From NCBI GenBank assembly GCA_963666975.2, contig CAXVYR010000004.1, positions 1,184,001 to 1,248,000 of the forward strand: DNA of 64,000 nt. Direction: 5' to 3'. Shown piece by piece: positions 1 to 64,000 of this stretch (positions within the stretch are counted from its first letter, which is position 1; each line of letters begins with the position of its first letter). The position numbers and the translations under genes were made by a program. The stretch is from Terriglobia bacterium (GTDB lineage Bacteria; Acidobacteriota; Terriglobia; 2-12-FULL-54-10). The notes under the pieces are model-generated. The model did not search any database. It saw only the letters and a list, made by a program, of their open reading frames with translations, and was not told the DNA's origin.

Positions 1-1358
1 AATCGCGGCTTACTTCCGCTAATCCGCTGGTGGACAGCCGCTGGTCGGGAATTCCAGGGAGTCCCGGGGTAGCGCGCTTTGAAGTGTCCTCAGCGCCGGA
101 TTTCAGAGGTTCCTTCCTAACAGAATGGATGGAAGCCGTTCCGGAATACGATTACATCGTCAAGATCAAAGTTCCGGGGTTGCAACCGGGCACGCGCTAT
201 TACTACCGTCTGCTGTACGGTCCCGATGAGGCGAGGATTCGAGAATCACAAACGGGCACGTTTCGGACGCATTCCGGAAGGGAAGCGGCCGGCGAGATTC
301 GTTTTGCCGTGGTCACTGGAATGAACTACTCCCGGTTCCATTATATGGGGGGACGGTTCGACCCGCCTTATCGCGGGACGGATAAACATCTCGGATACCC
401 GGCGCTCGAATCCATTCGCAAGCTGAAACCCGATTTTTTCGTGGGGACGGGGGACAACGTCTACTACGATACCCCCGCTGCCGGCCGCGCGGTAACAGAA
501 CATCAGTTGAGAAAGAAACACCATGAGCAGTATTCCCAGCAAAGATTTATTCAGTTATTTCGGGAAGTAGCCACGTACTGGATGAAGGATGACCACGATT
601 ACCGGTTCAATGACGCCGATCCCATTAACCTTTTCCCCGATCCCGGAGGATATGAACCTTCGCACGAATTGGGCATCCGGATTTTCCGGGAGCAACTGCC
701 GGTCGTCGATCCAAACGAGGAGAAGGCGGCAACCTATCGGACGTATCGGGTGAGCCGGTTGCTCCAGGTCTGGTTCGTAGAAGGGCGGGACTACCGAAGC
801 CCGAATGAGATGGTGGACGGTCCGGAGAAATCCATCTGGGGCAAGGAGCAAAAAGAGTGGCTGAAACGAACGCTTCTCGAAAGTGACGCGACCTTCAAAA
901 TCCTATTTTCACCCACGCCTATGGTCGGGCCCGACAGCACGGATAAGCGGGACAACCACGTCAACCCGGCAGGGTTCCGGCAGGAAGGAGACGAGTTCTT
1001 CCGCTGGCTCCAACAACAAGGGTTCTTAACCAAGAACTTTTATATTATCTGCGGCGACCGGCACTGGCAGTATCACTCGATTCATCCTGCCGGTTTTGAG
1101 GAGTTCTCTACAGGAGCGTTGGTCGACCAAAATGCCTTTCAGGCGATACTCCCCGGCGACCCGGGCTCGTCCGATCCGGAAGCCAAAATCCGGCAGCCCT
1201 ATCACTACAACCGGCCGACGGGTGGCTTCCTGATCCTCACGGTGGGACCGGGGCCAGAGGACAACGGCGCGCAAGCGGAGTTCACATTTTATGACGAGAA
1301 TGGGGAAATGCTTTACAGCCATACCAAGCTGGCCGGAATCCTGGAAGATGGAAGATAA
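1..1358 (+). CDS. PhoD-like alkaline phosphatase D family protein, probably 5'-truncated at the window edge
   Basis: Purple-acid-phosphatase-type N-domain (GLQPGTRYYYR) and PhoD motifs GDNVYYD, DDHD and GDRH; track ORF 30..1358. Confidence 0.85.
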   Translation, partial: SRLTSANPLVDSRWSGIPGSPGVARFEVSSAPDFRGSFLTEWMEAVPEYDYIVKIKVPGLQPGTRYYYRLLYGPDEARIRESQTGTFRTHSGREAAGEIRFAVVTGMNYSRFHYMGGRFDPPYRGTDKHLGYPALESIRKLKPDFFVGTGDNVYYDTPAAGRAVTEHQLRKKHHEQYSQQRFIQLFREVATYWMKDDHDYRFNDADPINLFPDPGGYEPSHELGIRIFREQLPVVDPNEEKAATYRTYRVSRLLQVWFVEGRDYRSPNEMVDGPEKSIWGKEQKEWLKRTLLESDATFKILFSPTPMVGPDSTDKRDNHVNPAGFRQEGDEFFRWLQQQGFLTKNFYIICGDRHWQYHSIHPAGFEEFSTGALVDQNAFQAILPGDPGSSDPEAKIRQPYHYNRPTGGFLILTVGPGPEDNGAQAEFTFYDENGEMLYSHTKLAGILEDGR

Positions 1359-1398
1359 AAGATAAAAGCTGAGAGCTGAAAGAAGAAAGCTGAAAACC
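1355..1398. repeat. Short degenerate heptamer repeats (AAGATAA / AGCTGAA) between convergent genes
   Basis: aagataaaagataaaagctgagagctgaaagaagaaagctgaaa. Confidence 0.4.
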
Positions 1399-1429
1399 GA
1401 TGAGCGCCACAGGCGGCGGTTTGTGACCG

Positions 1430-2095
1430 CTACGGAACCAGTAAGCCGGTCCCGATCATCCAAACCACGCCCAGAGCGCAAGAGCCGGCCCCAATCACCG
1501 GCTGCACCCATCTTTCCAGCAGCGCGTCGGAGAAAGTCCGAATCAGCCCACCCAAGGCCAGGCAGTAGCCCGCCATGCCAAGCATCACTCCCAAACCGAA
1601 AGCGCTCAGGTAGGCTCCCATGAGCCATGGCGACTCCATAGCGGCGATGGGGAGCAGAGCCAGCGCGGGCACGGCCCCGGCCAGTCCGTGGATGGCCCCC
1701 GTGACGGTGGCGGCGTGGTTGTCGAAATGCTCCTCGCCGTGGACGTGCGAGTGCAAATGAGAGTGGACCAGTGAGCCGTGGCGGTGCTGATGAAAGTGCA
1801 GCTTCCGGGCCCGGAACGAGCGCCGCAGAGAGATGCCCCCCACAAAGACCAGTACTAAGCCAACTAAAAATTCCGCATACGGTTCAAACCGTTCGGGGAC
1901 GGGGACAGCCAAGGCAGCGATCAGCACGCCCAGCAGCAAGACCGCCGCCAGATGACCTACTCCCCAACGCAGGCTCACCATCAGGGCGGAGGAGAGCCGC
2001 CGCCGCTGGCTGACAAAGGTGCTCACCGCCGCCAGATGGTCCGGGCCAAAGGCGTGGAGGATGCCTAACAGGAATGCGGTAGTGAATATCAACAA
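1430..2095 (-). CDS. Nickel/cobalt permease, UreH/NiCoT-like, with His-rich loop
   Basis: GILHAFGPDH motif, multiple TM helices, HFHQHRHGSLVHSHLHSHVH loop, GAIHGLAG; start TTG 2095 after AAGGA is inferred. Confidence 0.8.
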   Translation of the reverse strand: MLIFTTAFLLGILHAFGPDHLAAVSTFVSQRRRLSSALMVSLRWGVGHLAAVLLLGVLIAALAVPVPERFEPYAEFLVGLVLVFVGGISLRRSFRARKLHFHQHRHGSLVHSHLHSHVHGEEHFDNHAATVTGAIHGLAGAVPALALLPIAAMESPWLMGAYLSAFGLGVMLGMAGYCLALGGLIRTFSDALLERWVQPVIGAGSCALGVVWMIGTGLLVP

Positions 2096-2205
2096 GAGAA
2101 GCGTTTCCTTATCGTGATCTATAGCTGGGCGGGTGCAGACAACCCTGCGTGCAGAGAGGTCAAGGTTATCACAGCTCCGGCAGCTTGATCCAACTGCCGT
2201 GCTAG

Positions 2206-2538
2206 TCAATCCTTGGTCAGTTCCACACCGTCCATAACCATTTCCCATCTGCCGCCTTCCTGGTAAGGCGGCTGGGAGACGACGAAGGTGGTGGAAATAA
2301 ACCAGATGCCAACAGCGAAATCATCGCCTTGGAACTCTTGGAGCGGCCCATCAATTGTCGTTCTGGCGGTTCCCCTATGCCGTTCGTAATCTATGCTCCC
2401 GTCTTGCGTAATGGACAGACGTATTTCCGGTGATCTCCACACGCCGACGTAGTCAGCTTTGTCCGCCGGAACGGGCGTGCCGCAACCGGATAGCAAAAGC
2501 GTGAGAAGCAGAATTGCTGGGATTGGGCGAATGTTCAT
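2206..2538 (-). CDS. Small hypothetical lipoprotein
   Basis: Signal peptide with lipobox LLSGC. Confidence 0.75.
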   Translation of the reverse strand: MNIRPIPAILLLTLLLSGCGTPVPADKADYVGVWRSPEIRLSITQDGSIDYERHRGTARTTIDGPLQEFQGDDFAVGIWFISTTFVVSQPPYQEGGRWEMVMDGVELTKD

Positions 2539-2560
2539 TGGGCACTTTCTGATACGAGCG

Positions 2561-2625
2561 GCTTAACGTCTGGCGATCCCCTGCGATCCGTGAAGCAGAT
2601 CGTCAGGCGCATCGCCTGATTGGAC
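2561..2625 (-). mobile_element. attC-like integron cassette recombination site
   Basis: Minus strand GTCCAAT...GCGATGCGCCTGACGATC/GATCGCAGGGGATCGC...GTTAAGC: imperfect hairpin with extrahelical bases, ending in GTTRRRY, between two co-oriented genes. Confidence 0.6.
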
Positions 2626-2641
2626 CGTCGGTGAATGAACA

Positions 2642-3628
2642 CTACAATGTCACCAGCACCCGCCCGACTGCACGCTGGCCCTCGACGCACTCGTGGGCCT
2701 CAGCAATCGAGCGCAGCGGAAACCGCTCCGCGATCTTAAAACCTGGCCATTCCCCGTCAAGCGCCGCAGTCAGCCCTGCTGCGGCAACGGTCTTCGCTTC
2801 GGTCGCGAAGTCGTCGCTTCCGAGAAAGAACAAGCGGATATTCTTGAATACGAGCGGCCAGAACGGGATTGACGGCGACGGATCTCCTGTCGCGTACGTG
2901 GCGATGGAGCCACCCAGCGCAAGCAGTTCCACGTCGGTCGCAAGGTTTGCGTGAAAAGCAACCTCGACCACGTGATGGACGCCGTCGGGGGCGAGGGCGC
3001 GGATACGTTCAACCACCTCGTCGGCAGAGATCCCATCGGTGCGGACGACCTCGTGTGCGCCGGCCCGGTCTGCCACGGCTGCACCGCGCTCCGATCGGAT
3101 GGTCGCGATCACATGCGCCCCGCCGTACCGGGCGAGTCCGATGGCGCACGAGCCAACGGCGCCCGCCCCGCCCTGCACGAGCAAGGTGCGCCCCTCAACT
3201 GGACCGGCCACATGCACGGCACGATGGGCGGTAATTCCGGGAATGCCGAGGCACGCGCCTTGATCGAAAGAAACTTTAGGTGAAAGCGGAACGGCTTGGT
3301 CGGACGGCACGACCACATACTCTGCTGCCGTTCCGAACGGCCGGTAACTCTGTGCGCCGAAGCACCACACCCGCTCGCCTGCACGCCGTGCAGGAACGGC
3401 TTCGCCAACCCTGTCGATCCTACCCGCGCCGTCGCTGTGGGGAATCACCCTTGGGAAGGGCAACCCGACGCCAAAAGTGTCCTGGCGCTTTATCACATCA
3501 CCAGGGTTGACGCCGGAAGCGGTCATACGAATGCGCACCTCGTCCGGTCCCGGCTGAGGGTCTGGCATCTCGCCGACGATCAGCACTTGAGCGGCAGGCC
3601 CCTGCTTTTCGTACCAGGCTGCTTTCAC
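2642..3628 (-). CDS. NADPH:quinone oxidoreductase (zeta-crystallin/MDR family)
   Basis: MKAAWYE..., SGVNPGD, PHSDGAG, VQGGAGAVG, GRVLVTL; start is GTG at 3628, in frame with the track ORF. Confidence 0.88.
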   Translation of the reverse strand: MKAAWYEKQGPAAQVLIVGEMPDPQPGPDEVRIRMTASGVNPGDVIKRQDTFGVGLPFPRVIPHSDGAGRIDRVGEAVPARRAGERVWCFGAQSYRPFGTAAEYVVVPSDQAVPLSPKVSFDQGACLGIPGITAHRAVHVAGPVEGRTLLVQGGAGAVGSCAIGLARYGGAHVIATIRSERGAAVADRAGAHEVVRTDGISADEVVERIRALAPDGVHHVVEVAFHANLATDVELLALGGSIATYATGDPSPSIPFWPLVFKNIRLFFLGSDDFATEAKTVAAAGLTAALDGEWPGFKIAERFPLRSIAEAHECVEGQRAVGRVLVTL

Positions 3629-3659
3629 ATCGAAGCTCCGAGTGACGTTGGGAAGGGCG

Positions 3660-3722
3660 GGCGAACGGTGCGTTGAGCTGCGGACGGCGTGAGCCGGCCG
3701 TCGGCTCAAGCGGTTGCCAGGC
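3660..3722 (-). mobile_element. Degenerate attC-like site
   Basis: Minus strand GCCTGGCAACCGCTTGAGCCGACGGC...GCCGTCCGCAGCTCAACGCACCGTTCGCC hairpin overlapping the upstream gene's stop. Confidence 0.45.
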
Positions 3723-4404
3723 CGCCTCCGACAGTTGTGCCACGGCGCCACATAAGAGCACCCACGGAAATAACCCAAACGAGGATCAGTAAACTGGCGG
3801 GCATATTGACCGTCATGGCTAAGCTCGAAAAACCAGTGTACGCCATTACAACTCCCCCAACCAAAGTGGGGATACCTCCCAGCAGGGCAAGTACTGCGAC
3901 CCAGCGGGGATAGTGTCCGCTGTTCCATAACGCAATTCCGTACAGCGTAACTGTGAGGCCGAAGAACATACTCATGACACTGGCGAGCCCGACTTCGACC
4001 TGACGGACGCCGAATGCTGCATGAAACAAACCGGCCTTTTCCGAGGACTCCGCCCCAGCCCATGCGTCAACCATCACTTTAAGTGCGATGCCATCCACCG
4101 CCTGAAGAACGGCGGTCAGCGTCAAGCTAGCGATCGCTCCCCCAGAGGCGATGCGGGGAAGACCCGCTCGGCCACCGGAGTCCAACTCGTTGGCGAGCAC
4201 TAAGAGCGCGCCAACAATGAGAGCAACTCCAGCGAGCTGTGTTAAATGACTGGCAACCCAATGTCGATCGGCCGCGTACTCCGAGAAAGCAGCAACAGAG
4301 TCGTTCGGATCTGCCTGCATTGGGTGTAGCGAGGTTCCGGCAAAGAGAAGTACAGCACCAAGCACGGCGCTCATAGCGCCAAACTTATAACTACGACTAC
4401 TCAT
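3706..4404 (-). CDS. Hypothetical multi-pass membrane protein (DUF4386-like)
   Basis: About 6 hydrophobic segments; start MSSRSYKF at 4404 is inferred. Confidence 0.7.
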   Translation of the reverse strand: MSSRSYKFGAMSAVLGAVLLFAGTSLHPMQADPNDSVAAFSEYAADRHWVASHLTQLAGVALIVGALLVLANELDSGGRAGLPRIASGGAIASLTLTAVLQAVDGIALKVMVDAWAGAESSEKAGLFHAAFGVRQVEVGLASVMSMFFGLTVTLYGIALWNSGHYPRWVAVLALLGGIPTLVGGVVMAYTGFSSLAMTVNMPASLLILVWVISVGALMWRRGTTVGGGLATA

Positions 4405-4554
4405 GACTAAGACCCTTGCCCACCTTCCTGTCCGTCGGTCTAGCTCCTGTTTAGGCTGATCCTCATAAAATCCGTCCCGGTCAGCGTAAGACGAAACCGC
4501 CACGGAAGGGCAGCGTCTACGGGCAATTATACCGGATCGAAAGATGCCGCAGAG

Positions 4555-4839
4555 CTAGTGCTTTTTGCCGGCCCGCTGCAACGACCGTTTAGGCGTGGTG
4601 TCGAGGTCTTCTATCCTGACGCCTCGGCCTTCCCGCAAGCTATGCCGCGCTGATTCAATCCGGGCCAGAAATCGGGGGTCATTTTCCAACCGGTAATCAA
4701 ACCAGTCGTCTTCGGACTCAAAACCAATGAGCACTCCTGCCGGTCTGCCGTGCCGCGTGATGACCACTTCTTCCTTTTCCGCCGCTCGCAGAAACTTGGA
4801 CAAATCGTCTTTGACCTCTGAAAGCGCAACTTTTTTCAT
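4555..4839 (-). CDS. Phd/YefM-family type II antitoxin with no adjacent toxin
   Basis: MKKVALSEVKDDLSKFL...VVITRHGRPAGVLI. Confidence 0.85.
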   Translation of the reverse strand: MKKVALSEVKDDLSKFLRAAEKEEVVITRHGRPAGVLIGFESEDDWFDYRLENDPRFLARIESARHSLREGRGVRIEDLDTTPKRSLQRAGKKH

Positions 4840-4945
4840 TAAGACCCCTGAATGTCGGTAGTCACGGTGAGCGCTTTTTCTTGCCCTGGGTTCTTCTCTC
4901 GACAGGATACCAAAATAAAAAAGCCTGCTTTATCCTACCAGCGGC

Positions 4946-7279
4946 TCAAGCAGATCGGGCGTTACTGATCTGCACCAATTGCGGTTCGGCGCGGACTGTG
5001 CCGAAGCTCAGGACATCCATGGGGCAGACGGTGACACAGACGCCGCAGCCGATGCAGGAGGAGTTGGCGTTGGTGATGGGCTCCTGTTTCAGCGCGAAGC
5101 TCATCACGTCGATGCCGACCAGGCAGTAGCGGCTGCACTCGCCGCAGGCGATGCACTTCTCGTTAGCGCTGATGCGGTATTGGCTGAACCGCAGCTTCTC
5201 GTAGAGGTGGCTCAGCAGCTCCATCATCTTGGCCAGCGGGCACCAGTAGCGGCACCAGACTTTCCCGCCCAGGAACGGGTAGAGCGTCAGCGGCAGAATG
5301 CCCACCAGCCAAATGTCTGCGACAATGCGATAAGCGTATAGCCCCCGTTCGGCGGGCGTACGGAGAGCCTCGAACACGTCCCGGCCCAGCATCATGACCG
5401 TGATGAGGACCGCCGCGATAAAGACCACCAAGGTCATCTTCTTCTCCCAGCGATGGCTGGCTTTTCCCTTCGGCGCCAAGTGGCGCCAGCGGTCGCCCAG
5501 CGTTTCGGCCAGCCCGCCGCAGCCGCAGATCCACGAACAGTAGCGTTTGCCGTGCCAGACGACCATCACCGGGATGATCCCAAAGGCCAGCACAACCCCC
5601 CAGATAATCCAGATCTGATGAGGGTCATAGAAGAACGTGTAGAAGAACAACGGCCAGGCGTAGACGATGCCGTAGGCGCGCCAGGGTTGCTCTGCGAACT
5701 GCGGGTCCGTGGCCAAGCGCTCGCCCACCCAGCGGTATTCAACCGCCCAGCGGAAGAGAAATTCCGGCACTATAAAAAAGAAAATCCACTGAAAACTGAT
5801 CAGGCTGGAGAAGCGCCAGATCTGGAATTTGTCCCGGCGGTCCAGGCCCCATCGCTTGAGCGCCTGGATTCCGAAAAAAGTCATCACCACGGTGTAGAAC
5901 ACCGTGTACCAGAATTGCAAGGGGCGGTCGGCGAATCTAAATAGCTCGTAAGCCCAACCGGTGTAGGGCCAAAATTCCTGCCCCGCACCCAGTTTGATGC
6001 CGTAGAGGGAATAAAAGCCGAAGAAGCCCGTGCCCAACCACGCCCAGCGTTGGCCGCGCACGGCCGTCGCCAACAGACCGGCGAAGGCCCCCGCCGCCAC
6101 CACGCCGCCAAGCCACTGGGGGATCTGCTGTACCAACTCCATCGAAGCGTTGCCCCCCAGCGCCCACAGGCCGAGCAAGGTGGCCAGCGTCAATAGGGCC
6201 GAGCGGGCCATACTGCCCGACCATTCATTTTCCATCTTCAACCCCAGCGACTTCAGAAACGCGGTCGGAACTTCAGAGCCGATCAGCACGAAGGCGTGGT
6301 CATAGGGGAATTTCTCGGTGGTCTGCTTGCCGTCTTTTTCGATTTGGAGGGTGGCCTCTCGGTCGCCGAACTCAGTGACCTGGGAGTTGAAGAGGGGCTT
6401 GATAGACCCGCTGCCGATCGCTTCCTGGAGCTGTCGCTCGTTGTCTTTGAAAATCCGGTAGAGCTGCTGGCCGCGATAGCTGAGCGTAACCTGGTTGCGC
6501 TGGCTCAAGGTGAGGGCGGCCTCGGCGGCCGTGTTTCCCCCGCCGACCACCAGAATCCGCTCGTCGTGGTACTGCTTGGGGCTATAGAGGCGATGATAGA
6601 CTCGCTCCTGGTCCTCGCCCGGTACGACCAGCTTGCGCGGGTTTCCCCGTTGCCCGGTGGCGAGGATGACGTTGCGGGCCTTGTACTGCTTTCCCTGCTC
6701 GGTCGTGAGGGTAAAGCTGTCGTCTTTGTTGCGGGTGAGGGATTTCAACCCATCTCCGGTGCGGACATCCAGGCCGTTGTCGCGGATGATCTGGTGCCAG
6801 CGCCCGATGAGGTCTTCCTTGGTGGCGCCGTCCAGCCAGAGTTTGCCCTTGGGCGGGACTTGGTCCGGCTCGGCGTAAATCCACTTTCCCTCCGGGAAGT
6901 CTTCAATGGTGTTGGCGATTTTGTTTTTTTCGAGGACCACGCACCGGAGGCCTTTGTCGGTGGCCGCCAGCGCCGCGTTCAGCCCGGCCGCCCCGGCGCC
7001 GACCACGACGGCGTCATAGGCCTCCGTGTCGTTCGATCCGGTGTCGCGCTGGCGGCCTTGCTGACCGCCGTGCTGACCGCCATACTGACCAATGATTTGC
7101 TCGATCACCTCCACGCCCTGTTCCATCGCCAGCTTAATCACCGGCGCCCCAGCCAAGTCCCCGATCACGTACAGGCCACGGAGATTCGATTCTCGTTTGG
7201 AGTCCATCTGCGGCCGTCGTGTGGGCATGTTGGCGGTTTCGAAGATTCCCTCGAACCACCGCTGGAGTTTGGTGAGCAT
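4946..7279 (-). CDS. FAD/NAD(P)-dependent oxidoreductase (TrxR-like) fused to a NapH/MauN-type membrane polyferredoxin
   Basis: GAGAAG, ATG and GGGNTA motifs; many TM helices; YCSWICGCG and WCRYWCP motifs; two CxxCxxCxxxC clusters; start MLTKLQ at 7279 is inferred. Confidence 0.8.
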   Translation of the reverse strand: MLTKLQRWFEGIFETANMPTRRPQMDSKRESNLRGLYVIGDLAGAPVIKLAMEQGVEVIEQIIGQYGGQHGGQQGRQRDTGSNDTEAYDAVVVGAGAAGLNAALAATDKGLRCVVLEKNKIANTIEDFPEGKWIYAEPDQVPPKGKLWLDGATKEDLIGRWHQIIRDNGLDVRTGDGLKSLTRNKDDSFTLTTEQGKQYKARNVILATGQRGNPRKLVVPGEDQERVYHRLYSPKQYHDERILVVGGGNTAAEAALTLSQRNQVTLSYRGQQLYRIFKDNERQLQEAIGSGSIKPLFNSQVTEFGDREATLQIEKDGKQTTEKFPYDHAFVLIGSEVPTAFLKSLGLKMENEWSGSMARSALLTLATLLGLWALGGNASMELVQQIPQWLGGVVAAGAFAGLLATAVRGQRWAWLGTGFFGFYSLYGIKLGAGQEFWPYTGWAYELFRFADRPLQFWYTVFYTVVMTFFGIQALKRWGLDRRDKFQIWRFSSLISFQWIFFFIVPEFLFRWAVEYRWVGERLATDPQFAEQPWRAYGIVYAWPLFFYTFFYDPHQIWIIWGVVLAFGIIPVMVVWHGKRYCSWICGCGGLAETLGDRWRHLAPKGKASHRWEKKMTLVVFIAAVLITVMMLGRDVFEALRTPAERGLYAYRIVADIWLVGILPLTLYPFLGGKVWCRYWCPLAKMMELLSHLYEKLRFSQYRISANEKCIACGECSRYCLVGIDVMSFALKQEPITNANSSCIGCGVCVTVCPMDVLSFGTVRAEPQLVQISNARSA

Positions 7280-7295
7280 TGTGCTGAATTGTGTT

Positions 7296-7829
7296 TTATT
7301 GGATGAACTGCTGCTTGCGCCAGCGGACGGCCTCGGATTCAAACGCCGGGATCGTCTGTCCGCCGCAGCCCAGGCAAGCGTCCCCGGAAGGGTGGTTGTA
7401 GTAGCCGCAGTGGGAACACTCCTCGGAATAGTGGGTGCACGGCACTTTCCGAAGGCCGCGAGGAATGCCGGCAGGAAATTGTCCGGCATCGCCCGGTGCG
7501 CGAGTCAGCAGGATCAGATAGCCCGCCGCATTCAGAAAAAACCCCAGAAAGAACCACGGAATCGGCGATAGAGCCTTATGCACCGCTGCTTGCGCGCAGG
7601 CTCCGGCGAAGATTAACCCGGCCAGGACGTAAACTCCGAGCATGAGCCATGCCGGCGACAGCGGCTGGCTGCTGGGTCCCTGCTCGCTGAACAGCGCGCC
7701 GCTCGGGCGGTCCGGGTCCGCTGGGGATTGCTGCGCCAGCGCAGCAAAAGGATTGATCAGGAAAACAGCAGTCAGGAAAACTGCGGCAAGACACAAAATA
7801 GAAAGACGCAAGCTTCTCGGCCCTCTCAT
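7296..7829 (-). CDS. Hypothetical membrane protein with C-terminal zinc ribbon
   Basis: Signal/TM segments and CSHC...CLGC; AGGAG before ATG 7829. Confidence 0.7.
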   Translation of the reverse strand: MRGPRSLRLSILCLAAVFLTAVFLINPFAALAQQSPADPDRPSGALFSEQGPSSQPLSPAWLMLGVYVLAGLIFAGACAQAAVHKALSPIPWFFLGFFLNAAGYLILLTRAPGDAGQFPAGIPRGLRKVPCTHYSEECSHCGYYNHPSGDACLGCGGQTIPAFESEAVRWRKQQFIQ

Positions 7830-7977
7830 GAGTTTTCTCCTGTTCTCAACGGCCGCTTTCACTGAGATGCCCGAATTAGCTTAGCGATTCACCCCGTGAA
7901 AAGAAAGGGGAATGGGGAAAGACAAAAGCCAGGTGGAACGGAAAGGGAAAGGAGCAGAGCGCGCCTCGCTGGGAATG

Positions 7978-8979
7978 TCACCCGGGAACTTCTGCGCCGA
8001 CCGTCTTCAAAACCAAATCCGCCATGGCCTGGATAAACTTCGGCGAATCGTTCAGTCCGGGCATCATCTCAAATTGCCGGAAGCCGGCCTGTAGCGCCTC
8101 CTCGCGCGCTTCGATGTCAATCTCATGCAGCGTCTCAATATGATCCGATACGAACGAGACAGGAACAACCAGCGCGTTCCTCACTCCCTCCGCGCCCAGC
8201 CGTGCAATGACCGCGTGCAGAGTGGGACCCAGCCAGCGCCCTGCTCCCACCCTGCTCTGGTAGCAGATCGTATGAGGAAAGGGCCAGCGGCCTCGTTCGA
8301 GGAGCAGCCGCACCGTGGCTTCCACCTGTTCCTGATAGGGGTCTCCGGCCTTAATGACGCTGATCGGCAGTCCATGCGCGCTGAAAATCATGTGTAACCC
8401 GCCCGGATGGGCGGATGAGCCGGCAAACTTTCCCACGCTCGAGTTTATTATTTCCACCACGGAATCGATATATCCCGGATCGTCGTGGAAGTCTTGAATC
8501 TTCCGGACGGGAACATTAGAGAAGGAGGAAGCTGGAAACTGCCTTCCCCATTCATTGAAGCTGCTGCCGGTGGTGGTCTTGGAGTATTGCGGATAGAGGG
8601 GCAACAGGATCAATTCGCTCCAGTCATCTTTGGCCAACTCGCGGAGGGCCTCGTCCGTCAAGGGATGCCAATAGCGCATCGCCACAACCACGCGGGCGTC
8701 AATGGACTTTTGCAACGCTTCTTCCAGCGCACGGGACTGCCTGCGGGTCCACTCCACGATGGGAGACTTGCCGCCGATGGCAGCGTATAACTTTTGAACT
8801 TTCTGGGCACGGCTTTTGGCCATCCGCCGGGCGAGGGGTTTACGAGCCAGCCTGGCCAGCGGAAAGTCGATGATATCCGGGTCCAAAAACAGGTTATGGA
8901 GAAAAGGCTCCACGGCCTCCAGGGAATCCGGTCCGCCCAACTGAAACAGCACAACGCCGACCTTTTTTCCCTCAGCCAT
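7978..8979 (-). CDS. hemH: Ferrochelatase
   Basis: QLGGP, LYPQYS, FSAHGLP, YQSRVG..WLGP and FVSDHIETLHEID motifs. Confidence 0.96.
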   Translation of the reverse strand: MAEGKKVGVVLFQLGGPDSLEAVEPFLHNLFLDPDIIDFPLARLARKPLARRMAKSRAQKVQKLYAAIGGKSPIVEWTRRQSRALEEALQKSIDARVVVAMRYWHPLTDEALRELAKDDWSELILLPLYPQYSKTTTGSSFNEWGRQFPASSFSNVPVRKIQDFHDDPGYIDSVVEIINSSVGKFAGSSAHPGGLHMIFSAHGLPISVIKAGDPYQEQVEATVRLLLERGRWPFPHTICYQSRVGAGRWLGPTLHAVIARLGAEGVRNALVVPVSFVSDHIETLHEIDIEAREEALQAGFRQFEMMPGLNDSPKFIQAMADLVLKTVGAEVPG

Positions 8980-9174
8980 TTCTCCCCAACCAATTCCTCT
9001 CCACCGTATTCCCCTGATCGCAGTCCCGGAAGAACCGGGGTCCCCCCGTTAGCAGTTTTTTTTATAGCTAGGGATTCCAGGATTGCCGGCCGCACTCAGT
9101 GGAAATAACCGATTCCGCCCGCCCGGGAACTTGTTGCGAAAAGAATCCGATGTGCCCGGAAGCGGCCAGAAGCG

Positions 9175-9600
9175 TTAGATGGGTTTGATCATTACCAAGA
9201 TCAAGATTCCAAGAAAAACCGCCGCCACGCCTGCGCGCAAGCCAACACACTCGCCTCGCTGCATCTCGACCTTGCCCGATTGAAAGGCCTTTGCCCGGAA
9301 GTAAATCCGCAAATCCAGCCCCACCAAAAAAACAACCAGAAGAAGTTTGGCGTGCAGCCAGGGCGCCCGCATATAAAATCCGGGATCGGTGAGAACCAGC
9401 AGGATTCCCGTGATCACCATCAGGGCCGCCCCGGGATGGACGATTCCTTTGAAGATTTTATTCTCCAGGCGCGCCAGGGCCTTGCGCGCCTCCATACCGG
9501 CCTCCTGGCAGTGGGTGGTCAAGACGAAAGTTACAACCAGCAACGATCCAATCCATAAAACCATGGCCGGCAAGTGCAACACCAGCAACCAAGCTTGCAT
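9175..9600 (-). CDS. hemJ: HemJ-type protoporphyrinogen IX oxidase (CopD/HemJ family)
   Basis: 4 TM, LH..A.V.WIG and WLHAKL motifs, ends in KP; directly upstream of hemH. Confidence 0.7.
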   Translation of the reverse strand: MQAWLLVLHLPAMVLWIGSLLVVTFVLTTHCQEAGMEARKALARLENKIFKGIVHPGAALMVITGILLVLTDPGFYMRAPWLHAKLLLVVFLVGLDLRIYFRAKAFQSGKVEMQRGECVGLRAGVAAVFLGILILVMIKPI

Positions 9601-9852
9601 GCTCTTGTATCCTCCTCAGAGACAGGGGATTGCCACCGGGACATCCTGCAAACGGGCGCAGACCGGCTATGATACTCCAGACCGGGTATCGCTCCATCTC
9701 TTTTTTACAAGAGATTCATCCGGCTTCCAGCAAGGAGTGAACATCGTCTTCCCGATGATTGATTTTACAAACCGCGCGTTTTAGCTTAGCATTCCTACGG
9801 GGCATTCATACGGGAAGCAAGAAGGAAACTTGGTTGCAGGCTGAGGGGAACT

Positions 9853-10893
9853 ATGACACGTTTCTGGGAGCATGCAGCTGGGGTTGCAGCGGCGACCTCC
9901 GCCACCCCGACAGAGCCGTTCGAATGCACATGGGAGAAAGCCCAGGACTGGTGCAATTTTGTTGTACTCCGTCCGGACTGGCTCCCTCCCGATTGCCGTC
10001 TGGGGAAAGTTTCCGTGCGCCCGGAAACCGCGCGGCATCCGAGCAGCCTTCGGATGAGCGTAGAGGGCAAAGGGCGCTCGATGCGCCTGAAGCAGTTCTA
10101 CATGGACTGGTGGCTTCCCACCTCATCGGACATGAACCTTACCGCTCCGGGAACGGTTTTTGTGGCAGCCGGGATCGTGGGTTACCTGGGGCGCGACTAC
10201 AAAGGCCAGGAAGCGGCTTGCACGCACCGTTTCGGCGCCCTGTTAGAACTCTCGGTGACCAATGGACGCTTCCAGGCGGACGAGATTACAGCTTTTTTTG
10301 AGAACCTGCAGCCACAGGTCCCCGAGGCGGTTCGGAAACTCGGGGCGCTTCCCTTCGCCCAAATCAGCTACTATGCCCGGAAGGGACCCAACCCGGGCCC
10401 TGTAAACAACGATCTGGTAACCGGCTGCCAGTGGAGTGCCCAACGGCAAGAATTGCAGAACGCCTTCCAGCCAGGACAGATCTACTACCCGCGCCAGTTC
10501 CCCGCCTCCTACGCCTTTGACTCCTTAGGCACCCGTCACGAACGCTCCAGCAACCACTGGGAATACCAACTGCTGTTCCGCCATCAGGACAATTTGACCG
10601 ACAACATCTGGCTTCGGGCCGTGGGAGAAGAAACCGAAAAGCTCGTCTGGATTTCGCCCGGGCTGGATCAGCGGATGGGCATCCAACTGAAAAGGGTCAA
10701 ACTGCAGAACCGCACCCTAGGCGTGGGCTCCACCTCCGAGCCTTACGGAGAAAGAGTGGCCCAATGGGTGGAAAAGAAGATTGCTTGGGAGGTGCATGCC
10801 CGTGCATCTCTGCACATGAACGAGAAGGATTTTTTGTTCTTTTTGGACTCGCTTTCTCCTGAAAAAACGTCTCCGGCTGGACCCTCCAAATAA
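9853..10893 (+). CDS. Hypothetical protein, apparently two related domains
   Basis: 346-aa ORF with GAGG RBS; RPDWLPPDC and YPRQFPASY segments resemble each other. Confidence 0.65.
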   Translation: MTRFWEHAAGVAAATSATPTEPFECTWEKAQDWCNFVVLRPDWLPPDCRLGKVSVRPETARHPSSLRMSVEGKGRSMRLKQFYMDWWLPTSSDMNLTAPGTVFVAAGIVGYLGRDYKGQEAACTHRFGALLELSVTNGRFQADEITAFFENLQPQVPEAVRKLGALPFAQISYYARKGPNPGPVNNDLVTGCQWSAQRQELQNAFQPGQIYYPRQFPASYAFDSLGTRHERSSNHWEYQLLFRHQDNLTDNIWLRAVGEETEKLVWISPGLDQRMGIQLKRVKLQNRTLGVGSTSEPYGERVAQWVEKKIAWEVHARASLHMNEKDFLFFLDSLSPEKTSPAGPSK

Positions 10894-11172
10894 CACTGGC
10901 CAAAGCAGTGGGCACATGCTCGCAGGGCCAGCCTCACCTAAGCTGTCCGGATATGACCACGAGAGCACACCGTCCTCCCTCGGCATTCCAGCACAACCTT
11001 TATGACCGGAGTGAAAGGTAACATGACGTATCCGGGTCCCAGACTTTCCGAAGAATTTCAGGCCAATTCCGCAAAACTTTTGTTTAGGATAGCTGTTACT
11101 AGGAACCTTGGCTATACCCGTTTCAGCGTTGGTGTAGAGTCGGTGTAAAGTTACGTTGTTGGCGAATCCATC

Positions 11173-11233
11173 CGAGCCGCGAGAGCCTGCCCTGAGCGAA
11201 GCCGAAGGGAGCTTGCCGAAGGACGCGCGGCTC
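11173..11233. repeat. REP-like palindromic element (CCCTGAGCGAAGCCGAAGGG type) after the M23 gene
   Basis: gagccgcg...cctgccctgagcgaagccgaaggg...cgcggctc hairpin. Confidence 0.45.
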
Positions 11234-11255
11234 TGACGATACACGAGTTGCGGCC

Positions 11256-12218
11256 TTACTCGTTGCCGCCCTCGCCCGCGAGGACCTCCATCAGCGAGAG
11301 GGGGTCCACACGCGCTCCGCTCAAACGGAGCGTCCAGTGCAGGTGGGGTCCGGTGACCCGCCCCGTGGCGCCCACATAGCCGATTATTTCTCCCGCCGCG
11401 ATTTGCTCTCCCTCCGAAACTGCCCGGCTGGAAAGATGGGCAAAATAAGAGTACATCCCCATGCCGTGGTCCAGGATCACGACATTTCCCGAGTAGTACT
11501 GCTCGGCGGCCAGCATGACCTTCCCTGCATTGGGCGCTTGTACCGGCGTCCCTTCCCCGGCACGGAAGTCCGTTCCGCTGTGAGGGCTGCGCGGCTGCCC
11601 GTTCAGAATGCTTCGCTTGCCAAAACTGCTGGTGGCCGCGCCGGGCACCGGGCGCAAGAAGGCCCCGCTCCAGAACCGGTCCGGCGAGGCTTTGGCGAAA
11701 ATCGCCGCAACCTGCCGCGACTCCCGCCGGATGCGCTCCAGTTGTTCCGCCGGTGGATTCACGAACCCTTCTTTTACCGTCAGCCGCCGGGTAGGAAATT
11801 GCTTGTCTTTCACGGCGAGATCATAGTCGGCTTGAAAGTTCACTCCATCCCGGCGGGTAACTGACAACCGGACTTGGTAATTCTTTGGCTCCACATTCAG
11901 GTCAATCCCCACCAAGCCGCTCCAGGCCCTCGCGCTTTCGCCCGGGAAGAAAAGAAATGTTTTGCCAAACGCCTTCGCCTCAATCTTTTCCAGCGGCAAG
12001 GGGGAGGCAACCCTCATCAGAACCACCTCGCCCGGCTGCAGAGAGCGCGCCTCGTGCGTAATGTTTAGATCAATTTCCGCCGGAGCGAGGCGGCCGCCGG
12101 CCCAGGCGGATAAAGCTGCCAAGGCGAGTACCAATCCGAACAGCCGGCCCAGGCGTGCTTTCTGGACGCAAAAACCTCGGACGGCTAAATGGTTAGTCCC
12201 TTGGTTTGTCATTTTCAT
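11256..12218 (-). CDS. M23 family metallopeptidase
   Basis: HSGTD, YFAHL and GPHLH motifs; signal peptide. Confidence 0.92.
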   Translation of the reverse strand: MKMTNQGTNHLAVRGFCVQKARLGRLFGLVLALAALSAWAGGRLAPAEIDLNITHEARSLQPGEVVLMRVASPLPLEKIEAKAFGKTFLFFPGESARAWSGLVGIDLNVEPKNYQVRLSVTRRDGVNFQADYDLAVKDKQFPTRRLTVKEGFVNPPAEQLERIRRESRQVAAIFAKASPDRFWSGAFLRPVPGAATSSFGKRSILNGQPRSPHSGTDFRAGEGTPVQAPNAGKVMLAAEQYYSGNVVILDHGMGMYSYFAHLSSRAVSEGEQIAAGEIIGYVGATGRVTGPHLHWTLRLSGARVDPLSLMEVLAGEGGNE

Positions 12219-12248
12219 CCGATGCTTCCTAAAAGCGCTCGGCGTTCC

Positions 12249-13671
12249 TTAGGGAAAGTTCGCGACACTTCGGGCCTCTCCTGTTAACTCCAGAATATGC
12301 ATGCCGGTGTTGGCGCGGTCAACTATGTAAATATACCCGCGGTCGTCCACTTCAACGTTATTGGTCTGGATGGCCACTTTGCACCGCTCCTCCCCGTCCA
12401 TTGTCACACAACGCCGGTCCGTATTCGCGGTGGTGGCCGGTATGTAGTAAGCGATCTCTTTTGGGGTGGAAGGGGTCCCGAATGTCCAGCGCGCGGACCC
12501 CCGCATTGAAGTAGGAGACAAAAACGATCCGCTTGTAATAGATCGGCGTGAAGGACTCGTTGGTGGCGTGCGGGCCGAAGCGCCCGCCCCGCTGGCAGAA
12601 TTCGCCCTCTGACTCAGGCACCTGATAGGTCGATACAGGCGTGGGCTTGGTTGGGTCCGTGATATCGATGAAGAATACAGCGTGACGGAACTCCTGGCAC
12701 TCATTCTGGGTGGATTCCGATGGCATCACAATGAAGTCCCGAACTTTTCCATACAGGTTGTCCTTGAAATCGGGAATCTCAATCCCCAAGACGGGGAAGG
12801 TAGTATGCCCTCCCCATGCAGGATTCATGTCTATGCGGCCGATTTGGGGATAGAGCAGGTTTTCCGGCGTCGGCTCGGGAGCCCCTCGCAGAAGTTTGTC
12901 CCGGTCTACGATCTGGATAATAGCGCCGCTCGATGAGCCGTAACCAAAGTAGACGCGGTCGTCCAGCACGATGGGTCCATGAAGGTCGGTGGGCACCTTC
13001 TCCATCTGCGAACCCGGCTCTTGGCCAACCAAACCGAAGTCCCGGATCAACACCGGCGCCTCCGGGTTGCTTAAGTCGAAAATTTTTGTTCCCCGGGCCC
13101 GCCAATCCGGGTCAGCGGAAACAATGTAAGCAATTCCGGTATCGCACTCCCACCAATTTTTGTGGATGCTCTTCATCCCGTCGACTACCTTGCTCAGGAA
13201 TTGCGGCTCGCTCGGAGAGGTGACGTTCCAGAGCTCGTGCCCCGCCGAGCCGATGCTGCGGAGCAGGTAGGCCTTCCCATCGATCATACAGGCGCGGTTC
13301 ATCTGCGCGCCGCTGCTCCCCCTGGTGATTGTTGCATCGCCGGGGATATGGGAAAGGCCCTGCGGGTTCCGAGGGTGGGTCACGTCCACGATCATCGTGC
13401 CGTTCGGCTCGACCGTCCCGCTCACGGGGTTAAAGGAGCTGCCACCCAGCAAGCCGATATAGGCGATCCAGCGGTTACCCTGCTGCAGGATGACGGGCTG
13501 GTAGGCGGAGCGGCTCTGGAGATCATGAAAACCCACGACTCGCATGTTCTTGCCTTCCGATCCGTGGCCTCCCAGACTTTGCTGCGCCGCCGCATCGCCC
13601 GCGCTCCAGGCCAACACGACGAAAAACACTGCTGTGGAAAAAAGCAATCCTCCCGGCAATCGTCGCGTCAT
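12249..13671 (-). pseudogene. Secreted LVIVD-repeat beta-propeller protein, +1 frameshift near 12460 (possibly a sequence error)
   Basis: Repeated IVDVT.P/IFDLS.P/FIDIT.P units; ALDIRDPFHPK continues as EIAYYIPA in another frame at the A4 run 12459-12462; GGAGGAG RBS before 13671. Confidence 0.8.
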
Positions 13672-13773
13672 CGTCTCTCCTCCCCCGGACACTTGAATGA
13701 GCACCTGAATCGCTGCATAAATTATCGGGCGTCTGATGCCTCGTCCTATCACTCGCCGGTACCCGCAGCCGCG

Positions 13774-16038
13774 TTAGAAAATTTCCGGGAAATAATACGT
13801 CATCACGGCATTGAGATACTTGTCCGAGACGATGACGGTCTTGTTCTTGGCGTCAAAAGTCACCCCGCGCGGCTGGCGCAACATCCCCTTTGGCCCTCCA
13901 ATCTTCCACCGCGGCGGAACGTCCCCGTTGTCCTCGAGGATGCTCCATACGCCCACAAAGGCCTCATTGGACGAAAGTCTTTCGCCCGGCCCGGACCCCG
14001 GACCCGGGACAGCCGCCAGGACCAAGCCACGGGGCGGATAGACCTGGATTCGCTGCGTTCGTGTGATACCTGTCTTGGGGCCGCTGATCACAGCTTTCGG
14101 TTTCACGTTACCCTCGTCGGTGCGGTTAAAAATCATCAGACCCCTTCTGCTGTCTCCTCCTTCCTCCCAGCTCGCCGACACGACAAGCAAGTTGTGGACC
14201 GGGTCCACGGCGACCTCGGTGGGACTCCACGGCGTGCCGGGGCCCTCCAGGATCCGGACCGGCGCTGCATTTCCATTTGCCTCCCGCGCAAAAACCAGGA
14301 CCCGGCTTGCCCCTCCCGCCTCAGGAACGAAAATCTCGTTGTGCACCGGATCGACCGTCACCTTGTCGGGATTCCTTAACAGCGTGCGGAGCCCCTGGAT
14401 TACCCGGATCGGGGACTCCTCCCCATCGGCTCCTCCACGGAACGTCATCACCGACTGGGAGAACGGCTGCGGCACCGTGATTTCATCATGGATCTCATCG
14501 TAGAAAATGCCGTGCATCGTCCGGCCCAACATTGTTTTTTGTCCCTCAATCTTCCGGTTCGCTGTGGCTCCCCCTTCCGCCAGCCTGGCGAAAGCCGCAA
14601 TCTGCGGGTGGGCCACTCAGTTGGGCACCAGTATCTCTGCCCGCTTGGTGTCATAGGTTACAGCGCCCGGATTGCCAATCATCAAAGACGGCTCGCCAAT
14701 CGGCGCGCTGCGGATCGTGCGCAGAGGCGGCGTGTCGCCCTCCGCTGTGGGTTTATAGACGGTCGCCGAGTGATTGCCGAAGTTGGCCACCCACAGCTCG
14801 TCATTCTTAGTGTCCAAAAACAGGCCCGTGGGATTTTTGATGCCGCTGTTGGGGCCTTTCAACACCCGAATGGGAGCCACGTCACCATTGGCAGTCGCGC
14901 GGAAGACCAGGACGGAATCTCCCTGGTCATTGGCAACAAACAGTTCCCCTCGCTCCGGGTCAACGGCAATTCCCGCCGCCCAGTTCAATTGGGTCCGGGA
15001 ACCTTCGATCACCCGCAACGGAGCAGCATTCCCGCTCGCGGTCCGGGAGTACACCGTGATCGAAGGCGGCACCGTCGTGCCCGAACCGGGGATCGCTACG
15101 TCCTCGCCCTTCGGCCAATTCGCTTTCCCTTTGGCTCTTCCGAGAGTTCCCTCCCCGTCGGCGTCCGCGCGATGTTGCCGGACCGAGCCGTGATTGGTGA
15201 CGTAGATGAGATTATTCTTCGTATCCACGGCAATGCCGTGGGGGTCCGCCAGGCGAGTGCGATCTCCCTGAAGCAGGCGGATGGGGGCATCGTCGCCTTC
15301 GGCCATCTTGTTGTATACCACCACCGCGTTGTCGTGCTGGATGGTGAGGAAAAGCTCCTCCCGCTGTTCATCCACCGTAATGCCAAAAGTCCCGTGCGGC
15401 GTGGCCAGCTGCCGCGTCGGAGGCACGTCCCCGTTGGCCTGGCGGTCAAAAATCACCAGTGTGTCCACCGTGTCGTTGTTGACGGCGTATATATCCCCGC
15501 TGGCCGGGTCAATATACAGGCCGCACTGAAATTCGATTCTCGTGTGTTCTCCCCCGATCTTGCGCTTTGGTTCGGTCATGGCCGCGTTGGGGGGCGTATT
15601 GTCCAGCCGGTCGTAGACCATAATGTTGAAGAAGCTTTCGTCCGTCATGACAACTTCCCCGCGCACCGGGTCCACCGCAACAGCGCTGTAGGAGGAATAG
15701 GGATCCCGAATGACCCGAAGCGGCGCTCTCGGGGCGGTTTCCTCGCCGCTGTTCTGAGCGACAGTCCGTGCCCCGCTGCCAGCGGAAAGCCTTTCCTGCC
15801 GCATGGCGGCCAGCAGCGTAGTGCCGGTGCTGGCGGGCACCCACTCGCACATTACCCCGTCCATCGCCGGCAAAGGCTCCACGGAGATCAGTTGAGGAGA
15901 CCCAGTAGGCCTCCGAGCCAAGACCGACAGCCTTTCGCCGGTGACCCCGCTGGATAGCACGAATCCGGCAAGAGTCCCGGTCACTGCGAGAATTGCAATC
16001 AGCAATGCCTTCCGTCGCAAATAAGATGCTTGCGCCAT
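13774..16038 (-). CDS. Exported 12-blade NHL-type double beta-propeller, 754 aa, with in-frame TGA at 14617-14619 (candidate selenocysteine, U474)
   Basis: Track ORFs 14617..16038 and 13774..14616 abut in the same frame; ...EILVPN-TGA-VAHPQIAAF... falls inside blade 7; SECIS-like hairpin downstream; no SD before the GTG at 14616. Confidence 0.75.
14574..14594 (-). promoter_or_regulatory. Candidate bacterial SECIS hairpin
   Basis: CUUUCGCCA-GGC-UGGCGGAAG, 9-bp stem, apical G at +32/+33 after UGA. Confidence 0.6.
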
Positions 16039-16145
16039 GTCAGTTCCTCCTCCTTTAATCTTTTAACCTTAGTTCGCAATCGGGTCGCTTCTAAGTTCCG
16101 TCAGCGGCTTCCAACTCATCGGCGATGGCGATATTGTCCCGCGCG

Positions 16146-17594
16146 GAGGGTGTCCCATACATAGTTGAAGGTTGAACGGCGGTTCGGCCCGAATCGAATA
16201 GAATCGGGCCAAGCCTAAATCCTATAGAAGGAGAACCGCCGAATGAAGGGAAAATATCACGTTTTGGAACTGGGTTCCAAGGGAGCCGAAGAAACCATCC
16301 AGAAGTTTTGCCAAACCAACGGACAGATGCTGTTGCCGGTGGTGGATCTGATCACGGAGGCGCGTCTGGCGGTGGATGAGGTGATTGATCGGGCCGGGCG
16401 AGGTTTGATTGAAACGATTCTGAGCATGAGCGCAGAGCAAATCGCGGGGCCAAAGAGTCCCGGGAAGGCGAGCGGAGAGGTGCGCTGGCATGGCCGGCAA
16501 TTGGGGAGGGTGAAACTGGCCGATCGCCAGCTGCGGGTGGAGCGGCCCCGGCTGCGCCGGAAGGGCGGAGGGGAAGAAGCGGTGCCGGCCTACGAAGCAC
16601 TGCGGAAAAGCGAGAAGACGGGCGAGGAGATGTTCGAGGCACTGTTGAAAGGGGTTTCGACGCGGAACTACCGCGAGGTGATCCCGGAGATGGCCAACAG
16701 CGCTGGGGTGTCGAAGTCTCAGGTGAGCCGGGAAGCGGCCGAGCAAGGAGCGCGGCGGCTGGAAGAACTGTTGGCGCGGCGCTGGGAGGAGGTCGAGATT
16801 CTGGTGATTTACCTGGACGGAATGCGGTTCGGCTCCCACCACGTCATCAGCGCCGTGGGCGTGGACAGCGAGGGCCGCAAGCATGTGCTGGGGATTCAAC
16901 TGGGCGCGACCGAAAACGCCGCTGCGGTGAAAGACCTTCTCACCCGCCTGCGCCAGCAAGGTTTGCGCACGGATCAGCGCTATCTGTTTGTGATCGACGG
17001 CGCCAAAGCGCTCCGCGCGGGGATCGAGGAAGTATTCGGCAGCAATCAGCTGGTGCAGCGTTGCCGTACTCATAAGCTGCGCAACGTGGCTGAGCGGTTA
17101 CCAAAGGGCGACAAAATGCTGGCGAATCAGGTGCGGTCGCTGATGCGCGCCGCCTGGCGATTGCCCCAAGCCGAGGAAGGCATCGTGCGCATAAAAAAGC
17201 TCGCTGGGATGATCGAGTGCGATCATCCGGCAGCAGCCGCCAGCTTGCGCGAAGGGTTGGAGGAGACCTTTACGATCAATCGAGCCGACGTTCCTCCCAG
17301 CCTCCACCGCTGCCTGGCAACCACGAACCTCATCGAGAGCCCGCAGTCGGGCGTGCGGAAAAAGACTGGCAATGTTTGCCGCTGGCGCGACGGCGAGATG
17401 ACGTTGCGCTGGGTGGCAGGAGCGTTTCTGCTGACCGAGAAGAATTTCCGGAAGATCATGGGTTATCACGATCTCTGGGCTTTGGCATCGATTCTCGGCC
17501 GAAGTCCAAACGCTGCTTCCTCTCACAAGGAGGAAGTGGCGTAATATGAACTCAACCCGCCGTCCCAACCTGCAACTGAGTTTGGGACACCTTC
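16146..17594 (+). mobile_element. IS256-family element, copy 1 (1449 bp)
   Basis: Imperfect TIRs GAGGGTGTCCCATACATAGTTGAAGGTT / GAAGGTGTCCCAAACTCAGTTGCAGGTT; 8-bp TSD CCCGCGCG at 16138-16145 and 17595-17602. Confidence 0.95.
16243..17544 (+). CDS. IS256-family (Mutator) transposase
   Basis: YLDG, VIDG, QRC..HK.RN and TTN.IES motifs. Confidence 0.95.
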   Translation: MKGKYHVLELGSKGAEETIQKFCQTNGQMLLPVVDLITEARLAVDEVIDRAGRGLIETILSMSAEQIAGPKSPGKASGEVRWHGRQLGRVKLADRQLRVERPRLRRKGGGEEAVPAYEALRKSEKTGEEMFEALLKGVSTRNYREVIPEMANSAGVSKSQVSREAAEQGARRLEELLARRWEEVEILVIYLDGMRFGSHHVISAVGVDSEGRKHVLGIQLGATENAAAVKDLLTRLRQQGLRTDQRYLFVIDGAKALRAGIEEVFGSNQLVQRCRTHKLRNVAERLPKGDKMLANQVRSLMRAAWRLPQAEEGIVRIKKLAGMIECDHPAAAASLREGLEETFTINRADVPPSLHRCLATTNLIESPQSGVRKKTGNVCRWRDGEMTLRWVAGAFLLTEKNFRKIMGYHDLWALASILGRSPNAASSHKEEVA

Positions 17595-17643
17595 CCCGCG
17601 CGCGATACACCTCACCCATGCCGCCCGAGCCTATTGAACATTT

Positions 17644-17722
17644 CATAATATAGTGACATTTCCACAGGCTACAAAAGCCCTATAGAAGGCCGCCCAGCGA
17701 ATCTAAGTGTCACTATATTATG
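17644..17722. repeat. 79-bp element with perfect 15-bp terminal inverted repeats
   Basis: CATAATATAGTGACA (17644-17658) and TGTCACTATATTATG (17708-17722). Confidence 0.6.
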
Positions 17723-17723
17723 T

Positions 17724-19053
17724 CACTGCTGTCCGGCTAAAATTTCAGAACAGCCAACAAGTCTCATGAGAGCAAAAGGTTACGGGCATTGGAGCATTTT
17801 TCGATTTGAAATCCGCGAGGGCGAAAAATGGCTTTGAACGTAAAGACTGGGGTAGGCGACAGAAGAGTGCATGAACATCGGTCGCACCGTTTTCGCTCAG
17901 CTTATGGATCACGTGCCCTCGTACGAGTTTCACAAATGCGTCACGCGCTACCGTGGCGACGATCATCTGCGAAGCTTTTCTTGCTGGGACCAGTTTCTGG
18001 CGATGGCGTTCGCTCAGTTGACTTACCGCGAGAGTCTCCGCGACATCGAGGCGTGTCTGCGTTCCATGACCAGCAAACTCTACCACATCGGATTGCGCGG
18101 CAACGTGGCGCGCTCGACACTGGCCGATGCCAACGAGTCGCACGACTGGCGCATCTACGCGGACTTCGCCCAGGTGTTGATCGGCATCGCACGGCCTTTG
18201 TATGCGCGCGATCCGATCGGCGTCGATCTGGATCAGAGCCTGTACGCGCTGGACTCCACCACCATCGACCTCTGCCTCTCGCTGTTTCCGTGGGCACGAT
18301 TCCGCCAACACAAGGCTGCCGTCAAACTGCATACGCTGCTGGACCTGCATGGCAACATCCCCACGTTTCTCCGCGTCACGGCCGGTGCCGTGCACGATGT
18401 CAACATCCTCGACGAGATCGTTCCGGAAGCGGGCGCGTTCTACGTGATGGATCGCGGCTACATCGACTTCGAGCGACTCTTTGTCTTCACACTCTGCTCC
18501 GCATTTTTCGTCGTGCGGACGAAAGAGAACGTCTTGCTCCAACGCCGCTATTCTCATCCAGCAGACAGAACCAGCGGCTTGCGATCCGATCATACCGTGA
18601 TCCTGACCGGGAACGCCTCGGCCAGGGCATACCCCGATCCGCTACGGCGCGTTACGTACTTCGATGCAGAAACAAACAAGCGCCTGAAGTTTCTTACCAA
18701 CAATTTCGTGCTACCCGCACTCACTATCGCTCAAATCTACAAGTGCCGCTGGCAGGTGGAACTGTTCTTCAAATGGATCAAGCAGCACCTGCGAATCAAG
18801 GCATTCTATGGCACCAGCCAAAACGCCGTGAAGACTCAAATCTGGATCGCCGTTTCGATCTATGTACTCGTGGCCATTGTCCGGAAGCGTCTCGGTTTGG
18901 AAGCCAGCCTTTACCAAATTTTACAGATTCTCAGTGTTACTCTTTTCGAGAAAGTACCCATTTTACAGGCCTTGGAAGCATCGGGCTCCCCAGACGATTT
19001 AGTCAGAAATCCCAACCAGTTGATTCTGTTCGAGTTTTAACCGGACAGCAATG
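17724..19053 (+). mobile_element. IS4-family element (1330 bp)
   Basis: TIRs CACTGCTGTCCGGCTAAAA / CATTGCTGTCCGGTTAAAA; 9-bp TSD ATATTATGT at 17715-17723 and 19054-19062. Confidence 0.93.
17871..19040 (+). CDS. IS4-family transposase (DUF4372 + DDE)
   Basis: LDSTTI, MDRGY and YKCRWQVELFFKWIKQ (YREK) motifs. Confidence 0.95.
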   Translation: MNIGRTVFAQLMDHVPSYEFHKCVTRYRGDDHLRSFSCWDQFLAMAFAQLTYRESLRDIEACLRSMTSKLYHIGLRGNVARSTLADANESHDWRIYADFAQVLIGIARPLYARDPIGVDLDQSLYALDSTTIDLCLSLFPWARFRQHKAAVKLHTLLDLHGNIPTFLRVTAGAVHDVNILDEIVPEAGAFYVMDRGYIDFERLFVFTLCSAFFVVRTKENVLLQRRYSHPADRTSGLRSDHTVILTGNASARAYPDPLRRVTYFDAETNKRLKFLTNNFVLPALTIAQIYKCRWQVELFFKWIKQHLRIKAFYGTSQNAVKTQIWIAVSIYVLVAIVRKRLGLEASLYQILQILSVTLFEKVPILQALEASGSPDDLVRNPNQLILFEF

Positions 19054-19235
19054 ATATTATGTAAACCTCAATAAGTGGCTCAGGATTTCGTAAGCGCCCA
19101 AGTGCTGGACTGGAAAAACAACCACGTTATCGTCCTCGCCTGATTGGAACTGCTGGTAGATTACAGGAGGTGAAACGGCAAATCAATTGCTACGCAGGAA
19201 GGAGACCCCCAGGAAACAAGAAAAGCGAAAAGGGA

Positions 19236-19264
19236 TTGCACTGAAAGAGCGGGCAGCGTATGCT
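19236..19264 (+). promoter_or_regulatory. Putative sigma70 promoter of hup, separated from it by IS256 copy 2
   Basis: TTGCAC-17 nt-TATGCT about 60 bp before the IS insertion point. Confidence 0.55.
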
Positions 19265-19323
19265 TTGCACTCACAATGACTGAAACCTGAAATTTTGAAT
19301 TTGACTAAATTTTTTCCTAAAGG

Positions 19324-20860
19324 GAAGGTGTCCCAAACTCAGTTGCAGGTTGGGACGGCGGGTTGAGTTCATATTACGCCACTTTCTCCTTGTGAGAGGA
19401 AGCAGCGTTTGGACTTCGGCCGAGAATCGATGCCAAAGCCCAGAGATCGTGATAACCCATGATCTTCCGGAAATTCTTCTCGGTCAGCAGAAACGCTCCT
19501 GCCACCCAGCGCAACGTCTCGCCGTCGCGCCAGCGGCAAACATTGCCAGTCTTTTTCCGCACGCCCGACTGCGGGCTCTCGATGAGGTTCGTGGTTGCCA
19601 GGCCTCATCTCGCCGTCGCGCCAGCGGCAAACATTGCCAGTCTTTTTCCGCACGCCCGACTGCGGGCTCTCGATGAGGTTCGTGGTTGCCAGGCAGCGGT
19701 GGAGGCTGGGAGGAACGTCGGCTCGATTGATCGTAAAGGTCTCCTCCAACCCTTCGCGCAAGCTGGCGGCTGCTGCCGGATGATCGCACTCGATCATCCC
19801 AGCGAGCTTTTTTATGCGCACGATGCCTTCCTCGGCTTGGGGCAATCGCCAGGCGGCGCGCATCAGCGACCGCACCTGATTCGCCAGCATTTTGTCGCCC
19901 TTTGGTAACCGCTCAGCCACGTTGCGCAGCTTATGAGTACGGCAACGCTGCACCAGCTGATTGCTGCCGAATACTTCCTCGATCCCCGCGCGGAGCGCTT
20001 TGGCGCCGTCGATCACAAACAGATAGCGCTGATCCGTGCGCAAACCTTGCTGGCGCAGGCGGGTGAGAAGGTCTTTCACCGCAGCGGCGTTTTCGGTCGC
20101 GCCCAGTTGAATCCCCAGCACATGCTTGCGGCCCTCGATGTCCACGCCCACGGCGCTGATGACGTGGTGGGAGCCGAACCGCATTCCGTCCAGGTAAATC
20201 ACCAGAATCTCGACCTCCTCCCAGCGCCGCGCCAACAGTTCTTCCAGCCGCCGCGCTCCTTGCTCGGCCGCTTCCCGGCTCACCTGAGACTTCGACACCC
20301 CAGCGCTGTTGGCCATCTCCGGGATCACCTCGCGGTAGTTCCGCGTCGAAACCCCTTTCAACAGTGCCTCGAACATCTCCTCGCCCGTCTTCTCGCTTTT
20401 CCGCAGTGCTTCGTAGGCCGGCACCGCTTCTTCCCCTCCGCCCTTCCGGCGCAGCCGGGGCCGCTCCACCCGCAGCTGGCGATCGGCCAGTTTCACCCTC
20501 CCCAATTGCCGGCCATGCCAGCGCACCTCTCCGCTCGCCTTCCCGGGACTCTTTGGCCCCGCGATTTGCTCTGCGCTCATGCTCAGAATCGTTTCAATCA
20601 AACCTCGCCCGGCCCGATCAATCACCTCATCCACCGCCAGACGCGCCTCCGTGATCAGATCCACCACCGGCAACAGCATCTGTCCGTTGGTTTGGCAAAA
20701 CTTCTGGATGGTTTCTTCGGCTCCCTTGGAACCCAGTTCCAAAACGTGATATTTTCCCTTCATTCGGCGGTTCTCCTTCTATAGGATTTAGGCTTGGCCC
20801 GATTCTATTCGATTCGGGCCGAACCGCCGTTCAACCTTCAACTATGTATGGGACACCCTC
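19324..20860 (-). mobile_element. IS256-family element, copy 2 (1537 bp), with an internal duplication
   Basis: Same TIRs as copy 1; 8-bp TSD CCTAAAGG at 19316-19323 and 20861-20868. Confidence 0.95.
19369..20763 (-). pseudogene. IS256 transposase with C-terminus frameshifted by a 91-bp-period tandem duplication
   Basis: Nearly identical to copy 1 up to RWRDGEM; 19517-19603 is repeated at 19608-19694. Confidence 0.85.
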
Positions 20861-20874
20861 CCTAAAGGAGGATT

Positions 20875-21201
20875 ATGGCTACAAAAAGGATGACTCAAAC
20901 GCAGTTGATTCGGCTTCTAGCCGAGCGTTGCGAGCTAAGCAATAAAACAGCGCGTCAGTTTATGGAGGCGTTGGCGGAAACCGCACTGAATGAAACCAAG
21001 AAGCAAGGCGTCTTCGTCCTGCCCGGCATCGGACGGCTGGTCAAGTCAAACCGCAAGGCTCGCATGGGACGAAACCCGGCCACCGGGGAGGCCATTAAGA
21101 TTGCTGCCAAGACCGTGGTGAAGTTCCGGGTTGCCAAGGCAGCCAAGGACGCCATTGCACCGACCAAAGCAAAGCCGAAAGCGAAGAAGAAAAAGAAGTA
21201 G
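20875..21201 (+). CDS. hup: HU-family DNA-binding protein with Lys-rich tail
   Basis: RKARMGRNPATGEAIKI motif; AGGAGG RBS. Confidence 0.93.
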   Translation: MATKRMTQTQLIRLLAERCELSNKTARQFMEALAETALNETKKQGVFVLPGIGRLVKSNRKARMGRNPATGEAIKIAAKTVVKFRVAKAAKDAIAPTKAKPKAKKKKK

Positions 21202-21565
21202 CAGTGGCTCGAACCGCAAGCATTGACTATGGCGGGAGCCGCCCGTTCAACTCCCCCCCCAAAGCGCCCGTCTGTCCCGGAATGCCGTGCCGGTTTTCCA
21301 GGAAAGGCGAGTTTTGCAAGTGAGCACGCCTTTCGCCCAGCAACGGTACGACGGTCCGGAGATCCCGGAGGCACCCTTCTTCTCGGAAGAAGACCGGGGT
21401 CTGGACAACGTCAACAACGGATCGTGTTGTAGTTTTTTTCAGGTCCGGCTTTGAGAACTCTGCTGCCCTGCCAGGGCAGCCAGGAAACACTCACTGCCGG
21501 GCCCGCCGATCCATGCAAAGCCGCCGGGATTCCTGTCGAAATCGATTTTCCGTTGAATAAAAATT

Positions 21566-21616
21566 TGGTGGCGGCGACTAGACTTGAACCAGTGACCTAG
21601 GGATTATGAGACCCTC
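21566..21616 (-). repeat. Duplicated 3' part of tRNA-Met (att site)
   Basis: 51 bp matching 30573-30623 with 3 mismatches. Confidence 0.9.
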
Positions 21617-21729
21617 TATAGGTCTCATGCACCACGGTGCGCGAATCTGCCGAAAAGCGCAATATAAGCTCAAGGCCGCTTATACACAGGCCTCCTTGAT
21701 GGGCCCATAGTACAGCAAGACGCCGATGG

Positions 21730-21911
21730 CCGCGCACTACCCACGTCATCGAGCGCTGTTTCATGGAGGTACGGCGCCGTACCCGACCCATGGTTTGCTT
21801 TGTCAATGTTCAGAGCGTGGAGCGAATCGTGTTCTCGATCTTTAACCGCATGAACCCACAACGGAAAAACCGTACCCTCCACCTTTTTACACATGCAGCT
21901 TGACATCACCC
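21730..21911 (+). pseudogene. 3' fragment of a different IS256-family transposase, with its right end
   Basis: RTTHVIERCFMEVRRRTRPM...FTHAA*; ends in TTTACACATGCAGCTTGACATCACC. Confidence 0.75.
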
Positions 21912-21926
21912 CTAAATGATCTGGGC

Positions 21927-21955
21927 TTGAGTCGACGGGGCCACAGGTGTAGAAT
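21927..21955 (+). promoter_or_regulatory. Putative sigma70 promoter of the SulP gene
   Basis: TTGAGT-17 nt-TAGAAT. Confidence 0.45.
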
Positions 21956-22013
21956 CGCGCCCCGTGCAGATATTGGAATCGGTAATTCCCTTTGAGATAA
22001 GAAACCTGTCAAC

Positions 22014-24269
22014 ATGCCGCCTTTAGTCCCCGTGGCTCAGCGAAGCTCCAGTCTCCCTTCGCAGAGATTCAGTCCCGCCCTGATCCTACCGGTTTTACTG
22101 ACGGGACTCATCGCCGCCACGGTTGTGATCACCTTCAGCATTTCCTTTAGCGGGCTCGTCTTCCCGGGGCCGCTGGCAGCCCATGCGTCGGCCGGTGTCG
22201 GGCTTGCGCTGCTTGGGACCGTCATTCTCAGCGTAGTGATTCCCTGTTTCAGCACCTATCCCGGTACGATTGGCGGCATCATCTCCTTGCCTGCCATTGC
22301 GCTTGGAGTGATTGCCACCTCGCTCGCCTCCACGGTGAGCAGCGACCAACTCCTGCCGACCATTTTCGTTTCCATCATGGCAGCCGGACTGTTTACCGGA
22401 CTGGCCATGTACCTTTTCGGGGTCTTCGATCTCGGCAAGATCGGGCAATACGTGCCGTACCCCGTGATCGGCGGCTTTATTGCCGGGCTGGGGATCATCC
22501 TGGTAAAGAATTCGCTTTCCTTCGGGCTCTCAGCCGATTTTAGCCTGGCCCGGATCGCTTCGCTCGACGCCGGCGGCATTCGGTTTCTCCTCTCCAACCG
22601 GGATCTGCTGCTGATTTCGCTTGTCGCTCTGGTCGGCATCTGGATATGGACTGCTGAAATGGCTGGATCCTCGAAATACAACATCCCTCTCATCCTGGCG
22701 GCGGTGACATCTGGCTTTTGGGTGATTACCTGGTATTTCGGCATCACGCCGGGGGAGTTACGGGAAGGGGGCTGGCTTCTGGGACCGTTTCCGGAAGGCC
22801 GCTTCTGGACACCGGCACAGAACTTTGCAGCGCTGGCCAATGCCGATTGGTTCGCCTTGTTTTGGGAGATACCTAAAATTCCGGTGGTCTTGCTGCTCGT
22901 TCTGATTCCTGCGCTGATGGATGCAAGCAGCTTGGAACTGGCCGTGAAGCAGGACATCGATCCCAATCGCGAGATCAAAGTTGCCGGTGCCGGAAACATT
23001 CTGTGCGGGCTGGCCGGCGGATTTCTGGGAGCAGCTTCCTTCAGCGCCACGACCATGGTCGCCAGGGCGCGTGTTCCTTACCGCATTGTGGGCCTGGTTT
23101 CGGCAACGTGCTGCAGTCTCGTTTTCTTTTTCGGGGCGGAAACGATATCGTACTTGCCGAAGTTTCCCATTGCCGGATTGTTGTTCTACATCGGCATTGA
23201 CTTCATGCGCGAGTGGCTCTATTCCTCCTACGGCAAAGTCTCGAAAGTTGACTACGCGACGATCCTGGCGGTTTTCTTTGTCGTCATCGTCTTCGGGTTC
23301 ATGGAGGGATTTTTCGTTGGCCTTGTTCTGGGATTTATTTTCTTCGTGCTGACCTACAGCAGCCTGCCCGTTGTACGCTATGCGACCACGGGAGCCTACC
23401 AGTTCAGCAATGTCGAGCACCCGGAACAAGACCGGAACTACCTGAAGAGCGTCGGTGAGCGCACGGTCATATTCAAACTGCAAGGGTTCATTTTTTTTGG
23501 AACCGCGCGAAGACTGCTCGACAGGGTGCGCGCGAAGATGACGGCGGCGGAACTGCCCCCGCTGGACTATCTGGTGCTCGATTTCAATCTAGTGGACGGC
23601 CTGGACTCTTCTGCGATGGTCAATTTCCAGAAGATCGTGCAGTACGCAGAGACCGGAGGATTTCTCCTCGTCCTTTCCCACTGTTCTCCGGAACTCACCA
23701 CCCGCTTCGCAAAACACGGGATTCGGAACGCTGATTCGCAGCACGTCGAACTCTTCCCCGACATGGACCGCTCCCTCGAATGGGTGGAACAAAGGCAAAT
23801 TGCGGTGCGGGACGCCAAAGGGCCGACGGGTGGAGGAAGTGGAAGCTCCCTCAAGGATCTATTCTCCTCGGCGGCGATCTATGACGCCTTACTCTCCTAC
23901 TGTGAAACTTGCACTTTCTCTTCCGGAGATTTTTTGGTCCGGCAAGGAGAGGAGGCCAACGATATTTTTCTGGTCCAGGAGGGTGAGGTGTCTGTGTACT
24001 TGGAGGTCGCGGATGGCAACCGGATTCGGCTGCGCAAGTATCTCGCGGGCACGGTGGTCGGCGAGGTGGCCATTTTGCTCGGTATTCGGCGCACCGCCTC
24101 GGTGATCGCCGGCACCAACATGACGGCCTATCGGCTGTCGCGGACCGCGATGGCGAGGATGAAGACGGAGCGGCCTGAGATCGTCGTGGAATTTGAGGAA
24201 GCCCTGCTGAAAATGACTGCCGCGCGTCTCCAAGATGGCAACAGACTCCTTCGCGAGTTGGCTGACTAG
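22014..24269 (+). CDS. SulP/SLC26 anion permease with STAS and cNMP-binding domains
   Basis: PYPVIGGFIAG; STAS motifs LQGFIFFG and DSSA; C-terminal cNMP domain GE.A.L...RTASV. Confidence 0.92.
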   Translation: MPPLVPVAQRSSSLPSQRFSPALILPVLLTGLIAATVVITFSISFSGLVFPGPLAAHASAGVGLALLGTVILSVVIPCFSTYPGTIGGIISLPAIALGVIATSLASTVSSDQLLPTIFVSIMAAGLFTGLAMYLFGVFDLGKIGQYVPYPVIGGFIAGLGIILVKNSLSFGLSADFSLARIASLDAGGIRFLLSNRDLLLISLVALVGIWIWTAEMAGSSKYNIPLILAAVTSGFWVITWYFGITPGELREGGWLLGPFPEGRFWTPAQNFAALANADWFALFWEIPKIPVVLLLVLIPALMDASSLELAVKQDIDPNREIKVAGAGNILCGLAGGFLGAASFSATTMVARARVPYRIVGLVSATCCSLVFFFGAETISYLPKFPIAGLLFYIGIDFMREWLYSSYGKVSKVDYATILAVFFVVIVFGFMEGFFVGLVLGFIFFVLTYSSLPVVRYATTGAYQFSNVEHPEQDRNYLKSVGERTVIFKLQGFIFFGTARRLLDRVRAKMTAAELPPLDYLVLDFNLVDGLDSSAMVNFQKIVQYAETGGFLLVLSHCSPELTTRFAKHGIRNADSQHVELFPDMDRSLEWVEQRQIAVRDAKGPTGGGSGSSLKDLFSSAAIYDALLSYCETCTFSSGDFLVRQGEEANDIFLVQEGEVSVYLEVADGNRIRLRKYLAGTVVGEVAILLGIRRTASVIAGTNMTAYRLSRTAMARMKTERPEIVVEFEEALLKMTAARLQDGNRLLRELAD

Positions 24270-24272
24270 TGC

Positions 24273-24368
24273 GCCTGTCAAAAACTCCGGCCGCAGTTTA
24301 GCCCTGAGGAGGCCAACTGCCTCCGAGGCCTGGAATCCATCCCTTCCCCTAAAACCAGTTTCACAGCC
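24273..24368. mobile_element. Possible small MITE relic (IS5/IS1182-like ends)
   Basis: GCCTGTCAAAAACT ... AGTTTCACAGCC imperfect inverted ends. Confidence 0.3.
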
Positions 24369-24499
24369 CCAAGCTGTGATGTAGATTTTCACTGTCACTG
24401 GTACAAAATATCGGGCTGGGCAGACGCGGCTAAACTTTGGAATGTCTGTTGCCGATATATGCCTTTGTCCAGTCCTCGAACGAGACGGTCTATGGACAT

Positions 24500-25070
24500 G
24501 GGGCTGTCCTAGCTAAGGGTGATTCTGTCTCGATTTGATCCATGCAGCAGTGTCCGGTGGTTACATTGAAGCGCCATTCGCACAGGAAGAGGTGAAAACT
24601 CTGTTTGGGCACCCCTACGAAGATGCCGCTTTGCCTGGTTCCAGAAGTTCTGATCCCAATGTGGTTCCGTTCGTCGACGAACCGTTCCGAGTGGGATCCG
24701 AACGTGACACATCCAAATTCAGTCGTGTAGACGATGCTTCGGGCTGGATAGGCGCTCCTCTTGTTCGCATTGGGGACTCACCTAGACCCTTCTGCTTCAA
24801 AAGCCCGAAAACCGGGACTTTCCCGCCAGCACCACGACCGCGTTTGCCCTTGCGGCGACCACCGAAGTAACTCTCGTCCACTTCGATTTCGCCGCAAACC
24901 GAAGAGGCTTTCTGGGTCTCCTCGGCAATCACCGTGCGAATCCGTGTATAGAACGAAGCGGCCGTGTTCCGATGAACCCCGACAAGCTCAGCCGCCGCCC
25001 GTGCCGTCGTCCCGGCAACGAAGTGCTCCACCAACCGATCCCGCTTCGCCTTGCTCACTGCAGATACGGA
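24500..25070 (-). pseudogene. IS1595-family (IS1016-like) transposase N-terminal fragment
   Basis: HFVAGTTARAAAELVGV...EIEVDESYFGG.RKGKRGRGA.GKVPVFGLLK, then truncated; GGGGCTGTCCTAG end-like motif at 24500. Confidence 0.8.
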
Positions 25071-25101
25071 ACAATGTCTGCTACACAATTGACAATCGGA
25101 G

Positions 25102-25863
25102 GTGGGTCGTGAAATTCAGTCCCGAGCTCTCTTTTCGCTACTCTTTCTGCTTTCTTCCCTTAATGCTTCCGAAAAACCTCGGGTCTTTATTACTGACAGC
25201 GATTCTTGGGAGATGTCGGGAGGATTCGCTACGAGTGATGGGGTAGGCGCTGGTGCTTCCAGGGGCGGGGCTAGACCCCAAACCGGAGAAATCATGAAGA
25301 CGTTTGGAGAGCGTTGTCCTGGAATTACAGTTACGATAAACCAAGAGAAGGCAGACTACGTAGTGCTTCTCGATCATGAAGGGGGTAAGGGCGGCCTTAT
25401 GAGGGACAACAAGGTTGCTGTCTTTAACAGAGATGGCGATATGATCCACAGCGGATCAACCCGAAGTCTCGGCAATGCAGTAAAAGATGCCTGCCAAGCC
25501 GTTGCTAGTGCTCCTGTGGTTTTAAGAGAAGAGCGTAGAAGTTCCTTTCCTACAAATACTGGCGGTGCCTCCGTCTCGCTAATTTCAAGTGCGCAGCGGG
25601 TCGAGCCTGCCACCGTGGTTATCAAGTCCACACCAGAGGGGGCGGAAATTACTATTGACGGGAACTTTGTCGGGAGCACTCCCTCTACGCTCCAACTGAC
25701 TCCCGGAGATCATGAAATTGTAGTCCAAAAGAAAGAGGAAAGCCTGAGAAGTGTCGGGGTCGGGAAAGAAAGAATCCCTGTCAATTGGATGTGGCGGCGT
25801 ACCCTAACGGTAAATCCCGGCAGTATCATAACTGTTGACGCGACGCTTGAGAGAAAACAATAG
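25102..25863 (+). CDS. Secreted PEGA-domain protein
   Basis: Signal peptide; STPEGAEITIDGNFVGSTP. Confidence 0.8.
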   Translation: MGREIQSRALFSLLFLLSSLNASEKPRVFITDSDSWEMSGGFATSDGVGAGASRGGARPQTGEIMKTFGERCPGITVTINQEKADYVVLLDHEGGKGGLMRDNKVAVFNRDGDMIHSGSTRSLGNAVKDACQAVASAPVVLREERRSSFPTNTGGASVSLISSAQRVEPATVVIKSTPEGAEITIDGNFVGSTPSTLQLTPGDHEIVVQKKEESLRSVGVGKERIPVNWMWRRTLTVNPGSIITVDATLERKQ

Positions 25864-26182
25864 GACTCTCTTCATACGATTTTTTTGTTCGGCACTTTGC
25901 TGTTGATATGTCCACGGACTTTAAGAGTCATTAAGCAAATTGTGAGCGTGCTTCCGCAATCTAGTGTTGTTAAGGCTTGCCTATCTCCAACAAACAAAGT
26001 GGCTTATTCTGTATTTGCCGCACTTCAGGACTGCTAGCGCCATTTCTTGCCCGGAAACAGATCGTTGATTTGCGCCGCAGGGCCGAATTCAGCGCCCCGA
26101 CGGTCCTGGACTTTTCCCTCCGGGGTCTGGCACTCCTCACCTATGCCGCCAGACTCGAAAGAAAAATCAACCTCGCCAGTAA

Positions 26183-27484
26183 TTACTGCGATGTCTCGCC
26201 GGTCCACCGTGCCCTCAAGGCGGCGCGGTCAACTTCCGTTCCGCGGAGATAGACTGCGGCGATTCGCCGCGTATTCGTGATGTCGTCGAGCGGATTCGCG
26301 TCCAGCACGATGAAGTCCGCGCTCTTGCCCGCTTCCACCGTGCCGACGTCAGTGAGTTGCAGCAGGTCGGCCGAGTTGCGGGTCGCAGCCGTGATGACCT
26401 GAGCCGGCGTCATTCCCGCCGCCACCATGTTCGCCATCTCGACATGCGGCTCCCAAGGGATGCTACCGTCGGTGCCAAAGGCGATCCGAACGCCCGCCGC
26501 ATGGAGCTTTGCCAGATTGCGTGCCTGGATTCCGAACGTCTCCTGGACGGCCGGGCGGTCCGTGCTCGCCTCCTGAAGTTGCTGCAACTCTTCGGCGGGG
26601 ACGGTCTCGCCGAGCCAGCTCATGTCCACGGCCACTCCTCGATCGGGAAGGTTCGGCACGAGGACCACGTTCGGGCGCTCCCGGAACAGCTCGACGATCT
26701 CCTCGTCGATATCCCTGTCCCGGACTCCATGAGCGAATGCGTCGACGCCCGCCCGGAGGAGCCCCTTCGCATCCTCGAGCACGAAGATATGGGCCGTGAC
26801 GCGGAGGTTGTGCTTGTGGGCCTCGTCGATGATCGCGCCATACAGCGTTGGGCTCAATTTCTCGTACTGGCCATTTCGGTCGTCGACCCAGATCTTGACC
26901 AGATCGACCCTCCTCTCGGCCAGTTCCTGGACGGCCGTCCGGGCCTCGTCTTCGCTCGTGATCCAGTACGGGACCTCCGAACGCCCCGGCTCCGGCCCCG
27001 TAAGGCCGCGTCCTGCGGTGAGCAATCGCGCGGCGTTGGGGATCGTTTCTTCCCGCAGATGGAACGCCAGATCGCCTTCATCCTGGCCGAGGCTTATCGC
27101 TGCGCCGACCCCGTAGTACGCCAACTGCTGCAACAGATCGACGATTTCCTCTCGAGTCCCCCTCATATGCTTGTGAGTGTCAATCACCGCCGGCATGACG
27201 GTCTTGCCGGTTAGATCCACGTGCGCCGCGCCCGCCGGAACGTCGAGCTGCCCTCTTTGGCCGACAGCGGTGAACCGATTATTCTCAACGATGAATATGG
27301 CATTCTCGATGGGCTCGCTGCCGTCCCCGACAATGAGCCGCGCCCCCTCGAACACCGTCACGGCTGTCGCCTGCGGTGACTCGACCGTCTCTGGCGTTGA
27401 ACAACCCGTCGACAAGAAGACGGCGATAGAAAATAGACCCGCAAGGAACTTCACATGGCGCGATTCCGAATTTACGCGGTGCAT
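26183..27484 (-). CDS. Amidohydrolase-family lipoprotein
   Basis: Lipobox STGC; IDTHKH, FGTD and GKSADF..LDANPL; GGAGG RBS before 27484. Confidence 0.88.
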   Translation of the reverse strand: MHRVNSESRHVKFLAGLFSIAVFLSTGCSTPETVESPQATAVTVFEGARLIVGDGSEPIENAIFIVENNRFTAVGQRGQLDVPAGAAHVDLTGKTVMPAVIDTHKHMRGTREEIVDLLQQLAYYGVGAAISLGQDEGDLAFHLREETIPNAARLLTAGRGLTGPEPGRSEVPYWITSEDEARTAVQELAERRVDLVKIWVDDRNGQYEKLSPTLYGAIIDEAHKHNLRVTAHIFVLEDAKGLLRAGVDAFAHGVRDRDIDEEIVELFRERPNVVLVPNLPDRGVAVDMSWLGETVPAEELQQLQEASTDRPAVQETFGIQARNLAKLHAAGVRIAFGTDGSIPWEPHVEMANMVAAGMTPAQVITAATRNSADLLQLTDVGTVEAGKSADFIVLDANPLDDITNTRRIAAVYLRGTEVDRAALRARWTGETSQ

Positions 27485-27611
27485 AGAAACCTCCTGCCTG
27501 AGACTGAATTTGCGATTGTCAGCGAAACCTCGAACGGCTCTGCTCGCGCATGGATGCCGCCAATATTTCCCCGTTCCCTGAACCGGGATGGCGTCATAGG
27601 CACGGCTGGCA

Positions 27612-28160
27612 TCATTTACGACCCCGCAGGAGGTCATCGAATTCTTTCTCGAACTTCTCCACCTTGGGATTGATTACAAATCGGCAATAAGGCTGCTCAA
27701 AATTGTTTTTGTAGTATTCCCGATGGTATGGTTCAGCCGGGTAGAAATGTTCTAGCGGGTTTACTTCCGTTACGATGGGATTGGAAAAGGCATGTGATTC
27801 TTGGAGGCCGTCGATGAAAGCCTCGGCTTCGCGCCTTTGATCTTCATTGGCATAGAGAATGATGGACCGATACTGCGTGCCCTGATCATGGTCCTGCCGA
27901 TTCAGGGTTGTCGGGTCATGAGTGCCAAAAAACACTGCCAGGAGGCTTCTGTAGGAGATCTGCGACGGGTCAAACTCAACTTGAATTACCTCCGCATGCC
28001 CCGTGTCGCCGCTACAGACCGGCTGATAGGTCGGATCAGCCGTGCGACCGCCCGCGTATCCCGGCAGAACGGATGTGACCCCCTGTAACCGCTCGAATAC
28101 CGCCTCAATGCACCAGAAGCATCCGCCTCCAAACACAGCTGACTGTATATCCTGCGTCAT
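27612..28160 (-). CDS. msrA: Peptide-methionine (S)-S-oxide reductase
   Basis: GGCFWC, TGHAE and GTQYRS motifs. Confidence 0.96.
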   Translation of the reverse strand: MTQDIQSAVFGGGCFWCIEAVFERLQGVTSVLPGYAGGRTADPTYQPVCSGDTGHAEVIQVEFDPSQISYRSLLAVFFGTHDPTTLNRQDHDQGTQYRSIILYANEDQRREAEAFIDGLQESHAFSNPIVTEVNPLEHFYPAEPYHREYYKNNFEQPYCRFVINPKVEKFEKEFDDLLRGRK

Positions 28161-28294
28161 GCAATACCAGCTAAGAAACCGTGATTAAAGCGGAATTTCC
28201 GATATTGACCTTCCCCTTCGCCCAAAAGCACACCCCAGCCGTCCTGTAGTTGCAATCATGTGTTCCGATCCCATGCCTGCAACGGGAAACGAAC

Positions 28295-29113
28295 TTAGGG
28301 CCCCGCCCGGAACTCAGACAAGGTCGCCTCGGGCGCGGTGAAATAGCGGTCTTCCACTTCCGCGTAGATGCCGATGTTTCGGTGCAGTATTTTTCGGCTC
28401 GGATCGCTCGGGGAAATTCGGTCCGCGGCAAGCTGCACGCCACCATAATCCCGCCAATCAGACCACTTCATGAATGTGCGCGGCACCTGTCTTCCCTTTA
28501 GCACGTAAGCCCACTGGTCCATTAAGCGGGTCTGCTTGTTGACATAACCCCAAAAGGTGTCTTCGGGAGTCAAGCCGACATTGTCGTAGGTCAACCGAAC
28601 CACGTCGTAGGCCTGGCCCTCAATTTGTTCCTCCCCTTCATATTTCAGGCTGACTCCGGGGTCCTTCCACTTGAAAGGCATGTAAAACCAGTAGCCATCG
28701 TTAATGAAGCGCCCGTAGCCGAAGTCGAGCCATTTCTGATTGTCTTCGGCGGAAACCGGCTGTCCATCCAAGTAAGCCGTGCCTTGTTTGGAGTTCACAT
28801 TGAACAGGACCGTCAGCAGCTTTCCTTCATTCATGCCCTCCACGCGATACCGCCCGGTGTGCTTATCCCAAAGATGTTGATAGTTGCGAACAGTCCCGCC
28901 ATCCCGCTCCACGATCCAGTCGTAGCGCAGGAAACGAGCGCGCCTCCAGGCATCCATGCCGCCCAGAGCCTGCGCCAGTTCATCCGCGACCTGAATGGCG
29001 CGGGCGTCTGAGCCGGAAGGGTCAAATGCTTGCGGCGGAGCTTGCTGCCCACTGGTTCCTACGACTCCCGCCAAGCCGCACAGAACCACTAGCAGGGCCC
29101 GTTTTACTTGCAT
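28295..29113 (-). CDS. Secreted hypothetical protein (LolA-like beta fold)
   Basis: Signal peptide; ALGG..AW; YWFYMPFK..DPG; GGAGG RBS. Confidence 0.7.
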   Translation of the reverse strand: MQVKRALLVVLCGLAGVVGTSGQQAPPQAFDPSGSDARAIQVADELAQALGGMDAWRRARFLRYDWIVERDGGTVRNYQHLWDKHTGRYRVEGMNEGKLLTVLFNVNSKQGTAYLDGQPVSAEDNQKWLDFGYGRFINDGYWFYMPFKWKDPGVSLKYEGEEQIEGQAYDVVRLTYDNVGLTPEDTFWGYVNKQTRLMDQWAYVLKGRQVPRTFMKWSDWRDYGGVQLAADRISPSDPSRKILHRNIGIYAEVEDRYFTAPEATLSEFRAGP

Positions 29114-29343
29114 GCGGAACCTCCTTCTTTTCTGAAGTACGAAGTGTTAGGAAACGTTTGCTATCATACCGGAGGCACGGAGGAGAGGCAAGCTGTCCGT
29201 AGTTTCATGCATGGAGGCAGAAGGCCGCGTCTGCCGGGCAGACCAGGAGAGGGCCATAGAAAAATAACCGGGTTTGAGATTTTGACGCAGATCTCAGCCT
29301 CCCTCGATACACCAATTTGAAATATGCTCTAGACGGGATGACG

Positions 29344-30141
29344 TCAAACCCGTGGCGTCGCGTGCTGTACCATCTCGATCAAAACCGTTCTCGTTTCCTG
29401 TGAGTTTCCCACTTCACGGGTGAACGGGATCCGGACGGCGTGCACGCGGACTGCCGTTTTCATCCGTAAGTGAAAGCCGAGGCGATCGACTGACGTCATC
29501 GTAGCTTCCTCCGCTTCTACCCCGGCAAAGCCCCGGGCCAGAAGAACCAGGGCATCAGCATGGTCAGCGTTCATGTGCTGGATGATTTCAGATGCGGTGT
29601 CGGCCAGTGGATCGGCTTCTGCTCGGGCGTATTCATCAGCCGCCACCCAACCCATCACGCCGAAACCACCCACGTAGTAGACATCGACGATCTCCATTCG
29701 ATAGAAGTCGAAGTCTTTGAAGTCCACCCAATACTTGGCGTCCTCGTACCGGCCCAGATAGAGGTCTCGCACCTGTTTCACCTCTTCCTCCGGAACTCTT
29801 GCAGTCTTTCCCATAAGCGTGAGCCGGGCGGCGCCCAACGGATCCCGACTCGCGTCGGGGTGGGTTAGCAGCAGACTGGCGCGGGAGTCACCCAAAATAT
29901 TCTGGGTGTGCATGGCCATGGTGCTAATGAGAAAGGAAGGCCTGCCGAGTTGATCCAACCCGTAGGGCATCACCGAACCGAACGGCCAGCCCGGTCGTTT
30001 CTGGGAAAGAGTTGACAAGCTTCCAGTGCGACCGAGGTGCACCAAGGTGCGTGCGCGTTCAGCGTAGGAGGGCTCTGGAACCGGGCGTTCGTCAGTTGAC
30101 GATCCGGGGCTGGCGTGTTGTCGGGAAGAGCGATTGGACAC
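29344..30141 (-). CDS. HugZ/pyridoxamine-5'-phosphate-oxidase-like protein with DUF2470
   Basis: LSTLS...PFGS, GGFG and HMNADH motifs. Confidence 0.88.
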   Translation of the reverse strand: MSNRSSRQHASPGSSTDERPVPEPSYAERARTLVHLGRTGSLSTLSQKRPGWPFGSVMPYGLDQLGRPSFLISTMAMHTQNILGDSRASLLLTHPDASRDPLGAARLTLMGKTARVPEEEVKQVRDLYLGRYEDAKYWVDFKDFDFYRMEIVDVYYVGGFGVMGWVAADEYARAEADPLADTASEIIQHMNADHADALVLLARGFAGVEAEEATMTSVDRLGFHLRMKTAVRVHAVRIPFTREVGNSQETRTVLIEMVQHATPRV

Positions 30142-30572
30142 TCAGTCATTCCTCCTGTTACCGCTATCCTGATCGGACGTCTCGGTTAACTATTTTACTC
30201 TCCACCAATACGGATTTTCCATTCATGATAAGGAAGATCGTACGGGGTAGTTAGTCTTCATTAGGCCGCATCCTCAGTCAAGTCAACGCGAACGGTCCCA
30301 CTCTGGGGCGCAGGCCTTTGCCTCACGGTACGGTAACGATTGGGTGCTTCCTCCGTCTACTGTTGCTGACTCGCCCCCATCTCCTTCTGAAGAAGGCGCT
30401 TATACCCGATCTGAAGCAAAACAGAATTATTGATGACGCCGAAATCGGCTGTAATATCTTGCGCCCTAAAGCGATAAGCCCATTCCAGCAACACCCAATG
30501 ACAGAAACACCCTCCTACTAGCACCAGCCACTTTGCAACATAGCTGGAATATCCGTAATTTATTGAGAAGTT

Positions 30573-30648
<76 letters not shown>

Positions 30649-30807
30649 CCGAAGGAAGCGGATGTGAAGGGAAGCAACCAGCTAATCATGCCATCATCCA
30701 GCCGTTAGCCAGTGTAACCCAAAAGCAAGCTACAAGAAAGATGCTCGTGCCAGAAAGAAGCGGAACCATTCATCCAACTGTTTGCCTGCCGGACGTTTAG
30801 AACGGCC

Positions 30808-32058
30808 TTACCCGGCGCTCATGGAGGCGAGGAAGTCGGAGTTAGCTTTGGTTTTGGAGAGCTTGTCCAGCAGCAGTTCCATCGACTCGGTCGGCGACAG
30901 CTGATTCAGCAACTTCCGCAGCACCCACACACGGTTCAGTTCATCCTTGGGCAGCAGCAACTCCTCCTTGCGCGTCCCCGAGCGGTTGATGTCGATCGCC
31001 GGAAACACCCGCTTGTCCACCAGCTTCCTCTCCAGGATGATCTCGCAGTTGCCCGTCCCCTTGAACTCCTCGAAGATCACGTCGTCCATGCGGCTGCCGG
31101 TGTCAATCAGCGCCGTGGCGACGATCGTCAGGCTGCCGCCCTCTTCGATGTTCCGCGCCGCCCCGAAGAAGCGCTTGGGCCGCTGCAAGGCGTTTGAATC
31201 CACGCCGCCGCTCAAAATCTTGCCCGACGGCGGCACAATCGCGTTATAGCCCCTTGCCAGCCGCGTGATCGAGTCCAGCAGAATCACCACGTCCCGGCGG
31301 TGCTCCACCAGCCGCTTGGCTTTTTCCATCACCATCTCGGCCACTTGCACGTGACGCGCCGCCGGCTCGTCAAACGTCGAGCTGATCACCTCGCCCTGCA
31401 CCGACCGTTGCATGTCGGTTACTTCCTCCGGGCGCTCGTCAATCAGCAGCACGATCAGGGTGACCTCGGGATGGTTGGTGGTGACGGAGTTGGCGATGGA
31501 CTGCAGCAGCATGGTCTTGCCGGTTCGCGGCGGAGAGACGATCAGGCCCCGCTGGCCTTTTCCGATCGGCGTCATCAGGTCCATCACCCGCCCGGAGAGG
31601 CTTCCTTTGTCGGTCTCCAGCCGGAGCCGGTCCTGCGGATACAGAGGCGTCAGGTTGTCGAAGAATATCTTGTTCCGCGACTCCTCCGGCGACTCGAAAT
31701 TCACCGCCTCCACTTTGATCAGGGCGAAGTAGCGCTCCCCATCTTTGGGAGGCCGAATCTGCCCGGAGACGGTGTCGCCGGTGCGGAGGTCAAAGCGGCG
31801 GATCTGCGAGGGGGAGACGTAGATGTCGTCCGGCCCGGGCAGGTAGTTGTAGTCCGGAGCGCGGAGAAACCCAAAGCCATCCGGCAAGGTTTCCAGCACC
31901 CCCTCGGAAAAGATCAAACCATCCTTTTCCGTTTGCGCCTGCAGAATTTTGAAGATCAACTCCTGCTTCCGCAACGCAGTGGCTCCTGGAACGTCCAACT
32001 GCTTGGCCACCTGCGTCAATTTGGCGATATTCAATTCTTTTAATTCTGCTAAATCCAT
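30808..32058 (-). CDS. rho: Transcription termination factor Rho
   Basis: GFGFLR, PIGKGQR, DERPEE and SGTRKEELL motifs. Confidence 0.98.
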
Positions 32059-32536
32059 ACCAACTCCCGGACATCTTCTTGGATTCGTGTAAGGGACTAA
32101 GCGTGGAAAGCAAAGAAGAGCCGCTCTCCGCTCATTCGCGCTGCTGGCGCGCAGCCGAACGTAGCAGGCCAGCGTCCCCCTTTCCCCTACTTTCGTTCCA
32201 GCAATTTCACCGCTGCCCCGGTTGCGAGCCCAAGCAGGCGATGAGGCCTCGAAACCATCGCTCCCTTATTTGGCTCCCACTCATCTGGCTCCCAGCAATT
32301 TGGCGTTTTCTTCCCTTCCTCAGCAGAGAGAAGAAACCGGGGCGGACAACGTTCCTCTTTTCAGCTTCATGGATAATCAGGATAGAATAATCACGTCGCG
32401 GGAAATGATCTGCGGGAATCCACCGGAATGTAACCCCCCGCAGAAAAAATTATCGCCAGGGGATGAAATCAGCCTCCTTCCGAATCGGGTCGGAAAGAAT
32501 ATTCTAAGACTCAAAGGAGGGAAATGCTCGCCTTTC

Positions 32537-34960
32537 TCATTGCGTCAGCGACCCCTGCCCAGAAATGTCCTTGGGTTGAAAGTCGGCGGCCATGGGCGCA
32601 TCCGGCGCCAGTGGCTGCAGGGGCCGTTCCAAAGCAATCTGCAACACCTCATCCATGGTCTCGACAAAATGAAGCTTTAAGTTTTGCTGAATGATGTCGG
32701 GAATATCCGCCATGTCTTTTTCGTTGTCTTTTGGCATAATGACCGTGCGAATTTCTGCACGGTGAGCCGCCAGCAACTTCTCCTTCAATCCGCCAATCGG
32801 GAGAACCTTTCCGCGGAGGGTAATCTCGCCCGTCATAGCGACATCCCGCCGCACGGGGATTTTGGTCAGGGCGCTGGCCAGAGTCGTAGCCATGGTAATT
32901 CCCGCCGAGGGGCCGTCTTTGGGGATGGCGCCTTCCGGGACGTGAATATGCACGTCCAACCGGCGGTAGAAATCCCGGTCCAGTCCCAGCAGGTGGCTCC
33001 TGGAACGCACATAACTCATGGCGGCCTGGGCTGACTCCTGCATCACGTCGCCCAATTTTCCCGTTAAAGTAAGCCTTCCCTTGCCATCCATCAAAGTGGC
33101 TTCGGTCGACAGAATCTGGCCGCCAACTTCCGTCCAGGCCAAGCCGACTGCCAGCCCCACCTCATTATTTTTCTCAGTCAACGTATCCCGGAACTTGACG
33201 ACCCCCAGGTAATCCCCCAGGTTATCCGGAACAACGGAAACCTCCAGGTCGCGGCCTTCCTTGACGACCTTGCGGGCCACCTTCCGGCAGACGTTCGCGA
33301 TCTCCCGCTCCAGGTTGCGGACCCCGGCTTCCCGTGTATACGACTGGATGATGGCGGCGAGCGCCTCATCGGAAAAGCTGACGTTGTTTTCGGTCAAGCC
33401 TGTGGCCTTCTGCTGCTTTTTCACCAGGAAGCGTTTGGCGATCTCAACTTTTTCAAGCTCCGTGTAGCCGGACAGGCGCAGCACCTCCATCCGGTCCTGC
33501 AAGGCCGGGGGGACGGTGTGCATCACGTTGGCCGTGCAGATAAAGAAGACCTGCGACAGGTCGTACTCCACATCCAGATAATGGTCCATGAACATAAAAT
33601 TCTGTTCCGGATCCAAAACTTCCAGCAAGGCGGCCGAGGGGTCGCCGCGAAAATCCATGCTCATCTTCTCCACTTCATCCAGCATGAACACGGGGTTCTT
33701 GGTCCCTGCCTTTTTCATCATCTGGAGAATTTGTCCGGGAAGCGCGCCGATGTAGGTGCGCCGGTGGCCGCGGATTTCCGCCTCATCGCGAACGCCCCCC
33801 AGCGAGAGCCGCACGAACTTGCGTCCGGTAGCGCGGGCAATGGACATCCCGAGCGAGGTTTTCCCCACTCCGGGAGGACCGACGAAACAGAGAATGGAGC
33901 CTTTGGGATCTTTGACCAGGCGGCGCACCGCCAGAAACTCAAGAATCCTCTCCTTGATCTTTTCCAGGCCGTAGTGATCCTCTGAGAGAATCTTTTCGGC
34001 CCTTTCCATATCTTTGATCTCTTTGGTCTTCTTTTTCCAGGGAACCGCCAGCAGCCAATCGAGATAGTTGCGGGATACGGTGGATTCGGCCGACATGGGC
34101 GGCATCATTTCCAGCCGCTTCAACTCCTGGGAAGCTTTTTCTTTCGCTTCCTTGGGCATTCCGGCCGTTTCGATCTTTCTCTTCAATTCATCGAGTTCGC
34201 TCTTTTCGCCCCGGCCCAGCTCCTTTTGGATCGCCTTCATCTTTTCGTTCAAGTAGTATTCTTTTTGGGCGCGTTCCATTTGCCGCTTGACCCGGCCCTG
34301 GATGTTGCGGTCCACGTTCAATTTCTCGATCTCCAGCTCCAGGATGTTGGCGATCCGGTTCAGACGCTCCGTGGGATCGAAGATCTCCAGCAACTCCTGC
34401 TTCTCTTCCATGCTCAACTGCAGGTTGGCTGCAATGGTGTCGCTGAGCTTGGCGGCGTCATCCACCCGCGCAGCCGCAACCATCGTTTCATAGTTCAGGC
34501 TCTGGCTGAGCTTGACGTACTGCTCAAACAGCGCGGTGACGCGATTCACCAGGGCTTCCAGCGCGGGGCTCGTCTCCGCCTTGATTTGGACGGGGCGAAC
34601 CACAGCCCGGAAGAAACCATCCTCATCGCTCATGCTGAGAACCTTGCCCCGCTCCACTCCCTCGACCAGCACTTTGATGTTTCCGTCCGGCAACTTCAGG
34701 CTCTGAACGATGGTCACGATGGTGCCTACTTGATAGATATCGTTGGAACTGGGCTCATCAACGGAAGCATCGTGCTGGGTCGCCAGAAAGATCCTCTTGT
34801 CGCCCGCCATCGCCTCTTCCAGCGCTCGCACGGAGCTTTCCCGCCCGACCACAAACGGAGTCATCATGTAGGGGAAGATCACCACGTCCCGGATCGGGAG
34901 CATGGGCATTTTGCGGCTTTCGGTCTTTTCCTGGCTAATGAGCATTCTTCCTCTTTCCAT
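32537..34960 (-). CDS. lon: ATP-dependent protease Lon
   Basis: GPPGVGKT and PKDGPSAG motifs. Confidence 0.98.
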
Positions 34961-35005
34961 TTCCTGCCGGGCTGGCGTGGTCCGTATTCACGCCGTCCAG
35001 CTTTG

Positions 35006-36289
35006 CTATCCGGCCTTCTCTAAAAGTTTGATGCTGATTTCCTGGTCCTCGACCATTTCCGGAGTCACTAGGAAGTCTCTTGCCTTCCTCTGGGAAGGTA
35101 GATGGTACATCAAATCCAGCATCAAATCTTCCAAAATCATGCGAAGTCCGCGGGCGCCGACCTTCCGTTCCTGAGCCTTGGAAGCGATCATTTCCAGAGC
35201 CTTTTCGGCGAAACGCAGCCGCACATTCTCAAACTCAAACAGCATCTGGTACTGCTTTACCAGTGCATTTTTGGGAGTTGTGAGAATCTGCACCAGGGCC
35301 GCTTTGTCCAAATCCTCCAGGACGGCGATGGCGGGCAGGCGTCCCACAAACTCCGGAATCAACCCGTACCGGATCAGGTCCATCGGCTGGACCTGATCGA
35401 GCATGTCAATATCGCAACGCGAAGCTTCTCGCGCCGGGGCTTCCGCATGGAATCCGAGCGATTTTTTCCCGATCCGCTTGCGGATGGTTTTTTCCAATCC
35501 GACAAAGGCCCCGCCGCAAATGAACAAGATGTTGGTGGTATCCACCGGAGTGAATTCCTGATGAGGATGTTTCCGTCCTCCCTGCGGGGGAACGTTGGCC
35601 ACCGTCCCTTCCAAAATTTTCAGCAGGGCCTGCTGGACTCCCTCTCCGGAGACATCCCGCGTGATGGAAGGATTTTCATCCTTGCGGCAGATTTTATCGA
35701 CCTCATCCACGTAGATGATGCCCTGCTGGGCGCGCGCCACATCGCCTCCGGCGGCCTGCAGCAGCTTCAGGATGATGTTCTCCACATCCTCGCCGACGTA
35801 TCCGGCCTCGGTCAGCGTGGTAGCGTCCACGATCGCGAACGGCACCTCCAGGAGACGGGCCAGCGTCTGGGCCAGCAGCGTCTTGCCGGTTCCGGTGGGG
35901 CCGATCAGCAGGATGTTGCTCTTGGTCAATTCCACTTCAGGGTTCCGCTGACGGGACATCTGGATCCGCTTGTAATGGTTATAGACGGCTACCGCCAGCT
36001 TCTTTTTGGTCTTCTCTTGCCCGATGACGTACTGACCTAAAAATTCCTTTATTTCCTTGGGCTTGGGCAATAAGTGCAGGCCCGATGCAGGGGCAGCTGC
36101 GTGGTCATCTTCCAGGATGGAGTTGCAGACCGCCACGCACTCGTCGCAAATGTAAGCGCGAGGATAGTCACTAGGCGAGGAAATCAGCTTGCCCACCGTC
36201 TCCTGTTCCTTATGGCAAAAGGAGCACTTCAGGTTCTCGTCCGATGCGCCTCGTTTCACTTTTTGCCTTTCTCGCTGCCTTGTTTCCAA
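35006..36289 (-). CDS. clpX: ClpX ATPase subunit
   Basis: C4 zinc finger, [18 protein letters not shown]. Confidence 0.98.
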
Positions 36290-36387
36290 ACGGCGGTTCG
36301 ACTCTCAGGGTTCGACTCTCAAAACGTCACTCGGAACAGGGCGCGATAATTTCTTTCCTGAAGATTTGTTTTCCGACGCTGATTCCC

Positions 36388-36975
36388 TTATTTGTGTTTG
36401 GAGATGATCTCATCAACAATCCCGTATTCTTTCGTCTGCTCTGCATTCATGATGAAATCGCGCTCCACATCCTTCTCAATCTTTTTCAAATCCTGGCCGG
36501 TATGTTTCGCCAGTAAGTTATTGGTAGCCTCCCGCATGCGCAGAATTTCCCGTGCTTGAATGTCGATGTCGGTGGCCTGCCCGGAAAGCCCGTCCATAGA
36601 AGGTTGGTGGATCAGCACACGCGCATTGGGAAGAGAAAAGCGCTTTTTGGGCGCCCCGGATGCCAGCAGCAGGGCCGCCATGCTGGCAGCCTGGCCAATG
36701 CAGATGGTGGAGACATCGGGACGAATAAATTCCATCGTATCATAAACAGCCATACCGGCTGTGATGGACCCTCCGGGACTGTTGATATAAAGGTATACAT
36801 CTTTCTCCGGGTCCTCGGCCTCCAGAAATAAGAGCTGCGCTGTAACCACGTTGGCAACGCTATCGTCAATGGGAGTGCCAATAAAGATGATGTTGTCGCG
36901 GAGAAGCCTGGAATAAATATCATAGGCCCTCTCCCCTCTATTGGATTGTTCTACCACCATTGGGATCAGTGCCAT
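36388..36975 (-). CDS. clpP: ClpP protease subunit
   Basis: [27 protein letters not shown]. Confidence 0.98.
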
Positions 36976-37071
36976 AACGAAACCACCCACCTCCCTTTCC
37001 ACTCTAGGAGCTTCCCGGCTCTCCGGCCTTCCCACTGAATGCTCGTCCGGGGCAAGATTTCACCTCGCCCA

Positions 37072-38355
37072 CTATGAAGCTGGTCTGCTGACCTTACGAA
37101 AGATAATCTCGAGAGCTTTCTCGATGCGGATCCTAGCTCTGATCTTATCCAGCGCCCCCTCCTTTGTCAAGCGAGACCGTATCATGGCCGCCGTCTGCTG
37201 GCTGGCTGCCGCGATTTTTCCTATCTCTTCTTCAATATCGGCTTCTTCGGCTACAATCTTTTTCTTTTCTGCAATTTTTTCCAAGATGAGAGCGCTTTTT
37301 ACCTCCTGCAGAGCGCTTTCCTGCTGGGAAGCACGCAGCTTCTTCCAGTCCATCTGCAGGCTTTTCAAATCAACGCCCTGCGCCGTCAGTTGGCGCCGCA
37401 GCCGCTCCACTCGCCTTTCCATTTGGCGTTCGACCATGCTCTCCGGAACGGGAAAGTCATGGAGTTCGACCAACTTCTGCCGGAGCTGGTTCTTGGCTTT
37501 CTGCTCCGCCTCCTCGCGCTTGGCCTTCCCCAATTCGTCCTGGACCCGCTGGCGGAGCGCATCCAGCGAGGCAAACTCGCCCATCTCGCGGGCGAAGTCG
37601 TCGTTCAACTCAGGCAGAATCTTTTTTTTCAACCCCAACACTTTCACCTTGTAGGCGACGGTTTTCCCGGCCAGACGCGGGTCGTTAAACTCCGGGGGAT
37701 AGGCAATCTCAAATCGACGTTCCTCGCCGAGTTGAGCGCCTTTCAGATTCTCCGTAAACTCTTTCATTGTGTTGGCGCCGCCGATCTCACACAACACTTC
37801 CTCGACCTTTACCGGCGTGGAGTCCCTGCCGGGAGAGATCCCCTCAAAACCGATGCTGGCAAAGTCGCCTTCCTGCAGGGGCCTGTCCTCCAAATTGACG
37901 TAGGTGGCAGCCTGTTCCCGCAAACGGTCGAGGTTTTTGACAACCTCTTCCTCGCTTACCTTCGACTCTTCCAGCGGTACAGACATGTCCTCGTAATTTT
38001 CCAACTGAAACTCAGGCAGAACCTCCACCGTCGCCTTGAACCGGAGGGCGGTGTCGTCGGCGAACTGCACATCGGTAACTGAAGGATATCCGACCGGCTC
38101 CCAATTCTGCTCTTGCGCCCGGACCCGGACATATTCGGGCACCAGTTCCTGCAACACCTCGGAGCGAATATCGTCCCGAAACTTCTGTTGAATGAGAGAA
38201 ACCGGAGCTTTCCCGGGCCGGAAGCCGGGCAGCCGAACGCGGCGCTGCAATTGAATGGCAACCGCATCCAACCGCTTCTTCACCACCTCTGGAGGGATTT
38301 CTATCTCCATTACCCGACGGCAGCTCTCTGACACGGGGAATTTGACCTCTTTCAA
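37072..38355 (-). CDS. tig: Trigger factor
   Basis: PGFRPGKAP motif; upstream of clpP. Confidence 0.96.
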   Translation of the reverse strand: MKEVKFPVSESCRRVMEIEIPPEVVKKRLDAVAIQLQRRVRLPGFRPGKAPVSLIQQKFRDDIRSEVLQELVPEYVRVRAQEQNWEPVGYPSVTDVQFADDTALRFKATVEVLPEFQLENYEDMSVPLEESKVSEEEVVKNLDRLREQAATYVNLEDRPLQEGDFASIGFEGISPGRDSTPVKVEEVLCEIGGANTMKEFTENLKGAQLGEERRFEIAYPPEFNDPRLAGKTVAYKVKVLGLKKKILPELNDDFAREMGEFASLDALRQRVQDELGKAKREEAEQKAKNQLRQKLVELHDFPVPESMVERQMERRVERLRRQLTAQGVDLKSLQMDWKKLRASQQESALQEVKSALILEKIAEKKKIVAEEADIEEEIGKIAAASQQTAAMIRSRLTKEGALDKIRARIRIEKALEIIFRKVSRPAS

Positions 38356-38659
38356 TGAATGGGGGTGTTGGGCGGCTTATGGGAACAGTTCCGTACCAAG
38401 CCCCTGGCACTGTCACTAGCTATTATACCGCGCTGCGATTGCCTAATGTGTGATTGCGGAGGAAACCGGCGACTGAGTAACCCCGAAGTAACCCCTAAGC
38501 CACCCTTGTTTAGTAACCACCGTTGCCGGATTTGCTGTGCGTTGCCGGAGCTGTCGTGGAATGCCCACTATAAGCAGCGCCTTTTCACAAAGTCAATCCT
38601 CATCCGCCGAATCGCTCTGCGAGCGGATTTTTGCCGCGAGCCTGCCGCCAGAAGCCAGC

Positions 38660-38959
38660 TTACTGGACAGCGAGCTGCGCTCCGGAACCGGGGTCCAGCT
38701 TAATCTCCCCAAAGGTCCTCTCGTAGTTGGAAACGTTCTGGCCCAGAATATTCAGCAGGGCCTTGGCTTGTTGCGGGCTCAGATAGACGCCCTGGAAGTT
38801 GACGATATTCATCTTATCGGGAGCCGTTTGCGACATGGTCCCGAACAGGAGAAGAAAATCCCAAACACTGACGCGGATCTGCACGCTGTTGGAGTACCCT
38901 TCGCGGTAGTCTCCGGTCTGTGTGATCTGAATTTGCGGTTGCTGCGATGGGGCAGTCAT
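38660..38959 (-). CDS. DUF3467-family protein
   Basis: YSNSV...DF.L.FG and LSPQQAK; GGAGG RBS. Confidence 0.8.
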   Translation of the reverse strand: MTAPSQQPQIQITQTGDYREGYSNSVQIRVSVWDFLLLFGTMSQTAPDKMNIVNFQGVYLSPQQAKALLNILGQNVSNYERTFGEIKLDPGSGAQLAVQ

Positions 38960-39039
38960 AATTCCTCCGCCGCAGGTGCGGCTGGCTCATCATCGCCCGA
39001 ACCGGAAGGCGAAGTCAATGCTCGCCGGACTGGAAAGAG

Positions 39040-39136
39040 CGTTCCGGTGCCTGATGGGGTTCCCTCAGGCACGCAGAACTTGGAAATCATCATCAGCGGC
39101 GTCCCGAGCAACACCGTCACCATCGCCGTGCAATAG
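39040..39136 (+). pseudogene. C-terminal remnant of a TIGR03437-like acidobacterial surface-protein domain
   Basis: VPVPDGVPSGTQNLEIIISGVPSNTVTIAVQ* with no credible upstream ORF. Confidence 0.5.
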
Positions 39137-39238
39137 TCTCTTTCACCCGTGCGGGCCCCGCTCCTGCGTTTCCCGAAAGGCCATGCTATAATGAGCAAAA
39201 TTTTCAGCGGTCAGCAGAATACGCTTTCGGTTCCAACC

Positions 39239-39952
39239 ATGAACCCGGACTTACAACTACTCGTTGAACTGCAAGAGCTGGACAGCGCCATAGGAGGCCT
39301 TTCGGCCGAGATGCAACGCCTGCCGAAGAAAATTGCGGAGATCGAAGGACAGCTTGCCGCCCATATCCAAAAAAGGGAGGCCGACCAGCAAGCCCTGGCG
39401 GGAAATCAACAGGCGCGCCGCAAGTGGGAAAACGAGATTGCCGCCCTGCGGGAGAAGATCAGCCGCTACCGGAACCAAACGCCGGACGTGAAAACGAACG
39501 AGCAGTACCGCGCGCTCCTCCATGAAATTGAATTCCATGAAACGGAGATCCGCAAGCTGGAGGATGAAATTCTTGCCGAGATGGTAGCGTCCGAGTCTTT
39601 GGAAAAAAGCTTGCAAGAGTCAGAGCAAAGTCTGGCCGAGGAGCGCTCTCGCGCCCAACGGGAAATCGCAACCGCCGAAAAGCAAAAACAGGAAGAGGAG
39701 AAAAAACTGAGCGAGGTCCAGGCCCGCCGGGAAACGGCACAACAACGGCTGTCAGCCGACGTTTACGCGCGCTACCAGCGGATTGCCGCCCTGCGCAAGG
39801 TGGCGGTCACCCCCGTATCCGATGGCGCCTGCCAGTCGTGCTACGTGCGGCTCCGCCCGCAGGCTTACAACGACGTCAAAACCAACCAGCAGATTCTCGT
39901 CTGCGAGAGCTGCGCCCGCATCCTGTATTATGCGCCGCCGCCGTCCGAGTAA
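39239..39952 (+). CDS. Coiled-coil protein with C4 zinc ribbon (DUF164)
   Basis: L.LL.ELQ.LD, long coiled coil, CQSC...CESC; TGCTATAAT upstream. Confidence 0.88.
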   Translation: MNPDLQLLVELQELDSAIGGLSAEMQRLPKKIAEIEGQLAAHIQKREADQQALAGNQQARRKWENEIAALREKISRYRNQTPDVKTNEQYRALLHEIEFHETEIRKLEDEILAEMVASESLEKSLQESEQSLAEERSRAQREIATAEKQKQEEEKKLSEVQARRETAQQRLSADVYARYQRIAALRKVAVTPVSDGACQSCYVRLRPQAYNDVKTNQQILVCESCARILYYAPPPSE

Positions 39953-39961
39953 AGCAGAGCC

Positions 39962-40531
39962 ATGTCCTCCCCATCCAAACCGCCCCTGCCCACCTCGTCA
40001 TCGGAACGGGTGGCCTACATTGACGGAGGCTCCCGGGGCAATCCCGGACCCGCCGGCTACGGCGTAGTCATTCAGGACTCGCAGGGCCGCACGATCGAGA
40101 CGCTGTCAAAGCGCCTGGGAAAAGCCACCAACAATGTCGCTGAATATCAGGCCCTGCTGGCTGCTTTGGAGTACGCCGGTCGGAAACAGCTCCAGCGGCT
40201 GAAAATCTACTGCGATTCCGAACTGGTCACAAAGCAGATGCAGGGACGCTACCGCGTGAAGAGCCCTGAGCTGAGCCCCCTATACGAGCGCGCACGGGAA
40301 TTGGCCAGCCAACTAGACCATTTTTCCATCCAGCATGTGCCCCGGGAGCAAAACCGACAGGCTGACCGGCTGGTCAACGAAGTTCTCGACCACGGGAAGT
40401 CCACTCCGCGCCTTCCGGTGCATTCTTTTTCGGCAGTAGTGGAAGCAGGAAAGCTCAGACCCTTGTCCCCTGCCCCGGAGCTGGAGGAGGGAATGGAATA
40501 CGAGGTTCGCGCGCGCAAGCGGATCAAGTAA
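39962..40531 (+). CDS. rnhA: Ribonuclease HI with C-terminal extension
   Basis: DGGSRGNPG, TNNVAEY, DSELV and N..AD motifs. Confidence 0.9.
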   Translation: MSSPSKPPLPTSSSERVAYIDGGSRGNPGPAGYGVVIQDSQGRTIETLSKRLGKATNNVAEYQALLAALEYAGRKQLQRLKIYCDSELVTKQMQGRYRVKSPELSPLYERARELASQLDHFSIQHVPREQNRQADRLVNEVLDHGKSTPRLPVHSFSAVVEAGKLRPLSPAPELEEGMEYEVRARKRIK

Positions 40532-40807
40532 GGCGAGCCAGGACAGGCATTGCCGAATTCGGACTTTTCCTCTGCCAAATTTCTCTCAAACTTCGTCTTG
40601 GATTTTCGGGTGGAATGAATTAACATAGGTGTGTTTAATTGTACAATTTTGCCATGTTACCTTGCCCCCAGCTCGGAATGGCCTACCCTTCTCAAATCCC
40701 GAGAAATATCTTTATACACGAACATAACGGAAGCGGTATTGGTCACGAATCCGCCTTGGCTCCCTCGCGAGGCTCCGTCAAGGCTCCCTCGAAAGGATGA
40801 CATTCTC

Positions 40808-41578
40808 ATGGCTATTTACGCTTACTGCCTCCTTCGCCTGCCCGCAGAGGAGGACTGGCCCGTTATGCAAGGGATTGACGACCATCCGGTGTTCCCGCTC
40901 CGGTGCGGGAAGTACACGATGTTGCTGAGCCGTTTGGACCGCAATTACAGATTTACTCCCCGGTCCATCGTGCAGCACGGCCAGGTTATCGGCCGCGCCT
41001 TTGAAACGCACACCGTGCTGCCGATGCGTTTTGGCACCTCTTTCCAAACCGAAAAACAAATCGCTCAACTGATTCAGGAAAACCGGAGTGAACTGCTGGA
41101 AGCTTTCTGTCGGCTGCGTGGCAGGGCCGAGATGCGCTTGAAGTTGCTCCTGCCTCCGGACGTTCAGAACCCAGAAAGCCCGAAGAAATCTCTTCCGAAT
41201 TCCCGGGAGGCTGGAAAGCGCCGTCCGAACGGGAATGGAGCCGGGAAGCCAGCGGACGCTCCGATGGACGCAAGGAACCGCCTACTGGCCGAGCAACTAG
41301 CCGTCTGGGCACGCGGGATGTTTCATCCTCTGGAGCAGCAGGTTCGCTGTCGCATGAATCCGGGCAGCGAGTTGCTGGTGGATTGCGCCCACTTGATCGA
41401 GAACAAAAGAGTGGCCAGCTACCAAAAGTTACGTCGGAGCGCGGCAGAACAGGTGAAAGGTTGTGACCTCCGGATCAGTGGCCCGTGGCCGCCCTATCAC
41501 TTTCTGCCGACTTCCATTCGGATGCCTGCGGCCACTCCGCCCGTACTCAGAGCCCGGGCGGCGGTAGCCGCTCGGTAG
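40808..41578 (+). CDS. GvpL/GvpF-family protein (orphan)
   Basis: YAYC, VLPMRFG and SGPWPPYHF motifs. Confidence 0.85.
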   Translation: MAIYAYCLLRLPAEEDWPVMQGIDDHPVFPLRCGKYTMLLSRLDRNYRFTPRSIVQHGQVIGRAFETHTVLPMRFGTSFQTEKQIAQLIQENRSELLEAFCRLRGRAEMRLKLLLPPDVQNPESPKKSLPNSREAGKRRPNGNGAGKPADAPMDARNRLLAEQLAVWARGMFHPLEQQVRCRMNPGSELLVDCAHLIENKRVASYQKLRRSAAEQVKGCDLRISGPWPPYHFLPTSIRMPAATPPVLRARAAVAAR

Positions 41579-41696
41579 GAAGCTGCGGACGGAATTTCAC
41601 CTCAACCGGAGGCGGGAAAAATACAGCCGATTTCAAAGGTGCAAGTAACGGAATTGTATTCCGGAGTGTTCTTGGGTCGGAGGGATAACCTCCGGG

Positions 41697-43631
41697 TTAT
41701 TGAGCTATGGTCGTGAGTTGCGCTATGGCGTCTTCATTAATCCATAGATCGCCGGCGGAGGCCATGTTGTCTTTGAGGTTATCTTGATAAGTTTCAAAAG
41801 TGAGTTGCCGTTTTCTTGTCAGTAACCGTTGATGGATCGCCATTGCTTGCTGTTCCAGATCCTCTTCTTTGGCCGGCTCACGAGAGGCTACCTGGTAGAA
41901 AATGTGGCCTCCTCCTGCCAGTACCGGCCCAACCACTTCTCCCACCTCCGCCTTAAACGGCTTCGGCCCCAGCTCGCTCATATTTCCGAAGGAAGGGATG
42001 GCTCCCTGCCGGGTGAGCGGCTCGGTGACCTCGACCGCCAGATCCAACGCGCGGGCAGCCTGTTTGAGATCTCTCTTCTCCAGTTGATCCAGGCGCTCAG
42101 TTAGCTGATCGGCTTTGGTCTGGGCCATTTCCCGAGATTTCACAGAAACATAATTCATCCGGACCTGTTCCTGAACCTCCTCGTATTCCCCCGAATGACC
42201 GGGAAACACGTCCAACAGGAGCGGGACCGCGTACCCGTCCGGACCCTGGATCGGCAAGGCCACCTCGCCCTTTTCCAGCGCAAAAACCTCTTCCATAAAA
42301 GACGGCGAATTCCCGATGCGGGGAAGCGTTTCACCGCGAACAAATGGAGGGGGGGCTAGAACTACTGCGCCATATTGCTCCGCCAAGGACTCGATATCCT
42401 CCGGAGCGCGCCGTAAAGCTGTGGCCGATTGCTCGGCCATCTGGAAAATCCCGGAGTTGACCTTCTCCTCAAGCAGCGCACTCTGTATCTCCACCTTCAC
42501 TTGCTCCAGCGTCCGCAGAAGGGGTTGCTCGTGCGCCATCACCTTGAGAATATGAAACCCGTAAACGGTCTCAATCAAATCACTGAGGGTTCCCGGCTCC
42601 AGGGTGAAGGCCGCATTTTCAAACTCCGGCACAGTCTGCTGCCGGACAATCCATCCCAGATCCCCGCCGTTGGGCGCGGACCCCGGGTCCTCGGAATTTT
42701 CTTCCGCCAGAGCCGCAAAATCAGCCCCTTCTTTCAATTGCTCCAGCAAACCGGAAGCTTTCTTCTGGACCTCCTCCACCTTCTCCGGGGTCTTGTCGGG
42801 AGTTCGCAGAAGGATGTGGCTCACTTGGACGCGCTCCTCGATCCGGTAATTATCCTTATTGCTATCGTAGTATTCTTGAATTTCTTCCTCAGAGACGGTT
42901 GTCGCTTCGCGCAGCTTCTGGTTTTCCACATACAGCATCTGCACGGACCTTTTTTCCGGAACCGGGTAGCTTCCCCGGGTTTCCTCGAAATAAGCTTTTA
43001 GCTCGTCTTCGCTCGTGCTGACCTCGTCCTGGAATGAAGCTGGATTCAGGAAAACATAGTCCAACAGCACTTTCTCATTTTCGTTATGGAAGGTGGCGCT
43101 GACCTCCTCCGGCGTGACGGTGAGCGAGTCGGTCACAACTTGGCGCAGCTTCTCGTTCAGCATAGCATCCCGGTAGCCCTGTTCGAACTGGGCCACGGTC
43201 ATGCCATTTGCCGCAATCATATCTTCATATTGTTGCTGGCCGACAAACTTCCCGTCGGGAAACAAATTGGGGTCCTGCTGCAACCGCGCCTGCCATTCGT
43301 CCCTGCTGACTTCCAACCCCAGCCGCCCGGCCTCCTGGATGGTGACCTTTTCCAGAATCATCCGGTTCAGAATGGAGGAGTAATAGATCGGCATTATCTC
43401 CGGAGGAATGTTGCTCTGGCGGCTGACCTGAAACAGCCTTCGCTGCAAATCCCAGGAAGTGACCTCCTCCCCGCCCACCTCCGCCACCACGGCGTTGGGA
43501 ATGGCGCCCGTAGTGGAGGTGTCCATAATGCCGGGGATCAACGTGATGACCATGGCGACGGCAATCAACACCAGAATCGACCCCACCACGAAGCGGGTGA
43601 CTATGTCCTTGCGCCGAAAGATATTGAGCAT
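41697..43631 (-). CDS. ppiD: PpiD-like membrane-anchored parvulin chaperone
   Basis: N-terminal TM, SurA-N domain, HILL and SEDPGSA.NGGDLGW. Confidence 0.88.
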   Translation of the reverse strand: MLNIFRRKDIVTRFVVGSILVLIAVAMVITLIPGIMDTSTTGAIPNAVVAEVGGEEVTSWDLQRRLFQVSRQSNIPPEIMPIYYSSILNRMILEKVTIQEAGRLGLEVSRDEWQARLQQDPNLFPDGKFVGQQQYEDMIAANGMTVAQFEQGYRDAMLNEKLRQVVTDSLTVTPEEVSATFHNENEKVLLDYVFLNPASFQDEVSTSEDELKAYFEETRGSYPVPEKRSVQMLYVENQKLREATTVSEEEIQEYYDSNKDNYRIEERVQVSHILLRTPDKTPEKVEEVQKKASGLLEQLKEGADFAALAEENSEDPGSAPNGGDLGWIVRQQTVPEFENAAFTLEPGTLSDLIETVYGFHILKVMAHEQPLLRTLEQVKVEIQSALLEEKVNSGIFQMAEQSATALRRAPEDIESLAEQYGAVVLAPPPFVRGETLPRIGNSPSFMEEVFALEKGEVALPIQGPDGYAVPLLLDVFPGHSGEYEEVQEQVRMNYVSVKSREMAQTKADQLTERLDQLEKRDLKQAARALDLAVEVTEPLTRQGAIPSFGNMSELGPKPFKAEVGEVVGPVLAGGGHIFYQVASREPAKEEDLEQQAMAIHQRLLTRKRQLTFETYQDNLKDNMASAGDLWINEDAIAQLTTIAQ

Positions 43632-43844
43632 CGCTATACCTTTTCTGTGTGCCTTTTTCTTTTATGGAACCGGGCTCATTCGCTTTGACGACCCCACATG
43701 CATTGTCTGTTGGCTCCGCGCTGATCGCGGATGGCGCCCTCTTGCCTGTGGAGAGAATATCACCCTGAAATATTATAACCCCTTCCGCTACCCGCCGCCA
43801 ATTCTGATCCGCCCATCCTCTCCAGTGGGATGGAATTCTTCCCG

Positions 43845-43888
43845 GTTACTACGATGTTACTGCGATGTTACTGCGATGTTACTGCGAT
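43845..43888. repeat. 11-bp tandem repeat x4 (GTTACTRCGAT) over the HAD gene stop
   Basis: gttactacgat gttactgcgat gttactgcgat gttactgcgat. Confidence 0.85.
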
Positions 43889-44499
43889 TCGACCTCCACG
43901 CCGTTGCGCAGAAGCTCATTCCGCAACTGTGCGGTGTTCTGATAGTGGATTGTGCGCATGCCTAAAAGTTGCGCACACTCCAGGTTGAGTGGGCGGTCAT
44001 CAATCAACAGGCTCTCCTCCGGAGGACGCTGCGTAATCTGCAATGCCCGGCGATAGATGGCGCAATCCGGCTTTCTCACGCCTAGAAAACAAGAACTGAA
44101 AAAGGCGCTGAAGTATTTGCGCAGGCGGAAGTGCTCGATGCGATACAGGTTCAACTCCAGCGACTCGTTATTCAGCGTGGCCATCCGGTACTTCCCGGAA
44201 CCGGCCAGCCGCTCCACAATGGCCAGCGTATCCGGTCGGGGCTGAGATTGAGCGAACAGGAAGGCTTTGAATTCGTCCCTGGAAAAAGGCCGCGCCCGGC
44301 AGAATATGGTCCGGTCCAGATATTGTTCCAGCGTGAGACGGCCCGTCTCAAAGTCCGCGCTGAGCATTTCGTGCCTGTTCTGGAAGTCTTCCCAGTCCAG
44401 ATGAAACCGCTCGGCGGCACGGTGGCGACCCTCGCGGTCCCAGCCGTTGGTCAGCATCACACCGCCCACATCCCAAAAGAGCGCACTAATTTCAGCCAT
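43879..44499 (-). CDS. HAD-superfamily phosphatase
   Basis: WDVGGV, LNN, KP and IDD motifs; overlaps the pgi stop. Confidence 0.88.
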   Translation of the reverse strand: MAEISALFWDVGGVMLTNGWDREGRHRAAERFHLDWEDFQNRHEMLSADFETGRLTLEQYLDRTIFCRARPFSRDEFKAFLFAQSQPRPDTLAIVERLAGSGKYRMATLNNESLELNLYRIEHFRLRKYFSAFFSSCFLGVRKPDCAIYRRALQITQRPPEESLLIDDRPLNLECAQLLGMRTIHYQNTAQLRNELLRNGVEVESQ

Positions 44500-46261
44500 C
44501 GAGCGCCGCCAGGAGCCCTCTGAGTCCAGCCGGAACGTTGTTCCCCAAGCTAACTTGCAACACGCGGCGGCCTCGCTGCCGCAAGGCCTGGAAGTCTCCC
44601 AGAGCCTGGGCACGGATGAGCGCGCCGAAGGAGTAGGTCGTTTCCGGCACGGGCAGATCAGAGGCCGGTTCGTCCACCAGTTGCAGAAAAAGGCCTGTAT
44701 TCGGCCCGCCCTTGTGAAGCTGGCCTGTGGAGTGCAGAAAACGGGGCCCGAACCCCACCGTGGTCGCCAGATGCAGGCGATCCCGGAGCCTCACGCGAAG
44801 CTTTTGCAGGACGGCGGCCGTTCCCGCCGCAGGAGCCACGTAGGCATGAATGGCAAGGTAGTCGCCCGATTGAGCTTCCTTCAACCAGGACCCCAGCGCC
44901 TCTTTGATCTCCTCGCCGCGCTCCACCGACAGTTCCCTGACTCGTTCATCCCCCAATCCCTTGGCTCGTCCGCTTTTCGCGGCCATGGCCTCGCGGGCCA
45001 ATTCCTTGGCCAACTGCACATCGGGCTGGTTGAAGGGGTGGATTCCCAAAACCGCGCCTGCTGCCGCAACCGCCACCTCCCATCGGAAAAACTCCTGACC
45101 CAGATCTTCTTTTTCCGATAAATTGATGCGGACCACGGGATGGCCGGCAGCCTCCAACGCAGCAGTTCGAGTCTCCAGCGCCGCGTTCTCCTCCCCCCGC
45201 ATACACAGGCGGACGAAGAGGCGGTCCGTTCCGTACGTTTCCGGCGCACCAAGCGGTTCACCGACTACCGGGATGATTCCCTTGCCGTCTTTGCCGGTGC
45301 TTTCCGCGACGAGCTGTTCGATCCAGTGGGGCAAGGCATCGAGCGAGGGAGATGCCAGCAAGGTCAGCTTGTCTTGTCCGCCGCGAGCCGCTTCCCCCAA
45401 AGCGGCGCCCAGCGCCAGTCCTGGATTCTCCGCCAGTCCTGATTTCTCCGCTAGTGCTGAATTCTCATGGGCAGGCGGTGACGAGCACGCACCGGCCATT
45501 TGCCCGGCCCGTTCCAGCAATCGGCGCACATCAACCCCTACGAGCGCCGCCGGGACGAGACCAAAAACAGTAAGAGCCGAATAGCGTCCCCCGACATCCT
45601 CCGGCGCGGAAAAGACCCGCCGAAAGCTCCGCTCGCTTGCCAGCTTCTCCAGAGGCGTTCCCGGGTCGGTGATGGCGACGAAGTGCCTGCCCGGCGCGCC
45701 TGTCTTTTCTCCCGACCCTGTTTGGCTCAACCGTTGCCAGAAGTAATGAAAGAAGGAGAGAGTCTCGGTAGTCGTGCCCGACTTGCTGGAAACCAGAAAC
45801 AGTGTGTGGGGAAGATCGACCGCGGCCTCGACCGCACGAACCGACTCCGGGTGCGTGCTGTCCAGCACCCTCAGCTCCGGATACCCGCGAGCATTTCCAA
45901 AAGTTCGCTGGAACACCTCCGGAGCCAGGCTCGATCCGCCCATTCCGAGCAGCACTACATGGCTTATACCTTCAGCCTTTGCGCTCTCTGTCAAGGCCGC
46001 AATGTCGTCCAACTGTCCGCGCATGGTCTCCGGCAGGGCAAGCCAGCCCAGCCTGTCGGCGAGCTCCGGGGCAGGCTGCGGTGACCAGAGAGTGTGGTCC
46101 TTCTTCCAGAGCCGCAAGGCAAACTTCTCCGCCTGCCAGCGTTGCAAGATTGCCTCCACGCCGGGTTGCAGTTTCCCCAGGCTGAAGCTCTGGCTGGACG
46201 CGCTGCTTTGGGGGGTGGCCATGCTTTTCTCCTCCAGTTCGGACTCAGTCGGTATGCTCAT
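44492..46261 (-). CDS. pgi: Glucose-6-phosphate isomerase (Tal-Pgi-type PGI domain)
   Basis: GMGGS, SSKSGTT.E, GGRYS, EQL.AESTGK and PF.QPDV motifs. Confidence 0.88.
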   Translation of the reverse strand: MSIPTESELEEKSMATPQSSASSQSFSLGKLQPGVEAILQRWQAEKFALRLWKKDHTLWSPQPAPELADRLGWLALPETMRGQLDDIAALTESAKAEGISHVVLLGMGGSSLAPEVFQRTFGNARGYPELRVLDSTHPESVRAVEAAVDLPHTLFLVSSKSGTTTETLSFFHYFWQRLSQTGSGEKTGAPGRHFVAITDPGTPLEKLASERSFRRVFSAPEDVGGRYSALTVFGLVPAALVGVDVRRLLERAGQMAGACSSPPAHENSALAEKSGLAENPGLALGAALGEAARGGQDKLTLLASPSLDALPHWIEQLVAESTGKDGKGIIPVVGEPLGAPETYGTDRLFVRLCMRGEENAALETRTAALEAAGHPVVRINLSEKEDLGQEFFRWEVAVAAAGAVLGIHPFNQPDVQLAKELAREAMAAKSGRAKGLGDERVRELSVERGEEIKEALGSWLKEAQSGDYLAIHAYVAPAAGTAAVLQKLRVRLRDRLHLATTVGFGPRFLHSTGQLHKGGPNTGLFLQLVDEPASDLPVPETTYSFGALIRAQALGDFQALRQRGRRVLQVSLGNNVPAGLRGLLAALDG

Positions 46262-46432
46262 AGTCTACCTCGCGAACCGCGCCCGTGCCTACCCGGAGTC
46301 TTACGCTCTGAACAATGCGGAACCCAGCGACAGAATCGACGCCACTCCGGACCGTCCTCAACAATTCCCTGCATTTGCTCCTTGCATTTGCAACCGAAGC
46401 AGGGTAGAAATTGCGAACAAGGAGATGCACGA

Positions 46433-46975
46433 ATGAAGCAGACACTTTACTGGGAGACGTTCGACTCGCCGCTCGGAAAGATCATGGTTTGCTGCTCCGG
46501 CCAGGGACTGCGCGAGCTGTCGCTGGGCTCCCGGCAGAAACTGCGAGGCCGCCGGAATGGCGCGCACCGCCTGGCTGGAAGTGCCGAGGAGCAGCGGCTC
46601 CGCGCCAGCCGTTTCAATAAAGAAAATGGGGCACTCCTCGCTCGCCGCGCCGTCGCCGAACTGAAGGAGTATGCGGCTGGACGCCGGAAACGGTTTACAG
46701 TGCCTCTGGACCTCCAGGGCACCCCCTTCCAGATGAAGGTCTGGCGGGCTCTGCTTAAGATTCCTTACGGGAAGACGCGCTCCTATCAGCAGATCGCCAG
46801 AGCGGCGGGCAATCCCCGTGCTTCCCGCGCCGTCGGCATGGCAAACCACTACAACCCGGTGGCGATCATCGTTCCCTGTCATCGCGTCATCGCCAGCGAT
46901 GGGTCGCTGGGAGGCTATGCCGGAGGTTTGAAAAGGAAAATGCGGATATTGCGGTTGGAACGGGCGGGTTCGTAG
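46433..46975 (+). CDS. ogt: Methylated-DNA--protein-cysteine methyltransferase
   Basis: GTPFQ..VW, RAVG.A and PCHRV motifs. Confidence 0.92.
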   Translation: MKQTLYWETFDSPLGKIMVCCSGQGLRELSLGSRQKLRGRRNGAHRLAGSAEEQRLRASRFNKENGALLARRAVAELKEYAAGRRKRFTVPLDLQGTPFQMKVWRALLKIPYGKTRSYQQIARAAGNPRASRAVGMANHYNPVAIIVPCHRVIASDGSLGGYAGGLKRKMRILRLERAGS

Positions 46976-47139
46976 CGCCCCGCCGCCAGGAACAACAGGA
47001 GGGTCGGTACATAGTTCAGTCCTGGTTCAGTCCTTCCTGCCCTGCTCGGAATGCAGCGCGGGAAACAAACCACCTGAAGTCGCTGGCGGGGCCAAAACGA
47101 GCCGCCAAGCCACTCCAAAACAGGCCTTTTCGATTCTAC

Positions 47140-47168
47140 TTGACACCGGGGGGGGGCTGGAGCATATT
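47140..47168 (+). promoter_or_regulatory. Putative sigma70 promoter with a G9 tract in the spacer
   Basis: TTGACA-ccGGGGGGGGGctggag(17 nt)-CATATT. Confidence 0.45.
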
Positions 47169-47377
47169 TTTTGGCGAAGGGAAAGGTCAATATCGGAAAT
47201 TCCGATCAAGAGGAAGAATGGTGTTCACAAAGACTCATCGCAAGAGCTTCTGAAGCCAATTCTTTTTGTTTCTGCCCTTGACTGGAGAGGGCTATCCCGC
47301 AGCACAAGGCGCACCAAAAGTCTTTTAACTCTCATTAATTAGAACGGTTTCAATAAGTTATCTGGAGGGGCGGAAGC

Positions 47378-49270
47378 ATGAAAAGAAAAGGGACCTATAC
47401 ATTGCTGCTATTAGGTGGGCTGTTGTGGTGGAGCAGTTTGCTGTGGGCTCAACAACAAACACCGGACACCATCCTGTACAACGGAAAGCTGGTAACGGTG
47501 AATGACCACGGGATCAATGGGAACTTGGGCACAATTGCCGAAGCTATTGCGATTCGAGGGGATTCGATTCTGGCCGTTGGTAGCAATGCGCAGATTCGCG
47601 CCCTGGCCGGTTCGAACACGAAGAGTATTGACTTGAGGGGCCGGATGGTAATCCCAGGCCTGGCGATCACCCATGATCATCCGCAAGATTGGGACCCGCT
47701 AAATCCGTACATCGTCCGAAAGGTGGTAAATGACGATATACATATTGAGCGGTTCTTGTGGGAAGAACCGCCGGAGCAGCAGGTGCTAATGCTACCGCGA
47801 TTGTTGGAGGAATCAGTCAGGGCAGCTAAGCCCGGGCAATGGATTCGGATCAGCATGCTGTATGGAAAACAATACAAGGGACGAGAGGTAATTCAAGGGT
47901 CCTTTGGAAGACAGCTCACCAAGCAGATGCTGGACTTGATCGCTCCGAATAACCCGGTACTGATTCGCGCCGGTTTCGTGGGGACACTGGTGAATCAAAA
48001 GGCCATCGAGGTGGTCTACGACTACTGGAGAGAATGGGGGATAACAGAAGAGAGCCACTTGGCAAGTCTACTTGGAGGAGACCCGCAAACAGGAGTCGGC
48101 AGTACGAATTACCGCAAAATCGAGCGGAATATACTATATTCCCCGGACGTATTGAAGGAGATTCTCCGTCTGGGCGGATCCTGGTGGGCAGGTTACGGAA
48201 TCACGCTGAATTCCACGGCCATGTATACAGGAGGTGCGCTGACTGCGTATAACGAACTTGACCAAAAGGGACAATTAGAGATCCGAATCCCCTGGACGTG
48301 GAGAGTTACGGAGGGAAGCCTGCCCGATCAACCTATGACGTCGAATACCTACAATCTCCTTCTTGTGAACGCGATGATGGGCAAAGGGTCTGATCACCTG
48401 TGGCTCGCAGGGGGTTGGCCGCCTGGAGTGGGAAGCAGATGTATTTCAGTGCCGGGAATTACTCCAGAAGCGCAACAGTTTGTTAAGGATACTCCTTGTG
48501 AGCTGGATCCGGTCACGGGAACGCGGAACAGGCAGGCATTGTACAACTATATAAGGGCCGGGGGAAGATTGACTGGTGCTCACACAGATGGCGACAAAAA
48601 CATGGATTACTTGTTGGAAATCGTTGAGCGGGCAAGTAAAGATGCCGGGATGACGCTGGATCAGATTCGGGCCAAACGGCATACGTGGGACCATCTGGCG
48701 TATAACCCACGTCCGGACCAGATTCCGCAGATTAAGAATCTCGGGTTCATGTTAGGTGGCTGGGACATGTATGTATGGGAAGGAAGAGCGCACCAGGTAC
48801 TGCTGGATTTCGGCGAAGAGGCAGCTCAATGGGTGGTTCCGCGGAAAAATTTGCTCGAGGCTGGTGTGAGGCAAAGCGTTGAAATCGATCGGCCTCTTGG
48901 ATACACAGACTTGACCTTTTTCACTGTTCTCTATGCGGGCATTACCCGAAAGGATCAGGAGGGAAGAGTGAATGCTCCTCAGCAGGCTGTCAGTCGGGAG
49001 GTCATGCTAAAATCGGCCACCCTGAATGGAGCCTATTACATGCTGCGGGAAGAAAAGTTGGGATCGCTGGAACCAGGAAAGCTTGCTGACCTGGCTGTCT
49101 TGGATAGGGATTATCTGACCATTCCGGTGGATGACATTCCAAACATCCGAGTATTGATGACTATGCTTGGAGGCAAGGTAGTGCACTTGGTCCCGTCGCT
49201 GGCCCGGGAAACCGGGATGCAACCCGCTGGATCCCAGGTTACCTTGGGTGGCCCGGCTGCACAATGGTAG
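47378..49270 (+). CDS. Secreted amidohydrolase_3 (YtcJ-like) protein
   Basis: Signal peptide; IPG...THDH, HTDGD and GSLEPGKLAD. Confidence 0.88.
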   Translation: MKRKGTYTLLLLGGLLWWSSLLWAQQQTPDTILYNGKLVTVNDHGINGNLGTIAEAIAIRGDSILAVGSNAQIRALAGSNTKSIDLRGRMVIPGLAITHDHPQDWDPLNPYIVRKVVNDDIHIERFLWEEPPEQQVLMLPRLLEESVRAAKPGQWIRISMLYGKQYKGREVIQGSFGRQLTKQMLDLIAPNNPVLIRAGFVGTLVNQKAIEVVYDYWREWGITEESHLASLLGGDPQTGVGSTNYRKIERNILYSPDVLKEILRLGGSWWAGYGITLNSTAMYTGGALTAYNELDQKGQLEIRIPWTWRVTEGSLPDQPMTSNTYNLLLVNAMMGKGSDHLWLAGGWPPGVGSRCISVPGITPEAQQFVKDTPCELDPVTGTRNRQALYNYIRAGGRLTGAHTDGDKNMDYLLEIVERASKDAGMTLDQIRAKRHTWDHLAYNPRPDQIPQIKNLGFMLGGWDMYVWEGRAHQVLLDFGEEAAQWVVPRKNLLEAGVRQSVEIDRPLGYTDLTFFTVLYAGITRKDQEGRVNAPQQAVSREVMLKSATLNGAYYMLREEKLGSLEPGKLADLAVLDRDYLTIPVDDIPNIRVLMTMLGGKVVHLVPSLARETGMQPAGSQVTLGGPAAQW

Positions 49271-49505
49271 TTTGCCATTAAACTGTTCCTCACGTAACGT
49301 TCCCTTTTGACGCGAATTCCGGCCTCGCGGAGGAGAATCTCCGCCACTTCGCCCCTCTTTTCCCCCCAGGCTCCCATGTTCTCTAACGGTCTCCTAAGCC
49401 ACCTGTTACTCCAGGTTTGATGCTGATAGGATTGGAAAATTACTGGATTGCAGTGGCCGGTCGTCAACCTCGATTTTCAGTTTTGTAATTGAAAGGGGCC
49501 AGATC

Positions 49506-51363
49506 ATGCGAAAGCTAACGGTAGCCTCTCTGTTCGTCGCTGCTGGGGTTCTTCTCCTCACGCTACTCATGAGGCCCAATTCGGGATTCACCCAAGGACC
49601 GGCGCAGGATCTACTAACGGTGATCGAGGGAGCCACTTTGATCGACGGCGTAATATGACGGCACGGGCGCGTCCCCTCTTGCGGATTCCGTGGTGGTGAT
49701 TGCGGGCGACAGGATTCAAGCTGTGGGCGAAAGAGGCTCTGTGCCATACCCGCAAGGGGCCAAGATTATCGATGCTCGGGGCGAATATGTGCTGCCCGGC
49801 TTGATCGACGGCCATGTGCACGGAATGGAATGGGCTCTGGAACTGCTCCTGGCACATGGGGTAACGACGATCATCGAGCCGGGGGGAGGCAGTGAATGGT
49901 CCTTGGCCCTGAGAGATGGCATTGCGAAGGGAAGAATCCGAGGACCTAGAATTTTTTCTGGCGCTGGACTCATCCGCGGACCTGTCAATCCCGATGATCC
50001 GTTCTTCCATCTAGACGATCCATACTACTTCAAGGAAAACCCGAACTCCACCACGCCTCAAAGCAAGGTCCCCAGCGTTGAGGAAGCAATGCAAATTGTC
50101 GAGAGAGGGGCGAGGCTTGGCCTGAAATGGATCAAGGTATACGACGGCGCCACTCCAATGATAAAAGCTATTTTCGGAGTCGCAGACCGTCATGGGATGC
50201 GAAAAATTGGCCACACAAGAAATGCTCGCGAGGCCGTCGCCTTTGGGTACGATATGATCGTTCACACCAAGGGCATTGCCCGAGGAACCATCAAGGATCC
50301 GGAGGTGCTTCGCCGTGTCGACAATGCGGCTGATCTCAATGCCTATATGGACTTCCAAGAGGCAGACCGGCTGATTGCGGATATGGTTGCAGATGGAATC
50401 TTTCTAAATCCTACCCTGAGATCGGAGTGGGGCTGGGCCTGGAAAGAGAAGTTCCAGAAGGAAGACTTTGACCTATTGTTCAACAATCCAGGGCTCACCT
50501 ATATCCCACTGGGTATTCGTATGTCCATTGTGAATGAGTACAATCAGTTGTCCATCTATTGGGCGCGGAGTTACAAGCCATTCGCGGAATTCTCCCCTTC
50601 CGAGCAGGAGATGAAGCGGAAAGCTCTCAAAAACATCCTCGAATTTGTTAAGAGATTTGTTGACGCGGGGGGTAAGATCGTTTCGGGAACCGATACATTA
50701 TCCACGTATGGCTTAAGTCTGCACCAGGAACTTCAGATACTAGTCGAGGAGGTTGGTTTGTCGCCCATGCAGGCGATCTTGACTGTTACTAAGTATCCTG
50801 TGGAGTTTTTGCGCGTGGAGGATCGGCTTGGATCAATCGAGACGGGCAAGCTGGCCGACCTGCTCATTGTTGAGGACAATCCGTTGCAAGATATCCGAAA
50901 CTTGCGCAAGGTAAAGATGGTTTTTAAGGAAGGCAAGGTCATGGATATCAGTTACCATCCGGACTACGTCATCCCTTTTCCTGCTACCAGGCCGATGCTG
51001 AGCTCGAGCCATAGCTTTCCCATGCCATTGATCAAAAGCCTCTCTCCCGAAGTTGTAACGGAAGGTGGCGGCCCGCTGGAACTGACTATCAATGGAACGG
51101 GGTTGATCCCTCAGTCGGTCGTACACTTTAAGGGCGTGCCGGTGCCCACCCAGTTTATTAACCAGTTTATTAACCTGTTTCAACTGAAAGCGAGGATTCC
51201 CGCAGATTTGCTGGAAAAGGGAGGGGTCTTCCCGGTGGAAGTCGTCAACCCGTCGCCTGCCGGAAGTACCACCCATGCCGTTGGGGCGGAAGAGATCCGG
51301 CTCCTTGGTTTGTTACGAGGAGAGAAATCGAATGAGCTCGGGTTAATTGTGAAATTCAATTAA
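49506..51363 (+). pseudogene. Secreted amidohydrolase with C-terminal Ig/IPT-like domain, frameshifted by a 13-nt insertion
   Basis: MRKLTVA...IEGATLIDG joins TGASPLADSVVVI if 13 nt (49650-49662) are removed; IDGHVH and SGTD motifs. Confidence 0.82.
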
Positions 51364-51428
51364 GAGCACCCCCGCCCGAACCATGTGTTTGAGGTAGTCC
51401 GCTTCTGGGAACACTGTCGCGAGCGGAG

Positions 51429-51580
51429 CTAGAACATTTCTCCCGATAGTGTATAGGAGGAATGTAGCACCGCCATCCCCTCGGCTGGCTCGGGGCAAGC
51501 TCTGGCGGCCCAATGGGCCAGCGAGGACGCTGGCGCTACGTGGCTGCCGAAACTCTACACCTACGGGAGAAATGCCCTAG
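51429..51580. mobile_element. IS630-type MITE (152 bp)
   Basis: CTAGAACATTTCTCCCGATAGTGTA ... TACACCTACGGGAGAAATGCCCTAG; resembles the IS630 end at 55200. Confidence 0.7.
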
Positions 51581-52064
51581 CTCCTGAAAGGTTCTCCGCC
51601 AAGAACGGCTATTCCCGCCAACTGTCGGCAGCGGTCCAGCCACCGTTGAACTCGCCTGTCAAATGGTCGAGGATCGCCGCAGAAGCAATTCTATGAAACA
51701 TGCAGGGTTTACCTCAGATTTGGCAGATCGGTCCTGCCTAGTCTCCTAGCGTTTACCTATCCGGCGGGCAGGATTAGTAAATATAACGCCGTTACTCAAG
51801 ATCTATCCTGGCGACTGCCGTCCTCCCCACACTTCCCACAACGCGACTTATGGGGAGTAATCCGGGACTTGTCCGCCTCGACCGCACTCGGCGTCCGGCT
51901 ATAAGCCCAGTAAACCCTGTCTCCAATTGCTTTCCCGTCTCACCTCATGTAACCTTTCCCAATAATCTCAATTTGACGGGGTTAAAACGTGCCCATATCC
52001 CCAAGTGCCCGTCTTGGCTCATACGAGGTCCTCAGCCCGCTAGGTGCGGGTTGGATACAGTACC

Positions 52065-54610
52065 ATGGAAGATGAAATCCAATCCCCAAGACAGAGGCAG
52101 TCCGAGGACGATATTCAGAAGCGGCTTTCGGAACTCGAACAGATTTACCGAACAGCCCCAGTCGGCCTCTGTTTCATCGACACCGAATTCCGTTACATTC
52201 GCATTAATGAGCGACTGGCTGCTTTTAACGGTAAGCCGGCGTCGGCGCATATAGGTCGCACTGTCAGAGAGGTTATCCCGAAAATTGCACCGACTGTGGA
52301 ACCCTTGCTCCGGCGGGTGCTTGAAACGGGTGAGCCAGTGCTCAACTTAGAAATTTACGGCCCCAAAGCGTCTGAGCCCGAAATAGAACGAGTCTGGTTG
52401 ATTGAATACTACCCGCTCAAGTCGAAAAACGGCAGTGTGAAAGGCATCACCGCAGTGATCCTAGACATCACCGCTAGGAAGCGGGCCGAAGAGCAGCTCC
52501 AGAAGAGCGAGGCACACAACCGGGCCCTGCTCAACGCGACACCGGATACGATATTTCAGATCAACAAAGACGGCGTATTCCTCAGCTGGAAAGGAACAAA
52601 AGATGTCGGGCTATTTGTGACTCCGGAGCAATTCTTAGGAAAGCACATTTCGGAAGTCTTGCCGCCCGATGTGTCCGAATCGGCCCTGCGCTCCTTGAAT
52701 CGGGCGCTGCAAACGAACAAGACACAAACCCTTGAATACCGCCTTCCGGCAAACGGCCGGACGCAAGATTTCGAGGCCCGGTTTGCCGTTTCCGGAGAGA
52801 ACGAGGCGATCATCATCGTGCGCGACATCACCGAGCGCAAGCGGGCGGAAGCAGAAATCCAAAGATTCAGCCATGAACTCGAGCAGCGCGTCAATGAACG
52901 CACAGCACAGTTGCAGCAGAGCGAAGAGCGGTTCCGATCCCAATATGAAGGGATTCCACTTCCCACCTACTCCTGGCAGTTGACCGGTGACGATTTTGTT
53001 TTGATCGACTGCAACGATGCTGCACGCGAAATAACACATGGCGGTATCGTTAAGTTTCTAGGAAAAACTGCCAGAGAAATTTTCCCGGACAGGCCGGACA
53101 TTGTCGAGGAAATGTGGCGATCCTATAAGGAAAAGACACCCTTCAAGCGGGAATACGTTATGCCAATGCGCACCACAGGTAAGGTGAAGCGTTTCGCAGT
53201 TACCGGTACGTTTATTCCACCCGATTTGCTCATGGTTCATTCGGAAGACATCACGGAGCGGGCACTAATGCAAGAGGCTCTGCGGGAGAAAGAGGAGCAA
53301 CTCCGCCAGGCACAGAAGATGGAGGCCATCGGGCAGTTGGCGGGCGGGGTGGCGCACGACTTCAACAACCTGCTCACGGGCATCATTGGTTACAGCGACC
53401 TCCTGCGGGAGGAATTAGGGCGGTCCCATCCTCTCGACAAGATGGTGCAGGGAATCAGGGAATCGGGAGAGCAGGCCGCTTCTCTCACGAACCAGCTACT
53501 GGCCTTCAGCCGAAAGCAGGTGCTGCAACTCAAGGTAATCGACCTAAATGAAATTGTGACCGGGATGGAGGACATGCTGTATCGGATGATCGGTGAGGAC
53601 ATTGAACTTGTGACCAACCTCGACCCGGAACTGGGGCAAACCAAAGTCGATCCAGACCAGATCAAGCAAATAATTCTGAACTTGGCAACTAACGCTAGAG
53701 ACGCCATGCCCGAGGGGGGAAGTTTCACCCTTGCGACGGAGAACAAGGAAATAGAAGAGGGTGATGTGGAGAGACAGCTGGGTGCAACAGTTGACCATTA
53801 TGTGGTGCTTTCCGTGAGCGACACGGGCAGTGGAATGGACGAAGAAAAGCTGGCCCACGCCTTTGAACCCTTCTTCACCACAAAGGAGGTGGGTAAAGGA
53901 ACCGGACTCGGGCTGGCCAGTGTTTATGGAATTGTGAAGCAAAGCGGCGGCTATATCCAAGTTTCCAGCGATCCCGGAATTGGTACGAAATTTCAGATTT
54001 ACTTTCCGAGGGTCAGCCGGACCATCCCAGAGCACATTCCGCCTGCCGAGATACAGGAGCCCCCCCGCGGCACTGAAACCATTTTACTGGTGGAAGACGC
54101 AATCCAGGTGCGGCAAATGATCAGTTCCATCCTCAAAAAGAATGGATACACTGTCTTGGGAGCCAGCAACGGTGCTGAGCTCTTCAGATTGCTCTTCAGA
54201 TTGCGAAGAAAAGCAAACAACCGATTCGCCTGCTTCTGTCCGATATGGCATGGGTAACTACCGCGAGGTGATCCCGGAGATGGCCAACAGCGCTGGGGTG
54301 TCGAAGTCTGCCGAGCAAGGAGCGCGGCGGCTGGAAGAACTGTTGGCGCGGCGCTGGGAGGAGGTCGAGATTCTGGTGATTTACCTGGACGGAATGCGGT
54401 TCGGGCATGAGCGGACCAGAATTGGCCGAGCAGCTAACAGTACATCGCAAAGACATGGAAGTGCTTTTTATCTCAGGCTATGCGGCCCACCCCTTGGTCC
54501 AAAACCGCTTAACGGCGAAGAATAGGAATTTTCTGTCGAAACCTTTCAAACCAGAAACTCTATTGCGGAAAGTGCGGGAGTTGTTGGACGCACAGAAGGG
54601 CATGGGGTAG
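52065..54610 (+). pseudogene. Multi-PAS hybrid histidine kinase (CckA-like), receiver domain disrupted
   Basis: 3 PAS domains, AHDFNN, GTGLGLA; the receiver is broken by a 12-bp duplication and an IS256 fragment, and resumes at MSGPELA...SKPF (54407-54610). Confidence 0.85.
54256..54404 (+). mobile_element. Internal IS256 transposase fragment without IS ends
   Basis: Matches 16666-16832 apart from an 18-bp deletion. Confidence 0.9.
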
Positions 54611-54629
54611 CTAAGGGCTGCCCGAAGGA

Positions 54630-54682
54630 CGAAGTAATGCAAATCAATGTGCGCCTGAACTGGTTGGAAGAGCTGAAGCAGC
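54630..54682 (+). pseudogene. C-terminal remnant resembling acidobacterial Ser/Thr kinase-TolB proteins
   Basis: QINVRLNWLEELKQRVPTGR*. Confidence 0.45.
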
Positions 54683-54954
54683 GGGTGCCGACTGGACGAT
54701 AATCAGAGCCGGAGCCTCCGAGAATTTCCCATCAGCAGCTTCCTGTAACCACCCCCCAGATGATTCACCCCCTGTTCAGATACGGCTTCCCAGCAGAATA
54801 GCCGTCAGCGGACAAATTTGCCACGATTACCCTTGAGCGACGCTGTAGTGTAGTTGGACATAAACGGTGTTGTGGGAAATAACCCCTGACTAGTCGTTAG
54901 CGTTGCTCGGGAGCGCCTCGGTGCAGTGAGGTGGGGAAGGGGGCAGACGTTTTT

Positions 54955-55045
54955 CCGACGGGGTGCCCAAACAGAGTTTTCACCTCTTCCTGAAGGAGTG
55001 CGAATGGCGCTTCAATGGCGGTAACCACCGGCGCTTTCGATAACG
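54955..55045 (+). pseudogene. IS1595-family transposase C-terminal fragment
   Basis: GVPKQSFHLFLKECEWRFN. Confidence 0.7.
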
Positions 55046-55199
55046 GGACAATAAGTCAATTGGGCTTCGGCGAGGGAAAGGCTGCTGCAAGCACTTGGTT
55101 GCAATGGAGTTCGTTCGCGTTTTGCGGCAGGTTGTTTGAGGATTTCTCGGGGCATTGTAGAGTCAAGCGGCAGGGTTAGAGGCCGGGTTAAAGACAGAG

Positions 55200-55625
55200 C
55201 TAGAGCATTTCTCCGCTTAGTGTAGATCATAGCCGCAGTGGGCGAACCAAGCGGAGGCGTTGTTGGGGGTGATCGTGGCGATGGCCTCGGAGATTGCCTG
55301 CTCGAGCACGTCCACGCTGCGGGCCTTCAGCCAACGGAGCTTCTGTTTCGCCTTCCCCCAGCATGGTTCTATCGGGTTGAAGTCGGGCGAGTACGGCGGC
55401 AAGTACCGCAGTTGGGCTCCGGTGGCCTCGATGAGTTCTCCGACTCCCTGAACTTTATGCGCCCCCAGGTTGTCCATGACCACGATCTGGCCCGGTTCCA
55501 GCCGGGGACACAGCACGTGTTTCAGGTAAGCCAGAAAGACCTCTCCGTCGGTGGGCGACTCCATGGTCAGGGTCGCCAACCATCCCTCGGTGCTCATCGC
55601 TCCCAGAAGCGTCAGCGTGCTCCAG
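55200..55625 (-). pseudogene. IS630-family transposase 3' fragment with terminal repeat
   Basis: VVMDNL..HK and LPPYSPDFNPIE motifs; CTAGAGCATTTCTCC end. Confidence 0.88.
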
Positions 55626-56014
55626 CGGAATGCTTCAATGCTGACATCAAGAGCAGCCTTGCTTTGGGTAGCACTCGATTCCATTGCAGCCCGGCTTTGA
55701 ACCGCACTCGATTCGATGGATTCGCTGGCTTGATGCTCCATCAGTTTATTTTACTGGTCCATGATCTTAGTCTGTCGGCTCATGAGTTCGCTCTGCTGAT
55801 GCAGGATGAAGAGACCAGCAGCGGCGAGAAAGGCTCCGATTATGGTCAAAGCAACTTGCCACCATTCATATCGAGTCAACGATTTCCTGCCATCGGAGTT
55901 TTGATTGGTATCGCTGGGATGTGCCTGTTGGTTTACGGGATTTACCTCGCTCTCGTCGGGCCGCTTCCCCTTGGGATCGCCCTTATCGTTGCCGGATTCA
56001 TTCTCTATTGGCAT
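55626..56014 (-). pseudogene. Membrane-anchored hypothetical protein with internal TAA, truncated by the IS630 fragment
   Basis: ...TKIMDQ*NKLMEHQAS...DVSIEAFR is one frame. Confidence 0.55.
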
Positions 56015-56138
56015 GGAGCTCACCGATTCCTTGATTGGAGCGAGCCACGGCGAAGGTGTTATCTCGCTGTGGGTTCGTAAATCCGGAATAGGCCCAGAGC
56101 CCGCCGTCCGGCGGGCCATTGGCTACATGCTCAGGGCG

Positions 56139-57062
56139 CTACCGGCGCCGATGACGACGGCCCTTGTGGGAATTGGAACGAAGATGAATGCTAAATCCTG
56201 CGCCAAATCTTGATCGCTGGGGGCGGTAAAATCCTCTTCGGTGGTGGCCGTAATATCGCGGCCCGGAATAAAAATGGAAACTGGTTCCGTAGGAGAAGCG
56301 CCGGTACGGGTACCCGTATGGGCTGTAGTAACGGTACTCGGGATAGTAGGCCGGAGCGGGCGGCGGGCCTGCGCGGCGCTGTAGTCTCGGCAGGTCGTAG
56401 TCTCCCTGCCTGACCGGCTGGAAGGCCGGGCCGGACTGCCCGGTGAATATCGTCAGCGGCGCCAGAGTGCGGAACGTCAGCACGGACTCGGGATACACCT
56501 CCGTAGGCTTTCCCCGCGTAACCAGCACCCCGATGATGGATGCAGCGGCTCCCGACAGGGCTCCAATTCCCGCGCCGCGTCCGCCATCGGCAACGGCGCC
56601 GATCGCCGCTCCCATGCCCGTTGCCGTTGCGATCACGGCGGCGTCCTCGCCGACCGATGCGCCTCCGGCGTACTCCATCAACTGCGTCACCACGGGCAAT
56701 TGCTGGCCATCCACCAGACTGATCTCTGTGAGTTCCAGGCCCAGGCGCGACGTCCCGCTCCTGCGCCCGGCTTTCTGCGCTACGGCCACACGGCCTCCGA
56801 CGGTCTGCCCGCGCCGCGCGACGACGAATCCGCCGACAACCAGCGGTTGCGCCAGCGACGCCAGGAAGGAATCTCCCGGCAGGTTGTGTTTGCTGGAAAG
56901 CTGCTGGTCCACCCGCACGGAGATCCATACACCGGCCGGCAGCAGGAGCTGCGAGGGCGGCTGGGCGGCCCCGTAAGGTTGCTGGGCATGTCCGGGCATT
57001 GCCACGGTCAGGCAAAAAGCGAACGTCGCTGCGGCTAACCATATTTGTTGTGAGAGCCTCAT
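56139..57062 (-). CDS. Secreted hypothetical protein with glycine zipper and Tyr/Arg-rich tail
   Basis: Signal peptide; LPAG....VR.DQ.LSS and GAAIGA...GG.GA.IGA. Confidence 0.8.
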   Translation of the reverse strand: MRLSQQIWLAAATFAFCLTVAMPGHAQQPYGAAQPPSQLLLPAGVWISVRVDQQLSSKHNLPGDSFLASLAQPLVVGGFVVARRGQTVGGRVAVAQKAGRRSGTSRLGLELTEISLVDGQQLPVVTQLMEYAGGASVGEDAAVIATATGMGAAIGAVADGGRGAGIGALSGAAASIIGVLVTRGKPTEVYPESVLTFRTLAPLTIFTGQSGPAFQPVRQGDYDLPRLQRRAGPPPAPAYYPEYRYYSPYGYPYRRFSYGTSFHFYSGPRYYGHHRRGFYRPQRSRFGAGFSIHLRSNSHKGRRHRRR

Positions 57063-57324
57063 AACTAAACTCCTTTCGTGGCGCGAGTCGATTCTACTCC
57101 CTAAGTTATTAAACACAGCTTGTGGCAAGGAAGTTGCGGGAATCCAGTAAGGTTTATTCTGGACGCTGATTCGTGTCCGCGATGCATTGCTTTCCGTGAG
57201 TATGAAGAGTGATCAGGCAGGAATTCCGATTGGAAGAAAGCTTAAAGATGGAAAAGCGCCGGACATCTCAAGAAATGCCTGGCGCTTGATTTCTGCAACT
57301 ACCCTTACCTGATTTTTTGTTTTT

Positions 57325-58209
57325 TCAACCGAGGTTCTTTTTGAAAAATTCCAGTGTCCGGGTCCAGGCGTCCGCGGCAGCCGTTTCGTCGTAACGGGCG
57401 CCGGTATCGTTGAAGAAGGCATGGCCCGCGCCGGGATAAATTTTGAAATCGTAGCTCTTGCCCAGCCGCCGCATGGCCGCCTCCGTTTCGGGAACCCGCG
57501 AGGTGATCCGCTGATCGGTTTCGCCGTAGTTGGCCAGCACGGGAGCCTGAATGTCCGCCATAGCGGCTTCCTCCGGTGTGGTGCCGTAAAAAACCACCGC
57601 AGCCTTCAGATTCGGATTCGCCGTGGCGTACAGGAAGGAACGCTCTCCGCCCCAGCAGAAGCCGATCACGCCCGTCTGGCCCTGCCGAACCATGGCATGG
57701 GACTGCAAGTAGTTGTAAGCGGAATTCAGGTCTTGCACTACGGCTTCGTTGGAGACGTTTCGGAAGGCAGCCCGGGCCGCGTCCGGGTCCGCCATGGAGC
57801 CTGTCCCGCCTTGCCGGGACAACAGGTCAACGGCCAGCGCCGCATATCCTTGCGAGGCCAAGCGGCGGGCCACCTCGCGGATGTGATCGTTCAATCCCCG
57901 GTTCTCGTGGATCACGATCACAGCCGGATAAGGTCCTGTCCCTTTGGGCCGGCTCAGATAGCCCTCCAGCGTCACCCCCTCGCCGGGATACTTCACCGCC
58001 GTGGATGCGATGCTGGCCGCCTCGGACTCGACCTGCGAGAGAACCGACATCGCCCAGCCACTGGTCTCCAGCAGATGGTGAGCCAGTGGATAGGCGCCGA
58101 CCACGGCAATCAGCCGCTCAAAAAAAACTCGCCGGTTGATCTTCCGTTCCTGATAGCTTTTAACAATCTGCTCGATCCGTGGGTCCATCTGTTCGATCCG
58201 CGGGTCCAT
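57325..58209 (-). CDS. Dienelactone hydrolase family protein (Tat-like signal)
   Basis: INRRVF, HENRGL, GFCWGG and AGHAF; MDPRIEQ is duplicated at the N-terminus. Confidence 0.92.
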   Translation of the reverse strand: MDPRIEQMDPRIEQIVKSYQERKINRRVFFERLIAVVGAYPLAHHLLETSGWAMSVLSQVESEAASIASTAVKYPGEGVTLEGYLSRPKGTGPYPAVIVIHENRGLNDHIREVARRLASQGYAALAVDLLSRQGGTGSMADPDAARAAFRNVSNEAVVQDLNSAYNYLQSHAMVRQGQTGVIGFCWGGERSFLYATANPNLKAAVVFYGTTPEEAAMADIQAPVLANYGETDQRITSRVPETEAAMRRLGKSYDFKIYPGAGHAFFNDTGARYDETAAADAWTRTLEFFKKNLG

Positions 58210-58315
58210 CGCCGCGTTCCTTAGTTTGGAAACACCCAATAATTAAGCAGGTGAAACCGGCGGGCTTCCGCAACAGGGGGCAGGCTTTCCGGCCCCGCTG
58301 CCGGCGTTGGGAACC

Positions 58316-58864
58316 TTACCGCTGTCGCTGCCGGGGAGCCGACCGGGGAGGCACTAGGCCGTTCAGCCGCATGTAAACCACCAAATTCCCGTAGTGCCCG
58401 TGGTTGTCCTTAAAGTTCCCCATGATGGCAGCCAGGCGGGGAACTTGCCGCCCGCGCATATAGGGGACAATATCCAACAGTTTCTGGTCGTTCAGGTCCG
58501 CCAAAACTTTTTCGCCGTAGTCATAGCTTTCCGTAAGCGCCTGGAGTATCTCCGCGCGGCTCCGGAGATCGTTCAAGCTGTTGCGGTCCACCGGGCTGCC
58601 GGTTCCGGCCGCAAACCCCATAAACATATAATTTTCGCTGGCCAGGTGAATCAGTTGTTCACGGAATGAGCGCACCTCAGGCGTAGGCTTAAAATCATAT
58701 TTGGCCTCCGGCACCGCATCAGCCATCGTGTATATCTGATTTCCCGTAGCTTCCCACTGCTTCCGAAGCTCCTCGATGATCGGGTTTTGAGCGACGGCTG
58801 TCTGCATCCCTGCCACCAGAACGGCGGCTAAAAAAAGAATCTGCTTCCTTCTCTGACGATTCAT
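58316..58864 (-). CDS. Secreted DinB-family protein
   Basis: P..KY.FKPTPEVRSF.E...H and H.G.L.VY.RL.G..PP motifs. Confidence 0.88.
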   Translation of the reverse strand: MNRQRRKQILFLAAVLVAGMQTAVAQNPIIEELRKQWEATGNQIYTMADAVPEAKYDFKPTPEVRSFREQLIHLASENYMFMGFAAGTGSPVDRNSLNDLRSRAEILQALTESYDYGEKVLADLNDQKLLDIVPYMRGRQVPRLAAIMGNFKDNHGHYGNLVVYMRLNGLVPPRSAPRQRQR

Positions 58865-58973
58865 CTTCTCCCCCCCTGCAATGAATTCTAACGGTTGATG
58901 GGCCGCAATCAGCGGCCTTTGTGAATAACGCCGGTACAGTCTTGCCAGCCCCGCTGGAAGGCTGGGCTTCTTC

Positions 58974-59531
58974 CTACTGCGGCGGCCGGGGCTGGCTTGA
59001 GGGCGGCACCATGCCGTTCAAACGCAAGTAGGTCACCATATTCCCGTAGTGCTCTTTGCTGTGGCCGATGGCCTGCACCACAATCACCCACCGCGGCGTG
59101 GGCCTGTTGCGCTGAATGACGGTTCCCATCGCCTCCTGGTCCGTCATGCCGGCCAGCACTTTGGTTCCGTAATCAAAGTACTCCGTGACCGCCTGCAGCA
59201 CATCCTCCCGGGCCGTGAGATGCTCGAATCGTGTATGCTCTCCGGGTTGGGGCACTCCGCCCACGATCTCCATCCAGCTCAGGTTTTCACCGGCTACGTG
59301 AACGATAATCTCACGGAAGGTGCGCACCTCGGGCGTCGGCCTGTAATTATACTTATCCTGCGGCACGGCCTCCGCGACCGCCACCAATTGCCTCCGGGAA
59401 GACTCCCATTGGGCTTTCAGTTCCTCCACGAACCCCTCGGCAGCGCTCGCCGGGACCGCCGCCAATCCTGCTGCCGCCAAAAAGAGAAAAACCTTTCTCA
59501 TTCCATGCTTCATGATTCGCCTCCCTGGCAA
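58974..59531 (-). CDS. Secreted DinB-family protein (tandem paralog)
   Basis: YRPTPEVRTF.E...H and H..EHYG....YLRLNG..PP motifs. Confidence 0.88.
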   Translation of the reverse strand: MPGRRIMKHGMRKVFLFLAAAGLAAVPASAAEGFVEELKAQWESSRRQLVAVAEAVPQDKYNYRPTPEVRTFREIIVHVAGENLSWMEIVGGVPQPGEHTRFEHLTAREDVLQAVTEYFDYGTKVLAGMTDQEAMGTVIQRNRPTPRWVIVVQAIGHSKEHYGNMVTYLRLNGMVPPSSQPRPPQ

Positions 59532-59713
59532 AGAAAAAAACGGCCCCCTCAGGGCCTCATCCTATCAGAAGGAATCCCGCCTGCCTCAACAAGAAGACCT
59601 TATCGCATCCCTCCAACCGACGGCACCATTATAACTCAGGGCTTCGGCGGAACCCGATATTCGTGATATCCGGATTTTGAAATAATCCCAGCCGCCCGGA
59701 AGCGATTCTCCGG

Positions 59714-60076
59714 CTACAGGTTCTTCATGCGGTTTCGGATCTTCTTGGCGAGTTTTTCAATCTGCTCGGCTTTCTGGATGACGGAAACCGACAGGACATC
59801 TTCATTCGCTTTGCTCATTTCTTCCTTGAGCGCGGCTGACAACTCAAAGAGCTGTTCGACTTCTTTCACGACCTGCTCATAGCTGGCCTTGAGTCTTCGC
59901 CGATTAAGTTGCTGCTCGAGCGTCGGCAGGTTTGAGATATCCGGGAGCGGGGGGAATGGCCGGCGGCCGGATCGTCTGAACTGGGCCTCGCCCGCCTGCG
60001 TCGCCCCTGTCAGGAGCGCAACGCAAAGAATAACTGTCCGGAAAGCCGTCCAGCATAAATTATTTTTTCTCGTCCT
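59714..60076 (-). CDS. Secreted helical hypothetical protein missing from the ORF track (no in-frame start; probable indel near the 5' end)
   Basis: Open frame LCWTAFRTVILCVALLTGATQA...LKEEMSKANEDVLSVSVIQKAEQIEKLAKKIRNRMKNL*. Confidence 0.6.
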   Translation of the reverse strand, partial: RTRKNNLCWTAFRTVILCVALLTGATQAGEAQFRRSGRRPFPPLPDISNLPTLEQQLNRRRLKASYEQVVKEVEQLFELSAALKEEMSKANEDVLSVSVIQKAEQIEKLAKKIRNRMKNL

Positions 60077-60433
60077 CTACCCCCTGGGAATTCTTGCATC
60101 GCCCCAGCTTCCATTGCCCCATGTGAGCGAGGCACTGCGAACTCAGCCCCGCTCGGAGCGGCCGTGGAATTGGGAAAGCGAATTGAATATCCTCTTTTTT
60201 GCAGACGGAAAATCTGAGCCGGGCATGGCTGCAAGAAAAGCAGCGTTGTGAAGGGAGAGTTTGCTCCTTTTCCCATTCCTGGCTGCTCCGAAATAGAGGA
60301 AGCCACACAGCCAGGCTGGCTTTACGGGGCTGCTGCGCCCACTCAGCCTGAGCGTGGATGGATTCGCTCCGAAAGCGGAACGGGAAGCCCTGGCACCGCG
60401 AAGAGAGCAGGCCACGCCCTTCGCCGGGAAACT

Positions 60434-61177
60434 TTATTCCCGGAAATGGAACTGCAGCGTGATTCCCTTGATTACGATCTCATCGCCTTCCCGCAATTCG
60501 CGGACTGCGGTGAGCGGCTCCGAGTTAACCTTGGTGGCGCCGATTTTTTCTGACGGAGCAATGGTGTACTGGCCTTCCTTGCGATTGATGACGGCGGCGA
60601 CATTGGGAGCAAACCAGCCTTTCAGCTTCACCGAAGCCATCGCGTCTTTGCCGATCACACTCAGTTTACTGGTGAGGATGTATTCGCGCTGGTCGGTCTT
60701 GCCGCGGAGCACCGTGAGGCAGCCGATTTTTTCCTGGGTTTCAGTCGCGCCCCCCTCGGAAGCGATGGCGGTGGCCTTGGCCAGAAACTCCCGCCGGCTC
60801 TTGGTATCGAGCACGAATGTCTCTTCCATTTTCGACAACGGCTGCGTAGCTTCGGCGGTTTCTCCTTCCGGCGGCGGCGGCGGTTGCCCGCCCTCATCCT
60901 GAAAGATCAAGGTGTGTTTCCCGATCACAATCTGGTCGCCGTTCTTCAGCGGGCTGCGGCGGATTCGCTGGCTATTTAGGAAAGTGCCGTTCAGGCTGCT
61001 CATGTCTTCTACCGCATAATACCCCTGCTCCAATACGACCCTGGCATGGCGCCCGGACACGGCGAGGTTGTCGATGACTATGTCGTTGCCGGGGGTGCGA
61101 CCGATGCTGATAGCAGCCTTCTGGAGAGAAATTTCTTTCAGAACTGAGGCCTCATACTTTAGGATCAATTTGGCCAT
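60434..61177 (-). CDS. Tandem FHA-domain protein
   Basis: SIGR...VSGRHA...SLNGT; second, degenerate FHA (VIGK...TKVN). Confidence 0.88.
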   Translation of the reverse strand: MAKLILKYEASVLKEISLQKAAISIGRTPGNDIVIDNLAVSGRHARVVLEQGYYAVEDMSSLNGTFLNSQRIRRSPLKNGDQIVIGKHTLIFQDEGGQPPPPPEGETAEATQPLSKMEETFVLDTKSRREFLAKATAIASEGGATETQEKIGCLTVLRGKTDQREYILTSKLSVIGKDAMASVKLKGWFAPNVAAVINRKEGQYTIAPSEKIGATKVNSEPLTAVRELREGDEIVIKGITLQFHFRE

Positions 61178-61995
61178 GCCCGATTTCCTCCGAACAGAGA
61201 TCTTAGCAATCTCCTCCACCCCCTTCGGGGGGGAGGCACATTCAGGCGGATAACGATTACGGTCACATTATCCTCCCCTCCGTTGTCGTTGGCAATCTCT
61301 ACCAGACGGTCGGAGGCCCGTTGTGCTGTTTCAGTGTCGGCCAGGATTTGCGCGATAGACGGATCGGAAACCATGCGGGTCAGGCCGTCGGAGCAGAGCA
61401 AAATCTGGTCTCCTTCCTTCATCCACAGTTCATCCATATCCACATTGACGTCAGGCTCTGCGCCCAGCGCCCGGATAATGACGTTCGCCAGCTCCGATTG
61501 CTCCGCTTCCTCCAGGCTGATCAAGCCCTTGCGAACCTGCTCCATGACCAGGGAGTGGTCCTGCGTCAGCTGCTGGAGCTCCCCGCTGCGCAACAGATAA
61601 ATCCGGCTGTCGCCCACATGGGAGATACTGAGAATATTGCCCGAAAGCTGCGCCGCCACCACGGTGGACCCCATGCCGCTGGTGGCGAGTTGCCGCCCGG
61701 CGGCATCATAAATTTCCCGGTTGGAAAGCCGAATGCCGCTGGCCAGCCGGTTTGTCTGCTGGGAAAATTCCGGTCTGTACTCGCCCACCATTTCCAGGGC
61801 GGGATTGCTTGCCGCCTCCCTCATGTGTCGCACTATGAGGTCTGCTCCCATCTGACTGGCCACTTCTCCGGCGGCTTGGCCGCCCATTCCGTCGCAAAGA
61901 ACAAACAACTGCAGGGACTCGTCCACCGCAAAGGCGTCTTCATTGTTTTCCCGGACCATTCCCCGGTCCGTTTTCGCTCCCACTGCAACCCGCAA
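61165..61995 (-). CDS. PP2C-family Ser/Thr phosphatase (Stp1/PrpC-like)
   Basis: NED, DGMGG, VGDSR, CSDGL and GG.DN motifs. Confidence 0.94.
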   Translation of the reverse strand: MRVAVGAKTDRGMVRENNEDAFAVDESLQLFVLCDGMGGQAAGEVASQMGADLIVRHMREAASNPALEMVGEYRPEFSQQTNRLASGIRLSNREIYDAAGRQLATSGMGSTVVAAQLSGNILSISHVGDSRIYLLRSGELQQLTQDHSLVMEQVRKGLISLEEAEQSELANVIIRALGAEPDVNVDMDELWMKEGDQILLCSDGLTRMVSDPSIAQILADTETAQRASDRLVEIANDNGGEDNVTVIVIRLNVPPPRRGWRRLLRSLFGGNRAWPN

Positions 61996-62566
61996 AACAG
62001 CCTCCGGTAAACGATAAATCCGAGCACCCCCGCCTTCCGGCAGGCTTCCGGCGCAGAATTCACCGCTAATTCACTTCCGTTTCGATACCGCCTTCCGGCG
62101 TCTTGGTTCACTCCCTGTTAGATGGCTGGCGGCACTCCGAAAAGGACTCGCAAGATAGCCTCGGCTTTGTCGGGCCAAATAGGCTGTTCCGATGGGGTTT
62201 TGATCCAGTAGGAACCAACCTGTAATATATCGACTCCCGTTAGCGATCCCTTCCCCCGCTTCTCTGCTCGCCCCACACATGGGAAAAATCCTTATTACCC
62301 CTGAGCTATGAAGCAGTTGAGCGGATTCTACCGTACCCGCACAACCCCGTCAACAAGCTCCCCCCTTTTGTGCAAGGAACCCGGAGTTATCTTTTTGTGT
62401 CACATTGTGTCACACGCTTCCCCTAGTTTTTGGACTTGGGAGAAAACTTTTCGGCAAGCGGGCGCCAAGAGGAAAAGCTCGTTCGGCACCGGCAATGTGC
62501 ACGGCGGGAGCGGCAGGGTGCTCATCCCGGTGAAAAAGGTCCTCGCGCTGCTGTCTGCTCTGGCGG

Positions 62567-63025
62567 TCACGGTTGGAGCGCCGCCAGCACTTCCTGAACG
62601 TGGCCCTCGACATGCACCTTTGGAAATATCTTCTGGACCTTCCCGGAAGCGTCAATTAGGAATGTGGTGCGCTCCACGCCGAGAACCTTTTTCCCGTGCA
62701 TGTTTTTTTCCTTCAGCACGCCGTATTCCTTGGCCACTTTCCGGTCCACATCGCACAACAGCGGAAAAGGCAGGGAGTATTTCTGCTTGAACTGGTCTTG
62801 CAGCAGCGGAGTGTCGGGACTCACGCCAACCACGGCGGCTCCCAGCTTTTGAAAATCAGCGATTGCATCACGGAACCCGGATGCCTCGGCGGTTCACCCC
62901 GGAGTATCGGCCATGGGGTAAAAGAAAAGGACCAGAGGATGTCCCTGGTAGTCGGTGAGGTTTACCGTGGTGTTTTGGTCGTTCGTCAGTTGAAAGCCTG
63001 GTGCTGGTTGTCCTGCTTCGAGCAT
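62567..63025 (-). CDS. bcp: Bcp/PrxQ peroxiredoxin, selenocysteine form (U44, TGA 62894-62896), 152 aa
   Basis: MLEAGQPAPGF...FYPMADTPG-TGA-TAEASGFRD...GVSPD...RTTFLID; TGA at the peroxidatic Cys position; GAGG RBS. Confidence 0.9.
62865..62884 (-). promoter_or_regulatory. Candidate bacterial SECIS hairpin of bcp
   Basis: GCAUCCGG-GUU-CCG(U)GAUGC; loop G at +18 after UGA. Confidence 0.7.
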
Positions 63026-63044
63026 AGTTTCCTCGCAATATTCA

Positions 63045-63105
63045 AGTGTTCGGTGTTGGGTGTTGGGTGGTAAATGTTAGATGGTGGATATTAGATGTTA
63101 GGTGG
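63045..63105. repeat. Degenerate heptamer repeats (GTGTTGG/ATGTTAG)
   Basis: gtgttcggtgttgggtgttgggtggtaaatgttagatggtggatattagatgttagg. Confidence 0.45.
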
Positions 63106-63197
63106 AAATATCGTCTTGCAATCGAAAGCCGCCGATTGCAGATCTCTCCCGGCCTCCTTCCCGGCAATGGATCAGCCGGCAAAGGCATCCGGATACT

Positions 63198-64000
63198 TTA
63201 AGCTCCTCCGAGTTCTTCCTTTAACAGCTCGTTGACCTTCTGGGGATTGGCCTGACCTTTGGTCTCCTTCATGACCTGGCCCACGAAATAGCCGATCAGC
63301 GACGTCTTCCCGGATTTGTATTGCGCCAACTGCTTCGGGTTGGCGGCGATCACGTTGCGGATTGTGTCGCGAATCTGATCGGAATCGGTAATCTGACTGA
63401 GTCCCATCCTGCCGACAATAGCCTTCGCGCTCTCCGAGGTGCTCAACATTGTCTCAAAGACGCTCTTGGCCATCTTGCCGGAGAGGGTCTTGTCTTGTAT
63501 GAGCACCAAAAGCCCGGTCAGCGCCTCCGGCGAAACGGGCGACTCGCCGATCTGCTTTCCTGCCGCCTTCAGAGCGCCCAGCAAATCACCCATCACCCAG
63601 TTTGCCGCCATCTTCGGTTCGGCGCCCGATGCCGTCACTTTTTCATAGTAGCCGGCCAGAGCTTGGGAAGCGGTCAGCACCTCGGCGTCATACTCACGCA
63701 AGCCGTACTGGCTGACAAATCGGCGCCGCTTCGTATCGGGGAGCTCCGGCAGCGTCTGCCGAATCTCTTCCTGCCAAGCATCGCTGACCATCAACGGAAG
63801 CAGGTCGGGCTCCGGGAAATAGCGGTAATCATGGGCGTACTCTTTGCTGCGCATGCTGACGGTCTTCTGCTGTTCGAAGTTCCAGTGGCGCGTCTCCTGG
63901 GCGACCTTTTCTCCGCGCTCCAGCAACTGCGTCTGCCGCGCGATCTCATAGTCCAGCGCCTTTTGCAGGTAGCGGAAGGAGTTCAGGTTCTTGACCTCGG
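63198..64000 (-). CDS. gatB: Asp/Glu-tRNA amidotransferase subunit B, 5'-truncated by the window edge
   Basis: EVKNLNSF, MRSKE..DYRYFPEPDL and GQVMKETKGQANP motifs. Confidence 0.97.
   Translation of the reverse strand, partial: EVKNLNSFRYLQKALDYEIARQTQLLERGEKVAQETRHWNFEQQKTVSMRSKEYAHDYRYFPEPDLLPLMVSDAWQEEIRQTLPELPDTKRRRFVSQYGLREYDAEVLTASQALAGYYEKVTASGAEPKMAANWVMGDLLGALKAAGKQIGESPVSPEALTGLLVLIQDKTLSGKMAKSVFETMLSTSESAKAIVGRMGLSQITDSDQIRDTIRNVIAANPKQLAQYKSGKTSLIGYFVGQVMKETKGQANPQKVNELLKEELGGA

Follow-up and report, generated by a model that had tools for sequence, protein, structure and literature searches.

One gene divided by an in-frame TGA codon

The 64-kb stretch of DNA that we analyzed (the window) contains two adjacent open reading frames on the minus strand, of 473 amino acids (14617..16038) and 280 amino acids (13774..14616), which lie in one frame and are separated solely by a TGA codon (14617-14619). 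Read together, they give a product of 754 residues that begins with the ATG at 16038. The fused gene (754 codons plus a stop; 13774..16038, minus strand) encodes a signal or anchor segment, a linker, and 12 NHL-like blades in the form of a tandem beta-propeller. Reading the sequence, we found a strong Shine-Dalgarno site (GGAGGAGG, 16046..16053, minus strand) 7 nt 5' of this ATG, while inspection of the sequence before the GTG that lies just 3' of the TGA revealed no such site. This agrees with the preliminary description of the locus, which had reported two same-frame ORFs split by a TGA alone, with no Shine-Dalgarno site at the second. The fused chain of 754 amino acids that it had proposed is also sound: the ORFs are continuous, and homologues with cysteine at the position of the TGA are full-length proteins of about 733 amino acids. 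The residues that flank codon 474 are ...YDTKRAEILVPN-U-VAHPQIAAFAR.... We conclude that both ORFs belong to a single gene, whose product is an exported double-propeller protein of 754 residues.

An ORF for an IS256-type transposase (16243-17544) lies directly upstream. Two other ORFs in the window were considered as paralogues and rejected: one, of 473 amino acids (2642-4063), encodes a zinc-type alcohol dehydrogenase, and the other, of 751 amino acids (22014-24269), a SulP transporter.

Cysteine or TGA at position 474

We propose that the in-frame TGA at codon 474 (14617..14619, minus strand) is read as selenocysteine (Sec), given its alignment with cysteine and its recurrence in homologous loci. 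Among the best 120 full-length homologues (from 2736 matches at E <= 0.001), the aligned residue is cysteine in 119, as had been predicted, and tryptophan in one (P0089); a site of variable residues was not seen. Cys474 is invariant in alignment A1 (55 sequences). When we examined the best 150 of 6964 cluster representatives, 26 stopped exactly at residue 473 (ending in ...LVPN or LAPN) and 6 began at residue 475.

We also scanned genome contigs with a TGA-specific DNA pattern (AAYTGAGTNNNNCAYCCNCARATHGC) and found at least 118 homologous loci in 43 assemblies, so the expected conservation across genomes was borne out for the TGA form. All 118 matches listed have TGA at the aligned codon, as the pattern itself required, so that the absence of TAA or TAG at this site is not demonstrable from these loci. 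All 118 are true homologues, as judged by the wider context YD..R..ILVPN-TGA-V.HPQIA.FAR, which the pattern did not specify. To the limit of the fetched DNA, the frame is open on both sides of the TGA in the 80 long loci, except in 3 that have frameshifts (L004, L059, and L076). The complete genes among the long loci have roughly 400-570 codons 5' of the TGA and 240-305 codons 3' of it. Of 116 genes, 106 have GTG directly after the TGA; the other 10 have GTC or GTA, neither of which is a start codon.

A conserved hairpin downstream of the TGA

A hairpin of 9 bp that resembles a bacterial SECIS element (bSECIS), CUUUCGCCA-GGC-UGGCGGAAG, is found at 14574..14594 (minus strand), and we assessed it by its energy, pairing, covariation, and agreement with published constraints. 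Its loop Gs are at +32/+33 (numbering from the base after the UGA), and the apical GGY loop starts 31 nt after the UGA; the loop is GGY or, with the closing pair open, A-GGY-U. According to published rules (PMC13188914), a bSECIS has a stem of 4-16 bp, a loop of 3-9 nt that contains G[G|U], a spacing of 16-37 nt, and a minimum free energy of at most -7.5 kcal/mol. The hairpin satisfies every one of these rules (9 bp, GGY, 31 nt, and -11.1 kcal/mol).

The hairpin alone, at -11.1 kcal/mol, is more stable than most shuffled sequences (z = -3.06; equalled by 2 of 200 shuffles). Longer stretches around the TGA are no more stable than shuffles (for 86 nt, z = -0.14 and 89/200 shuffles were equally stable; for 52 nt, z = -0.78 and 41/200), so the energy of a single sequence proves little, and it is the comparative data that carry the support. 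In an alignment of 114 sequences, 95.8% of cells in the stem are paired (90.6 +/- 0.5 when shuffled), 54 cells have double changes (22.9 +/- 3.1 when shuffled), and the covariation score is 0.234 (0.152 when shuffled); each of these values was reached in 0 of 500 shuffles, a control that overstates significance owing to the relatedness of the sequences, many of which are paralogues within one genome. When the stem was slid to other positions as a control, at most 58.8% of cells were paired, and RNAalifold independently recovered the same 9-bp stem. Most of the pairs are nearly invariant, so the covariation comes mainly from columns 33-51, where all four Watson-Crick types occur (CG38/GC21/AU20/UA7/UG4/GU2, with 22/114 unpaired), and from two double changes elsewhere (both at columns 36-48, from C-G to U-A, and synonymous). 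Thus the 9-bp hairpin with its loop G at +32/+33 is present as originally described, and it is conserved and covarying in 114 sequences.

Between the UGA and this stem lies a small hairpin or conserved spacer, CCGCA-GAU-UGCGG (14595..14607, minus strand; +10..+22). It has an energy of -5.3 kcal/mol (z = -3.63; equalled by 6/200 shuffles), and its synonymous sites are frozen (CCG in 115/116 genes and GCG in 113/116). We found no covariation within it among the 114 sequences, and its outer pair is broken in 32/114 and its inner pair in 15/114. Of the second hairpin in the preliminary description, then, the presence and the conservation of sequence hold up, but covariation is absent and the pairing is broken in some sequences.

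From codon +4 to codon +13 of the TGA-form genes, third positions are frozen. Within this range we found CCG in 115/116 genes, GCG in 113/116, TTC in 113/116, and GCC in 113/113, along with AGG in 109/115, YTG in 99/99, and a further GCG in 113/116. For comparison, conserved codons elsewhere in these genes have third positions with 1.4-1.8 bits, and AGG is used at three other conserved arginine codons by only 4/116, 15, and 10 sequences. At conserved residues 3' of the TGA, synonymous sites vary freely, which points to purifying selection at the protein level in both halves of the gene.

We sought DNA for the Cys forms among the fetched loci and plasmids and found none; the control with Cys forms is a comparison of protein-level entropy in place of synonymous sites. 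Residues 484-487, which are encoded by the hairpin, have an entropy of 0-0.8 bits in the TGA forms and 0.9-2.5 bits in the Cys forms, and the flanks of these residues have similar entropies in both. Judging from these alignments, it is only in the TGA forms that the hairpin-encoded peptide is frozen.

A Sec-type peroxiredoxin gene in the window

The window also contains a bcp-type peroxiredoxin gene (62567..63025, minus strand) with an in-frame TGA (62896-62894) and the motif TPGU. The Pfam model AhpC-TSA matches across this TGA (4.6e-41), so the Sec-type bcp that had been noticed in the window is real. Peroxiredoxins with TxxU are an experimentally verified selenoprotein family, according to a published listing. 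This TGA is followed by a hairpin, GCAUCCGG-GUU-CCG(U)GAUGC (62884-62865; -8.8 kcal/mol, z = -2.61). The presence in the window of a Sec peroxiredoxin of a known type indicates that the host uses Sec. We found no selA, selB, selD, or tRNA-Sec in the 64-kb window or in the 80 long loci. ARAGORN detected tRNA-Sec neither in the window nor in these loci, and Rfam, run on the window at the gathering threshold, identified just one tRNA.

Protein architecture and predicted structure

The Pfam model for NHL repeats (PF01436) matches the protein with 45.4 bits (the cut-off is 20). We modeled the fused chain with AlphaFold2 (pLDDT 89.4, pTM 0.84), and the model has 12 four-stranded blades, which are probably arranged as two six-bladed propellers. 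The first strands of the seven blades that start before residue 474 are at 117, 171, 217, 266, 354, 403, and 461, and those of the five later blades are at 512, 561, 605, 664, and 723, the same count that had been made by eye from the sequence (7 before the TGA and 5 after). Residue 474 had been placed in a loop inside blade 7, and in the model it indeed lies in a loop between two strands of that blade (468-472 and 479-484). The best fold matches of the model are tandem-propeller proteins.

Residues 1-30 (15949..16038, minus strand) form a basic and hydrophobic segment that is a signal peptide or a membrane anchor (helix 2-28 in the model), and the N-termini of full-length homologues that we inspected by eye have similar hydrophobic stretches. 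From this segment, the protein is predicted to be exported, and to be periplasmic or membrane-anchored. Export by the Tat system was considered and rejected, as an RRx-hydrophobic motif is present in only 23 of 105 N-termini. The N-terminal segment is followed by a linker of about 70 residues, modeled with low confidence, that has a conserved Cys64-x-Trp motif.

Arg466, Arg506, Thr507, and His509 are invariant, and the last three are on the connection from blade 7 to blade 8. Presumably, given the general topology of propellers, the loop with Sec474 shares a face with this connection. We rejected His477 as an essential ligand, as it is kept in only 31 of 54 Cys forms. Cys172 was considered as a partner specific to the Sec forms (it is present in 50/69 of these vs 10/54 Cys forms), but the association is not significant with independent pairs (p 0.25-0.5).

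Searches of solved structures by fold and by sequence returned generic tandem propellers and NHL domains and gave no functional lead: with the whole model, Foldseek found only generic tandem propellers (TM-scores of 0.25-0.31), and the best sequence match in the PDB was the NHL domain of TRIM3 (E = 2e-9).

A large family in soil Acidobacteriota

The family is large in soil Acidobacteriota and is absent from the selenoprotein catalogues that could be searched. Among the matches listed, a genome has up to 13 copies, and three assemblies have 12-13 each. The Sec and Cys forms are interleaved on the tree, with 19 state changes among 123 rows. An intact relative (L045) is 91% identical to the window's gene, which has no frameshift.

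We looked for a constant operon partner. The 464-amino-acid ORF downstream recurs beside L045 only, and a neighboring M23 peptidase recurs beside L015 and L035 only. When 849 ORFs from the flanks were clustered, the sole recurrent neighbors were further members of the family, present as tandem paralogues at 13 loci. No other cluster extends to more than 5 loci; one of these smaller clusters resembles, by eye, the end of a TonB-dependent receptor.

How the TGA is read

We infer, with high confidence, that TGA 474 is recoded and that the residue inserted is Sec. UGA codon 474 would be directed to Sec by a bacterial SECIS hairpin inside the coding sequence, to which SelB and Sec-tRNA(Sec) would bind while the ribosome pauses at the UGA.

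We considered whether the UGA might instead be read without selenium, by a Cys or Ser opal suppressor (an allo-tRNA or a selC*-type tRNA(Cys)) or as near-cognate Trp, to give a selenium-free full-length protein. The available part of Mukai et al. (PMC5389517) describes tRNAs with unusual cloverleafs in Acidobacteria, which may be nonsense suppressors, and a Sec-tRNA-like tRNA(Cys) in deltaproteobacteria, which may be an opal suppressor; the same part has no report of selC* tRNAs from Acidobacteria. Suppression would also fit with the tryptophan at column 474 in P0089 and with the lack of Sec machinery in the window and in the 80 long loci. However, a conserved and covarying hairpin that obeys the bSECIS rules is something that a SelB-type factor requires and a general suppressor does not, and a Sec peroxiredoxin of a known type is encoded in the same window. 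Also, TGA terminates many of these genes, so it is not generally reassigned. Overall, a selenium-free reading seems improbable.

The remaining alternatives take the TGA at face value. If it were a true stop, the 473-residue piece and a second piece of at most 280 residues might assemble as a split propeller, with the GTG that follows the TGA in 106/116 genes as a possible restart codon; indeed, gene callers predict the halves as separate proteins. But there is no ribosome-binding site at the GTG, the next codon is GTC or GTA in 10/116 genes, and, according to the model, blade 7 would be cut between two strands. Many homologues lack the TGA, and these are single chains that have cysteine exactly at the position of the stop; a split propeller would leave the frozen synonymous sites and the covarying hairpin unexplained, which makes this arrangement very unlikely. 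That the gene is a pseudogene, formed by a nonsense mutation beside an IS256-type transposase, might be suggested by the transposase ORF directly upstream (16243-17544) and by the frameshifts in the related loci L004, L059, and L076. This is effectively refuted: the same TGA is present in at least 118 homologues from 43 assemblies (found with a TGA-specific pattern), both halves are under purifying selection at the protein level, and the window's gene is unframeshifted and 91% identical to the intact L045. The related loci are 40-60% divergent, which also argues against copies of a single dead mobile sequence.

With the TGA read as Sec, conservation and propeller topology suggest that Sec474 might be the nucleophilic or redox center of an extracytoplasmic enzyme, or else a ligand for a metal or an oxyanion; we give a catalytic role, as a redox center or nucleophile, about an even chance. 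The conserved Cys64 near the N-terminus could be a partner for Sec474. We lean slightly towards a broader proposal, in which these proteins are the first selenoprotein family with a beta-propeller fold: exported enzymes of twelve blades, with an undescribed Sec/Arg/His site, that have expanded to a dozen or more Sec paralogues per genome among Acidobacteriota of soil and peat (Terriglobia, Bryobacterales, and Solibacteraceae).

Novelty and significance

The family is absent from the 2026 catalogue (119 selenoprotein families) and from NCBIfam, and it is novel within the accessible literature. The text and Table 1 of the 2026 review have no entry for NHL, propeller, YncE, or lactonase, and no NCBIfam model matches at its cut-off (the best has 26.9 bits vs a cut-off of 440). 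A search of full-text literature and supplements, with bioRxiv supplements and subscription journals outside its scope, revealed no selenoprotein with NHL repeats or a propeller fold. Most characterized selenoproteins have a thioredoxin-like fold, according to the 2026 review, and a 2006 survey credited Acidobacteriota with only 4 selenoproteins from 3 families.

A large extracytoplasmic propeller would join the folds used by selenoproteins, and estimates for selenium use by Acidobacteriota would rise sharply, given the 12-13 copies seen in single genomes. If Sec is inserted, annotation pipelines mis-annotate hundreds of genes as truncated pairs of "hypothetical" or "lactonase-like" proteins. 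Every copy would be split by standard annotation, abundant soil bacteria would be unrecognized selenoprotein-rich organisms, and selenium would have an unappreciated role in the extracytoplasmic chemistry of soil Acidobacteriota. The roughly 19 switches between Sec and Cys among 123 sequences would provide natural matched pairs for studying what advantage Sec has over Cys in an extracytoplasmic setting. Further members can be sought directly in DNA by means of the SECIS, whose sequence (UUCGCC-AGGYU-GGCGRA) is sharply defined.

Comparison with known systems

Automated annotation labels the Cys homologues as "beta-propeller fold lactonase family protein" or "DNA-binding beta-propeller fold protein YncE". 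Both identities were rejected for the protein studied here: the NCBIfam model for YncE gives 21.7 bits vs a cut-off of 400, and the model for 6-phosphogluconolactonase/lactonase gives 15.8 bits vs a cut-off of 370. Pfam's Lactonase model does match (24.6 bits vs 21.7), over a single stretch of only about 85 residues.

TRIM2, TRIM3, Brat, and NHLRC2 share the NHL signature, but the similarity is limited to about 70-170 residues, and they are eukaryotic RNA- or protein-binding proteins with single six-bladed propellers. The NHL propellers of these proteins are not known to have a catalytic Cys or Sec. Some envelope families in the 2026 catalogue (TonB-dependent receptors of the FCYXU type, MtrB/PioB-like beta-barrels, and the multihaem ExtKL) are likewise extracytoplasmic and non-thioredoxin and have a single Sec. 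They have unrelated folds, with no beta-propeller among them, and their NCBIfam models do not match the protein described here.

As in other bacterial selenoprotein genes, of which fdhF from E. coli is the type case, a UGA aligns with Cys, a hairpin with a small G[G|U] loop lies downstream within the gene, and Sec and Cys interchange in evolution. The spacing, stem, and energy are within the published ranges (PMC13188914), with the 31-nt spacing close to the upper limit of 16-37 nt. The protein differs, being a beta-propeller and neither a molybdopterin enzyme nor a member of the thioredoxin fold; its Sec is not flanked by UxxC or CxxU, and the local motif is N-U-V-x-H-P. The Sec peroxiredoxin in the window (PF00578, TxxU) has in common with it the host, the principle of recoding, and an apical triloop that begins with G (GUU vs GGC), but it has a thioredoxin fold, a known peroxidatic function, and, by eye, no N-terminal signal-like segment, and its loop starts 17 nt after the UGA instead of 31 nt. 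The Cys homologues (about 725-770 amino acids) share the length, the architecture, 50-63% identity near the site, and the invariant Arg466, Arg506, and His509; they differ in having a Cys codon in place of the TGA and in that residues 484-487 vary freely.

The propeller gene and its homologues

The propeller gene lies on the minus strand, with a strong ribosome-binding site (GGAGGAGG, 16053-16046) ahead of its ATG at 16038. After 473 codons it reaches a TGA (14617-14619), beyond which the same frame runs on for 280 codons to a TAA stop (13776-13774). The preliminary description held that two same-frame ORFs are parted by this TGA alone and that the second lacks a Shine-Dalgarno sequence. Both points stand: on inspection of the sequence, the GTG that follows the TGA has no ribosome-binding site ahead of it. 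With the TGA read as selenocysteine (Sec, or U), the junction peptide is ...YDTKRAEILVPN-U-VAHPQIAAFAR..., with Sec at residue 474.

A homologue search with a query centred on residues 380-620 (E <= 0.001) matched 2736 proteins, and the best 120 of these are mostly full-length (~725-770 residues) and 50-63% identical around residue 474. The preliminary description had proposed to look for cysteine at this position in homologues, and that is what we found: the column of codon 474 is Cys in 119 of the best 120 and Trp in one. Cys474 is also among the 35 invariant columns of a 55-sequence protein alignment. The single exception among the best 120 (P0089) has the local sequence ...LVPNWVAHPQIAAF...; its Trp could come from a TGA that a gene caller translated under a different code, or it could be a real TGG.

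A further search covered 1.84 billion cluster representatives, and we looked at its 150 best matches. The 474 site is spanned by 75 of them, while 26 are proteins whose last residue aligns exactly with query residue 473 (...ILVPN, ...ILAPN and similar) and 6 begin at residue 475 (M/V-x-H/F-P-Q/A-I-A). Another 39 are other fragments, and the remaining 4 are two N-terminal and two C-terminal pieces whose ends or starts are slightly off the site. These sequences are 40-60% identical to the query, and a stop at one shared codon over such distances is not the pattern that random nonsense mutations leave.

Conservation of the TGA

We scanned a collection of species-representative genomes for DNA encoding N-TGA-V-x-H-P-Q-I-A, with the TGA demanded; within the window this pattern has 1 match, versus 0 expected in shuffles. 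At least 118 homologous loci from at least 43 assemblies matched, so that the conservation of the TGA across genomes, which had been put forward as a check, is borne out. All 118 loci listed share a wider context that the pattern does not specify (YD..R..ILVPN-TGA-V.HPQIA.FAR.A). Where there is enough flank, the frame is open for ~400-570 codons upstream and ~240-305 codons downstream of the TGA. Frameshifts occur in 3 of 80 long loci, on both sides of the TGA in L004 and past it in L059 and L076; these are pseudogenes or assembly indel errors. Of the 43 assemblies, 40 are labelled as Acidobacteria/Acidobacteriota, Terriglobia, Bryobacterales/Bryobacteraceae, Solibacteraceae, Candidatus Sulfopaludibacter or Vicinamibacterales, and the other three are one each of Deltaproteobacteria, Verrucomicrobiia and Candidatus Binatia. 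Three assemblies hold at least 12, at least 12 and at least 13 copies. Tandem arrays of TGA-bearing paralogues are frequent (loci L037-L039, L026-L027, L059-L060, L052/L058, L117-L118 and others). Many of the TGA-form genes have TGA as their normal stop, so these organisms have not reassigned the codon in general.

An RNA element downstream of the TGA

Across 116 distinct TGA-form sequences, codons +4 to +13 are nearly frozen at the nucleotide level: Pro +4 is CCG in 115/116, Ala +7 is GCG in 113/116, Phe +9 is TTC in 113/116, Ala +10 is GCC in 113/113, Arg +11 is AGG in 109/115, Leu +12 is YTG in 99/99, and Ala +13 is GCG in 113/116. The search pattern leaves the third positions of these codons free, and its reach ends at codon +7. 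Third positions vary freely at conserved residues elsewhere in the gene, for example Arg -8 (1.46 bits), Val -3 (1.67), Gly +25 (1.73) and Arg +32 (1.68), and AGG is used at three other conserved Arg codons in only 4, 15 and 10 sequences. The Cys forms provide a control at the protein level. Residues 484-487 lie outside the search pattern, and their codons form the core of the stem described below. Their amino-acid entropies are 0.22, 0.00, 0.80 and 0.00 bits in 69 TGA forms versus 2.53, 1.93, 2.39 and 0.93 bits in 54 Cys forms, whereas residues 488-498 vary to the same extent in both. Freezing of the peptide is thus confined to the stretch where the RNA element is required.

Two hairpins had been described 3' of the TGA, one with its loop G at +32/+33 and one at +10 to +22, and both lie at those offsets: a 21-nt hairpin at 14594..14574 (minus strand; -11.1 kcal/mol alone, z = -3.06) and a 13-nt hairpin at 14607..14595 (minus strand; -5.3 kcal/mol alone, z = -3.63). 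In folding energy, longer stretches around the TGA do not stand out from shuffled sequence (z = -0.14 and -0.78), and therefore this GC-rich sequence proves nothing alone. In an alignment of 114 sequences, RNAalifold independently predicted the first of these stems, which has 9 bp, and the covariation that the preliminary description had called for is present. Paired cells make up 95.8% (shuffled, 90.6 +/- 0.5%), 54 cells are changed on both sides (shuffled, 22.9 +/- 3.1), the covariation score is 0.234 (shuffled, 0.152), and 0 of 500 shuffles match any of these three values; since the stem pairs other than pair 2 hardly vary and the sequences are related, these statistics are supportive and are not exact probabilities. 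With the 3' partners shifted by 1-3 columns, pairing falls to 32-59%. Pair 2 links the wobble base of codon +8 to that of codon +14 (third position in each) and is CG in 38 sequences, GC in 21, AU in 20, UA in 7 and G-U in 6, with 22 unpaired. In L011 and L051, two loci from different assemblies, a synonymous TTC->TTT change is matched by a synonymous GCG->GCA change, which turns C-G into U-A. The +10 to +22 hairpin is conserved in sequence and shows no covariation among the 114 sequences; its outer pair is broken in 32/114 and its inner pair in 15/114.

The bacterial SECIS consensus, as summarized in a 2026 review, has a stem of 4-16 bp, a loop of 3-9 nt with G followed by G/U (closing pair optional), 16-37 nt from UGA to loop, and an energy of <= -7.5 kcal/mol (PMC13188914). 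The 9-bp hairpin falls within all of these limits (9 bp, A-GGY-U, 31 nt, -11.1 kcal/mol).

Probable selenocysteine use and gene neighbourhood

No selA, selB, selD or tRNA-Sec gene lies within the 64-kb window. A Sec-type bcp had been noted there, and it holds up as a candidate Sec gene: this bcp-type peroxiredoxin (63025..62567, minus strand) has an in-frame TGA at 62896-62894 as its peroxidatic position (motif TPGU), an AhpC-TSA (Pfam) match spans the TGA (4.6e-41), and after it comes a bulged hairpin whose GUU loop begins 17 nt past the UGA (62884-62865, minus strand; -8.8 kcal/mol). The 2026 review counts peroxiredoxin with TxxU as an experimentally verified selenoprotein family (PMC13188914). 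Standard ORF calling misses or truncates the gene at 62567-63025. Elsewhere in the window, an 847-aa protein (4946-7489, minus strand) has pyridine-nucleotide-disulphide oxidoreductase domains and a C-terminal 4Fe-4S dicluster domain, an architecture type common to some selenoprotein families; we saw no in-frame TGA in it.

Beginning 22 nt past the stop of the propeller gene is a 464-aa ORF (12358-13752, minus strand) whose N-terminus has a hydrophobic segment. It has no Pfam family, only a weak sub-threshold "choice-of-anchor B" match (28.5 bits vs. a cut-off of 100), and it recurs only beside L045, the closest relative. Directly upstream are two Mutator/IS256-family transposase ORFs in opposite orientation (433 aa, 16243-17544, plus strand; 464 aa, 19369-20763, minus strand), which may bracket a mobile segment. 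Around the TGA-form loci we found no conserved adjoining gene that would serve as a functional lead; the one neighbour that recurs is a further copy of the family (13 loci).

Predicted structure and role of residue 474

NHL repeats are detected in the propeller protein (Pfam, 45.4 bits vs. a cut-off of 20), along with weak matches to lactonase-type propellers. An AlphaFold2 model built from 55 aligned sequences (mean pLDDT 89.4, pTM 0.84) has a helix at residues 2-28, which we read as a probable signal peptide or membrane anchor, a poorly ordered linker (~residues 30-100), and twelve four-stranded blades, 7 starting ahead of residue 474 and 5 past it. Residue 474 is in the turn joining strands 468-472 and 479-484 (strands 2 and 3 of blade 7), so a true stop would split a blade. 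The model thus agrees with the preliminary description on both the blade count and the placement of the TGA in a loop within blade 7. Foldseek against the PDB returned generic tandem propellers only (2ymu, LRP6 E3E4, Pwp2/UTP proteins; TM-scores 0.25-0.31), consistent with two propellers in tandem and without a functional lead, and a profile search of PDB sequences found only the NHL domains of TRIM2, TRIM3, Brat and NHLRC2 (best E = 2e-9).

Arg466, Cys/Sec474, Arg506 and His509 are invariant in 123/123 sequences (69 TGA and 54 Cys forms), Thr507 is kept in 117/123 and Gln500 in 114/123; His477 is not conserved among Cys forms (31/54). Arg506, Thr507 and His509 are modelled in the segment linking blades 7 and 8. 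In four-stranded propeller blades, the strand 2-3 loop and the blade-to-blade connection share the face that usually holds binding or active sites. The N-terminal linker has a Cys-x-Trp motif (Cys64) whose conservation among Cys forms is at least 90% and which is present in 48/69 TGA forms (with 16 gaps). Cys172 (codon ~15523-15525, minus strand) is found in 50/69 TGA forms versus only 10/54 Cys forms; a phylogenetically independent-pairs test of Cys172 against Sec state was not significant (p 0.25-0.5), and the skew may reflect shared ancestry.

As a working model, we suggest that the protein would be an extracytoplasmic enzyme with a functional Sec474. Sec474 might be a nucleophile or redox centre, aided by His and Arg, with a possibly anionic substrate, or else a metal ligand. 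Cys64 might be its resolving partner.

Alternative explanations

If the gene were split or a pseudogene, the alignment with Cys, the frozen synonymous sites, the covariation and the at least 118 recurrences would all be unaccounted for. Suppression of the UGA by a non-Sec tRNA is worth keeping in mind, given the unusual suppressor-like tRNAs described in Acidobacteria (PMC5389517), but the SECIS-type hairpin and the Sec-type peroxiredoxin in the window favour the standard system.

Comparison with known selenoproteins

Table 1 of the 2026 review, with 119 prokaryotic selenoprotein families/subfamilies, names none of the NHL, propeller, YncE-like or lactonase-like kind, and these words are absent from its text (PMC13188914). 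The main texts of BSepDB, deep-Sep, the 2016 ISME J survey, the 2022 review and the 2006 Genome Biology survey likewise lack NHL, propeller, YncE and lactonase terms, as do the deep-Sep supplement and the available part of the BSepDB supplement. Full-text searches of the searchable literature returned nothing relevant to a propeller selenoprotein, and the recoded protein reached no model in NCBIfam release 20 (best 26.9 bits vs. a cut-off of 440). The family appears not to have been catalogued previously; an unsearchable publication or a database annotation could still hold it.

The proposed recoding follows the usual bacterial mechanism. In a FastTree tree of the 69 TGA forms (full-length loci only) and the 54 Cys forms of the protein alignment, the window's gene groups with L045 (91% identity) and L035, and the TGA and Cys states are interleaved, with 19 changes, 17 of them forced by well-supported branches (shuffled mean, 40.3). 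Repeated exchange of Sec and Cys is established as typical of selenoprotein families (PMC1794560).
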